A DNA stretch of 63,520 nucleotides, the filler included, from Hyphochytrium catenoides (lineage: Eukaryota > Protista > Hyphochytriomycota): the NCBI GenBank assembly GCA_900088475.1. It is 16 parts of 16 records of this genome, joined end to end, with 100 filler letters (N's around TTAATTAATTAA, not from the genome) between each part and the next. Parts side by side here need not be neighbours in the genome. Positions count along the whole stretch, not along the records: positions 31,895 to 51,062 come from FLMG01003952.1; 15 more parts are not named here. The stretch is one strand, 5' to 3'. Both the position numbers and the translations under genes were made by a program. Below, in pieces: positions 1 to 63,520 of this stretch; position 1 is the stretch's first letter, and each line of letters starts with the position of its first letter. Below the pieces are notes generated by a model. The model worked only from the letters and a program-made list of their open reading frames with translations. It ran no database searches and had not been told where the DNA came from.

Positions 1-572
1 TGTCAAACAGCTTCCTCTTGCCTCTCCCTCCTTCAGCCGGCTGTAAAGCCCTACCAGCCTTGGAAAGAAGTCTCCCAGCATTGGAGAGAAGAGCCTCTCT
101 CTCTCGTCTTGATTCTCTCCGACCACCCACGTTCTCTCTCTTGAAGAGAGAAGAAGACTTTGAAGAGCTTGGAGCTGGTGGAGCCTGGTAGGAGGGTGAG
201 ATTCAATAAAGATCAGAGAAGAGAGGAGAGAGACACATTCTCTCCATTGCTCGTCCGGAAGACTTTGTAAAAGAGTTGAAAAGAGAGAACGAGAAGATCC
301 AGAGCGCTTCTCTTTCTCTTCTCCGTCTCCCTCTCTCTCTTCTCCTCCTCCAAGAGCCACAGCTGCCGCTAATCGGACTTCCTGCTTGGGATGCCCTAAG
401 AGCTCTACCAGTGCGGCGAAAGATGAGGAAGCAGCAGCTTGACGAGAGAGAGACAGAAGCTCCANNNNNNNNNNNNNNNNNNNNNNNNNNNNNNNNNNNN
501 NNNNNNNNNNNNNNNNNNNNNNNNNNNNNNNNNNNNNNNNNNNNNNNNNNNNNNNNNNNNNNNNNNNNNNNN

Positions 573-1655
573 AGAGGAAAGCCTCCGCTAGGCCGGGGAA
601 GCGCTTCTGATAGAGCTCAACCTGAGCGATCAACTCTTTCACCAGCTGGATCATAACTGTGATTATCACAGGGATCGGTCTGCCGTGATCGCCTAACAAA
701 TGTACCCGGAGAGAATCAGCGATTGACTCCAAAGATCTTTTCTGGATCAATTCAGTTATCAGTTCTTCTCTTTCATCCTTGAGGACATGTCGGGGAAGAA
801 TCAGCAGAAGAGCTCTCAGATGAAGAAAGAGACCGTGTTTCTCATTCGCTGTGAATTTTCTCTCTCTCTCTCTTTCTCTCTCTTTTCCTCCCGAGAGATA
901 GAGAGAAAGAGAGAGGAGGAGATCCGGCAGTCGTCGGCCAGGAGAGAGAGCACAGAGGGCACGAGAAGCCATGAGTCGGGCCATCATGTTTCTCTCTCCT
1001 GCGCAGGAGAGAAGGAGAGGCTCGAAGCGCTGGGTAACTGAGTTTACTAAGGAGACGGAAGGCGCTTGGCTGGAGCCTGAGCAAGAGAGAGAGAGAGAAC
1101 TAAAAGTCAGACAGAGATAAGGGAAGGATCTTAAGGACAGAAGAGAAAACTGTCAGAGAGAAAGAGAATGAGAGAAAGAGATAGACAGAGGCGCGGAGGA
1201 CGTTGGAGAAATGTCCTGGATCTGGAAGAAAAAGAAACATAAAGAGAGAGGAGAAATAAGTGCTCCAAACCGAGAGAAAGAATTGTGTGTGAGAGAGAGA
1301 AGAAGTGTGTGTGAGAGAGAGAGAAGCAAGAGAGAGGTAGAGTCGGAGATAACATGGAGGAAGAGCGTGTGTCTCAGTTGTAGTACAGAATAGAGAGAGG
1401 AAAGTAGAGTAGCGGGAATATGTGCGAGAGAGACAAGAAAGAAAGAAAGCAGACAGAATGAAGTAGAGTGTCCAAGAGAGAGAGAGAAAATGAAGAAAGA
1501 TTGAGTATAAAGGTCATAGTGAGAACGAGCAGGAAGAGAATCACCCAAGAATAGTAAAGGGAGAGACAAGAGAGAGAGAGAGAGAGAGAGAAGAGAGAAA
1601 AAGGCAGAATATTTCTACCTGCAACTTCAGTACTATCATCATCCAGCACAGGTCT
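573..1655 (-). CDS. Internal exons of an unidentified spliced gene (partial)
   Basis: Non-repetitive blocks between GA microsatellites read as protein on the minus strand (RHVLKDEREELITELIQKRSLESIADSL..., PVLDDDSTEVA followed by a GT donor). No family recognised. Confidence 0.3.
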
Positions 1656-1796
1656 TAGCCGCGAGAGAAGGAGCAAGATAGAAAAGAGACTGGGGTGCAT
1701 TCCTCTCTCTCTTTCCCTCTCTTCTCTCTGTCCCTCCTTGTTCTCCTCTTCTTCTCTCCCCTGTCTCTCTCCTCTTGCTCCTCTCAGCTGCTCCTG

Positions 1797-1896
1797 NNNN
1801 NNNNNNNNNNNNNNNNNNNNNNNNNNNNNNNNNNNNNNNNTTAATTAATTAANNNNNNNNNNNNNNNNNNNNNNNNNNNNNNNNNNNNNNNNNNNN
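1797..1896. other. Artificial contig-joining spacer N44-TTAATTAATTAA-N44 (first of 15; also 5289, 7195, 11741, 20652, 22023, 23372, 27365, 30207, 31795, 51063, 56670, 58381, 61089, 62244)
   Basis: An identical 100-nt cassette recurs. TTAATTAATTAA places stop codons in all six frames, a standard concatenation linker. Confidence 0.97.
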
Positions 1897-4800
1897 TTTA
1901 GACACACCAAGGCCACCGGATACCACCATCGACGCCGTTGTGGTAGCACTAGCCTGTAACACATTCGCAGCCGTCAGCACGCCGCCAATAAAGGCATTCT
2001 TTGATACACCCACTCCACCGCTGACTATCAATGACCCCGTCGTCGTACTGCTGGAGTCACCGGAGTTCACGGCATACACAGTTCCACCCAGATATGTGTC
2101 CAACGCCACACCAAGGCCTCCAGATATAACTGCAGATCCAACAGTAGTACTCGTTGACTGGGCGACATTCGCCGCGGTAAATGTACCGCCAATGAACGCT
2201 TTCTTGTACACGCCTAAGCCTCCGCGAGTGATGATAGAACCGGTCGTCGAGCTTGATGATTCACCCGTATGAGTAGCATATACAGTACCACCGAGGTAGC
2301 TGTCCAGACCTACCCCAAGCCCACCGGACACGACAGCCGCACCATTATGCGTGGCCGTGGATTGAGCAAGGTTCCCGGCGGTCAAGACACCACCAACAAA
2401 CGTCTTCTTATAAACTCCTAAACCACCGCTAACGACCACCGAACCAGTCATGGAACTGGAAGCGTCAGCTGTGTGGATGGCATACACTGTACCACCAAGA
2501 TAGCTGTCTTTAGACACACCAAGTCCACCAGACACTACCACGGAAGCGGCGCTAGTTGTAGTAGCTTGTAATGCATTTGCTGCGGTGAGCACACCACCAA
2601 TGTATGTATTCTTTAACACGCCCACTCCGCCGCCTACTATAAGGGATCCAGTCTCCGTACTTGTGGACTCACCCGAGTTGGTCAAATAAAGTGTGCCACC
2701 AATATATGTGTCCAATGCCACCCCCAGGCCGCCAGCAATCACTGCGGACCCAGCATCGGTACCAGTTGATTGGGCGACGTTCGCCGCGGTAAATACACCG
2801 CCAATAAATGCATTCTTATAAACTCCTAGACCACCCCGAGTGATGATCGCACCAGTCATCGAGCTTGATGATTCACCCGTGTGAGTAGCATATACTGTGC
2901 CACCGAGATAAGTATCAAGGGCTACCCCAAGGCCACCAAATACCACAGCCGCACCGTAGTCCGTTGCGGTAGATTGGGCTGAGTTGGCTGCCGTCAATAC
3001 ACCACCAATAAAGGCTTTCTTATATACTCCTAACCCACCTCCAATAATCACTGAACCGGTCATAGAGTTCGACGAGTCAGCGGTATGTATGGCATATATA
3101 GTACCACCCAGGTAGCTGTCCAGCGCCACTCCAACACCTCCAGATACTACCAAGGAAGCCGTAGTCGTCGAACTAGCTTCCAAAGAGTTAGCCGCCGTCA
3201 GTACACCACCAATATACGTGTTCTTAGCAACACCAACACCACCACTCACAACCAATGACCCCGTGGTGCTATCAGAAGAGTCAGCGTTATTAGTGGCATA
3301 CAACTTGCCGCCAAAATATGAGTCCAGGCCTACGCCAAGACCTCCAGATACCACCATGGAAGCCGTAGTCGTCGAACTAGCCTCCAAAGAGTTAGCCGCC
3401 GTCAGAACACCACCAATATACGTGTTCTTAGCAATACCAACACCACCACTCACAATCAATGACCCCGTGCTACTATCAGAAGCCTCAGCACTATTAGTGG
3501 CATACAACTTGCCTCCAAAGTATGAGTCCAGGCCTACCCCAAGACCTCCAGACACCACCATGGAAGCCGTAGTTGTCGAACTAGCCTCCAACGAGTTAGA
3601 CGCTGTCAGTACACCACCAATATACGTGTTCTTAGCAACACCAACACCACCACTCACAATTAACGAACCCGTGGTGCTATCAGAAGCGTCCGCGTTACTA
3701 GTGGCATACAACTTGCCTCCAAAGTATGAGTCCAGGCCTACGCCAAGACCTCCAGACACCACCATGGAAGCCGTAGTCGTCGAACTAGCCTCCAAAGAGT
3801 TAGCCGCTGTCAGCACACCACCAATATACGTGTTCTTAGCAACACCAACACCACCACTCACAATCAATGATCCCGTGCTACTATCAGAAGACTCAGCGAT
3901 ATTAGTGGCATACAACTTGCCTCCAAAATATGAGTCCAGGCCTACGCCAAGACCTCCAGACACCACCATTGAAGCCGTAGTCGTCGAACTAGCTTCTAAA
4001 GAGTTAGCCGCCGTCAATACACCACCAATATACGTGTTCTTAGCCACTCCAACACCACCACTCACGATCAACGATCCTGTGCTACTATCAGAAGCATCAG
4101 CGTTATTAGTGGCATACACCTTGCCTCCAAAGTATGAGTCCAGGCCTACGCCAAGACCTCCAGACACCACCATGGAAGCCATAGTCGTCGAACTAGCTTC
4201 CAAAGAGTTAGCAGCTGTCAATACACCACCAATATACGTGTTCTTAGCAACACCAACACCACCACTCACAATCAATGACCCCGTGGTGCTATCAGAGGCG
4301 TCAGCGTTGTTAGTGGCATACACTTTGCCTCCAAAGTATGAGTCCAGGCCTACCCCGAGACCTCCAGACACCACCATGGAAGCCGTAGTCGTCGAACTAG
4401 CTTCCAACGAGTTAGCAGCTGTCAGAACACCACCAATATACGTGTTCTTAGCAACACCAACACCACCACTCACGATCAATGAACCCGTGCTACTATCAGA
4501 AGACTCAGCACTATTAGTGGCATACAACTTGCCTCCAAAGTATGAGTCCAGGCCTACGCCAAGACCTCCAGACACCACCATGGAAGCCGTAGTCGTCGAA
4601 CTAGCTTCTAAAGAGTTAGCCGCCGTCAGTACACCACCAATATACGTGTTCTTAGCCACTCCAACACCACCACTCACAATCAGTGACCCCGTGGTGCTAT
4701 CAAAAGCGTCCGCGCTATTACTGGCATAAACCTTGCCTCCAAAATATGAGTCGAGGCCTACGCCAAGACCTCCAGACACCACCATGGAAGCCGTAGTCGT

Positions 4801-5288
4801 CGAACTAGCTTCCAAAGAGTTAGCAGCTGTCAGTACACCACCAATATACGTGTTCTTGGCCACTCCGACGCCACCACTCACAATCAATGATCCCGTGCTA
4901 CTATCAGAAGACTCAGCGTTATTAGTGGCATAAACTTTGCCTCCAAAATATGAGTCCAGGCTTACGCCAAGACCTCCAGACACCACCATTGAAGCCGTAG
5001 TTGTCGAACTAGCTTCTAAAGAGTTAGCCGCCGTCAGCACACCACCAATATACGTGTTCTTAGCAACACCAACACCACCACTCACAATTAATGACCCCGT
5101 GGTGCTATCAAATGCCTCAGCGTTATTAGTGGCATACACCTTCCCTCCAAAATATGAGTCCAGGCCTACGCCAAGACCTCCAGACACCACCATGGAAGCC
5201 ATAGTCGTCGAACTAGCTTCCAAAGAGTTAGCCGCTGTCAGTACACCACCAATATACGTGTTCTTAGCAACACCAACACCACCACTCA
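1897..5288 (-). CDS. Intronless Gly/Ser/Thr-rich 34-aa (68-aa dimer) tandem-repeat protein, partial at both ends; resembles phage/giant-virus fibre repeats
   Basis: The frame is open across the whole 3.4-kb contig. About 33 units alternate ...ASMVVSGGLGVGLDSYFGG... and ...GSLIVSGGVGVAKNTYIGG.... Variation between units is largely synonymous in this frame. Confidence 0.85.
3150..5288. repeat. 204-bp coding tandem repeat (two 102-bp sub-units)
   Basis: agccgtagtcgtcgaactag occurs at 3361 and 4381 (1020 = 5 x 204) with copies in between. Units at 1897-3150 are more diverged. Confidence 0.95.
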
Positions 5289-6599
5289 NNNNNNNNNNNN
5301 NNNNNNNNNNNNNNNNNNNNNNNNNNNNNNNNTTAATTAATTAANNNNNNNNNNNNNNNNNNNNNNNNNNNNNNNNNNNNNNNNNNNNAGGTTGAGCTGC
5401 AGCTTCCCGCGTCACTACGGGTCTTTCTCCTTTACAAGGGTCCTTGCTGGGGGCGAGTGTGACGGACTAGGCGCTGTGGAGCTTCCAGGACTCTCCCAGA
5501 GCGCGCTGCCCGAGCGCCGCTGCTGGCGCGGCCGCAGCTCCTCCCACGGCCATCACAGTCTCTGTTTCTCTTCAGCCCTCCCACCATCCACAGGAAGGAC
5601 GGTAACGGCCATGACATATTCGCGACACTGAACCAAACACGAAATGTTTCCTAGCATTAGGAGGGTTTTTGCCCTGTGGAAAGGACGATGAAGGATTCCT
5701 ATGAAAATATGCAATGAATCGTTCAGGTTGATGATTCATGGCATTGATGGTCTTTTCTTCTTCCCTGGATCTCTTGATGATTTATCGTTCTTCCTTCTCT
5801 CCTCTTTGTCCCTAACATTTCCATCAGAGTATTATCTACTCTCCCTCATCAGCTCCTCTCCTAGCTGTGTTAGTCAGTCTTAGGTCTGTATGCAGCCTGT
5901 TTGATACCTAGTCCGGGGGAGAAAGACAAAGAGAAGAGATAAGTGCTTTCTTCCCCATGCTGACACTAAAGCCCTATAAAGTCAGGCTGAGAGGCGAGGA
6001 AGTTGACAAACGTAATAGGCAAGAGATTCTCTTACTAATGGATAATGATCTCTCCATCAGAGCTCCAGAAAGAACAAGTAGGAGAAACAAGAGTTTTGTG
6101 GGTTCTTGCGAGCTAAGATTAGGCTCAACGGATCCTTAGACATTAGATAAGAAATGGGGCTGAAGAGCAATTCGCGCTGAGCAACACTTACAAGCTACAG
6201 CCATGTAGCTCAATACCCAAGTGTTTGCTAACATGGGGACAATGATTCTCCCAAGGGTCGAGTGTACTTTACGCGAGACCGTCAGCAACGGAAGCATGGC
6301 ATGTCCGTTGGAGCCCTGACCAATAACAGGATAGCCCTCTCTGTACTGAGGTAGCGTGAGAGTCTATGTTGTATGAAGATCTTTGATGGGAACGTAGAGC
6401 TGGGACTTACAATGTTTCCATTAGCGATTTCTGACATCTTCTGTACCGCAGCCCCAACATTCTTTTATACATCTTTTGTACATCCTTCGTCCTCATCGAT
6501 GGTAACATACAGTTGTGCCTCACTGATAGGCCCATTCAGTAATACGCGACTGGGCTGCTAAGTGACCGTTGTCCTAGCTGCACGGTATCAGAAGTAATT

Positions 6600-7194
6600 C
6601 AATCAGAGATGTCCATCACCTCGTTGGTATGATAACTCGTAGCCTGATTGAGTGCAGAGAATGAAGGTTAGTGGGAGTAAAGTGGAACTAGATGAGAGAC
6701 AGAACGTTACCTTCTCGCCTGGGCTTTGTTGTTCAGCCTCACCCATGTCTCCTGGCCCTTCATGGTCCTTCCCTTTGCTAAGTAAAGCCCTAGGATGTAT
6801 TCAAACATCAAGGAGACAATATTAGGTAACACGGTAGCTAAAAGACTGAGTAAATAGAGACACGATTTTTGACAGATATATATGTGATGAGGATGCATTC
6901 AAACATCAAGGAGACCCCGTAGCTAAAAGACTGAGTAAATAGAAACACGATTTTCGACAGATATATATGTGATGAGGATGCACAGACTTTCTGAGATAGT
7001 ATAGAGTTGGGCACTCTGAAGACAGACAGTATATGAAAGCAATGACAGAGAGACGAAAGAGGTGAAACAACTGAGGCAGATCACCCACCTATAGTATGTC
7101 TTCCTCAAGATGTCATCAATCTTGCTGTCGACAAGGGAGCGGAGGTTGGTTTTGCCCAGGACGAGGTCTCGCGCAACAATTCTAGCTCTAATCG
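6600..7194 (-). CDS. 3' exons of an unidentified spliced gene (partial)
   Basis: Exon-like blocks with GT/AG borders: IRARIVARDLVLGKTNLRSLVDSKIDDILRKTYY (7089-7194), KGKDHEGPGDMGEAEQQSPGEK (~6711-6776), ATSYHTNEVMDISD*. Confidence 0.3.
6793..6982. repeat. Imperfect ~90-bp tandem duplication (intronic)
   Basis: ggatg(t/c)attcaaacatcaaggagac...gtagctaaaagactgagtaaataga..acacgatttt.gacagatatatatgtgatgaggatgca occurs twice. Confidence 0.85.
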
Positions 7195-7466
7195 NNNNNN
7201 NNNNNNNNNNNNNNNNNNNNNNNNNNNNNNNNNNNNNNTTAATTAATTAANNNNNNNNNNNNNNNNNNNNNNNNNNNNNNNNNNNNNNNNNNNNCATAAT
7301 AACTGAGTACCGTGGGGTTGTCACTTAGCTAAGGCGCAAAGTTGTCATCGGCAGCTGGCAGGACCTCTAGCCACAAATAGCTTATTTCCAAAGTTCCATC
7401 AAAGACCTCAGACACGCAGAGAAAAGAGCAGCCAACCCGTAAGCAAGGAGCATCAACGACCCCAGC

Positions 7467-8492
7467 ATGAAGTTTCTATCCATTGTTTCCGTTCTCCTTG
7501 TGGCCGCCCTCGGCCAAGGTGTCAACGCTGAGGAGGAGGTAGCGCCTCAGAAGAACAACCTTCGCGCTCTTCAGTTCGCTCAGGGAAGTGCTTCTGCCGT
7601 CGCTAGCGGCGGCTCCTCCAGCGCCTCCAGCAGTGCCACCGCCATCTCTTCTGGGTTCGGCAGCGCTTTTGCCTCTGGCTCCGCAAGCGCTCATTCGTCA
7701 GGAGGCTGGTGGGGCGGTAGCAGCGCTTCAGCTAGCTCTTCCGCCTTCGCCGGAGGCTTTGGCTTTGGCGGTGCCTACGCCTACGGTAGCGCCATCGCTG
7801 CACCCCTTGCATACCCCAACCTCTACGTCCCTAACTTCGCCTACTGGCAAACCCGCCCCCTGCACACCGGTGTCTTCTGGAATAATCAGAACATCTACCA
7901 CGATATCCATGGCAACGGCCGCAGGAGCCACTGCTACAATGGCCACTGCACAACCATCATCTACCATAACGGCCGCATTGTTCGCCAGCACGAGTGGCAG
8001 GATAACTGGACCCAGGATCGCGATGACCCAAGAGATGAGTACACTGGTATCCCACACATTCCTGCCACGGGGCCCCCTGTGATTAGGACTGACAACCCTG
8101 GAGAAGGCGAGATCCGTATCAACACTAAGTTTGGATACCGCATTCTGGCAATGCCTCAAGCTCCTCCAGTGAAACGCGTCGAAGACTTGAAGAACAGATT
8201 CGTTCCCGTTGTTCTTCAGAATGTCCGCTTCCCTGGTGTCGAGGGCCCGTATGACTGTACTCACTTCGTAGGAGTTGGTGAGGAGATGGCTGGCCTTCCT
8301 GGCACTCTCAACGTTGGACGAGATGACAAGCACAGGCCGATCCTTGGCTACATGGTCTCTGACATCACCTACCCTGGCTACCACTGCGTTCACAACGAAG
8401 ACGACAAGAAACCGCAGTTCGCCTTCTCTGACATCGGCACTGGCAGCAGATACGTTGTGGAGCACGGCAATAACGGTGTCATCATCAACTAA
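7467..8492 (+). CDS. Secreted protein, 341 aa: signal peptide, NLRALQ (RXL) motif, Ser/Ala/Gly-rich segment, His/Cys-rich segment, globular C-terminus
   Basis: ATG-to-TAA intronless ORF; MKFLSIVSVLLVAALGQGVNA signal peptide; strong C-ending codon bias. Confidence 0.88.
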   Translation: MKFLSIVSVLLVAALGQGVNAEEEVAPQKNNLRALQFAQGSASAVASGGSSSASSSATAISSGFGSAFASGSASAHSSGGWWGGSSASASSSAFAGGFGFGGAYAYGSAIAAPLAYPNLYVPNFAYWQTRPLHTGVFWNNQNIYHDIHGNGRRSHCYNGHCTTIIYHNGRIVRQHEWQDNWTQDRDDPRDEYTGIPHIPATGPPVIRTDNPGEGEIRINTKFGYRILAMPQAPPVKRVEDLKNRFVPVVLQNVRFPGVEGPYDCTHFVGVGEEMAGLPGTLNVGRDDKHRPILGYMVSDITYPGYHCVHNEDDKKPQFAFSDIGTGSRYVVEHGNNGVIIN

Positions 8493-9919
8493 GATTCTCA
8501 TGCTGGGACTACCCTCTCAGGCCGAAGAAGACTTGGATGTGACAGGGTCCTAACCAACAAAGGGTCAAGAAGGCGACGCTAGCCTTAATTTTTTTCTTAT
8601 ATTCTGTTTCTAAAAGGAGGCCAGGAGTAGACTAGGTAGCGAATGATCTATCTTCTGCAACCTCTCCATCCTAATCTTAAGCTTATTAACCTCGGAGCCG
8701 CTTGGGAGGAGAAGGTAGCTCGCTATCCTCACTCAGCGGACCGCAGGGTCTATTCGATAAAGAAAAGTAGATTTTACTTTTTTGTTGTTAGAAGGCAGCC
8801 ACCATCGATGGAGCCATATTTATTCACCACTGTTCTTATACGTTGGCCTTCTCTCATCATGCCTTTCTTTCATTACCTTCGATGTTGGTGGTCTTCTTGG
8901 GGGCGCGCAGCTGCTCCAGCAACGTGGTCGAACGCTCTTCTTCGCGCTGATGCTTGGCCATCATTGGAGGCGTCTCACTACGGCTCTACGGCCTCACACC
9001 CGTACTTCATTGGTGGTTCATATGGAAAATGTGCTCTGATTGACGAGTAGTAGAAACAATCGTATTTCTCCTCAGCAGCGGGGTCCTTTCTGTTAAATGA
9101 ACCCCAAGTGATAACGGTCCTGGCGCGTCTTCTCTTTGGCTCGTCCCCCGCTGTACATATTGCTGAGGATATCGACTACGATTCTTCATCCTCTGCTGTT
9201 ATTCTCTCTCAGGACTTTAAAGCTAGCGAGAAAATATGGAAAGAGTCCAAGATTTATCAGTAGCCCTTGCTGCCTCATCAGCTTCTTATCATTTCTTCTT
9301 GGAGCTCTACCACGAAGAGAGAGATATACCTCCTAGCCTTTCTCATATTAGGGGGCATCCGAAGAGAAGAGAGAGGAGAAAAAAGAGAGGGAGAAGCCAA
9401 AAGAGAATAGCCAGGGAATAGAGAAAGGAGGGGAAAAGGGAGAAGAGAGAGGACATAATGTGATAATATAGTCAAGGATCCTTGACTAGGATGTCAAACA
9501 CTTATTTCTAGATTGTGACTGGACATCCACTCTTCTTAATCTGAAAAGACTTCTCTTCTCTCCTTGCTGCTCAAAAGGTCAACACACAGGGGTTTTGCTC
9601 TTCCATGTCTCTCCATTAACACAGAGGTTGACTCCATTATTTAGGGAAGGAATATACAGTGTATGAGTCTACTACGACGACTGAGAGAACAGAGAGAAGA
9701 AGGGAACAAGGCGTCTGTTAACAGCACCATCACTGATACCAGAAAAGAGGAGACCCGTGAGTTCGTTTCCCCTAGACAACTTTCATCCTTGTCAACGACT
9801 AAGCCAGAGGTGAGAGCTGTGTGCGCTGGTCATTTGCCGCAGTGAGAGTATGCTTTGGAAGGATTGTTACACCAGCGACGGGCTTTCACCTTCCTCAACG
9901 TCTTGAGGGGTGCTAGCGG

Positions 9920-10870
9920 CTAGGAGGAGCCGTGGACCTGGGCGTTATGACACATAGAACAACATTCAGCGCCGTTCGGGGCATAGATTGACCAGTAGCC
10001 CATCGTCTTCTCCCCGATAACATCGTCGTGTGGGATCAGTCCGTTCCTGCAGATAGAGCTCATGATCTCGAGCTTCATTAGCTCGTCAACGCGTCGCCTA
10101 TATTCTTCATTCTGGAGGAGGGTAGACCACGGGAGATTCTTATACTCGTTTTGATTCACTCGTCCCAGTACTTTATATATGGCGTTGATCCCGCTATCTG
10201 GCCGATCTTTGTTCCAGAGAGGAAGTTGGCTCTGCTTTAGTTTGAAGAGGTCTGAGCAAAAGCAATTCGGGATCCAAGTTTTGTAAGATGGCATGAAGAA
10301 AGGACTCAAGGACTGCTGGCGTTTGAGTGTCAATCGATTGATTGCGTCGTCGACCATCACTGAGCCTTCGATTATGCCTGTGCGACTTTCGGTTCGGCAA
10401 GCGAATGCCCCAACTTGCTCTTGCAGGTAGTAGACATCTCCATCCACAGGGTCAACGTGGTCTGTCATGGCATTGGTGTCCAGCAGACAGGCACCGAAGG
10501 TTACCGTGTATGGATAGTACCCGTTTCCACCCGGTGCATCCTGGGCTGCCCAGCAGAGTCTGTCCGCATAATGCTTCTTACCACTCCAGAGTTTTCGAGC
10601 ACCGCGAAGGTTCCGACCATCTGTCATAACATTATTGTCATCTTGAGAAACAGCCGAAGGAATGGGAGGCTCTTTCTCTCTTGATAGTAGGGAAGAAGAC
10701 ATGGTGTGATCATTGTCATTGTTGACTTCCTCTTGAGGCGGAACTCCTATCAGAGACAAGTTTTGCTCGTCCATAGCTTCCACGGCAGGTGTCAACCCAA
10801 GAATAGAAACCAAGAAGAAGGCATGTACTAGGAGGAGGAGGAGTAGCTGATGCGGTGAGAAAGCGACCAT
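9920..10870 (-). CDS. Secreted Cys-containing protein, 316 aa, with RNLRGARKL motif
   Basis: Intronless ORF; hydrophobic N-terminal signal ending AVEA; acidic low-complexity pro-region, then RNLRG-RKL, then a globular domain with about 9-10 Cys. Confidence 0.8.
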   Translation of the reverse strand: MVAFSPHQLLLLLLVHAFFLVSILGLTPAVEAMDEQNLSLIGVPPQEEVNNDNDHTMSSSLLSREKEPPIPSAVSQDDNNVMTDGRNLRGARKLWSGKKHYADRLCWAAQDAPGGNGYYPYTVTFGACLLDTNAMTDHVDPVDGDVYYLQEQVGAFACRTESRTGIIEGSVMVDDAINRLTLKRQQSLSPFFMPSYKTWIPNCFCSDLFKLKQSQLPLWNKDRPDSGINAIYKVLGRVNQNEYKNLPWSTLLQNEEYRRRVDELMKLEIMSSICRNGLIPHDDVIGEKTMGYWSIYAPNGAECCSMCHNAQVHGSS

Positions 10871-13800
10871 TTTCCTCGGGTTTGCGGTGCTCCAACGAGA
10901 GGACAGGAAGAATATAGAAAGCTTCGAAGCTTGCGGCTGGGCAGGTATTCTTACTGGGAACGTTCCTACTACTACTGGTCTCGTGATTGCCGCGTCAGTG
11001 GACGTATAAGTAATCTGAGTCGCACACCAGAAGATGCTCCCTCCTGCTGTGGTGGTGGTGGGTTGATGGTTGAGATGTAGTAGCTGCTTGCTTTCTATGT
11101 GTTAGGTGCTCACAGGGCAAAGAGATTGCTCAAAGGCTAAGGCGGTCAAGCTGTCCACTCAATGACGATAGGCGGTTGGCAGGCTGACCTGACTGAAGCT
11201 CAGGAATTCAGAGAGTGACGTACTATCCTATCTGCGGAGAGAAGAGGTGTCGCCCTCATGTTGCTAAATGGTTCTTGTCTCTCGCCCGGGTATCCGATGG
11301 AATGGCTCTTTCTCTGTAGTAGATAATTGCAATACCAACGCTGCTCCCACAGCTCCCGCAACGCCAGCAGCATTGCTCATAGCCCCTGAACATCGCTTAA
11401 CTATCTCAGCGTTTTTGGTCTTTGTAATGTACCGCTTAAAAAGCTTGTCCTCCCCAGGCCTTCTCCCTACTGGCTACTCTAGGAAAGAAATCAAGGTTGC
11501 ATCTATGCGCGCACCTCCCTCCGCCGTCGCCAGCTGCACTTTTGATCGGTCCTGAAGAACTCTGAATCTCTTTGTTTTATAAATCTGGTGAATAATGAAC
11601 AGATTATTGTCTTCCTACTGGAGGTAGAAGTCAAGGAAATCCAGCTAGGGGCTTGCGAGAAACGCCTTTCATTGTGGGTCAGCTCAACAGTTCCTCGCTC
11701 ACTCTACGCCCATTTATAACCATTTCCACTACTCGTTCCCNNNNNNNNNNNNNNNNNNNNNNNNNNNNNNNNNNNNNNNNNNNNTTAATTAATTAANNNN
11801 NNNNNNNNNNNNNNNNNNNNNNNNNNNNNNNNNNNNNNNNGGCGGCCGGGGAAGATCCTCAGAAGGCGGTTGCGGCGGAGGGAGAACTGGATAATAAAAG
11901 TAGTAGGATTGAGGCTTGTAGGATGATGGAATCAGGTGTGGGTTATATATTCCACTGATGACAGGAATGCAGGCGGTCCAATAGTAGTGAGAAGATAACG
12001 ACTACTTGTACTAGAACTATTCCTTTCAGAATAGTTCCTAGCCTTTGTTACCTTGATATGGAATGGAGGGTAAATCACTTCTTCGCCTCCGTCATGACGA
12101 TAGTATGAGCAGCATTTCCTCCTCAAAGCCCATCCCTCTTTTCGCCGCTGATCTACGAATAATTCTAAGATGGGCCAGTGCTTACTACTCTTCCTTCCCT
12201 GTCCTCACCTCTAGAGCTTGGCTTGTGATGCCCGGTGGAGTTCTGATACTCATTCTTTCTACCACATGTAGAACTACTTACTGTGCTTCGATTGTCGCCG
12301 CACAGTAGTTCTAGTAGTCGTGTATTTTTATGATGAGCAGAGGATATAGTGGGTGGAGCAGGAGGAAGCGTGGTCTTCTTTTTTGAGAAGCAGGATGGCG
12401 GATGGGTGCTTTTATTATGATGAATGTTGAGCGTGATGCTCTTTCCGGTAAGCAGGATAGATGCCTATGAGAAATAATGAACTTTCGACAATCTCGAGGG
12501 TAGTAACGCTTCGGCAAGCTTGCAGAAAGGGTCAGCATTCTCTTCTTTTAGATCTGATGTGGAAAGGAACCCCCCCCCCCTCCCCACGCCATTTGTTAGG
12601 AAGGCTGTCTCTGCTGGTGGCGCAGCTTTAGACAGAGCTTCAATAAAGTAGAATAGCAGCTATAGCGTGCGAGGCAGCAGTACCTCTCCCAAGGGTGTAG
12701 GGGAAGAGGAGGAGGCGACGATGACGTTAAAGAGCACGCGATTAAGAATATCTGAGGGGATGAGAGTGAGAGGAGAGAACCGGTAAGGACAACGACGGTT
12801 TCCCAGGTGTTGGCTCAAACAAGACATACAATGCGGGCAGGCAGTCAGACACTTCTTCCTGTAGTGCATTTGAAAGAAGAGGAAGAGAAGTCATTGAAGG
12901 ATGAACGGAGGAAGGAGACAGAGTGAAGAGCGACAGAAGAGAGACCTCGAAGCGAGGGCAGAAGAAGGCCACACGACGACGAGGAACTTCTTCCTGTATC
13001 TCGACAGGGAGAATAAGGCTGCAAACAGCTCTTCGTAAAGCGCTAGGGGGTATTGGAAGCAGGAAGCAGCAGAGATGATTTTCTATATATATTATGGAGA
13101 GAGAAGAATTGGGCAGACGAAGAGGAAAGTTGACATAAGAAAGTGTAATTGGGAGAGGAGGTAAACAATCGAAGGACTAAACGTAGTAGAAGAGGGTGGT
13201 AGAGCAGTGGTGGGCCAAGTATAAAAGGGACGAAGGCGGTGGAACCAAAGTAAACTTGAGATTAAGAATGTTATGGGGTTAAGAAAAGAGCAGTCCAGAA
13301 GGAACAAAATAGCAGCTGATGACAAGAGCACAATCTGTTCAGAGATCAGCAGCTGTGAAGACTAGATTCTGTGACAGCAAGATAAATGAAAGAGCCAAGG
13401 CAGAGGAGAGAAGGGGAAGCAGGGGCAAAACAAACGCGGAAGAGAGCTAACGACAGGTTGCGGTGACTTGTGGGAGTCAAGGTAAAACAAGATGCAGGAA
13501 CCAGGAAATGCCGTGATGGTTGATAATAAGAAGTCTAATCAGCACCAGTAATGAAAGGCGGAGCTCAAGGGCTACGAAGGAGATGGCTCCCGTCCACCAT
13601 GAAAGGAAGTTATTTGGCATAGTTCCCCTTCTCCGCCTGCCACTTTGACAAATGTCGAAGAGAAAGTAGTAGGGAGGAATGCGAACTGGCGCACAAGCGC
13701 CAGGGTCCTCTCTCCGTTTATTTCTCCTCTGGGGTACATAGAGTAAAGTCTGCACCAACTTCTCAAGACTAAGCTCCTTTATAATGATTCATCAGTCTGT

Positions 13801-14919
13801 TTTTCTTCATATTTGCCTCCTGTCTTTCTGTTCCGCCTTGCTTTCTTACTTTTACTCTCTTTCTCTTCTCCTTATTGTGTTGCTCTATATCTCCCTTTCC
13901 TCTTCAAATTGGCCCTCTGCCTTCTTCCTTTTTCGGTCTTACCTGGCCTCTTCCCTATCTAGTGCTGGGTCTTTTCCTCTTTCTCTCTGCTTATCTCTTC
14001 ACCATGAATGACTGCCTTTCTTCTTACTCTTCCTCCTGCAGCAGGCCTTCTTCTTGCTTCTCTTTCCCCTTCTCCCTAGTTATTTTCTGTCGCTGTTCGC
14101 AGATTGACAGGCAGAGCACTAAGAGAGACACAGTCATTGAGTCAATTGACACATAATCATCATCAAGTCCCTTTGTTACATGTACATCTAGACAGAGCTC
14201 CCGACTTCATCAATATCTACCTCTGCTAAAGGTCGTCAGGTTTCTCTTCACTCCCTCCTTTCTTCAGTGTGTCTGTCTCTCTTCCTGTCTTTTAATTCTC
14301 TCTCTCTCTCTCTCTCTCTCTCAGCAGTTAAAATCTCCGTCACTTTCTTTTCTCCTCGTTTTCTCGCGTTATTTTGCCTCCTTTATTCTTCTTTGCACGC
14401 TCTCTCCCTCCTCGTTCAATGTCTCCTTCCCTCCTCAGTCATGAACCTTCCTCTATCCTCTCCCTCTCACTGCTACTCTCCCAACCACTTTCAAAATGCC
14501 ATCGCGCATACTCTTCCTAACCCTAAGCTCTGTCTTCTTTATGATAGATTGACATTGAGCCAAGCACGAGATTCAAGTCAGAGTTGGGTTGCGCTCCCTG
14601 CGAAATTGATCAGGTAGAGTGAAGATGTAGAGGAGGAGAGTAAAGATTTCTCTTCTCAGGTGGTTGACTCGTCTCCCATCGCCTTCACCATGACCCTCTC
14701 TCTCGTTGTGTCGTCTGTTTGCCTTTCTCTCTTTCTCGCTCTTTCCTTTCTCCTTTCCTTGCCTCCCATTTCTTCCCGGACTTTCGTCTTTCCTCCGTGC
14801 CCCCTCCTTTTCGCATTCTTCTACACTCCTTAACTTAGTTATACCCTGTAATAGGAGCTATATGAACCATCGCTTTCCGCCTCAGCAGGTCTCACCACGT
14901 GCCTCTCTTTCTTAAGATG

Positions 14920-14967
<48 letters not shown>

Positions 14968-15039
14968 TAAACATATAGAGAGAGAGACATGTTTTTTGTC
15001 TCCTTCAGTGCATTCCACAACTCCTTCTTTTTTTTGCTC

Positions 15040-15960
15040 CCTCTTAATCTTGCACTCCTCCTGGTGCTATCCTCTTGGTGCCTCTAAGTTCAATCTCCCT
15101 TGGTGTCTCTATCGCTTGGGGGTTGATAAGTAATCTGTATGCTGTTGCATGCTTCACTTGTTCCGGATAGGCCCTCCATGTCCCACTTGCCTTACTTCTT
15201 AGGGTTGTAACACTTCCTCTTTTTGTTGTCTTCCGTGTCTGCACCCTCTGGGTGGTTCTCTTAGCTTGATCTCCGCCTTGGCTCACTCTTACTCGGCTCT
15301 TCTCCATATACATTGGTTCATTCAGGCCGGATCACATCTCCTTCATTTCGCCCTCCTGGCTACCCTTCCTTGTCCTAGTGAATGGCTCACCATTCTTCGC
15401 TTTCTTGTAAGCCTTTCCTACATCCGGCTGCCCCCTTGAGCTTCGCTTTCTCTTCTTGCTTTATATTGCTTAGCCTTGATTGCTGTCCTAGCTGGCCGTA
15501 CTCTTACAATCTATTCAGCTCTCCTTCCTTTCCACGCTGCTGCTTTGAGGATCACAAATACTGAACAAAATCAATATCCCTCCTCCCTCCCAATCAGTGT
15601 CTTTTCACTTGAGGCCCTCCGCCTCCCTCTCCTCTGTCTCTTTTGTGCTCTCTGTCTCGTCGAAGTTGACTTATGCTTTCCTTCCTTTCCGTCCGCTTGC
15701 TCCTACTGGACATTTCCTACCTGTTGCCCTGAATTTGCTTTACCTCATCATCTTCCTCTTTGCGTTCACATAGACACGATATTGTTTTAGACCTACACAT
15801 GCCCCTAGTACGTTGTATAGGGTTAGCCTTCAATAGATATCCCGGTACTTCTTCTCTCGCTGCTTCTGACAATTTTTCTTTGATATCGAGCTCCCCATCA
15901 CCTCCCTTGAGTGTATGTCCCCTCTCATCCCGGGCATTCTTCTGTCTCTATAATCACACT
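15040..15960 (-). mobile_element. Heavily decayed LTR-retrotransposon gag remnant (possible)
   Basis: The minus strand gives KKRKCYNPKK*GKWDMEG (eroded CCHC knuckle pattern), preceded by GLNEPMY..AKAEIKLRE, with many stops and frameshifts. Confidence 0.3.
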
Positions 15961-16006
15961 AATGTATAGATGGCGGGCATTGCTTTTTCTATTTGCTTCT
16001 GACTTA

Positions 16007-16435
16007 TTACTTCCAGAAAAAAGCAAGGGAATAAAAAAAAGATAGAAGCAAGCATAACAAAAGGAGAAGCCCGCTACGACGTTTTGGACTGTCTAATCCC
16101 CGGTGCACCATCAAGATAGGAAAGGAGTCATCATAGCTGATTTCCTCAACACTTACAATCGGAGAGAGAGGAGGGGAAGAAAGGGCACACAAGACCATCA
16201 TAACTGTCGAGTAGGCGAGCAAGAGAAAGGGTACTGGTGAAGAGGATGCTTCAATAAATATATCAGCGCATTTGTTCTGGCACGCGGTGGCTGACCTGCC
16301 AATGAAGGCTTAGCGTTGGGGTCAATAACCTCCGCTCGCTTCTGGGTGCTGCGGCACTTGTCGGTGCTGACGCCTCAGCGGACTTCTGGGTTGGTCTTGC
16401 ATGAAAATAGGGTCAAATCGTCAATGTTGGTACGT
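16007..16435 (-). mobile_element. 3' end of a decayed CRE-clade non-LTR retrotransposon
   Basis: IDDLTLFSC...ARTNALIYLLKH...SPIVSVEEISYDDSF aligns by eye with VDELVKLQC...EENNALQILKRL...SFVITEEFIYDSSF of the copy at 29300-29900. Confidence 0.5.
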
Positions 16436-16439
16436 GATA

Positions 16440-19400
16440 CCAGGCCGGCCTAAACCTGGAACTGATCTGGCACCTAGTTCGGCAACTAGGCCCAAGCAGT
16501 CGGTTGCGGCTGGCATTTAAATTGGCAGCTAAGCTGGCGCTGCTTAAGGACTATGGTCAATCACGAATGGTTAGCCTGGGACCAAGCTACCGCGGTAAGT
16601 CGGCTGCCACTGGGACTGACACCACCTAGGAGCCATCTAGGCAGGCAATTAGATGTAGGCGAAATATCGGAAAATGTTAGAACTTCCTGGCGCCGTTAGA
16701 GGATGGGAAGGGGGTGACTTCGCTCCTCAGTCTCAGATTTGCTCGGTCAGCCTCAGCCTTTGGCGCCTGCCCAGAACCTAGATACAGTGGCAATAGAGAG
16801 GGCAGGCACAGCTGACTACACCCATGCAGCGCAGTAGAAATAGTCAACTGAGCATCTTCGCGCTTTCGCTGCTTTACTGCAGAGGATATGGTTCCAACGA
16901 GATGCCCAGGATGGCAACACAAAGGCCACTACCCTTTGGAAGCTCAGCGCACTTCTCTGGCTTCAACGCTTCTCTCCACGCGCGGAACATCCCTCTCACC
17001 CCGGGCTTCGCGCTCCTAAGACAGGGCCTTAGCCGCGAATCCGCTCCCACTACTCGGAAGAAGCCCGTAGCCGTGCCAATCCTGCTGCGCTTCTCGAACG
17101 TTTTTTCTTGGTACACACCACAGCCCCGAACCCTATGGAGCCTCACTATTCTGGCCTACTTCTTCCTCCTCAGAAGGTCGGAGTACTGCCTCATGGCGGC
17201 CGAGACCCAGACAATTCGGCGAGAACGGTAGTCCTACTTCTTCCTCCTCAGAAGGTCGGAGTACTGCCTCATGGGGGCTCAGACCCAGCACTTCGGCGAG
17301 AATGGTAGGGCCCAACCAGGCAGGAGGCTCTCCAACTACATTCGCTGGGCCGAGTGTGCATACAACCCACTGCTACGACGACCTGATCTCTATCCCCCAA
17401 GAGCCTCTTCCAGCTTGACCCAGCTTAGCGGCAAGGAGAGCTCCCAGGCTAATTTTGTCAAGCGCCAGTTTGATGCCCCCAGCCAAAGGCTTGTCATACA
17501 TTGTATGGTCTGTCACGTCATCCAGGTGAGCAGAAGGAATTCCACTAATCTGGTATTAATCTTTGCTGAAAACTACGCCGGATACAGCTAGCCTGACAAG
17601 TAGACTAGAAGATACGCAGGGACCTAGGCGTCGACACCAAGAGCAAGAACCAAGTAGTCTCCGAAGCCGGTACTACCCAAGGGTGGCATTTAGGCTGGCC
17701 CTAAGCCTGGGAATTGTCACACACCTAGTAGGTTAGCACTAGGTGTGGCCCTACTGCCAGCCTGGAGGACAAACTACGCTGACAACTAAAGCTGATAGTG
17801 AGTATGACAGGTGGTCGGCTTCCACGTAATTCCGGTATGAGGCTTGGCATCTTCTAAGCTGCTACATATGCATGCCGTTTGGTCGTAGGGTTTACTACCT
17901 AAGCATGATAGCAACTAAGTGTGATCTTAAGGGTGGCACCTGGGCCGACACTGAGGCAAGTTGACGCTAATAAAAGCGACGGGAGAAGATCAGCAATAAT
18001 GCTGGTACTGGCCCTAATGCCGGAACTAAGAATCGACTGGCACCTACAATAACTACCTAGGCAACCACCTATCCTGGCATCGGGGCTGACGCCAAGGAGG
18101 CCAATTAAGCATCTGCGACTCGACTGCCGGTGATCTGAGGTGCTGGACACCTTGGGGTGGTATATAAGCGGGCAATTACCGGTGGTACCACGCCATGCAA
18201 TCAAGTTGGCTCCTAGGCTAATACATATTTTCCCTATTACAGAGATTGAGACGTACGCTGCAAGTTCGACTAATACTTGCTAAGGCTGGCAGCAGCAAGA
18301 CCGGCATCAAAACCAACTCCAAGGCGTATACATCTTGAAACCGACAATGGTCTTTTCCGGCCTACAGCTGCGATTTGAGATCGACAACTCTAAGCTGCTG
18401 GCACTTCATTGGCTGCTGGCACCTGCGCTCGCACGTCGTAGGCTGGCATCGAGAGTGGTACCTAGGCTGCACCACCTCCACTGGCCACCATGACTGGCGC
18501 TAAGTGGGAGGCCTATAGCAACTAGACTAACACGTAAGAGTTTGCACCTAATCTGGAATCGTAGGCTAGTAGTATCGAGGCAGGTATCTAGGCTCCACCT
18601 CACGGTTACCACCATGACTGGCGCTAACGAGGGGGCCTCTGACAACTACTAGACCAATACGGAGGAGTTTGCACCTCACCTGTACGCGTATCTTAGGACT
18701 TAGATGGGTTGTCCGGTGGCACGGAAGTCCGACGCCAAGGCTTGACAACCAAGGCTGGCGTCAATGCTGACATCAAGGCTGGCACCTAGGCTAGTTCCTG
18801 GTAAGCTGACACCTACGCCCGGAAGCAGACTGGCACCAAAGGAGGGCACCTAATAAGCTGTAGGCTGGCACCCAACACTGCCGTTTAGTCTAACACCTAA
18901 GGCAGCTATCTAGATATCATTTGAGAATGTCGCGTACAATACTAGTTTCTATGGCAGTACCTAGCCGGATGCCTACGCTGACACATAGGCTACTAGTACG
19001 TATACCTCCGCTTGATACCTAGACTAACACCTAAAAATTGGCACGTATAGTATATTAAGGCTGTAACGTAGGCTAGCACCTATGCTGTTCGGCACTTATG
19101 TTGGCACATGCTGGGGCATAATCTGGCACCAGCGACGTTTGACAGCAAGCTGAAAGGCAACAACAACTGCAAAAGGCTGACGGGTCCCTAGGCGGGGCTA
19201 GTAATCACGTTGAGGATAGAACTTACCGCCAAACATGAGTTCCCATCCTCAGCTTCGTCTTACCTTTACGGCAGCCATACTTTCTGCCTTCTCTCTGCCT
19301 TGGTCTGTCCCTATAAATCACTGGTGCTCCTAGCTGGTGCCCTGTTATTATCTACTACAAACCTCATTAGATTTGAGTTAGCACGTGATTGTAGACGTTA

Positions 19401-20651
19401 CCACGCTTTTCAGTGATGCGAGGCCCGCCTTCTGTGTCTGATCTTGCCCATTCAGACCGCAAGGTTGTCTAACCCTTGTTTCTTTAGCCAACCAACAATG
19501 CTATTCTAGACCGACACTACTTGCCCTTTGAAAGAAGAAACGATATCGCTACTTCCCGTAAAGATTGCTACATAAGCTGGGAGGACTGACACAAACACGT
19601 GCGCTAATATGCTAGCACCATGGCACCAACTGTATGATAAGGAAGGCTAAGGTGCTTGTGAACAACTCTACTTGAACAACTACTTACTGCTGAAGTACAC
19701 GACTCTTCGTGTTGAAGCTGGAGCATGGTACCGCCTGTATAAAGAGCGTCAGTGCTCATGCTTCTGGACTTGATTGCGTCCGACCGAAGCGGTGCTGGTC
19801 CAAGCTTTTCGAGAAAGAGCAAGGATCTCCATCTCTTATTACGCACCCAGAATGCCCTAAATATTCTGCGGATGACAATGTTCCTTTGTCTATTGTAATT
19901 TTATGACAATCCCCCAAAGGCTGGTACCTAATAGGCTGGTTCGTAGGGCTGGCTCTGAGACTGGGAACCTAGGCTCGAACCAAGGCAGTAACCATCGCTG
20001 GCACCAAGCGGGATCAGACAGAATTCGCGTCAAAGAGGGCACTTATGCTGGTTTTCAGGCTGGCACCTAGACTGGGTAGCTGGCCACATGCGGCGACCCC
20101 TACCTTCAATTACACGACCATTAAAGGCGGGCATTAAAGGCGGGCATTTAAGGCGGCTGTCAAGGCGGATTTCTAGCCAGCTAAGGCTGCATCTATGGCG
20201 GTCTCATGCTTTCTTTTTAGGCTTAGGCTGAGACAGTGGCTGCAGCCGATCCCAGCACTTGCGGTTGTCATCTTAGCTGGGCTGTGCCTAAGGTTTGCAC
20301 AATGACTGGGGCCAGGCTACCTTGAAAGATGGCACTTATAGCCGACAGCAAGACTGACACCAATGCTGGCACAAAGACGCGTACCAGGTCTGGCATCTAC
20401 TTGCAAAGTAATGCGGTTGTTGGAATCAAGGCTGACACTAAGCGAAAACGTAGTTTGGCACCGTCGCTGCGCTGATACCTGAGCTGAGCTGAACTTTGCG
20501 TGCTGATTGAGAGGCAGTGCTGGATTCTGCTCTTCGTAGGAGAATGATGGATGTATGAATGAATTGATCAACTGACAAGTGCTCACTAGGCTTTCATCTA
20601 ACCTGGTGAAACAGAATATCATCTAGCCTAAAGATGGGACTTAGGATGGCC
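16440..20651 (-). repeat. Highly degenerate 12-bp-period repeat (consensus ~GCTGGCACCTAG), probably a fossil tetrapeptide-repeat coding sequence, interrupted by insertions
   Basis: Dozens of (g/a)ctg(g/a)cac(c/t)(t/a)ag variants, e.g. 18751-18900, 19920-20080, 20340-20470. Also an internal ~127-bp duplication at ~18455-18700. Confidence 0.7.
17155..17309. repeat. 78-bp direct tandem repeat (2 copies)
   Basis: cctacttcttcctcctcagaaggtcggagtactgcctcatgg... starts at 17155 and 17233. Confidence 0.95.
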
Positions 20652-20751
20652 NNNNNNNNNNNNNNNNNNNNNNNNNNNNNNNNNNNNNNNNNNNNTTAAT
20701 TAATTAANNNNNNNNNNNNNNNNNNNNNNNNNNNNNNNNNNNNNNNNNNNN

Positions 20752-21021
20752 GATGGCGTGCGTGTAGGCTAGACCCACGAGGATGTGAGACAGAGCGGCA
20801 GAGACTAGCAGGGGATAGTTCTCTAGGATATGGGAAAGGTGTGCCTATATTTGGTGACACAGAAGGCAAGATAGAGCGCGGCAGCAGTGATCGAGAACTG
20901 GTGCAGGAGAGCGAGGTAGAAGGCCCAATTGTCGTCTAAAGGCGACGGCCAGTTTGAGAGAAAGGCTTGTGGACGGCCCTCCGGGACCGGGTTAGGCGAA
21001 GCCACGTTGGGGATCGCCATG
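20752..21021 (-). CDS. N-terminus of a probable multi-pass membrane protein (partial; apparent 2-nt frameshift)
   Basis: MAIPNVASPNP...WAFYLALLHQFSITAAALYLAFCVTKYRH is followed in another frame by LSHILENYPLLVSAALSHILVGLAYTHAI, giving two TM-like segments. Confidence 0.4.
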
Positions 21022-23221
21022 GTCGGTAGGGAGTTTGAATGATGGGAATAGCAGGAGAGGCAGATGGCAGAGAAGATGACCAAGAGACGAGCGAAAGATG
21101 ACACGTCAGAAAAAGCAAAAAGCGAGAGGCTCCATGGGGGCAACTAGAGGGATGAGAAGGTCTACAGCACGAAGAAGTGAGAGGGCGGCAGCAAAAATTT
21201 GAGACAAGCGGGCCGCCGATAGAAAGGAATAAGATCAAAAAAAAAGAGAGGAGATAGAAGAGTCTTCTCTCTTCTGTCAGCGAGTCTCCTCTCTACTTTT
21301 CAGCAGAAGGGCAAGGGACAATGACGGGGCCCAGCACTCTGTCTCGCCATGGGCTCTTGTCTCTACGTCCTCTGTCTACTATTGGACTAGAGCTTTAGGT
21401 TACGACGGCACCTGACCTTCGGGAGGAAAGTCTCTTCTACCTTGTTCCTCTCTCTTTCTCGTCTTCGAATGGAAGCAAAGAGCAACGCTATTGGAAGGAG
21501 CTGATGGCGGGGGCTCCTTTCCTCTTCTTTCTGAGCTTGATAAAGAAGACTCGCTGCAAGTCTCTTCCATCGGGGACCAGGGGAATTTTTAGAGAAGGAA
21601 GAAGAAAGAGAGAGCAGAGCACGCTGCCAGACGAAGCAAGAGAAGGAGAGGAGCTGGAAAAGAGTTGAGAACCATCTGTCGAAAGAAGAGGAAGAGAGAG
21701 AAGACGGACGGGTGGGGAGAGAGCTGGACGGTGCAGGCGTCCAGGCTCGGGGGCCACGCACCGGACGTTTGCTCTCTCCTCTTCTCTTTGCTCCATGATC
21801 TGTTGACTATAGGAGAGGAGAGAGAACATTAGGAGAGGAAGAGCGCGACGCAGCAAAGAGAAGAGGTACACGCGACACGAATAGGGAGAGAATTATAGTA
21901 GCTCATGAGAGGAAGAGACACAGAAGAAAGAGAGAGTAAAAGAGAAAAAAGAAAAAGTGGGAGTCAAGAGAAGAGAGAAAAATAGACTGAAACAGACAGA
22001 GAGAGAGAGAGAGAGAGAGAGANNNNNNNNNNNNNNNNNNNNNNNNNNNNNNNNNNNNNNNNNNNNTTAATTAATTAANNNNNNNNNNNNNNNNNNNNNN
22101 NNNNNNNNNNNNNNNNNNNNNNCCTAGTCATGATGATGGATGGGTCCTTCTTTCTTTTATCCCTGCCTCCTCCTCAATGGACAAACAGTCTTTATTTTAT
22201 CGAGGTTTATAAATACTGAGAAAGATGATGATGCTCCACAACAGTAAAGCATTGAGAACAACGTATTCCTTGCTTGGACCGAGTAGTGCAGCGAATCGGT
22301 TGATAAGAGGAAGCCTACTACTTGTATGGGTGGTGTTCACTATTATTATTGCCGCTGTTGGAGACCGAACGACGAGGAGAGCGCTGATGGTGGAAGGACT
22401 AGGAACTTAGCACGAGGCTCATCATACCAGAACTCGCTCGCTGCTCCTGGTGGTTCAACAACAAAATAAAATAGTTCTGGAAGAGAACTTTGATAGAGTA
22501 AAATCAAGCTTTCTTCTTTACTACTAACTGGGAAGTATCCCGCGTTATTCTCATTCGTCGGGAAGAGATGATCATTTCGGAGCGAGCAGCAGGCCCTCAC
22601 CAACATTTTATTAGATAATAACAACTCTGCTACTACTACTCCTCCTACACTAACCATCATAAGCACTGATTTGCATTATTCCCAGGGGACGAGAAGAACT
22701 CGTAAGAGAAAGAACAGGTGCAGCTGACACAATACTTTCCAGGAGTCACTCCTCCCCGCTCTGAGAGATTGAAAAAACGGTTGAAGGTCGGAGCTGGTGC
22801 CAAAGAAAAAGGTACCAGGGAGGAAGTTGTTGCCCGCCCCATCAGCTGTTGTGAACGGGTGGAAACGCTTTTCTGCATACTGAGAGAAGTGTTAATGAGT
22901 TGATGGTTGATGGGATGGTGGTGAATAATGCTAAGGACCACCGGCGATGTTAACGTAGTGGGTAACCAACAATGAAAGCTTATTATTAGTCCTAGAGTAA
23001 AAAGGCCAGGCAAAAAGGAGGGAGGGATCATTTGAGGAAGAGTCCAGGGAGAAGAAAGAAGAGAGAACAATAATTCATCAGGTTAGTGCCATACTTTTGG
23101 CCTTCTTCACCAATGATCAGGGCCCACACCAACAAGAAGGACTGAGGAACGAAGTTACTTCCCACACTGACCTCTACGAGAGGTCATTTACTATAAGGAT
23201 GCAACATTATCATTATTTTTT

Positions 23222-23371
23222 GGTTAATGTGGCCTTTATTACTAGAAAAAATTAAGGAGTGACTAGTAGACTACTGTTCAAAGAGGAAGAGAGATATGAA
23301 ATATGCACTACTCAAACGAAGAGAAACAAGAGAGACAAGTAGTTTTTGAGGTTAATGTGGCCTTTATTACT
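23222..23371. repeat. 22-bp direct repeat ggttaatgtggcctttattact (23222, 23350)
   Basis: Exact duplicate 128 bp apart at the contig end. Confidence 0.85.
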
Positions 23372-23678
23372 NNNNNNNNNNNNNNNNNNNNNNNNNNNNN
23401 NNNNNNNNNNNNNNNTTAATTAATTAANNNNNNNNNNNNNNNNNNNNNNNNNNNNNNNNNNNNNNNNNNNNCTCTCTCTCTCTCTTTAAGTCGTGCTCTA
23501 CATTTTTCTCTCTTCGCTTCTCATCCGTCTTTCCTTTTCTGTCTCTGTCTCTCTCTCCCTCCTTCCCGCTCTCTCTTCGCCCTCTTCTACAGGTGGCCTC
23601 TCACTTCCTTCTTAATTTTTCCCTCGCTTGTCTGTTTCTAGCATTTCATTTTTACGTCTGCTCTCGCCCTTTCATTCT

Positions 23679-23723
<45 letters not shown>

Positions 23724-23728
23724 CTTAC

Positions 23729-23969
23729 CTGTTCCACTCTGCTGCCTCTGGTACCTTCAAATGTTCTTGCAGAAGAATCCGGCCCACGTCAAAGCGTCTG
23801 AGGCAGACAAAAGACAGAAAGGGAAAAGAAGAAAGAAAAGGAAGAGAGAGAGAAAGTGCTATAAGAACTTCTAATGTTATGAGAGACAAGGAGTCCACAC
23901 ACGGCAATCAAAGAAGAACACCTAGCCGACGGAAGAAATGTAAGAAAGGAGAGAGAGAGAGAGACAGAG

Positions 23970-24014
<45 letters not shown>

Positions 24015-25465
24015 GACCGAAAGACGAAAAGTCACTAAAAGAAAACCACCGGGAAAGAGATAAGTGCAGAACTCACACACAGGGGAACGATATCCGCTGA
24101 ACACGAGAGAAAAGATAGAAATATAAGAGAGGCAATGAGGGAGAGAGAAAAGGATTCAGTGCGAAGTCGAGAGAAAGACAAAGAGCTTCTGGGTTTCCTC
24201 TCTCTTCTCACTTTGGGTGTATTTCTATTATGGAGATGCCTGTCTCTTCATCTCCATTGAGAAGCGCTTGCTGGATTGGAGCAGCTCCGCGGTACTGAAC
24301 AAAGGAAGAAGATAAAAGAAGGGAGGAAGAGAGAGAGAGAGAGAGATAGAGAGAAAGAGAAAGAGAAGGGGCAACGAGTAAGCCAAAAAGGGAGAAAGAG
24401 GAAAGGAAAGGAAGACAAGAAGATATCAAAGAAGCAAGAGTGAAAAGAAGTGGAAAATTGAGATCGAGAAAAGAATGAAAAGAGAGAGGAAGGAAGCAAA
24501 AAAGAGAAGAAGAAATTGAGATTGAGAAAAGAATGAAAAGAGAGAGGAAGGAAACAAAAAAGAGAAGAAGAGGAACGAGAGAGAGAAAGAGAAGTAAAGA
24601 AAGAAGGAGAGAGAGAGAGAGAGAGAGGAGGGAGGGAGAGGGGGAGGGAGAGATAAAGGGAGAGAGAGAAAGAGAGAGCGGGAAGAGTGCCATAATACTG
24701 TGACAAAGTGTGACACAAAGGCATCTAGCGGCCAACAGAGGCAGGCCAAACCGCCTGCACGGCACAGCGGAGTAATAAACGTAGAAGAGAAAAGTACGTG
24801 AGAAGAAGAGAATGCGACCGAAAAAGGAGAGAGAGACACACACACAACTGAAAGAGAGACGGAGACCCATTACTGGCATTCTATGGGCCTCCAATGGTTA
24901 CTGAGAACAAAGGTTAAATTGAGAGAGAGTAAGAGAGAAGAATTGAGAGAAGAGAACACCTTGGGCAGGAGAGAGGGATGCATGTTAATTGCCCCGAGGG
25001 GCAAGACGCCTAGTACGTGCCGAGGCTGAGACGGGAAGAGAGAGAAACAGGAGATCAGTCAATCAAATAAGAGGAAGAGGCAAGAAGAAAGGATAGGGAG
25101 CTCGAAGGAAGAGACCACACGAGAGAGAGAGAGAGAGAGAAACAGAGAGAGATATAAACAGACGGACCGAGAGAGAGAAGGAGATCCGCGCAAACGTGGC
25201 AGTTGCAATATAAGCCAGCTGAGAAGACGCCGGCAGAGAAAGGAATCGACGAGGGGAAAGAGAAGAAAGAAAAATGCAGGAAGGCCAATTGTTAGCGGAA
25301 AAGATGAGAGAGAGAGACACAGACAGACAGACAGAAAGAGCAAAGAAACTCTCTGTTACGATGAAGTATCCAAAGGAAACCACGACGCCCAGGTCGAAGG
25401 TCCCTTCCGGGGCGGGCCACTGGGAGAGAGAGTGACTGCGAGATGATAGGACAGGACAGCAAACC

Positions 25466-25517
<52 letters not shown>

Positions 25518-26381
25518 GAGAGAGAGAGAACAACATACAGAGTATGTGAGAGAGAGAGACAGAGGGAGACAGAGACAAAGAGACCAAAAGAGAGAACGGA
25601 TTAATGTACATCAGGAAGTCTTCTCAGATGTGAAAGGACGAAGAGAGAGAGATTGAAGAAGCAGCGTGAGTAGGGTAAGCAGTGTGAATAAGTAAGTAAC
25701 GAGAGGGAGAGAGAGAGAGAAGAGAGAGATAAAAAAAAAGAGAAAGAGAACAGGATTTGTGTGCTGGTCAGATAGGTAGAGAGAGAGAGAGAGAGAGAGA
25801 GAAATAGATGTATGTTGCGCACCCTTTCTCTGGCGTGAGGTAAATGGTGAGATTTTTCTCTTCCGCGAATTGTTTGACGGGCCCCGCCTGCAGCCCTTTC
25901 GACCGCTTCCCTCGCCGGTCAGGGGAGCAAACCACAGAAATATCATGAACCAGACCCTTTTCTCTCTCTCTAGAGAGAGGGAGAGGGAAGACAGAGATAA
26001 CAAGCAAGGAAGACAGCGATCAATGAGACAGAGAGAGAGAAGGGTGGGGGAGGAGGAGAGAGAGAGAGAAGTAAAGAGGGAGTTCGTCCAAGCAACTCTA
26101 AGCAATGCGCTTTGGAAGCAAATTGACAATTAAGTCTCGTCTCTCTACTTTTCCCTCTGTTTCTCTTTCTCTCTCTTTCTCTCTCTCTCTCTCACACATC
26201 CTCTCCCTTATTTCTTTTTACCTTGACTCTTGCAGTTTCTTAAGTGTTGGAAGGCTGACGTGATCATTTCCAAAGAAGAGAATTTTCCATCCTTCAGAGG
26301 AAGACGAGAGGGGAGAGAGAGAGGAGAGAGAGCGGAGAGAAAAGAAATGACCCGGTCTTACGTTCACGGTCTGCCGCCTCC
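23729..26381 (-). CDS. MTFMT: Methionyl-tRNA formyltransferase (organellar), multi-exon, partial
   Basis: Spliced exons give WKILFFGNDHVSLPTLKKL / VVCSPDRRGKRSKGLQAGPVKQFA / FDLGVVVSFGYFI / PRHVLGVLPLGAINMHPSLLPK / YRGAAPIQQALLNGDEETGISIIEIHPK / RFDVGRILLQ, including the canonical N-x-HPSLLP-x-YRGAAP Fmt motif. Confidence 0.93.
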
Positions 26382-27589
26382 TGCAATGAGAAAGACAAAG
26401 ACAGAAAGAGAGAGAGCGGACAGAGAGAAAGAGGGGCAGAGAGAGGCAGAGGTCATGACGAGAGACGCGGAGAAAGAGCACGAAAGAGAGCGAGTGGGGA
26501 AGGGAGAAAAGAGACATGCAAATGAGAGAATGAGAGAAAGAGAGAGAGAGTGAGAGAGAGAGAGAGAGAGGAAGGAGATAAAAAGAGACACTATTAGCGA
26601 AGGTATGTGAAGCACGGGGAAGAAAAAAGAGACAGAGGGAGAAGAGAGAGACAGAAGAGAAAAGAGTGACAGATAGAGAGAGAGAGAGAGACGAAAACAG
26701 AAGACCTGGGAAGGAAGGGGATTGGATGGGGTTGGGGACGATCAAGGGTGAAGGGAGAGAGGACATGTGAACGGAAGGCAAGAGAGAAAAGTAGAGGCCC
26801 GACCAACAGATAATTAAAAAGGGAGAATCAGGGAAACAGAGAGAATCCGGGAAAGAGAGAGAATCAGGAAAGAGAGAGAAAAGGACCTTAAGGGCAGTCT
26901 TCGAAACCAAAGTACCGTCATTTGCACTAACTACCAAGGTTTCTAGGGAAAGAGAGGGAGAAGTGGGAGGGAGAAGCGGAGAGAGAGAAAGCAAGACAGA
27001 GAGAGAGAGAGAGAGACAGAGAGAGAGGGAGAGAGAGGAGAAGACAGAGGGGGAAGAGACCAGAGAGTAGGTAGCGACCGGAGCGAGAAGAGAGAGGTCA
27101 AGAAAGGAGAGAGAGAGAGAGTCTCGTCAAGGCAGAGCTTGGTTTTTGACGCCTGGAGAGTGCAGCTCGGCTCTGATCGTGCTGCCCGCTTCCTCTTTCC
27201 TTCTCTTCCAGTCCCAGACTGATGAGGGGCATGGCAGAAGGGAAGAGACAGAAAGCAAAAGGACCGCAGGTGGACCAACAGGCTGAGAAGAAGAGACAGA
27301 GAGAGAGGGAGCGTGTGCGCAGGAGAGAGAGACAAAGAGAGAAAGAGAGAGGAGAGAGAGAGAGNNNNNNNNNNNNNNNNNNNNNNNNNNNNNNNNNNNN
27401 NNNNNNNNTTAATTAATTAANNNNNNNNNNNNNNNNNNNNNNNNNNNNNNNNNNNNNNNNNNNNAACCGAAACTAATTATAACTTGCCAGAATTAACTCC
27501 AGCGAAAATGGACACAAACACAAAAATAATTTACCTTGGAATTAACTCACAGAATGTTATGGAGGTGATAATTTAATATAAACCCATGG

Positions 27590-28600
27590 CCAATGCTGAG
27601 AGAGTGGCCCTAATTGCCCACCCCTGGAGGTGATAAGGTGCAGCTGACAGCCGCTTTCTCACTCCTCTTTCTCCTGCTGCTGCGTGATTGATGGCAGCTT
27701 CTTCATCATCAGGAGGCAGATCCTTCTTCCTTCGAACCGTCCGCGGGAGCGCGGACACGCATACCAAGTACTTCCTAGTAAAAGCGATGGCACGGGGATA
27801 GAGAAGGCAGCTATGCCTATTATCCAAGAACCAACAAGAAAGGCCCATCTTTACAAAAAACTGCCGCCCACCACCAGGGGCGCCTACTGAAAGAAAGCAC
27901 AAGAGGCGGACGTTAACCTTCCAGGAGGGAAAGATCCTTCTCAAGAGCGTCATCTGCCTCACTGCCTCAACGCTCTGAAAGCGGTAATGCTCAAAAGTGC
28001 CAATGAAAGCCCCAAACACCCTCGAAGAAAGCGGCCTTAGGCGGGTAGTTCGGTCCATGGCAGCCTTTAGAAGCAAGCATCATCAAGGGTCGAAGGTGCT
28101 CAAAATTAGGGAGGAGAAGGTGCACGGAGTGGCCAAATATAAACCCTACCATGTATCGCGATAAATGTCACCGATGGCAGTGCCCCTCCAAGGTCCTCAA
28201 CCATTCGACATCCTCCAGCAGCCCACATGATGGGAAGAAGGAAGAGAGCCTTCGAAGCAACATCATTAAGTCCTCGACAGGGTAATAAGCCAAAAATAAT
28301 CCCCTCGGTCGTTCTTCTCCTACGGTAAATTGAGAACGGCAAGAAGCTCCTTGAACTCCTTTTGTGTATGTGAAGGGCAGTCTAGCCTCCCAGAAGAAGA
28401 CAGCGTCAGGAAGAGTATAGAACGCCCTCCCTGTACGTCCGATACAGGGTTGTTGGCGAAGACGTCCCTACCTCTGGCGCTTGGACGTTCTGAAGAAGTA
28501 TGCGTCGAGAAGCCTCTTAGCCAGGAGGTGCTGAAGCAAGAAGCGTTGATAGGAGTCTAAAGCATACACCCGGTGAGAGTTCTGCAGCACCTTTTGCGCT
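27590..28600 (-). mobile_element. Decayed CRE-clade non-LTR retrotransposon, pre-RT region
   Basis: RLLCFLSVGAPGGGR and AAINHAAAGE...SRGV resemble the segments upstream of CRE-type RT; many disruptions. Confidence 0.4.
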
Positions 28601-29299
28601 TGAAATGAAGAGACCCGAGCAATTAGAAGATCTTCATCATCTTCTTCTTCTTCTCCGTCGTCGCAGGCAGGAGAGGCAAGCCCCAGTTAATTGTAGCTTG
28701 TTGGTAAGGGCCAGTGATCCCATTGAGCTGCCACCGCCACATGGACTGCCGGTACAGCTTCCTATTATAAGGCTTGCATGTTTCAAAGTGTTAACTACAG
28801 CTGCTAGAATTTTCTGCCGGAGCCGTCTTAGTAGTTAGCTGTCCTCCCCCTCTCTCTGCTTATCAGAAGACACGGCATTTACGCTAATTTTATTAGCAGT
28901 AAATAACTAAACAATGAAGCGGCAGGAGTGTCTTCTTCTCTTAAGCTTCTTTTTTTTTTTTGGTTATTATTATGCAAGGGGACTCAAGCACGAAGCTTCT
29001 TTCTTCTGCGCGAGGTCCTCACAGCTGCAGAAGATAAGCACACCAAGCAAGCAGGGGAGGTGATGACGGGCGGCAGTAGTACACATGCGTGAATGAGAAA
29101 AAAACAGCAGAAGAATAGTAGTAGCAGCAGCAGCAGCATTCATCATGATGATTGATGAAGAATTTCGTCTCCAAGTTTGGGGCGAAGGTCCATTTCTTAA
29201 AAAAGTGGCAATAGGGTTTACGAAACTCCTATAGGGTTGTTAGGGTAAGGGGGGGATTCGATAAACCAAGGTCCATGTCCCGACAGCGATTGTTTTTTA

Positions 29300-29990
29300 T
29301 ATCAGCATACGGCTTTTGATGTGTCCGTCACGGACTCGCTACAACCTAGAACCATCCTTATGCAGCAGTCCACGCCGGCTATCAAGAAGGTCGTTTATCT
29401 GAGAAGGCGAAGTCGAAGAATAAAATATGTGGTTCCTTGTTGTAAGGCTGTTGGGTTACAAAAAAACAGTTTATCCCGCTGGTTGGGAGTCGTTGTTTGG
29501 GGGAGCTATGTCTGGTCTCCTTGATTGTGTGGACGAACTTGTCAAGCTTCAGTGTGACCGTTCTGTTCTTGACACTTCTGGGCATCCTCCTGGGCACTGG
29601 TCTAGGCTAGCAAAGGCTTTAACTCTTCAAACCAGAGTGTCCTTTGCTATTTATGAAGAGAATAATGCACTTCAGATTCTGAAGCGCCTTTCTCCTGAAC
29701 ACTTGGATCCTGCTCTGGCGTGTCTGGTTGAGGGCGAGGAGGATGGCGTGGTGTTGTTGGCGGCGTGACTTCTTCTCTTTCTCCTCCTCCTCCCTCTTCT
29801 TCTTTCGTTATCACGGAGGAGTTCATCTATGACTCTTCTTTCTCTGATAATGATGGAGGAGGGGGTGAGGGTGTTGAAGAGACCAAGTCTTCTTCTTAGC
29901 TCTTTTCTCTTCTTCTTCTTCTTCTTCTCTTATCATCTCTTCTTCTTTTCCTTCTTTTGTTGCTTCATATACTTCTTCCCCTTCTAGTAG
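29300..29990 (+). mobile_element. 3' end of a CRE-clade non-LTR retrotransposon: restriction-like endonuclease (RLE) remnant and pyrimidine-rich tail
   Basis: TAFDVSVTDSLQP...KYVVPCCKAVG...FIPLV/WESLFGG...RVSFAIYEENNALQILKRL matches the RLE pattern (DVTV..K..KY...F.PL..E..GG...RLS.A....NA..I..R), with frameshifts. Confidence 0.7.
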
Positions 29991-30029
29991 TAGTAGCATT
30001 AGCCTTAGTTATACACGTAGCCGCCCACA

Positions 30030-30206
30030 CATTGGCTTGGAGCTGAATCTTGGCAAGTGCGAACTACGGTGGCCTAATATGGACCCGGCGCGTCTTCCGC
30101 TTTTCCCTGCGGCGGTCTCTCGCCTAGTCAGTGTGGATGGTGTGGAATTATTAGGTGTTCCCATTGGCTCCGACTCCTTCGTCTCTTCGTATGCATCTTC
30201 TGTCCT
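30030..30206 (+). mobile_element. 5'-truncated CRE-clade RT fragment (thumb region)
   Basis: GLELNLGKCELRWP...FPAAVSR...GVELLGVPIGS matches GLTLNMEKCELWWP...FPDPIRR...GVEILGTPIGS at 60750-60885. Confidence 0.8.
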
Positions 30207-30399
30207 NNNNNNNNNNNNNNNNNNNNNNNNNNNNNNNNNNNNNNNNNNNNTTAATTAATTAANNNNNNNNNNNNNNNNNNNNNNNNNNNNNNNNNNNNNN
30301 NNNNNNTAAATAGTCATTAACCAGGGTCCGAAGCACTGATTAAAGGGACGCGACAAGCTAACATCAACCACAGAGAACATGATAGAAAGGGCGACGCTA

Positions 30400-31248
30400 T
30401 CATCGCCGCATTAGACCGTCTAAGTGCAGATCCACGCTACTATCAGAGCGACAGAGGAACTCCAGCGCATTGCAGACGAGCTCCAGCTGTGCCTTCACCT
30501 CTGATATACTAGGTCTTTCAATGAGCTTAAGAGTCTTAGAGACAGTGAAAGGCGTCTCACTTGCGACCTTCTTGCAAGCATAGCGCTCTACGTGGGAGTC
30601 TCCTATTGAGACAAAGTGAAAGCGTCCCATGGTAGGATCCATAAGACTGGCTGAGCCTGTCTGGAAGCACTCTGACGCTATTAATGAGAAGACTGCATAT
30701 TTCCAATCCTCAGGGGAGCCTCTTAACCCCGTCGTGGGGTCAGCAGGATGAGGAGTCCCTTGCGCTTGAAACCAGGCCCGAGCCGAGACTACCATGATCT
30801 CCTCCATCTTCAGCAAAGATTCTACGCTAGGACCGAACAGCGTCCGCGTTGTTAGCTCGACCCATCCTGTGTCTCCGGCGGTCACAATGAAGACAGGGCC
30901 TAGTATCCGAGCTTTCCATAATAAACGCACTACTCGTCTTGTCACTTTCCTAAGATAACGCCGAGACCTTTCATCCAAAGCAGAGAGGTTGACAACGTTG
31001 ACCGTCCCATCGGCATTGAAGAGTTTCTTAGAGTATGCCCAGGAGCTGGGGCAGAGCGTGTCATCCCAGTCTAAGATGATAGCTGTCCTCTCGTACTCGG
31101 GTAGCTCTGTGGGTGGCGTCACTTCCAAGTCAATGAGGTCGTCCGAGTCCCAATCCATCTCCATTTTAGAGCTGGACAGACAATCGCTGAAGTCATCGGG
31201 TAGAATGGACCGAGGGTTGAAAGGACTCTCGACGCTTACACTTCCCAT
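30400..31248 (-). CDS. HAD-superfamily uncharacterised protein (DWDDT type), intronless
   Basis: IILDWDDTLCPSSW (motif I), VFIVTA (II), P.DWK (III), FVSIGDS..ER (IV), K..K...RP....QL tail. First in-frame ATG at 31248. Confidence 0.85.
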   Translation of the reverse strand: MGSVSVESPFNPRSILPDDFSDCLSSSKMEMDWDSDDLIDLEVTPPTELPEYERTAIILDWDDTLCPSSWAYSKKLFNADGTVNVVNLSALDERSRRYLRKVTRRVVRLLWKARILGPVFIVTAGDTGWVELTTRTLFGPSVESLLKMEEIMVVSARAWFQAQGTPHPADPTTGLRGSPEDWKYAVFSLIASECFQTGSASLMDPTMGRFHFVSIGDSHVERYACKKVASETPFTVSKTLKLIERPSISEVKAQLELVCNALEFLCRSDSSVDLHLDGLMRR

Positions 31249-32185
31249 GCTTCTCAACGGAGGTCGGGAGGTAGCGAGCCAGATAGTAGACAGAAGGGAG
31301 GAGAGAGAGATAAAACACGAGTGTGTCTTCGTGTCCTCGGCTAAGCTTAGGCAAGCGCAAGCGAAGAGGAACCCGCTCTCCTGCGCTGCCGGAGTTAGCC
31401 GTAGGCGGGCTGTGGAGCTCTATCTCTGTCTTCCCTGATGGTTCCTGTGTGATGTCGGTTGGTCTCTTAAACTCCCCGGATCCCCGGACTCTGACGACAG
31501 TAGAGGTGACGAAACCGAGCTCAACTCAGTCACACAGATTTGCTGTTCTATCTGGGTCGGTCTTCCTGTCAACTGTCAGGGGAGGAAGAGAGGCAATGAA
31601 AGAGGGAAGAGATAGTTGGAGTCTGTCTGAGTGACGTCTGGGTAAGAACGAGCGGTGACAGCCTATGCAGATGCCGTGTCAGCGGGAGATGAGATGAAGG
31701 TTGGCGACAGAGTAAGGACATAGAAGGAGGGCGGTCTGGAGCAGGAGCTGGAGGAGACGAGAGAGCAAGAGGACAGTGATGGTCAACTTGGGTGNNNNNN
31801 NNNNNNNNNNNNNNNNNNNNNNNNNNNNNNNNNNNNNNTTAATTAATTAANNNNNNNNNNNNNNNNNNNNNNNNNNNNNNNNNNNNNNNNNNNNTTGGGC
31901 GTCAGGCCCGCGGCGCCGCCCGCCCCACACATTTCCATCCCCATAGACTTCCCCATACATCCACATCTGGACCTGCCGAATCGAATCCATCAATGTTCCT
32001 GTACAAATTTACACGTCTGTGGTCCAGCCCTCAGGTGCGATCAAGGACCTGGTAGCGTTGGGTAGTTATGATAACTGATATGATAACCATTCCAGTTATC
32101 ATAGATTGTTGGAACTCTGTAATCTAGAATCTGGAATCTGGAATCTCTCATCAAAATCTTCATTGAGAATCTCTTATAATGAAAA

Positions 32186-32455
32186 TACTCACATGATGAG
32201 TAAATCTGAGTGAGTAGCGGGCGAGTCTGGTGACTCGTGTAAGTCATCATGTTTTATGAGTACACCTTTACTCATCATGGAGCTTCCGAGTATGAGTATG
32301 AGTGAGCACAAGGTACTCGAGTATACTCGTATATTATACAGGTTTTCGGTCGAGCGACTCATGTTGTGAGTACTTTCAAGCTCTCCTCTGAGTAGTAGGC
32401 TATGATTACAGGCAGAGGAGTAAGCGATGAGTAGAATTATGAGTAAAGGTCTCGA
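32186..32455. mobile_element. GAGTA/TACTC-rich cluster, likely subterminal region of a non-autonomous DNA transposon
   Basis: More than a dozen GAGT(A)/(T)ACTC motifs in both orientations, including palindromic TACTCGAGTA. No TIR pair or TSD identified. Confidence 0.4.
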
Positions 32456-33569
32456 CTGATTGCAGTAAGAATCTGCCGTGTGTGGTGGTCTTCTTCTGAG
32501 ACAATGACGACTACGCTGAAAAAAGTCATAAAAGAACGGTATTCGTTTGTCTACTCTTGTTGGTTGGTTGTCTTTTGCCTGTTCTCCTTCCATGATGCTC
32601 GTCTTTATTATGAAGGAGGTGGTCGGAGGCGCAACCATTACCACTACCACCAAATGCCGCGCAATGCAAATGTCCAAGCAAATGATGATGATGGTCATGC
32701 AAAAGTGCGGACGGCAGAGGAGAAAAAGGAATGATTGATGAGCTCATCATCATGATGATGTCGCCGTTAAATGGCGCTAGCTGACAGGCAAACTGAATAA
32801 TATTTAGTAGTATTGTAGGGACCAGCGAGGAGGGAACGGCGGCTGGTCCCAATAGAAGAAGAGAAGCACGGGACTGAAAGATAGAAATGCTCTCTGCTTG
32901 ATGCTTCCTGGAAGAATAAGGACTGTTTTCCTGGTAGTAAGCAAGGAAAAGAAGAGGTGGGATGAATCACTCTTTATTTAAACTATTTGGTTTCTTGTCA
33001 GTAAGCGACCGATGGCGGAGCCTTCCATCATTGCCTAGAGTTAGACTCATTATCCATCCTTTTAGCAGAAGTCGTTGTCGTCGATGTCCTCTGCCAAAAG
33101 GATGGAGTGAGACTCATTATCACATGCTGCGTCATTCAGTGGGCGAGATGGCGTTGAGAGGATTGGTGCTATAACGCTGCTTGGGAGTGAACTTATTTTG
33201 CTCTCCCGCCAAACGCTTGCCCACAACCATCTAGTTTCTCATTGAACTCTGCTTTCGCCCAAAGGTACTCTTGAACCTAAGAACCGGTTGCTTTAGGCTT
33301 TGGTTCCATTGTCTGGGATGCGCTTGAGAGCAGCGAGCTTGGCAAGCCAAGTGTGACAGCTCTCAGATTGGCGTCACAGTCTCGCCCAGAGCTAAGGCCT
33401 TCCTCTTTAGAAAAATAAAGGCACCCATTCCCATGCCGTGGGTCAGGGGAGAGGACGACAGTGGCGATAGATATGAAGGACGAAGTAGGAGAGGCAAAGC
33501 TAATACATTAAGGCAGTTGCCCTGCTCCTTCCCAGTTTGAAAGGCACTGGGAAAGCCCTCATAGTCCTA

Positions 33570-35828
33570 GTCTAGGGTAACGCTACCATCCTCCCTAACG
33601 AGGGATAGGAGAACTTCTCNNNNNNNNNNNNNNNNNNNNNNNNNNNNNNNNNNNNNNNNNNNNGACGCGCACGTTAGAAGAAACATTGGGAAAGCTGGCA
33701 GTTGGAGAAGGAAGAGCTGATAGATGCTGCTCAAGAAGGAGGAGAAAGTTCTCTCCTGTCATCGAGATAACCACCAGCGTCTTTCTGAAAGGGAGCTCCA
33801 TCATCACGTCTCCAGCAGTAAACGACGTGCCTCTGCCATAGATCTTGTTTCCTCGTATAAAACCGCTGTTGATAAGGGCGATGTCTGCTTTAATCTCCTC
33901 CCTCATTGCGTCTGCTAGGATATTAGCAAAGACGCTCTCTCTCTCCCTCACGACGCTCGCCCGGGTGTCCAGCTCTATTGGAAGGCTGTCTAAGAGAACC
34001 TCATCCTGCTGTACGCCGTCTTTTTCCGAGAGCTTAGACTTTGCTGCCTGAATAATCATGGCACAGCCTTCATCAGGTTCCTGGTGCTTGTTGGAGATAA
34101 ACGCCCAGGACAGAGAGACCGATACATCTCTCTTCTCTGTCTTCTCCCCGTTTCCCCCTCTTGTTGAGATAGAGATAGAGACCGAGAGATCTGCTACTCC
34201 CAAATATTCACAATCCATCCCGCACTTTAGGATGAGTGTGCCATTAACTAAGACGGCGTAGGGGTCATGGTCGTGCCCTCCTAGGATAAGGTCAATTCCG
34301 TTGACCTGTTTGGCCAGTGCCTTGTCTTCCGATAGATTGAGGTGTGTAAGACCTGCGACGATAATAAAGAGAGGCAAGCGACATCAGTGGAAAAGAGCGG
34401 TCTAATGGCTGGAGCAAATTAATGAACGGGTGAAAGAGCGAGGGGAAGAGTCAGTCTAGTCACAATTGACTAAGAAGACTGGCTCGTGTGAATGAAGAGA
34501 ACGGCACTAGCGGAGGACTGCCAGAGATTTATTCTCACCAGGGACGACAAGAGAGAGACGACAAGGGAGAGACGAGGGCTTACGCAGCCAACAGGTAACA
34601 TGTCAAGCAGGAAGATAATGATACACACACAAAGATGAGAGCTCTGACTTACCGACAACAATGTCCACTTTATCCTCTTCTCGGAGCTTCTTCACTGCCT
34701 TGGCAGCATGCTCCACTGCTGGCAAGAACTCTACATCCGGTCCCGGAAAGGACAGCTTCGGTGTGGCTGCCGTACAGACCCCAAATAATCCAATGCGAAT
34801 AACCTACGAGGGCAGTGGTTCACGCTGTCAGTGACTTGTTACTCAGCTCCTTCGACTGCACCTCTAGCACTTTCTCTCTGCCTTACTGTCATCCATCGCA
34901 CATAGAGTTACGCGCTCCCCTCCTTTGATTAAGCTTCTCAAGTCGCTCACCCGACTGTGCGTCACCTAAATGTAACATCTTCTCTCTTTTGCTACTTCAG
35001 GTCTGACGGTAGCTCACCTCTTTGTTGTCTCCCTCTCCTATGCTGTGGGTTAGCACAGCAGTGTCAAGCACTCCTTCAAGGACTTTGCCCGTTCTCTTGT
35101 CCCGAATGTTCCCTCCGAACCATTTGAACGCCGATTGCTGCACAGTCTCTATCAAGACATCAGCGCCGTAGTCGAATTCGTGGTTACCTGCGTCAAAGGA
35201 AGGAGGAAAGCGATAGAGAACAGAAAAGAGAGCGCGAGTTTGAAACGAGAGAGGCGAGCCAGAGAGAGAGTCAGCGAGAGATACACCGGAAAGCCCATTG
35301 AAAGGTTAGCGGAGGACGTGAAAGGATGGAAGCGAGAAGAGGAAGCTCGTGGATCAGGCAGCTCCAAGACATAGCGTAAAGGAGGAAAAAAGAGCTCACC
35401 ACACGTGACAGAGAGCAGCCAAGCGTCCAAAGAAGTGCATACCAAGAGCAACACGAGCGAGAAGAGTTACACTTACCGACACAAGCGAGATCTGTATGGA
35501 TGTACTCGAGAACTTGACGCACCCATTCGCCCTTTAGACCTTGCTGCAGGGCACCACCGCCCAAGACGTCTCCCAGGACCGCCAAGAGCGTATTTTCAGG
35601 AGATAAAGAACCCTCAGGATTGAGAGCTTTGTTTTCCTTTCTTACTTTCTTCAGCAGACTAGCAATCTGTGGATAGCCTCCTAGCCCTTGCTCTGAAGGA
35701 GAGACACTATAGATGTCGTTGAGAGAAAGGAAGCGAATGGTTCCATTGACGCGGCGCAGCGCATTGCCATTGCCATTCGCATTCCCTTTGTGAACCTCAG
35801 AGCTCTTCATGGGGCCCGTGCTTCCCAT
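33570..35828 (-). CDS. 5'-nucleotidase / apyrase family (metallophosphoesterase + 5'-nucleotidase C-terminal domain), multi-exon; 3' end uncertain across an N gap
   Basis: Motifs LNDIY, GDVLGG, GNHEFDYG (split by an intron), GLTHL, ILGGHDH, VRERESVFANILADAMR, DIALINSGFIRGNK, ELPF. No signal peptide. Confidence 0.92.
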
Positions 35829-36261
35829 CGTCTCCGTGAAGGGAGAGAACGTAAAACGATGACGAGAAGTAGAATGCGGGTTGGTTGGAAGAAAGAGACA
35901 ATTTTAGAGCTTGCTGTCTATACTTTCTAACAGTGTATATGGGATCAGAAAGAGAACACTCTCGACTGTCTGCAGCTAATGTTTCCTAGGAGAAAGAGAG
36001 ATTGGGCAGGATGCGGTGACCCGTGGCGGCAGCAAACAGCTGGGAAGTAAGCTGAATGGTGCCTCAGAGCCTAGCTCGAGAGTCACCTGAAGGAGCGAGT
36101 GGTTCTCTACGTGGAGAAACGGCCCTGGCTTGTCTGTGTAAATCTAAGGATTGACTGACTGCGTAGAAGAGGAAGCATCAACAGGGAATCTGGAATGCGC
36201 GGTTAGGCAGAGAGCCAGAAAGAGAGAATTCTTGCTGTTGTAGAGCCAGGAGATGTGTGTG

Positions 36262-36292
<31 letters not shown>

Positions 36293-36639
36293 GAAAAAGA
36301 GTTGGGAAGAAGACGGGGGTAGTAGGTTCTTAGAGAGATGGGAAGATGGGGAGAGAGTGATGGGAGAAGATGTGATAGATCTGATGATGGTGGTCTCTCT
36401 CTCTCTCTCTNCCTTTCCCTTTCCTGCCCCTGCAAGAATCGCAAACGCCACAAAGAAACCTCTCGCATCACCCACCCCATCATACCCATTCATAATCCAC
36501 CTTGCGCTATCATGGACCCACTCATTATGATCCTGGATCTCATCAGCCATCTTCCATCATCATTCTTGATAATAATAATTATTAAAGGCCTTACACCCGA
36601 TACGGAGTAACACATTCAAAATGCCGGTGTGTCCGTTGG

Positions 36640-36675
36640 TGGCGGGAAACGGTGAACTTCAAATTTTTCCCGCCA
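36640..36675. promoter_or_regulatory. Inverted pair of E2F-consensus sites (TGGCGGGAAA...TTTCCCGCCA)
   Basis: Perfect 10-bp inverted repeat with a 16-nt spacer; each arm matches TTTSSCGC. Lies ~0.8 kb upstream of the 5'-nucleotidase ATG. Confidence 0.35.
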
Positions 36676-37072
36676 TCGCCAGAAGAATCGCTAAGTAAGC
36701 TGGCTGTCGGTCTGGCTCTTCTCCTTGCTTCTCTGTCACCATGGGCACCATCATCTCTCCTTCATTGCCTCTCCTGCTGGTCGGTCAGGCGAGTAGAGAA
36801 GACAAGACAGAGGGTCATAGCTGACATGGCTTGCTGCTTTCCAGGAAATCAAAAGGCAAGCTGCTGGAAACGAGTTTTGGCTGTTAGCGAGAGAACAGAA
36901 ACTCAAGTGGCTGTGCGCTTAACAAATGGGCGAAGCGCGTTTGCATCTCCTCAGCAGTGGAAGCCCAGACCCAGGGAGTTTCAGATAATTAGCACGCGGC
37001 TTCTTGGCTTTCTGCACCTGCGCTCCCATGGCATTGTCCAGCCCTCATTCCTCTCGTCAGCCTGAATCCTCC

Positions 37073-39038
37073 TCATAGGTCAATAACAGTCCTTGACTCA
37101 ACATCCGTCCCGGCCGTCGCCTAAAAAGAAATCATTGGAGTTCAGTGCAGTAAGTCATAGAGAGGGGAACACATCCCATATTTAGATGACAAAGGAGTTC
37201 CTCAAGGACGAGCGGGCTAACGTGAAGGAAGCATGACACATGGACGAAGGAGAGCTGAACCTTAATGAAGTCTTCAAAGGTGATAACCCCAGCTTCTGGG
37301 TCTGATGAGGCCTCTTCCATGACTCTGTCTACGATCTCTTCCACTGTCTGCAGCAAGAGAATGTGAAAAAGGCTCCCATTGCACATCCGATCAGGGCTTG
37401 AAAGAGAGACAGCAGCGAGGAAGTATTAAACCCAAAGCTTCAGACGAGGCCACCAACTAACAGGAGAAGGATAGGGACTAGGGTTGCTAGCCCGCATTCC
37501 CAGCCTTTGCTGCAGAACTGTAGACCAAGGTTGAAGGAGTGGCAGAGTAGCTTCCACTGAGGACCTGAGAAGCGTCTTACCACGGGTTTCATGCCGTTTG
37601 CAGCTTGCGCAGGCTCAGCTTCTGCCTCTCCAAGCCTCGTGGTCCGGCGAAGATAGGTCTCAAGGTCTTTCTTCGATATCTTGCCGTCATCGTCAAAGTC
37701 ATGCATCCTAAAGGCAGCTACAATGTTCATGAGAGAAGTTAGTGGCGTGCACATTGTGGAACTATTATGCGGTCGCTTGGTCACCTACCTCTAAGTCTAA
37801 CTTCTCTATTCTGATAATGACTGAACTGTGACATGGAGACCATGAAGTCCTGTCGCCGCCCAAAATTAGAAGAAAGAGAAATGAATGAGAGGAGTGGTAA
37901 GCACAGAGACTAAATAGAGAGGAGAAGAAGGAGAAGGGGAGAGAGAAGGAGAGAGAGAGAAGAGAGGGCACAACGAGTTACTCAGCAAATAGTTTCTCTC
38001 TTTGTCTTGTCAAAGAACTGCTCTTCGTCTGTGTACCTTGAAGGACATGTTTCCTGTCTTTTTGTCGAACTCCAGACACTTCACGATCTGATCTTTCAAT
38101 GGATTGGCATGAATCGCTGCATATCGAGGAGAAAGGAGAGGAAGAGATTGAACAGAAGAATACGGCGAGAGAAAGAGAGAAGAGAAGAGAGGGACACAGG
38201 TTAATGGCACATCCTTAAGGGGAGAAGACGGTCTTCTCGACCAGGATGCAGTATCAAGTCATATGCGCCGGAGAGAGATGTGAGAGAACAAAAGTGCCTC
38301 AAGGTGTAGGTATAACAGCTGCAGCGGGAGCCAAAGAACTTAAGCACGCCTCAAACTGATAAGAAAGGAGAAGAAAAATGAGAGGCAAAGAGACAGTACG
38401 TGAAGCGGTGGAGAAAAGCCAGCAATATCTCACGCTGAAAGGGAGAGAGAGAGAAAGAGAGAGAAGAGAAAGAGAGAGAGAGACGAGAGAGAAATGGGGA
38501 GTAAGAGAAAGAGAGCGAGAGAGAATCAGAGACAGAGGAAAGAAAGAGGAGAAGAGAACTCAGAAAAGAGAAGAGAGGAGAAAGCTTAGTCCTTCTGACC
38601 AGGAATGGCACTGAATTCATGTAGAGCCATTTGTCCGTCTCCGCTATAAATCATAAACTTCGAATAGTATTTCACTATCTCTTTCTTAGGGTCTGGCGGG
38701 AAGAGAAAGAGAGACAGAGACAGAGAAAGAGAAGAGAGGATGAGACAAAGGATAAATAAAGGAAATGGCAGAGAGAGAGAAAAAACGCGAGGCAAGAGGA
38801 CCAACGGGAAAGACAGGGGGAGACAACACAGAGAGAGAGTTATGACCACAAGTGATAGATTATGGACATGGAGTGTGTAGAGAGAGAGAGAGACAGACAG
38901 ACAGACAAAGAAGAGACAGAGAGAGAGGGAGAGAGAGAGAGCGAGAGAGAGAGCGAGAGAGAGAGCGAGAGCGAGAGAGCGGGAGACAGAGAGAGAGAGA
39001 GCGAGAGAGAGCGAGCGAGAGAGAGCGAGCGAGCGAGC

Positions 39039-39072
<34 letters not shown>

Positions 39073-39281
39073 GAGAGAGATTGCTTACACCCAGTGATCA
39101 TGTGTATCTCTTCTATATCCTCAAGAGAGAGAGTACACACATCTTTCGTGGTGGCGCTCTTGTATGCCTGGCTCACCCAGTCTCTCAGTGCCCTCAGCCC
39201 GTTGGAGAGACTGGATGGAGCCTTGGGCGGAGCAGCAGCAGAAGCAGGAGGCGCTACTGCGCGCTCCTCGGCAGCCTTCAT
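37073..39281 (-). CDS. Calcineurin-B-like / CIB-type EF-hand calcium-binding protein, ~7 exons
   Basis: Exons: LSLEDIEEIHMITG / PKKEIVKYYSKF / AIHANPLKDQIVKCL...MSFK / DFMVSMSQFS...RL / AFRMHDFDDDGKISKKDL (EF loop) / VEEIVDRVMEEA...ITFEDFIK / ATAGTDVESRTVIDL*. Confidence 0.88.
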
Positions 39282-39478
39282 TGGCTTTAAGGAAGAGAGA
39301 GAGAGAGAGATCCTTCCTTCCTGCAAACAGCAAGACAAGGCCTAAAATTCCTGAAATGTGAAGGTACTCTTTCTAGGAGAGGAGATCGAGATTCCGCTAG
39401 GACGCAGGGGTAGAGCGGCGCTCTGTAGTCGAACAATTGGTTGAACGGGTAAGAAGATGGAGCAACATCGGAGCCACA

Positions 39479-39515
<37 letters not shown>

Positions 39516-39683
39516 GTGAAGCCGTGGAAAACAAGGATTTTGAGATTCGATCGCTTCTTGACAGGGATGGGTGGGCCTCCTTGGCAGCTTTAGCACACAG
39601 CTCAGTCTTCCCACCCGCTTTCTGTAACGCTTGTCCCTATAAGTTCTTCTTTCGCTCTCTCTCTCTTTCTCTCTCTCTCTCTC

Positions 39684-39785
39684 TTTCTGCCTTTCTCTCT
39701 CTCTCACGCTTGAACCTCCTCCTCCTGCTCTTTCTGCCTTTCTCTCTCTCTCACGCTTGAACCTCCTCCTCCTGCTCTTTCTGCG
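39684..39785. repeat. ~52-bp tandem duplication upstream of the EF-hand gene
   Basis: ctctctctcacgcttgaacctcctcctcctgctctttctgc occurs twice. Confidence 0.85.
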
Positions 39786-40668
39786 GCCTTGTGCGGAGAG
39801 GGCTTCGTTGCGCTAGTCTTTCCTCTCTCTCTCTCGTGTCTCTTTCCCTCGCTTCATTGTCTTTTCTATCTAGGCAGATTCCATTTAGTGCTCCTCTTGC
39901 TCACTCATCTCAAGCATTTAAAGCATCTTTCCTTCTTTCTCTGTCTCACTCCTGGAAGATATGGGCGCTATCCTCTTATTTTGGTGCGTCTCTTTTTCCC
40001 ATCAGAAGCTCTCTTTCCTCTTTTTCCTTCTTCCTTTCTCCTCACCGCCAACTCTGTCTCTTTCTCTCTATTAGTTGCTTCCAACCTCAGCATGTCTCTT
40101 TGCCAAGCAAGCAAAGACTCTGTCATGTCGTCTCCCTCCTTTTCTCCTGCCTGTCCCTGTCTGTTGCTGGTCATCAAAGGAGAAGAAGGAAAGAGGCAAC
40201 ATGAACTATCTTCTGCTGATAAATATAATAAACACAAAGACAAAAGGCAGCAAAAAATGACCAGAGGACAGTGAACTGAGTAAGCACCATCGGCCAACAG
40301 AGATTCTGCTGAGAGTGTGAGAAAAAGAAAGAAGACGGAGGGAGAGAGACACAGAGAGAGAGAGAGAAAGTGGGGGAGAGAGAAGACACAGATTTGGAGC
40401 AATAAATAGACAAAGAGCGAACCTTGAAGGCGAATCATCCGAGTGAGTCAAATAGAAGAGAAAAAGTGTGTCTCTGTGTGTGTATGTGTGAGAGAGAGAG
40501 AGATGCAGACTCTGGCCTCTGAGTGTCTGGCAACAACAATGTCACACAGGTAGCGAGAGTGGAAGATTGCCATCGCCTCAAAGAGAGAGAGAGAGAGAGA
40601 GAGACGAGCTGTCACCTGGCAGCCCGCTAGACAGATCGATATGCCCTTGAGGGAGGAAGAGGGAGCAC

Positions 40669-43600
40669 TCAGTCCGCCCGAAGAGAGAGAAAAAGAGTCA
40701 TATCGCTCAGCTGCACAGGCGGTTGGTCTTTCACTCTTCCTCGTAGGACAGCGCAGAGATAGACGCCAAGAGAGAGAGAGAGAGAGACATCGCCATTAGA
40801 AAGTAAGTGCCCATAAGAAGGAGGGGAGACTGAGGCGGTAACAGTCCCTGCCTGCTCGGCTTCTTTCTCTCTTTCTCGTCCACGCAGAGGTCTTAATGCG
40901 CCCTCAAAATAGGAAGGAGTCGAGCTTGAGAGGGGAGAGAAGAGAGGGAAGCGATAGACTGCCAGGAGAGACTCTCCTAGGAAGAAATGCAGCGTGGCAT
41001 AGAACTGTGCGGTCGTGGACTTGGTAGCCGCAGAGGGAGAGAGACACGGAGAAGGGTCTCCTCTCTCTATCCGCAGCCGCTGGGAGAGAGTCTGTGACTC
41101 TCCCGCCACCAACCGGCAGCCTCTTGGAGCAGTGAAGAGTGTCTCCTTCCTCTGTTTGAGGCCTGAACTTGAAGAGAGAGAGACAACGCACGCCACTTCC
41201 CCTCCATCCTCTCCTCCTTTCCATACAAAGTAGCTGCGAAAGTGGTCACGAAGACAGAGTCCGGAGAGCCTCCCACCTCCGCCCCATGAGAAGGAGGCGG
41301 GGAGATCAAGAGAGAAGCAGAATTCTGCTGTCAAGGAAGCGCGGTCCGTTGAAGAGAGTGTGAGAGGCTCAAAATAGCGGCAGAGAGCAAAGCCTTCAAC
41401 AAATTCTCCTTCTTCCTCTTCCTCCTGCATCTCTCTCCCTCCAAGAGCTTTCGACAGCCCCGTCGGTGGCCTCTGAGATGGGAGAAAGCTCACAGTCCAG
41501 CTCTCTTGTGAGGAATCCGACGTCGACGATGAGAGCGCAAGAGCCTTTCTCTCTCCAACAGTGATGGCTTTTCTTCCTTCCTCTCTTTCTTCTTCTTCGA
41601 TATCTCTCTTCACGTTTTCAAGACCAGTCCAGAAGACAGTCCTCCAGCGTCCTTTCTTTGATGACGTGTCAAGAGGAAGAGGGTAAACCAGCACTTTTTG
41701 GACCAAAGGCTTGTTCATCTCTCTCTCGGGTCTACCCTCTTCTTCGTCCTGCCTCTCTCTATCTTCTTCGTCCATCGACCGGTTAAGATGACTCTGCAGC
41801 TCTCGTTTATCGTCAGCTCTCTCTTCTCTCTCTTGTGAGAGCCGGAGCTGAGTCTGGAACTGTCGGTATAGGCCAGAGACCCAATACTTCCGCCACATTT
41901 CTCTCTCCTCGCCATAGGTTCTCAAGCGTTCCGCGGTTACCTCATGAGGCGTATCCACCACGTAAAGGAAAGGAACCACGGCGAAGGAGAATGAGAGAAC
42001 GGAGAGAGAGAAGCAAAAGGATACCTTATCCTTTCCGTAGCCTGTGAAGCGGTTATCGAAAGAAGGCGCGTGAAGTCTGCTGAAGACGCCAAACGGCTCA
42101 TAACCGTCCGCATAGTCCACGTCGTAAGGAAGTAGGTCCTCTCTCTCTTCTCGGACGAGGAGACTCTCTCTCCCTTTCTCTCCTTCATTATGGGATTGTC
42201 CGCTCAGCCAGACGTCATACAATGTAGAGAAATGTCCTTCTGGATACTGGGAAGCGTGGAACGCAGTGACACTTCCTGGAGAACCAGAAGAGGCATAGAT
42301 GAGCAGACAACCAAAGGCTGAAGCGAGGGGAACACTAAGAGACAAAGAAGGTAAAGATCATACCTTCCGCGAAGCCAGCTCTAAGGTGCTCTTTGGCCTC
42401 TTTCCAATCCTTCGCGGCCAGAAGACTCTGAAGCTTTGGGTCTTCTGCGGTCTGTACTCCAGGGACTTCCACAGCAGGAGTAACCAGATATTTGTGCTCT
42501 TCAACGCAAAGGTGCCGCAGAGTTTCATAGGCCTCAACAGAGAGAAACGGACTCTCTGCTGGTCTGTCTGCCTCTTGACTCTCGCTCTGCGAGTCGTTCG
42601 TCCAAGAGAGAGGAGGAGGAGGGAGTACGACTGGGAGCAAATCGACGTCCAAAAGAAAGACGAGGTCCGTCTTTGCCTGCTGGAGCGCTATATTACGTAA
42701 GAGGTTGATCGGGAACGGTCCGGGGCTCTGAGCCGCGAGAGAGAGACACGAAGTCCTTCGCTGTAGAGAGACACAGTGCACATTTTAGGTATTCATCATG
42801 GGAAGAGGGCAGGAAATGAAGAGAGACAGGAGACACAAAGAGAGATTTGGAAGATCATAAGATCCCACCTCTCTCACAACCGCGATGTCGAGCTTCAGTG
42901 CCGCGTGGTGGTCCTCCACTTTGCTCTGTAATGCTTTTATTCTAGCGACAGAGCTCTTATAATCCGCAGTGCAAGGAACATAAATAGCTGCCGAGATGAC
43001 GCTGGGCTGGAGAGACAAGAGAGGCATTAAGGACAGAATAATGAGTGTGTCGGGCAGACAGAGGAGATAGCAAAAATTGGAAGAGGCCAAGACGCCATAA
43101 GACTTAGGAAGAGTGGCGAGAAGGTTCGTTTCTAAGGCTAATTGGCTCACCCACCAGCCGCATTGACTTAGCGGAAAGATAAAGATGAGGAAAGTCGAGA
43201 ACGAGGAACCGAGGGATGGATGCAAGGGTGGAAGTAGAAGAGTTGAGGCGGCGGAGACGACGTACCCATCGAGAGCACAGCCTCTCGAGCTGCTGAAGTC
43301 TGTCAAGTGAACAAGAGGTGATGATGGTGATCTCTACGGCTGATCGTCTTTTCGTGCTCTCTAAGAGAAGAGAAAGAGTGGGACGCGGTTCTCCCCTCCT
43401 CCAGCCCTGCTCACGGTAGATACAGCGGAGCTCATAGAACTGTGCGATTACATCTTCCTGTCTTCCTAGGAGCTGCTGTTTGAGTCTATCGTCGCCTTGT
43501 AGCCAGAGGCCGTGGACGCCTTCATCCTTCATTTTTCTATCTTTCCCGTGATATTGTCCCTGCCTTCTCTTGAGAGAGTACTCATACGGACTGAAGTCAA

Positions 43601-44386
43601 TCTCCCGTTTTGCCTAAGAGCCCGTGGGAGCGATAGAATAAGGGAAAATTGAAAGATTTGGGAGGATCAAGAGAGAGAAACGGCAAGCATGAGAGATGCG
43701 AAAGAGGGGCGAACTGGGACGGAACAAATGATGGAGATGGAATGAAAGAAGAAGCCGTTCTCTATTCGCGGATATGAAGCTAGAGACAGCTTATGGAGAG
43801 TTCAAAGAGGCAGAGGAAAGGAGAAAACTTGTGGCCAGATTCAGCTGGATAGGGAAGGGCAGCATGTCGAGGACATGGGAAGATTGAGGAGACCGTCCAT
43901 CAAAGGCGGAAGGTACCTGCTTGTAGAGGATAAGCACCTCCCTAAACCTCTCCCTTTTCCTTTTCTCTTGCCCTAGGGTCGCAAGATAGCTCTCCGACTT
44001 AGGGTGTGGAAGATGGAGGAGGCAATGTAGAGGGTCCACCTGGTAGCGGAACCCTAAGGCGTGGAGATGATAGCAGAAGATTGTCTTATTGCGCCCATAG
44101 CCAGAAAACCTGCAGTCAATGAGAAGGCGTACCCTTAGCCTAACCCAACTATGGATAGCTGAACTCTGTCTTTCGAGCATCTCTGTATGCTGCCACTCAC
44201 TGCACTGCACGAGCTGGCTCCAAGCCCTAAAATTTTTACTAGGTAATGGCTCACCTCTCGTCATACGGAGGAAGATAAAGCCTGAAGGCTATAAAAAACG
44301 GCTCATAGAGTTCCTCGTAGTCCACTGTGTAGACAGTAGCTGAGCCGAACCATCTAACCAGCATGGAGAAGGTTAGATCCAACAGA

Positions 44387-44433
<47 letters not shown>

Positions 44434-45328
44434 AGAGAGAGAGAGATAAGGAACGAGATCGCCACGAAAACGATGCAGTCCTCAGCCCCGAGGACATCCA
44501 ATGACGCAGGCTTCTCGTTTACCTAGAGTAATCTGTTGATCGATGGCCCTGCGGAAAGATATCAAGAGCGAAGGGCTGCAGCTGTCCCCTTAGGAGGGCT
44601 TCCGATATATATCTCTTGGAAGAGAAGAGCTCATCCAGACTGAGCTCAGGAGAAGAGCGAGGAGAGGAAAATCCAGGGGAGCCAGAGGGTTGAGGGGAAG
44701 CCTCTGCGGCTGAGGAGAGAAGATCAAAGGCAGGGATGACGTGAAGAGCCTTAGCGCCAGCACAGTCTTGCCAGAGCCCGATATAATGCTCACAATCCTG
44801 ATAGTATCTACTCAGCGCAGGATGAGGAATGAAGTCCACATCTACCACGAGGACCTAAACAAGGGAAAGATATAGGTTCAGAGACAGAAGATCCAACTTC
44901 TAACGCATCAATATGAGAGAGAGAAGAGAGAAAGAAGAGAGAGAGGAGAGAGAGGGGAGGAGGACGAAGGCGAAACAGTTGTTTCCTCTTTCCCTCCCCT
45001 CTTCTTGGACACCCGAATCCTTCTTCTCTGTCCCATTTGACTATCTCCCTTCCACATTGTCTCTTTAGCCGCAGAACCCCGATAGCTATGTGACTTACAA
45101 GGTCCGTGATAGCTAACTTCAAGGCAACATTCCGCAGAGCATTGATCGGGTACAGAGTGTCGCGGGAACGGCTCCAACATGGAGGCAGAGAGACCGTCGA
45201 AGTTAGAAGTTCGATGTGAACTTGATGCCCAGCGCTGAGGAAAGCAGTGAACGAAGACATGTTGCAAAGGTTGACATGAGGAAAAGAGAGAGTGAGTGAA
45301 AAATAAAGGAGAAAAGGGAAGGAACGAG

Positions 45329-45376
<48 letters not shown>

Positions 45377-45446
45377 CGGCGAGTTAGCGGAGGTAGCATG
45401 CGAGCGAGTGAAAGAAGGGAAGAGAGAAAGGGAGAGTGAGGGAGAC

Positions 45447-45477
<31 letters not shown>

Positions 45478-45854
45478 GAAGGCGCTTACTTGCGCTCCTT
45501 GGTCTCGGCAAAAATGCTGCAATGAGAGTGGTCAGCGAAGATGTGCTTAATAACTACCTTTCCGTCTTTGACACACAAGAGGACATGTTACTGACCGTGA
45601 CATCACGTCCTCATAGCTCTGACAGCTCACTCTACGTGGCAGGTAAACGGCTACAGCCACCGAGGACGTCCAAGTTGCAAGCTAAAGAGGCGATGAGAGC
45701 CATGATCGTCATGAAGGTCCAATGTAGTTGAAGAAGTGTGTACCTGTTGCTCAAGGTAAGGTAGCCGGTCGACGCTACAGTGTGAGACCAACGTGATGCT
45801 GGAACTCGGGACAAGGGCAGGAGCCGCTTTCCATGACTTGATTTTCTGCAGCAT
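40669..45854 (-). CDS. Multi-exon glycosyltransferase with two tandem GT49 (LARGE-GlcAT/B4GAT1-like) domains and a C-terminal PL14-like domain
   Basis: Domain 1: ITLVSHCSVDRL, YPINALRNVA, VDVDF, VIPAF, GH..TDY.RW, YEPF, P.YDERFSGYGRNK, HLPH. Domain 2: ITIITSCSLDRL, FPINLLRNIA, LDVDL, YPEGH, YEPF, FDNRFTGYGKDK. GT-AG borders at most exon ends; the start codon is tentative. Confidence 0.88.
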
Positions 45855-46641
45855 GGGTCTTTCAACGTGAGGTGCCTGTAGGGCAATTCACCTACGGACC
45901 AATGCTACGGGCCTATGATCCCGCTTGAGCGCGCCATACTCCGCCGTAGCTACAAATGACATGCTAGGACAGGCCGTGCGTCTCACGACCAAGGCAATGA
46001 GATTGGCAGCTCCTGCGCGTTCTTCAAGCTCTCAAGGACTGTCCCCGATGACGAGTCTCTATCTCTTCAGAACTCTGACGCACCGACCCCGCCGGGCCGC
46101 GCTGCCCAAAGGAAAGCCTTCAAAGGCTTCACATCCAGCACCAGAGTCCGCATCTCCCCGCCAAAAAAAAAAGAACAAATCAATACCACTGATAATCAGA
46201 GATGAATCATTATAGACCCTTATCCCCTATATCTCCATAGCTCCTCCAAAATCAAAACCAGCAATCGTTCTTTCTCAGTTATCGTATATAGTGATATAGA
46301 ATCACACATCAGTCCTACCTAGTGGATCCATCACCTCGACAAGAAGTCAGAAGGCAGAGGAGGCAGGGAAAGCCTCAGAAGACACTTTCTTCTTCATCAA
46401 CCGCGATCTTTCTTCCCTTCCTCTCCCTCGCTCACTGCGGCGAGAGAGAGAGGCAGACAGACGGGACAGGCAGAGATCAATCAATAATAGGAGAACTGAG
46501 GACAGACTGGCAGAGACTAGTGCCGTTACTTAGATAGGGGAGGAGGAGGCCAAGGGAGACACGCAACCGCTGTCCTGCAAATCAGGAGTGGAAGGCTTTC
46601 TTCTGGACTAAGCCTCGCGCGGCGGCGCGGATCTTGGAGCG

Positions 46642-49132
46642 ATGAGAAGAGCGGCGGCATCAGGTGTGTTGCTCTGACTTAGCTAGGCTTTATCTCTGGC
46701 CATTCAGGCTGGCAGCTGATAGTTTCCTCATCCTTCTTGTCCCTCATGTCTGTTGGGACGTGCAGCGCTTCGCTTGCCAATAAGAACGCCTCATGGATCT
46801 GGAAAGTCTCCTCGAGCTTGCGCAGGACAGGACATTTTATCAGTTCATTTGTTCCAGCCACAAGCACTTTCTCGGTCTCTTTCGTCCGCTGGACGGTGCA
46901 GTGCTCTGCACGGCGTAGCTCCCTGGAGACGCTTGGCCTTGCCTCTCTTTCGTCTGACAGATGGTCTTCACTTTCATCATAGTAAGTGACCAAACAGAGA
47001 GGATGTTAGAACTGTCAAAGGTTTATGAAGGGAGATAGCAAGAGGAGAATGTGTAGAAACGCGGAGACGACTGAGGAGTAGAGAAGCAAGGAAAGAGAGA
47101 GAGAAGGAGAGCGGGGACTGACAGAGAGGGAAAGAGACTGCAAAGTATCGACTCTACGTACTCATCGTCTCCCACGCCCGAGCAGGGAGCTTTAGTGATG
47201 ACGCTGATAAGAAGAGAACTAGAGTGCGGAAGAGGAAGGAGCAGATCTTTTCCTTTGTAAGGATCTGTCAAGCCTTTCCCTATCTTTGTCCTTGGGCCGG
47301 TGGCTCTGTACAACCCTGCTGCTCCTCGACGAACAGTGAAGCCTCTTGCCTCCTCTCAGCTCTTGCTGGGGCCATTCCCATGCTGCCTACTTCATCTTGG
47401 TGACACCTTTCTCTCCTTCGTCGCTCCTTCTCTCTGCCATTTCTCACTCATTTGCGACTTCGATTGCTGACTCTTTCTTCGGTGTGTGGCCCACAGATCG
47501 CGGACAAGAACCTGAATGTGGCGAACGGCATCACCATCTCGAGAATACTTGCCACGCCCTATCTCGGTTACCTCCTGCTCTCAGGAGACACCAAGTCAGC
47601 TTTCTTCCGTGCGTGCTCTCTTCTTACCTCCTTGTAGCTCGTCGCTCTCTGCGAGTAGACTCCTATACTTTTGTTTTCCTTCTGACTCATTGCCACTCTG
47701 ACTCGTTCTGAGCATGGCCCTTCTCTCTTCTGGCACTGCTCTCCCCTCTTCCAGCCCCTTCTTCTTCCCTCCAGCTGACGGATCTGCCGTAGTCTTCACC
47801 GCGGCAGGAGTGAGTGACTGGCTGGATGGCTATGTTGCCAAGAACTATAATCAGCAGGTAATTTATGCATCAGAAGTGTCCAAAATTGAAGGGGAGCGCA
47901 GGACTTGAGGAGACGGAGGGATAAAGGACAGCGAGAGATAGAGAACGATGGGAACACGCTGTCAGCCGCTGTGATGGAGAGAAGGAGAGGCGGGAGTGTT
48001 TGTGTGTCAAGGAGAGAGAGGGGGGAGAAGGAGAGGAAGGAGAGAGAGAGAGATTCCTCAGGCTCAGGCGCTTAGTCTTATATGCTAAGCTAGAGGATAT
48101 CCTTCTACCTCTTCCCATCGGTGCTTTCTTTCTTTTATTTCCAAGGGTATAACTATCACTTACCTCTCTCCCTCCCTTTCCTTCCTCGTTGTCCTTCCCC
48201 CCGCCGTGCCCGCAACCCACGGTTCCGTCGCATATCAACAGTCGGTCCTGGGCTCGTTCCTGGACCCCCTGGCCGACAAGTTCTTCGTCACCACTGTCTC
48301 TCTTTGCATGGCCGGCTCCTCCCTTCTCCCTCTTCCTCTCGTTTCCCTCATCATCGGAAGGGACCTGCTGCTGATCGGTGGCGCTGTGATGCACAGAGCC
48401 AAGACGAAAGCTCCAGACGCGAAGTTCTTTGATACCACGGACGCCTCCGTCTTCCACGTAGAGCCGTCTCTCCTCAGCAAGGTAACAGCGCGCAAAGAGA
48501 CACACTCCAAGTTGCCCCAGCTTTTTGGGGCGATTGTCTGCTGATGTGCGCTCTCCTCTCCTTTGCATCGTTCTGAGTGTCCTTGCCATTCTGAGTTCCC
48601 ATCTTCTCAATTCTTGGTTGTCAAAGCATCTGTGTCCTTGACCTTTTCCCTCGTTTCTGCTCTCTCCTTTGCAGGTGAATACGGCGCTCCAATTTTCTCT
48701 GATGGGCCTGGCGATGACCAACGCCGTCTGGGAGATCCCAACAACACCGTTTATTGATGGACTCTGGTGAGACATGCTCATCTGACCTTCCGGGTCTCTC
48801 TCTCTCTCTCTCTCTCTCTCTTTTCTCGCACCTTCCCTCTCTCTACCTCCTTCCACACGCCTTAGATCTCATCCCGCACCTTTCTCCCTGACAATGGTCC
48901 TCTGTCTTGCTTCCTTTCCTTAATGACTCCTCATTGTGTTAGCAGTAACACTCAGACCAAAGAACTTGGCGGACACTGTCTCTCCTGCTAACATGCTTCT
49001 CCCATCATCGCCTTCGAATCTTCCCTTTGTACGTTTCGCAGCTGGACTGTCGGTGCTACTACTGTCCTCTCAGGAACCTCATACCTACGAGACTACCTGG
49101 CAGGCAAAGGCGCCTTAGTCAAGGGCAAGTAA
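46642..49132 (+). CDS. CRLS1: Cardiolipin synthase (CMP-forming; CDP-alcohol phosphatidyltransferase family), multi-exon
   Basis: NVANGITISRI / SDWLDGYVAKNYNQQ / SVLGSFLDPLADK (D-G-x2-A-x9-G-x3-D-x3-D type signature) / LIIGRDLLL / EPSLLSKVNTALQ / TTVLSGTSY...GK*. Arg/Ser/Ala-rich N-terminal exons; the 5' structure is tentative. Confidence 0.88.
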
Positions 49133-49444
49133 GCTCCAATTGTCACGAAGGACGACAGACCCAGCAAAGAGATGCAAATAGGAAGAGGACACGCAAGAGA
49201 TCAAAAGGGACGAAACGACACTTACGGGCCGGAGAGACTCTCCGCTAAACCAGAGAAAAGAGAAAGAGGAGGGAGAGCGAGAGACAGAGAGAGAGAAAGA
49301 ACGCTATCATCAAACCAGCAAGAGCCAGCTGACTTACAAATAAAGGGTTATCATTATGGCTTTTTTAAGGATATGAAGGAGAGCTCTCTCCTTTCAATCT
49401 TTATTGTCAAATCATTGTCTTATGCCTTGAGCTGTCTTTACGGC

Positions 49445-51062
49445 TCAATCTCTTCCGCCCATTAGCGCGCTCCTTGCTTCGTCATCTTCAGGGTTAGCTC
49501 GTCGTCTTCTCCTGGCAGCCACAACCGCGATAGAGACAACGAAGGCAAGTAGCGCCAAGCTTCCAGTGATAAGAACAATACGAGGGATGCCGAAGAATTG
49601 CTCGTCGTCGTCGATTCTCCTGAAGCCTAGAAGGAAAGTTCTGATTTCCATGGGAGATAGTGTGATGATGGAGGAGCGCAAGAGATGTCTCTCTCGCTCT
49701 CTCTTTGGCCTCTCGTTGTTCTTCTCTCCTGCCTCTTTAGCGCCCGACCAATCTAAACGCTGGACCTCGTCCAATCGCTGATTGGTGCTGATTGAGGTCT
49801 CCAGAATGTCCGATAGAGAGAGAAGAGAGGGAGTGAAGAGCTGCTGAAGATCCACACTTACGGAGCCATTGCCCTTCTCATCTGAGGTCTCATAGCTGTG
49901 AGCCAGACGGAGAATCAACTGATGCTCCGACACTTTCTGCAGCGTAACGAGGTGCACTTGCGGGGGAAGAGGGGAGGCGAGAAGCGAGAGGTGGTCAATA
50001 TCCACGGTACTGTTCTCCCGTGAGGCCTCTTTGGAAGAGAGAGACAACAAAGGCTGGTCCCCTCTGACTCTAGAGGAAAGTGACGAACTTTCAAGGGAAG
50101 AAGCAGAATTGGGAGGAGAGGGAGAGAAGAAGAGCTCCGGAAGCGTCTGCAGCTGGTTACTAAGCGCTCTGTAGCTCTCCATTGACCTCTCAATAGTGTC
50201 TAAGGTTATCCAGTGGTGACCCGTGACCACCAGCCCCTGGCACTGGGCGCCAGGTGCCTGATCTCTTGGGTCTTCTTCACACATCTGCTCGTTTAGATTC
50301 TCGTCAACGCCTTTCTGATCATCGTGATAGAGGCGGCGGTGGACCATGATCTCGACCTGACGGAGAAGAAGTCGTTATTGCCCATGCAAAAGAGTTAGAC
50401 TGTGGAAGGTGAAAGTGCAGCTATCAAGCCCCAGGAGAGAAAAACTTGGCTAGCAGGTTAGGAGAATGAGAGAGAGATAGAGAGAAGAGAAGGAAGCATC
50501 CTAATTCTCCTACCTCACCATCCACCAAGCTCGTGCCTCCTTGTGCTCGATCGACCTGTCAGGGTAAGAACAGGCCAACAGGAAGGCCCAGACAGACAGA
50601 ACTTAGACCATAAAGCTCATAGAGCGGATGGAAGCAAAAGAAAGCCCAAGGAAAGCTCAGAGAAGAGAGAGTTCGTCTAGACTACAGCCGAGATAGAGTT
50701 AGGAAAGCCTTCATACATGGACTGAGAAGCGTGCGTTCTTCTGCTTGTCTTGGATGTACATGAGAGAGGTCAGAGGATAATAGTTTGCAGAGACAGGATC
50801 TGTCACAGCTAGCGGCCAAGTTGCGCGTTTATTTCTGTGAGACAAATAGCAAAAGCAACGGAGGCATCGAAGATTAGCCCAGACACAAAGAGAGGGAGAT
50901 GAAGGAAAGAGAGAGAGATGGAGAGAGGAGAGAAAGAGGATTGCTTGTAGCTAGAGGTGAAGCTCAAGTTAGGCAATGTGTACTGACCTCTGGCGCTTCT
51001 GCATATCTCGTCCGTTCGCATCTGTGTACCACTCTGCCGCATTATTGAGCTCTGTGTGCCAG
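49445..51062 (-). CDS. GH38 lysosomal-type alpha-mannosidase, C-terminal half (partial), with C-terminal TM helix
   Basis: WYTDANGRDMQKR / PVSANYYP / VDRAQGGTSLVDGE / VEIMVHRRL..DD.KGV.E.LNE / LPPQVHLVTL / LRLAH.YE / LSPMEIRTF. Confidence 0.93.
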
Positions 51063-51162
51063 NNNNNNNNNNNNNNNNNNNNNNNNNNNNNNNNNNNNNN
51101 NNNNNNTTAATTAATTAANNNNNNNNNNNNNNNNNNNNNNNNNNNNNNNNNNNNNNNNNNNN

Positions 51163-51308
51163 CTGCTCCCCAGCCTGCTCCCCAGCCAGCCTCCCAGCCT
51201 ACCTACTCCCCAGCCTGCTCCCTAGCCTGCTCCCCAGCCTGCTCCCCAGCCTGCTCCGCAGCCTGCTCCCTAGCCTGCTCCCTAGCCTGCTCTCCAGCCT
51301 GCTCCCAA
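51163..51308. repeat. 12-bp minisatellite (CCTGCTCCC[C/T]AG)n, ~12 copies
   Basis: Directly visible; truncated by the contig edge. Confidence 0.95.
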
Positions 51309-51387
51309 TTCTTACAATTTCAACAGCAGATCACCCCTCTAAGTTCAGTTTCCTTCTTTCCACTTACTTCAACCCTCAAAGCAGACG

Positions 51388-52677
51388 ATGGGAAGACTAA
51401 AGCCGCATTGTAGCTTGCTCACTGAAGATGGCGTTCAGTGCTCGAAGCAAGCGCGCCCTGGCCGCGATCGGTGTGCGCGTCATGGAGGGAGGACTATCTG
51501 TAGGGAGCAGGGTTGTGAACGTGTAAGTGTAAAGGGTGGCCTATGTGGCACTCACGGGGGCGCTCCTCGCCGACTATGTCAGAAAGAGGGATGTACTTTT
51601 ACCCGATACAGAGACAAGCTTTGCTGGAAGCACTATTCTGCAGGAGCAGATCAGCTCTTTCCCAACGTGCAAGGGCCCTCGACAGAAAGCGCAATTGCCG
51701 GAAGCGCCTCTGATTTGCCATCTCGACGGGAGCACAATATGGATGAAATCCACAGAGCAGATGTCTCTCTAGAACTCCAGGAGTTGCGACAGGCACTCCA
51801 GCAGGTGCGACAGGCACTGCAGCCGCAACTCCTAGAGCGACATAGTGACGTCTGCACAAGGAGTCAGCAAGAGGTAAAAGACTTGCGGGGTGCACTCATG
51901 AGACATCAGGAGTACGCTAAAGAGCTTTATGAGAGGGTGCAGATACTGCAGGAAGAAGTGCAGTTGCTAAAGGAGACCATTGGCCGGCAAGATGCCCCTT
52001 GTCGACGTTCTAGGCGACTCCCACCGGCAGAGGAGGACTTTGATATTGATGGAGCAGGCCTTAAACGTGTTCGAAAGCTGTGGAGGAGCAAAGGAGACAA
52101 GCTTATCCTCTTTCGGCAACCTATTGACATCCAAATCCCCCTTTCTGACCTGCGATCGCTTCGATTGAAGGGTATGGAAGGTGAAGAAGTGGCAGGCTCA
52201 GTAATCCACCTGTGGATGGCCCTGCTTCAGAAGTGGCATGAAGCCTCTGGCAGCAAGTGCTTTTCCATGGTTACCGTGAGCGCCAAGGGTCAAGTATCTT
52301 CACTTCCCTCGATAAGCCAAGGACGCGAGTTCTATCTGGCGGTCTACTTGGCAAACTATGGACATTATCTCTTGGTGGTTATACAAAACATGAAGGTAGT
52401 GTGGCTAGACTCACTGCATGACGCAGATTCCCCGAGGGGGAGGCAGATAGAGACTGCGGTGAGAAGCATCGCACTGCAGCTCCATCTATCGGACTATGTG
52501 GTAGATAGCATGTGTTGTCCTCATCAACAGAACGTTGTAGACTGTGGTGTTCTGGTATGCATTAACGCCTATCGTCTTAGCAAGGGTTTTACGCTCAATT
52601 ACAAGGCGGAAGAGAGCAGGAAGCTACGTTCCTGGCTCACCTGCCAGATTATAACCGAGATGCGTGAAGGTGACTAA
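51388..52677 (+). CDS. Zinc-finger (3x C-x4/7-C-x8/9-C-x2-H) + coiled-coil + Ulp1/C48 SUMO-protease-like protein, intronless
   Basis: CARHGG, CGTHGG and CWKH fingers; heptad region; catalytic His (GHYLLVV), Asp (WLDSL), and Gln/Cys (QQNVVDCGV). Confidence 0.85.
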   Translation: MGRLKPHCSLLTEDGVQCSKQARPGRDRCARHGGRTICREQGCERVSVKGGLCGTHGGAPRRLCQKEGCTFTRYRDKLCWKHYSAGADQLFPNVQGPSTESAIAGSASDLPSRREHNMDEIHRADVSLELQELRQALQQVRQALQPQLLERHSDVCTRSQQEVKDLRGALMRHQEYAKELYERVQILQEEVQLLKETIGRQDAPCRRSRRLPPAEEDFDIDGAGLKRVRKLWRSKGDKLILFRQPIDIQIPLSDLRSLRLKGMEGEEVAGSVIHLWMALLQKWHEASGSKCFSMVTVSAKGQVSSLPSISQGREFYLAVYLANYGHYLLVVIQNMKVVWLDSLHDADSPRGRQIETAVRSIALQLHLSDYVVDSMCCPHQQNVVDCGVLVCINAYRLSKGFTLNYKAEESRKLRSWLTCQIITEMREGD

Positions 52678-53589
52678 CAGCTGCAGATCTCGCCTTCCTC
52701 ATGTCCGGACACTACATCAGTCTCTACTTTCATAAAAGACGGTCCTAGCAGACATCTTTCGATAGCTCTGAGCCGTTGGGTTTCAATTTTTTGTCATTTA
52801 TTTCTTCTTATTGCGTTATTCTCGAAATAGCAGGAAGCGCCCATCAGCAAGGCTGCAGAGAGAACCCCGAGAACTGCACCTTTGCCTTTCAAGATCTGTT
52901 GCGGGTAGAAAAGAGTGAAAACCAAACACCGCTATGAAACCGGTTCACGATTGCCTGTAGGGGTTGACCTTCACAAACACTTGCCTCGATAAAGAAAGCA
53001 TCATTTCTTTCATTTGATTCTCTTCTCTGTGTCTAAGTAGAAACCCAATAATGTCTACAGCGTCTATTGTTGTTTGACACAAGGCTCACCGTGCTGCAAG
53101 CAGACTATAAGGACCAAACAGGCAGGATTCGCCGGAGTGCTCAGAGATTTTAAGGGAGCGTAGTAACGACTCCCGACTTCTCAACCATTGGGACCAAGAA
53201 CCAATAATCTTCGGAGTAAAGCCAGGACTTCGGCGATTGTACCAGGGCCAAGTCGGGGACTTTCGTGACTTCTCCGCTGGCAAGTTGGCCATTTGGTACC
53301 CTCTGGGCCAGCCCGCAACCCCCACTCTCCTTTGATAAGCATCACCACCACGTGGAAGGAAGTGAATTGTAAACAACGACGTTCCTTTCGCAGCTGGTAG
53401 ACCCGATTTGTATTTTAGAATTGGATCAAGCCCCTCATTAGCCTTCCCAGATTTTCTTGCTATTTATAGAGCTCATTGCTCAACATTGCAAGTGTTAAGA
53501 GCCCAAGAATCCGACAGCTTTCGCAGCGTCCATCCCTCTCTTCTCGACGGTCTAATCCTACCCTGGCTGGCCACAAGTAGGAATTTCAG

Positions 53590-53790
53590 GATAAGTCGAT
53601 CTTGGGGCGGTTAGAGGGCAAAACCGCGAGAGTTCTCATGGTAAGCAACATCTGCTCTTTTCCTTCCGCAATGGTGCGGCAAGCACACTCCCATGGTCAC
53701 GAATGAACTGTCAAATGCTACTAGCGCGTTTTTCTTGCAGCGGGTATGGGAGGCACTGTCATAACATGTCTCATAACAACAGCAAAAAGT
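53590..53790 (-). pseudogene. Remnant of a further zinc-finger gene
   Basis: C.HTRCKKNAL...GVCLPHHCGRK in a disrupted frame. Confidence 0.3.
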
Positions 53791-53869
53791 ACATCAGTTT
53801 GTAAGCCAGCCACCGCGTTGGCTTCTCACGGGTAGGATATTTGGATTGAGCCTTCCACGGCACACTTTG

Positions 53870-55266
53870 TAAGCAATTAGCCAAACATAAATGTAGACGG
53901 AGGAGCGGCTGCACGCACGCCACAGCCATATGTGTTTTGCGGTTGGGGGACAGGCCATAAACGTCAGTCTTTCAAGCTGCCCAGAAAATTGCTCACAACG
54001 CATGTTGCCGTACGTCTGCGCTTCTCTTCTAGTTGATTAGAGCGAGTTAAGACAGTGAACTGTTCTCTCCTGGACATGAAAGAGCACATAGTGTTCTGAC
54101 TGGACCAAGAAGACCAGGTAGGAGCATGCCATTCGCGAGGTGCTCAGGAAAGTCCATGGATGACCGCATGGCGCTGAACTTCAGTTGAGAAAAGTGTCTC
54201 GCCAGCATAAGCATCCACATGTGACGCAGCCTCTCCTCATCAGTCCAACAACTGAGTGGCGGCAGCAGCAGCTGCGAATCTTCTCTTTCTTCCACGGAAC
54301 AGAAAAGCAGGAAGAAAGGATTCTCTTTTTCTATGAAACATGGCTGGTCCCTAATCTCCTTCTCTTCTATTATCGATCTCTTCTCCTTTGTACTTTTGCA
54401 ACCTGTCGCATGTGAGTTTCTCTGATGTATTAAGCGGCAAGATCAGAGGAGAGAAGAAGAGAGAGAAGCCCAACGAGTCAAAGACCATGAGACGAGAGAA
54501 CACCAGAAGATGAACGACCAAAGTAGTAGAAGAAGAAGAACTCTTTCCTTGGAGAAGAGAAAGAAGGAGCAGGAGAGAAACAAGGAAAGGCCGAACTTAG
54601 GAAGCATTCATACGCCGCTGATGCTTCAGTTTTGGCGGATGCAAAATCATCAACCCTGGCAGACGCCTGATCACGGACCATTCTAGCCTTTTACCAGCCA
54701 GTAGGTCCTTTAAATAAGTCTTTATGGGTGACCTTGATTCCGCCTGAACACCCAAGCTCTTTCTTGCCATCATAGCTTCGCTGCCGGTGCTCGGAAGACT
54801 TACAAAGCTCGTTGAGGCGGCCCTCTTCCAGGCTAGTTAAGCGACCTATGTCTCCCAGGACCGTTGACGTAGGCGAAGACGAAGCCGCAATCGTCATAGG
54901 AGCCCTCTGCACTGGCGGACAAGGCTCAGAAAGAAGTGGATGCTCAACTGCAGTGGGCTCTAAAGCAAGCCTAATTCTCTCTTATTCATAGAAATGACGA
55001 TGGCAGAGGCCGCCGCTTTTGGTGGCCACCTTGGTGCAATGTTCCCATCTACATGAGGGCGGCAGGTAGTTGGGATCCAGAGCTCTTGCATGAGCTCGGC
55101 ACTTCGTCGTTTTCGGCCTTCTCCTTTTTAAGCATCCAGGTACATCACAGGGGGGATACTGACGCTTCGGAAGAACAATCCCAGCGGCAGCAAGGTGCTG
55201 ATGGCACTTCCCGTGCCGCCCACGAGCAAAGCGGAGGCACTCAGCGACCAGACAGTGCTTCACCAT
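53870..55266 (-). pseudogene. Disrupted paralogue of the zinc-finger/coiled-coil/Ulp1 gene
   Basis: Three fingers (55266-54982, ends in a stop), then LRHMWMLML, YLVFLVQSEHYVLFHVQERTVHCLNSL* and CP-QPQNTYGCGV. These align with VIHLWMALL, YLAVYLANYGHYLLVVIQNMKVVWLDSL and CPHQQNVVDCGV; stops and frameshifts throughout. Confidence 0.75.
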
Positions 55267-55627
55267 GAGCTGTGATGATTGAAGCCGCAGTGGTTGGCTT
55301 GCTGGATTGGATAATGCTTTCAGAGCCTCTTCTGTTTGGGAGATGTGGACTCACATACAGTAGTTCAACGGTACAAGAAGACGTCGTCCATGACAGGACA
55401 TGATGCTGCAATTGCACGTTTTCAGTCTTAGCGAATTTGTGTATTTAGGAGAGATTTTATCCTCAGTCTTAACGTTGCAAGTTACAGAGAAGGCACCTTA
55501 TAGCTTCATATCTCCGCCAACTTCACTTTGTTTTTGGAGGCATGAAGCTCTTTCTAGGCGTGAGAAATCGCCACCAAAAGCTCAGCTCTCCCATTCTATG
55601 GCTTACACTAAAAGTTGAGAGGGACCA

Positions 55628-55768
55628 GGTGTCAGGCGTCGGACATGTCATTGTTGGGCCTGACATGTCAGGCACTCCAAAAAATCATTTTTGTGAAAAG
55701 TTTTAGGGTATCTGGGTCGAGCCCAGGTCTGAAGATGGGTAATGTTCGACGTCTGACATGTCAGGCAT
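55628..55768. repeat. Cluster of TGACATGTCA palindromes
   Basis: Perfect 16-bp GCCTGACATGTCAGGC at 55658-55673, CTGACATGTCAG at 55753-55764, partial copy at ~55641. Confidence 0.85.
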
Positions 55769-58700
55769 TTGTAGGTCTAGTAACCAGTTTTTGGTTACTC
55801 ATTCTGTACTTCCCAAGAGAATCTGCAGTCTGCGTCTGCAGTCTCCTTTCTGTTCTGTCCTTGCCAGAAGTTGAGGAAGTTGAGAAGACTTGCACTTCTT
55901 GTTGGCGGAGCACTAGTTCCTACTGGCTGGATGATCTAGGAAACATCATCACCCTTATCGTTGCGGCTTGATCATCACCCTTATCATACATCCCTTCACC
56001 GTCTTGTGCTATCCTATGGCCTCGACCCAGCGCTTGGAATGGTCGCCGCAGGGAGGTAAGGGCAGCCTACCGCTGCTAAACGATGAGATTGAAGCATGCA
56101 TTCATTCCAAAGGAAGATTATCAGCCTACTCTTCGTGGGTGAAGATGGTATTGGAAGGTGATTGAGTTTGTCTGGATCGGTCCTGGGCCCCTTCCTCCAT
56201 CNNNNNNNNNNNNNNNNNNNNNNNNNNNNNNNNNNNNNNNNNNNNNNNNNNNNNNNNCCTCTCTCTGCCTCTCTACTGACAATACTACTACTCCGTCGTC
56301 CTCTATAGTCATCTAATCCTCTCTTTCCCTTCCTCTATCCTCATCACATACACTCTCCTTCTCAAATCTTTTCTTTTCTTTTCCCCCTCACAAGTGCTCT
56401 TTGTGTCCAGAGCCTTGTCCATCTCCTTTTCTCTCTAGCCAAAGGCCTCTCTTTCTCTCTCTTTCTCTTTTCTGCCTGATACATACTCTCTCTGAAGATC
56501 TGTTTTCTCTCCCTTTTTAAATTAACAAAGAAGCCAGGCTCTCTCTGCTTAGTTGGTGCGCCTCTAACTCAATAATATGCTCTCGTACTTCTCACTGAAT
56601 AACACTCTGCCGCAGACTAATATTTTCTCCATCTCCATCGTTTACTTCCGTGCCCTCTCTTATTCTACCNNNNNNNNNNNNNNNNNNNNNNNNNNNNNNN
56701 NNNNNNNNNNNNNTTAATTAATTAANNNNNNNNNNNNNNNNNNNNNNNNNNNNNNNNNNNNNNNNNNNNAATCTCTGGAATATTCACCGCTATTAGTAAG
56801 AATACACAGTGATAAATTCCAGATCCTTGTGCTATGCTTACCAGTAGCGGCTCCTTTTCCGTTACTCAGATTAATTTTGGCGGATGACATACATACACAG
56901 ACAGAGAGAGAGAATCAGATACTTTTATATTTTTGGATTGACTTCCCAGACTCCATTTGACTGTTGTTTGGGTCCGAGTTGGATTCTGACGCATCACAAT
57001 AAGGTGAGTAATGTGAACCACTGACCGGCGGCAGTGGTAGACAAGTGATAAGTGAATGATGATGGCAGACCGGTGTAGGCTTGTGACCCGAACGAGGTAC
57101 TACTACTAGCTACGAAGTGATCTATCCTCCGAACAAAGAGGTCGTAGTTCTATTACTATATTGACAGACACTTGCGTCGTCTACTTCAGTAGTAGGTTGG
57201 CTTCACTCGCTTCGTAAGAACCTTACTGTTCTTACATTGTTGTCGCAACAGTAGTGCTATTGTTGCTACATCCTACCTGCTGTTGTTATGACGTATGCCA
57301 CCACCATGCCCTGGTGGCTGCCTTCCTTCTTCCTCGCGCTCTCCCCGTAAGGAACCCTAGTGAATAGCTTCTCCAAATCCGGACTAAAACTCTTAACTGA
57401 AGAAGGACCATCATGATATCCCCGCGGCCTAAAGCATAATAACAATAGTTCTTCTCTGTCACGAGTCATTAAGTTCTACTTACGATTCTCTTCTTCCGTT
57501 TTTTTGGTTGGTAATGGGCCTTCACAGCATTGAAGGTTGCACTATCTGGCGTGTCTCTTACGTAATCAGCATAACAATAATAAAAATGGGCCGTCTGACA
57601 GATAAGCACTTGCATCTAGCTGTCCTATTATTCCTCAGTGACCTGTTCCGAGTACGAATGTACTACTTGTTGCCATTTTCTGCAGCAGCAGCCTGTAAAG
57701 CTATATATATAGGCGTTAGCAGCTTGCTTTGGAAAATCCGTTACATAAAGATCACTTTTATGACACGCGATGACGAGCAAAAAGTTCATCGTTCTCTTCC
57801 AGCTCTTCTCATCATGACACTTCCCTCCCCCTATGTGCTAACCGTAGAACTCTCTCTTAGCTCTGGCACCGAGTGCGTTCCTTTGTTTGATGACCTAACA
57901 GGAAGGAAGTGATGATCGGATCGTTCGTATGGTCCAGTCGCTTGCCGTCGTCGTCTTCCTCTTACTACTGTACTGTGCGCCTTCACAGTTCTTTCTTGCT
58001 AAAGAATGAGGAAAGGATCTTCGGCGCACGGTCGGGGGCGAGGTTGATGGTTAAACCTCTCAGGCCGGTGATGCCGACTAGTGATCTCTCCAACTCATAC
58101 CAACTCTTTGAAGCCTATCAATCTCCTACCATACGGAGGCGTAGGTACGGGCAATAATAGACGAAGAACTTTGCCCACCCTGTGCCATTCTAGCAAATCA
58201 GATTCTCTTATTAGTGTCGGGCGATAGAACTGAGGCCCTCTGTTCTGACGCGTAGAGATCGATGTTTAAAGGTACTCGCTCTTATAGAGAAAAAAAGGTC
58301 TAGGATGGATTCTATCCTACGATGTTGGAGACGGGTTAGACAGGATGATATAGATAAGCAGCGGGAGCTCAAGCTTGAGGNNNNNNNNNNNNNNNNNNNN
58401 NNNNNNNNNNNNNNNNNNNNNNNNTTAATTAATTAANNNNNNNNNNNNNNNNNNNNNNNNNNNNNNNNNNNNNNNNNNNNAGTTATGGCCTAAAGGCACC
58501 TCAGGTAGAGACTTTGTGCTTGCCGCGCAGCCTTGTCAGCGGGGATCCGAGCACCAGTAAATATCAAGCACTGGGGCTGCTGAGTGGAAGGTGTCTCAAC
58601 CGATGGTCTTCGCTAGCTCTCTCTCTCAGTTGTTTCTCTCCGGGGTAACGGGTCTTCATAAGCCAAGCTTCTGGCAGAGTCAGAGCAGAGAAAATCAACT

Positions 58701-58895
58701 ATCTCCAGCAGCAGCTGGGCTCTTAAGCTGTTTCTCTCTATCTGTTTCTCTCTATTTCTCTTCACTCTCTGTCTCTCTCTCTCTCATCTCTCTCGTTTCC
58801 TACATCTTTTCTCTCTCTCTCCCTCTGTCTTTCTCTTTGTCTCTCTTACTCTCGCTCTTTCTCTCTGTTTCTCTCTCTCTGTTTCTCTCTCTCTG

Positions 58896-58926
<31 letters not shown>

Positions 58927-58927
58927 T

Positions 58928-58961
<34 letters not shown>

Positions 58962-59861
58962 CGTGCAGCAGTTGGCGATGACAGTGGCGCTGCCTCTTCC
59001 TCTCTCTCTCTCTCTCTTTCCGCGCTGGGGCAGTTGCAGAGCTTCATCCCTTGTGTAAAGGGACCATGGGCACTCCTACACGGACCAGCAGATACACCAT
59101 TGTCTTACATACAGAATAACATGGAGATATGTACTTCTATCTAGAATATACCTACCGTTGTATTGGACTGATTCGGAATAGCACATTTTAGGGCTGAAGT
59201 TTATAAGTCAGGGCTCCTCCACTCTGGGCAGGGCCACGTGACTCCTGGTACTTCGTTATTCCGCATTATGGCTAATCTCCCAGGACACACTTTCCCTGCG
59301 ATTGCCGTGGATCGACTCCCGACCCATGGCAATTGTTTTTTCCCCCCAATAAGCTCTCCTCACTCTCATGTACAGGTACTTGTACGAGTACAGTAACTAC
59401 TTTTATTTACTCCCTTAATTTTTATAAAGAATCACTACTGGACGAATATAGAATAGTCCCAAACGTACGAGTACCAAATGCAGTGAGTACAACTAGTACT
59501 ACTACTACGAATCCTAGTCCTCCGAGGAGATCTTCTTTGATAGCGCGGCAGAAGAAGAGGTGCTCGCTGCTGATGCTGTTGGTCCTCCTCCTGCTGGAGA
59601 ACGTCTTCTCGAAAGGCACGTAGGAGAGGAAGGCGGATGCTTACCATCTGTGCGTGTTAGCGGTACGAATCCATAACCGGCTGCCGCACAATCATCAGCG
59701 TAGCGGGCAAGTTTGGCGTTATGTGCTAGACTAGCAACGTAACCAGGCTGGAGTAAGTGCTGCAGGAAGAATGTAGGTATGCTGCAACGACTCTCGGATG
59801 GTTACATCAAAGCATGTTGAGGACTTGCCAGGCTTATAGCCCTCAATGGTTAGGTAACTAC

Positions 59862-59973
59862 TGCTAGACTTAACGCAGGTAACATAGAACTAGACTTACC
59901 ACTTCCTGTCTACTACTTCATTTAGAAAGAGTTGAAGAGTACTAGAACTATGTTACCTGCGTAAAGTCTAGCA
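59862..59973. repeat. ~32-bp imperfect inverted repeat with ~48-nt spacer
   Basis: tgctagacttaacgcaggtaacatagaactag versus the reverse complement of ctagaactatgttacctgcgtaaagtctagca. Confidence 0.85.
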
Positions 59974-59984
59974 ACTTCTGCGCC

Positions 59985-61088
59985 AAGAGACCTCCCTCCT
60001 CTCCTTCCGCCTCCTTTCGCTCTATCAGCCGACGAGGTAGCTGAGGTCATTGCTACATTGCTACCTTCCCCTCGGGATCTGCTGCCGGGGCTTCTGGCTT
60101 TCGCCCTCAGTAGTTCAAGGACATTCTCTCCTCTGCCAACCCCGAAGACCGCAAGAGGGTTTCTTGCTAGTGCTCCACTCATTGCCATCAATAAACGAGG
60201 TGGTGGTCTACGCCCTATTGCGATAGGAGAAGCCCTAAGGCGTTTGGTCTCAAAGTGCTGTTGCAAAAGAGTTAACGAGCAGGCCCGTGAACTCTTAGCT
60301 CCTATACAAGTTGGAGTTGGCTCTCCGGGCGGTGCTGAGGCTGTTGCTCATGCTACACGTCGATTGGTTCGGGAATATGGAGAAGATGACTCAAGAGCCT
60401 TATTGAAGGTGGACTTTGCCAACGCTTTTAATAGCATTGACAGATCCCTTCTTTTACAAGATGTTCTCGCCAACTTACCTCAGCTCTCCCGTTGGGTCAG
60501 TCTTTGCTATGGACAACCAGCTGTGCTACTCTTTGGCCCCTATACACTGTCTAGTGCTTCTGGGGTTCAGCAAGGTGACCCTCTTGGTCCCCTCCTTTTC
60601 TCGTTAGTGCTGCGCCGGCTATCGGACAGAATCAGGGCGGAGGTTCCTGGCCTTGATTTGCACGCGTGGTACTTGGATGACGGGACATTCGTCGGGCGCC
60701 TGGAGGATGTTCGCCGAGCTCTTACCACTGTGCAGGTATATTGTGGAGAGCTTGGCTTGACCCTAAACATGGAAAAATGTGAACTATGGTGGCCTACACG
60801 AGCCAATGAATGGCCCACCTTTCCTGATCCCATCCGTCGATGTCCACCTAGCGGGGTGGAGATTCTGGGGACTCCAATTGGCTCACTTCATGGCATTGAT
60901 CTTGCACTCGATGCTGTGGAGGATGCTCAGATCGAGCTTTTCCTGTTCCGGGGCTGTTTGGGTTATGACAGGATCAACCACTTACTTCGAACATGTTCGC
61001 CCGATCTGATGGAGGGCCCGATGGAGGAGTTTGACCTCCGTTAGCTAGAAGTATTCCGTGCTGTGCTCCGCACCCCGGCCATATCGGA
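59985..61088 (+). mobile_element. CRE-clade non-LTR retrotransposon reverse transcriptase (degenerate, partial)
   Basis: FPSGSAAGASGFRPQ, LRPIAIGEALRRLVSK, QVGVGSPGGAEA, KVDFANAFNSIDR, SGVQQGDPLGPLLF, WYLDDG, GLTLNMEKCE. Shows an 8-bp duplication (cattgcta x2), a stop and internal deletions. Confidence 0.93.
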
Positions 61089-61199
61089 NNNNNNNNNNNN
61101 NNNNNNNNNNNNNNNNNNNNNNNNNNNNNNNNTTAATTAATTAANNNNNNNNNNNNNNNNNNNNNNNNNNNNNNNNNNNNNNNNNNNNACTCGCTTTTA

Positions 61200-62200
61200 G
61201 TGAGTCCAACGAGATGAACCTACCCTTCTTCTTGGGCAATGCATCGAACACCTCTGCAATGGACGGCTTTGAGTGAAAAGCGTGTACCGTTTATCTCTTT
61301 GAGGCGTCTAATGAGAGCGACAGCGTGAATTAGCGCGCGATGAAGGTCTTTTTCCTTTTTAGTGCGCAGGTTTGCCCTTGGCTGTCTTCTATCCACTGTC
61401 TTTCGCCGGGAGCTCGAGACCCATATTTCTGGGATTCTTCCATTTGCAAACAGGTCATCCTCACCATGGGGGAGATGACCATGAAGAACACCTTTTATAT
61501 GAGCTTGTCGAAGGGCTAGTCCCGCTTGGGTATGAGATGCTTTCACAGCGTCATACCGAGCCTTTGGAATTTGGTGGAGGGATTTATTCTGAAAGCCTTC
61601 GACATTTTTAAGGGTGCGAATGGCGACCTCCACCGTAGCAGTAGACTGTCGTGACCGACCCTTGATGGCCGGCACTGCAAAAGAGTAAAATATCATATTT
61701 TTCCACCACTGCGTAGCCATATAGTCGTGAAGTCTGGGGCAGTAAAGCGGATTTGGGACGGCCTGGGGGTCTATTCGCTCGAGGTTCAGCTCGTAAGATA
61801 GACTGAAGCTCAATTGTCGAAAGTATATACGCATTTTCTTGCGCTTGCGCTTGAGCTCGGCTCTCACTCTCATGATTTCTTTGCCTCTCCAGCGAATAGT
61901 TGTGAGATAAGTCCCGCTAGAGCCCCGGCTGATTCCAGAGTTTGATGCTTCTCCTAGAGGATAAAACGTATCTTTCCTCTTCACAGTCATCCTCGTCACT
62001 GCTTTCTTCCTCCTCATCACTGTACGCTACCGATGCGTCTTCGATGTCTTCTTCACTTAATCGTGACACCTTCGTTGATGTCGTCGCGCTGGCTTTAGTG
62101 GAATCATCGGTACTTTCCTCTCCCTCCTCGCTGGCTACTTCCATCTCACTGTCCTCGAAAAGCTCCCAAAGATCACTATCCTCATCCAAATCTATTCTAA
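61200..62200 (-). mobile_element. NOF/Rehavkus-like (MULE/MuDR) transposase C-terminal fragment, frameshifted
   Basis: An acidic insert, then NPLYCPRLHDYMATQWW...S...RQSTATVEVAIRTLK...EIW..RRK, resembling the N-P-x-Y-C-P...W...T-x-A-x-V-E-x3-4-K segment around the third catalytic residue (recalled pattern). Confidence 0.5.
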
Positions 62201-62343
62201 CATTTTGATGTGTGAGGTCGAAGGACTCTTGACAGAGTATTACNNNNNNNNNNNNNNNNNNNNNNNNNNNNNNNNNNNNNNNNNNNNTTAATTAATTAAN
62301 NNNNNNNNNNNNNNNNNNNNNNNNNNNNNNNNNNNNNNNNNNN

Positions 62344-63520
62344 TCGCAGCATCGTCGACGGCTTTAAAGCATACGCAAGTAGTGAACCAAAGACGGGTAG
62401 ATGACCAACATCAGGCGGCTTGCCGTACCACTTTTCGTAGGGGTAGAGCCATCGAGTGAAGCAGTAGGACAGCGATTGATCACATGAACTGCGGAGGCCA
62501 ATGCATCTGCCCAAAAAAACGAGATAGGTCAGTAGCAATCAGAAGGCATTTCGTCGCCTGCATGACAGTTCTCATCCAGCGTTCACAACAGCCGTTGCTA
62601 GAGGGGGAATAAGCAGGTGTAGGAGAGTGCAGGATGCCGCGGCGAGAGCACACTCTGCGTGTAGCACTGCTAACGAACTCTCTCCCGCGATCGGAGCTTA
62701 TCTCTTTCACGCGCTCACCCGTCTGGTTCTCCAGGAAAAGAATGAGCTCCTCCAACTTAGCTTCTCCTTCTCCTTTGCTCCGAAGAAATTGCACAGAGCA
62801 CCTCCGAGAGTGATCATCCACCACGAGCAGAAATTGTACATAGCTTTGATAGCTACGAGTATTGACAATGCCAACGTCGGCGTGCAGAAGTTCCAGCAGT
62901 CTTGTTGTCTTACGGGGCTGAGCATGGTAAGGCTTACGAGTTAGCTTCGCAAGAATGCAGGTCTCACAAAGACAGAGCTGCTGAGAAGCTCTATCAAGGG
63001 CTATACCGGAAGCCTGCAGGGCTAGTCTGCGAATACCTGTGTGGCTAAAATGATTAAGCCGTTTGTGCCACAGGGTGATAGGCTCTTGCTTGCTCGTAGC
63101 TGCGGCTAGTCTTGGAATAGAAGAGTCACTTTGGCCCCGTGCATCGTCAGTGTCCGAGGAGTACTAAACGGCTCCATTGGTCAAAGCAATACGTCTCACT
63201 TGTTCTTGTGAGGTTAACTTTGCAATGTCCTTGACCACTGAAGGACTGAGAGTCTAAGCTCNNNNNNNNNNNNNNNNNNNNNNNNNNNNCGATCTCCAGT
63301 AATGTGACTGGAGCATCCGCTGTCTAGCAGCCATTTGTGGCTGCTCTGAACGGCTTTCGCCTTCAATGCGGCCTGCTGGATAGAAGCTAGGGTAAGGGAT
63401 TCACGGGAGTCGACAGAAGACTTTCTATACTGATTGGCTAATCCCAATTCATTAGTTTGAGCTCCTCCGGCTTCCAGCCTGATGGCCTGCGCGCAGCATT
63501 CTCTGGAAGCTCGAAGCAGT
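62344..63520 (-). mobile_element. Ty1/Copia LTR-retrotransposon pol fragment (protease, GAG-pre-integrase, integrase), degenerate
   Basis: WLLDSGCSSHITGD; LWHKRLNH...CETCILAK; VDDHSR, SDRGREF, TPAYSPSSNGCCER; PYEKWYGKPPDVGHLPVFGS. PR-before-INT order; frameshifts present. Confidence 0.93.

Follow-up and report, generated by a model that had tools for sequence, protein, structure and literature searches.

A predicted two-GT49 glycosyltransferase of Hyphochytrium catenoides fused to a PL14-like domain that lacks the lyase catalytic residues

Gene model and GT49 domains

The window (the whole stretch of Hyphochytrium catenoides DNA that was analysed, 63,520 nucleotides of assembly GCA_900088475.1) carries on its minus strand, at 40669-45854, a real eukaryotic gene of roughly ten exons. 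A splice scan gave a frame-consistent GT-AG model with 10 exons; an optional, frame-compatible 27-nt mini-exon (45516-45490) would bring the number to 11. The ten predicted exons total 3471 nt including the stop, a sum divisible by three. About nine exons had been proposed in the initial annotation, which overlooked the small exon at 45681-45558. The exons are as follows:

45854 (ATG) to 40671-40669 (TGA), minus strand: whole predicted coding region, ~1156 codons, 10 exons; homology-anchored GT-AG model
45744-45854, minus strand: exon 1, ATG and start of GT49 domain 1, ITLVSHCSVDRLPYLEQQ; donor CAG/GTACAC
45558-45681, minus strand: exon 2, LATWTSSVAVAVYLP... / LATWTSSVAVAVYLPRR...; completes GT49 domain 1
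45099-45220, minus strand: exon 3, YPINALRNVALKLAITDL; PF13896 profile 111-132, tblastn, splice scans; alternative acceptor at 45234
44523-44854, minus strand: exon 4, VLVVDVDFIP..., domain 1 DxD; PF13896 profile 136-218, splice scan
44255-44353, minus strand: exon 5, WFGSATVYTVDYEELYEPFFIAFRLYLPPYDE; PF13896 profile 233-260; 50% identity to P0001 by tblastn
43917-44109, minus strand: exon 6, FSGYGRNKTIF...LILYKQ, end of GT49 domain 1; donor CAG/GTACCT; PF13896 profile 256-317; tblastn 64.7 bits to P0001 domain 1
43266-43613, minus strand: exon 7, linker between the two domains, then the beginning of GT49 domain 2, VEITIITSCSLDRLQQLERLCSRW; PF13896 profile 1-23
42869-43006, minus strand: exon 8, PSVISAAIYVPCTADYKSS...DIAVVRE; tblastn of P0001 residues 58-201 and 472-610, splice scan
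42364-42760, minus strand: exon 9, FPINLLRNIALQQAKTDLVFLLDVDLLP..., domain 2 DxD; PF13896 35.2-35.7 bits (cutoff 27); alternative acceptor at 42727
40669-42275, minus strand: exon 10, end of GT49 domain 2, charged linker and PL14-like domain

Exon 1 was placed by tblastn of two homologues (P0001 and P0006) with the splice scan. Exon 2 (acceptor TTTAG/, donor AAG/GTAGTT, phase 1) was placed by three-frame reading, comparison with VISAAIYVP in domain 2 and the splice scan; searched alone, it had no Pfam match. The first 37 predicted residues are not hydrophobic, and an AG acceptor immediately upstream of the ATG may leave room for a missed 5' exon.

Exon-sized ORFs of the minus strand matched PF13896 (gathering score 27 bits) in two separate runs through the profile:

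45099-45218 (profile 111-132) and 44519-44848 (136-218), minus strand: GT49 domain 1
44251-44382 (profile 233-260) and 43791-44264 (256-317), minus strand: GT49 domain 1, continued
43266-43613 (profile 1-23) and 42335-42781 (108-145, 35.7 bits), minus strand: GT49 domain 2
40669-42345 (profile 197-291, 43.7 bits), minus strand: GT49 domain 2, continued

Domain 2 thus exceeds the curated cutoff on two exons (43.7 and 35.7 bits vs 27). The four pieces of domain 1 scored 13.6-19.7 bits singly, below 27; they are collinear over profile positions 111-317, were placed in order by tblastn with homologues and align to domain 1 of those homologues. The locus encodes two GT49 GT-A domains with an intact DxD in both (VVDVDF, DVD at 44842-44834, and LLDVDL, DVD at 42649-42641, both minus strand), and each has its own PIN.LRN motif (YPINALRNVA and FPINLLRNIA) and F.GYG..K motif (FSGYGRNK and FTGYGKDK), all of them where the initial annotation had placed them. 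No GT8 domain was matched by Pfam in the locus. The two GT49 domains appear distinct from each other by tblastn: domain 2 scored 100 bits with domain 2 of P0001 and 68 with its domain 1, and appears clearly to pair with domain 2 of the relatives; domain 1 scored 64.7 bits with domain 1 of P0001 and 44.7 with its domain 2, and would pair with domain 1 of the relatives, as judged from one homologue out of two.

One transcript across both GT49 domains is predicted from homology and in-frame splice sites: the exon 7 acceptor (CTCTTAG/, pyrimidine-rich) is in frame with exon 6 across a 303-nt intron with a good donor. The exon 6 ORF would otherwise continue to a stop at 43791, and the next ORF opens with an ATG at 43532, as expected of two adjacent genes, namely a single-GT49 gene ending at 43791-43793 with its last intron unspliced and a GT49-PL14-like gene from ATG 43532. 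Such an arrangement is improbable, since stop and next start are just ~260 nt apart, the in-frame intron (CAG/GTACCT to CTCTTAG/) connects both halves, the stretch ahead of domain 2 aligns with the inter-domain region of homologues, and four of these (P0001, P0004, P0005 and P0006) have both GT49 domains on one chain, P0005 being derived from a transcript. Exon 10 lies within a single uninterrupted 558-codon ORF (42345-40669), in which PF13896 scored 43.7 bits over ORF residues 24-130 and a single tblastn alignment of P0011 continues from GT49 into the PL14 core. GT49 domain 2 and the tail share this ORF, and therefore their fusion requires no splicing.

The C-terminal PL14-like domain

The C-terminal part of exon 10 contains the following features:

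41641-41852, minus strand: charged linker, Glu/Arg/Asp-rich (ORF residues ~165-235, from translation)
40672-41640, minus strand: PL14-like beta-jelly-roll domain (ORF residues 236-558, ~320 residues, with low-complexity insertions)
41221-41283, minus strand: core motif GGGGRLSGLCLRDHFRSYFVW, with the active-site loop deleted

Motifs of the tail lie, as quoted in the initial annotation, at 41631 (WTGLENV), 41499 (WTVSFLP), 41283 (GGGGRLSGL), 41241 (FRSYFVWKGG), 41202 (GEVACVV), 41103 (GESQTLSQRLRI) and 40992 (LHFFLG). The tail, physically fused to GT49 domain 2, is homologous to PL14 lyases and of the jelly-roll type. Its PL14 origin had been proposed from motifs, and profile methods agree: when the tail and the relative nearest to it were aligned by hhalign with PL14 domains recognised by Pfam, the probability was 92.7% (E 4.2e-7), the match spanning the signature F.W..GG.LPGL...W motif; jackhmmer connected the tail to the PL14 domains of homologues (E 3.8e-16), and the family profile matched the PL14 lyase AkAly30 (5GMT, E 1.9e-12) and a fungal PL14 (E 1.2e-9). 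Against a PL14 profile, the check suggested in the initial annotation, the tail gave no direct match; the homology was found by profile methods through relatives. The tail is more degenerate than the domains of its relatives; the G.WH motif, for example, is gone.

An AlphaFold model of the tail (pLDDT 71, pTM 0.72) was compared with known structures by VIA-align. PL14 structures were matched at Z 13.9 (5GMT) and Z 13.6 (3A0N, the vAL-1 structure with which comparison had been advised) over 187-194 aligned residues; the best match was PL36 (Z 14.6), above PL14, and the best ESM Atlas cluster was 100% PF21294. A PL14/PL36-type jelly roll is supported by this model, which shares its basis with the sequence evidence because its alignment used PL14-like sequences. 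The tail might instead have no relation to PL14 and be a lectin or spacer with a generic concanavalin-like jelly-roll fold, its motifs alike by chance and its structural match reflecting a common fold. In keeping with this, the tail's own sequence gave no Pfam match at E values of 10 or below, no PDB sequence match and nothing in a direct ESM Atlas search, and legume lectins, calreticulin and GH16 were also matched in structure searches (Z about 10-11). We regard it as very unlikely in view of the hhalign result over the signature motif and the ESM Atlas cluster; in addition, the other jelly rolls scored Z about 11 or below, with PL14 and PL36 ~2.5 Z units higher, and the C-terminal strands of the tail align with the FYGG...WA.P.D end of PL14.

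The tail, read as a PL14 homologue, lacks the catalytic Lys, Ser, Arg, the Tyr-x-Tyr pair and the active-site loop. Lys197 and Ser219 of vAL-1 were reported as essential (PMC13709232). The catalytic Lys (vAL-1 K197, AkAly30 K99, in GGKLPG) is replaced by Arg359 in GGGGRLSGL, the catalytic Ser (vAL-1 S219, AkAly30 S126) by Arg370 in FRSYFVW, and the PL14 catalytic Arg next to that Ser by Tyr372 in the same motif; no Tyr is present among the 16 residues following Trp375, and GL-to-Trp spacing is 12 residues vs 28 in AkAly30. The loss of Lys (GGK to GGR), Arg and Y-x-Y had been noted before, and Ser can be added to it. The domain might still be an enzyme, either a lyase with other residues or a lyase-derived one that modifies the chain made by the transferases, by C5-epimerization of polyuronate or by trimming; other fold families offer precedents of lyases turned epimerases (dermatan sulfate epimerase, alginate epimerases). 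An Arg is retained in the cleft strand, where Arg and Ser have exchanged places compared with canonical PL14, the catalytic Lys is kept in 6 of 18 family members, and a sulfotransferase is added in relatives, as might be expected of a series of modifying steps. Residual activity of this kind is unlikely, given that all five residues are replaced, that the active-site loop and G.WH motif are lost and that the family alignment contains no conserved candidate acid-base pair.

Relatives in other eukaryotes

Homologues were retrieved with the last exon as query. Tandem GT49 together with PF21294 (Polysacc_lyase_14) was found in five homologues: P0001 (Riccia fluitans), P0003, P0004 (Mesostigma), P0005 (Entosiphon; ORF from an assembled transcript) and P0006. 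Single or partial GT49 with PF21294 was found in P0007, P0011 and P0118 (the last at only 22.3 bits, below cutoff), and single or partial GT49 with a PL14-like domain in brown algae (CAM9139538.1, CAM9218187.1). A Sulfotransfer_3 domain is added in the Picozoa protein P0057 and in P0085. The Pfam PL14 threshold was passed by P0001 (60.4 bits, cutoff 27), P0003, P0004, P0006, P0007 and P0011, and not by the H. catenoides protein. The Riccia protein carries the automatic UniRef name 'Polysaccharide lyase 14 domain-containing protein'.

The order GT49-GT49-PL14-like thus recurs in distant eukaryotes (a liverwort, Mesostigma and a euglenozoan); the architecture had been thought undescribed, and no description was found in the literature searched, but it is already in public protein sets. 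Riccia fluitans KAL2633662.1, Mesostigma viride Mv00120 and the Entosiphon sulcatum protein share with this gene the domain order, the lack of an anchor and the same active-site loop deletion, and represent its true family; identity of database GT49 + PL14-like proteins to this protein is only 20-36%. The eukaryotic family is widespread and conserved but unstudied, with GT49-GT49-PL14-like as its fullest form, and this gene is a divergent representative of it. Ten homologues checked begin ~20-40 residues ahead of the first GT49 domain, and a membrane anchor or hydrophobic segment was absent from 10/10, which bears out, here and in relatives, the earlier reading that no N-terminal signal anchor is present.

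Proposed function and significance

To our knowledge, GT49 is known solely from LARGE and B4GAT1 of the animal dystroglycan pathway, and UDP-GlcA is the donor for all characterised members (LARGE1/2, B4GAT1). LARGE1 and LARGE2, the animal matriglycan polymerases (GT8 + GT49), resemble the protein predicted here in having two GT-A domains per chain, one of them a GT49 with DxD, and in the logic, here a proposed one, of alternating addition to give a uronic-acid-containing repeat. They differ in that both domains here are GT49 with the GT8 xylosyltransferase absent, the N-terminal transmembrane anchor and stem are missing, and a C-terminal PL14-like domain is added. B4GAT1, a beta-1,4-glucuronyltransferase, likewise belongs to PF13896 and carries the DxD, PIN.LRN and GYG..K motifs; it is, however, a membrane-anchored priming enzyme with a single GT49 and not a polymerase. 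The Pasteurella hyaluronan synthase PmHAS and the E. coli K4 chondroitin polymerase are soluble or peripheral proteins in which two GT-A domains add UDP-GlcA in alternation with a second sugar; those are bacterial GT2 domains without a lyase-like module. The PL14 lyases vAL-1 (chlorovirus; 3A0N, 3GNE) and AkAly30 (Aplysia; 5GMT) share with the tail the jelly-roll fold and the signature F.W..GG.LPGL ... W ... with FYGG-type C-terminal strands, and differ from it in that here a roughly 16-residue active-site loop with a disulfide is deleted, the catalytic residues are replaced, long acidic insertions are present, and the domain is fused to transferases and not secreted alone.

We consider it reasonably likely that a single gene at this locus encodes a soluble protein of ~1150 residues (GT49-GT49-PL14-like), in which a uronic polymer would be synthesized at two sites and held by a pseudo-lyase. 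We infer a polymerase function for the double GT49 protein as follows. The two GT49 domains may take turns in adding two distinct linkages or sugars, because they differ from each other and match the same-numbered domains of relatives. At least one added sugar would likely be glucuronic acid because of the donor shared by every characterised GT49, and an acidic repeat or polymer would result. The pseudo-lyase domain would cut nothing and would instead keep the uronic-acid chain or acceptor beside the catalytic sites; a ligand of this type fits because PL14 subfamilies include endo-beta-1,4-glucuronan lyases (PMC11890756). With the signal anchor absent, substrates would be met in the cytosol, unlike those of LARGE, so that a secreted wall polymer is harder to explain. 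It is possible, at low probability, that the family forms a self-contained, anchor-free assembly line for acidic polysaccharide, sulfated where a sulfotransferase is present, with the tail not just binding the nascent polyuronate but working on it as chain-length ruler, processivity clamp or C5-epimerase; if true, this would be a route to a GAG-like or glucuronan-like polymer independent of EXT, CHSY and HAS.

Many GT49 genes occur in protists and algae. In brown-algal genome papers GT49 has been called an 'unexpected' family (PMC11468063). This locus and its relatives define a family with two GT49 sites and a lyase-derived non-catalytic module, sometimes with a sulfotransferase. Should the protein prove to be a polymerase, it would reveal how uronic-acid polymers, including the glucuronan type cut by chlorovirus PL14 lyases, are made in some eukaryotes, and would be a clear case of a degradative enzyme fold recruited as the binding domain of a synthase; the liverwort homologue suggests that the family may be open to genetic work in a relative among the land plants.

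Gene model and GT49 domains

The DNA is eukaryotic in character (G+C about 50%; introns short and (CT)n-rich). Exons were placed by tblastn with homologues and frame-keeping GT-AG introns were then enumerated, so that the transcript structure is a prediction. The best model has ten exons (3471 nt in total, about 1156 codons with the stop).

Predicted exons of the best model
45854-45744, minus strand: exon 1
45681-45558, minus strand: exon 2
45220-45099, minus strand: exon 3
44854-44523, minus strand: exon 4
44353-44255, minus strand: exon 5
44109-43917, minus strand: exon 6
43613-43266, minus strand: exon 7
43006-42869, minus strand: exon 8
42760-42364, minus strand: exon 9
42275-40669, minus strand: exon 10

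The initial annotation, with approximately nine exons, had overlooked exon 2 (LATWTSSVAVAVYLP...); the W.G.IS.A.Y.P stretch of domain 1 comes from this exon. The model may also take in a 27-nt mini-exon (45516-45490), and exons 3 and 9 may begin at other acceptors (45234 and 42727, respectively). The junction of exons 6 and 7 is in phase 0, with donor CAG/GTACCT and a pyrimidine-rich acceptor CTCTTAG/.

The PF13896 (Glyco_transf_49) profile was scored on single exon-sized ORFs with the exons unjoined (curated cutoff 27 bits). Such ORFs traversed the profile twice on the minus strand of 45854-40669, the two best pieces scoring 43.7 and 35.7 bits, above the cutoff.

PF13896 passes and DxD motifs
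ORFs between 45218 and 43791, minus strand: GT49 domain 1 (first pass), profile 111-132, 136-218, 233-260 and 256-317
ORFs between 43613 and 40669, minus strand: GT49 domain 2 (second pass), profile 1-23, 108-145 and 197-291
44842-44834, minus strand: DVD motif (translation)
42649-42641, minus strand: DVD motif (translation)

The two GT49 domains first read from the sequence, with one DVD motif each, are thereby supported, domain 1 by collinear pieces that each score under the cutoff. All motifs quoted in the initial annotation, both DxD motifs included, lie where they had been placed. Domains 1 and 2 are 37% identical over 70 alignable residues. In tblastn, domain 2 of two homologues (P0001, Riccia fluitans KAL2633662.1, and P0006) matched domain 2 of the window better than their domain 1 did, while domain 1 of P0001 matched best to domain 1 of the window and domain 1 of P0006 gave a tie; the tandem therefore looks older than these lineages.

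GT49 domain 2 and the C-terminal domain share a single 558-codon ORF, so that their fusion is independent of splicing; the joints farther upstream are predicted, and two separate genes in place of one are improbable. The C-terminal domain has its closest relative on a Logan contig (L001:163-1759, SRR32051687), where some 60-80 nt and a change of frame separate the end of GT49 domain 2 from the PL14-like part, which suggests a short intron in L001; the window has one continuous ORF at this place.

At 45855-45880 an AG acceptor (CCCTACAG/GCACCT) stands in frame 24 nt 5′ of the proposed ATG, and a 5′ exon may have been missed. An upstream signal-anchor exon was rejected, the sole candidate being a weak low-complexity hydrophobic ORF (46529-46350) and the homologues being without such an exon. 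The ten homologues checked begin 20-40 residues ahead of the first GT49 domain and, the DxD strand apart, have no hydrophobic segment, in agreement with the earlier reading that no N-terminal anchor is visible. The absent anchor is the main puzzle; it suggests an enzyme that is cytosolic or peripheral, not one of the Golgi. A scan for bacterial promoters and terminators upstream of the gene is uninformative in a eukaryote.

Neighbouring features
49445-50347, minus strand: ORF matching the GH38 alpha-mannosidase C-terminal domain
48206-48544, plus strand: ORF matching CDP-alcohol phosphatidyltransferase
37440-37784, minus strand: ORF matching EF-hand
33595-34377, minus strand: ORF matching the 5′-nucleotidase C-terminal domain
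33620-33663: 44-base run of N

Introns and intergenic DNA are full of long (CT)n/(GA)n microsatellites (45330-45500, 44395-44470, 38800-39300), and from these arise spurious SLSLSL/ERERER ORFs on either strand.

Homology and fold of the C-terminal domain

Searched alone, the last 343 residues gave no Pfam family at E ≤10, no PDB sequence match and no usable match in the ESM Atlas feature search. A word-index protein search with the 558-residue ORF, whole or as region 225-475, returned nothing; its candidate list was filled by low-complexity words, and it covered proteins of 307-976 residues, whereas full-length relatives have 1150-1350. With the domain alignment as query it gave just four matches. 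In megablast, phage records gave no match, as expected. Exhaustive HMMER search of the ORF against 1.84 billion representatives returned 480 matches, the best 36% identical; since nothing exceeded this identity to 40672-42345, that library seems to lack both the source organism and any near relative of it.

PF21294 (Polysacc_lyase_14) scores of homologues with GT49 + PF21294 (cutoff 27 bits)
P0001 (Riccia fluitans): 60.4 bits
P0011: 46.4 bits
P0007: 45.4 bits
P0003: 41.7 bits
P0006: 38.7 bits
P0004 (Mesostigma): 31.8 bits
P0118: 22.3 bits, under the cutoff
P0005 (Entosiphon): 22.2 bits, under the cutoff

The C-terminal domain was matched directly by P0050 (408 residues, Logan contig; HMMER, E 6.2e-10), with GGRLPGL and CFRSFFCW in common. 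As this alignment reaches the last residue of the ORF, the whole tail including its SLSLSL stretch is coding, and a model with the last exon split by an intron was rejected. Local jackhmmer seeded with the Riccia PL14 domain recruited ORF residues 334-425 (E 3.8e-16), and hhalign of tail and P0050 against seven Pfam-positive PL14 domains gave 92.7% probability (E 4.2e-7) across the signature motif. An 18-sequence family profile matched the solved lyases AkAly30 of Aplysia (5GMT; E 1.9e-12, 166 positions) and chlorovirus vAL-1 (3A0N; E 0.094), and a fungal PL14 protein (E 1.2e-9, 5.8-billion set). The PL14 origin proposed in the initial annotation thus stands; its profile check gave no direct match, and homology was established through relatives by profile methods.

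AlphaFold was unusable on the single sequence (pLDDT 31.8); with a 20-sequence alignment it gave pLDDT 71 and pTM 0.72, with an all-beta core at pLDDT >90 and disordered acidic insertions. The top Foldseek matches were jelly-roll polysaccharide lyases (PL36, PL28, PL14, PL7). By VIA-align, Z was 14.6 for PL36 Aly36B, 13.9 for 5GMT and 13.6 for 3A0N (187-194 residues aligned, rmsd 3.6-4.0) and about 11 or below for others. The nearest ESM Atlas cluster was 100% PF21294. PL14 and PL36 are hard to tell apart (PMC11890756). The check returned a PL14/PL36-type jelly roll, and a generic lectin-like one is very improbable; the model, being built on an alignment of PL14-like sequences, corroborates the sequence evidence and is not independent proof.

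Catalytic residues

Residues were mapped from the 5GMT alignment, whose chain numbers differ by 12 from those in print (checked at Cys115, Gly118 and Cys124; PMC8618178).

AkAly30 residues and their counterparts in the 558-residue ORF
Lys99 (vAL-1 K197), context GGK: Arg359
Ser126 (vAL-1 S219), context CFSLRLMW: Arg370
Arg128, context CFSLRLMW: Tyr372
Tyr140 and Tyr142, context ELYAY: no Tyr within 16 residues after Trp375

Arg128, Tyr140 and Tyr142 of AkAly30 we take to be catalytic-site residues. Lys197 and Ser219 of vAL-1 are reported to be essential (PMC13709232). The loss of Lys, Arg and Tyr-x-Tyr noticed earlier is therefore real, and extends to Ser and to a loop: between GGKLPGL and the CFSLRLMW strand, AkAly30 has an active-site loop of approximately 16 residues, in which a Cys115-Cys124 disulfide gives subsite -1 its shape (PMC8618178), and this loop is deleted here. 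Before the invariant Trp, the canonical PL14 strand reads F-S-L-R-L-M-W, whereas the GT49-linked consensus is L-R-x-S-F-x-W (alignment A1; window 41221-41241), with Arg and Ser exchanged on the same sheet face. With its catalytic residues replaced and the loop deleted, the tail is PL14-derived yet not a PL14 lyase. A domain still catalytic, as lyase or epimerase, is unlikely; the catalytic Lys is retained in 6 of 18 GT49-linked relatives, and loop deletion and Tyr-x-Tyr loss are common to all 18.

Family distribution and proposed function

The search for the same architecture elsewhere found it in three named species, and related proteins in others.

Family members
Riccia fluitans (liverwort): tandem GT49 + PL14-like; UniRef name 'Polysaccharide lyase 14 domain-containing protein'
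Mesostigma viride: tandem GT49 + PL14-like
Entosiphon sulcatum: tandem GT49 + PL14-like, from transcriptome
P0007 (MMETSP transcript): single or partial GT49 + PF21294
P0012, Discosporangium mesarthrocarpum (brown alga): PL14-like family member by jackhmmer
P0171, Sphacelaria rigidula (brown alga): placed as cluster-mate of P0014, itself recruited by jackhmmer
P0057 (Picozoa sp. COSAG04) and P0085 (NCBI protein): two GT49 + PL14-like (detected by jackhmmer only) + C-terminal Sulfotransfer_3, one chain

Judged by domain content, the last two look like a polymerase plus modification line whose product would be a sulfated acidic glycan. In the literature searched, a GT49-PL14 fusion is nowhere described, and GT49 with PL14 or glucuronan led to CAZyme count tables only; the architecture is in this sense undescribed, in line with the initial annotation, but the proteins are already in public sets, auto-annotated.

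Support is good for the GT49-GT49-PL14-like architecture and for the view of the tail as a dead lyase; the function we infer. To our knowledge, the characterised GT49 enzymes (LARGE1/2, B4GAT1) all transfer GlcA from UDP-GlcA. Glucuronan lyases occur among PL14 subfamilies (PMC11890756). On these grounds the simplest model is a transferase with two sites that would make a repeat containing uronic acid, and a PL14-like module that would hold the chain or acceptor without cleaving it. The protein would thus be of the same kind as the two-domain glycan polymerases; within its own family, so far unstudied, this locus is divergent.
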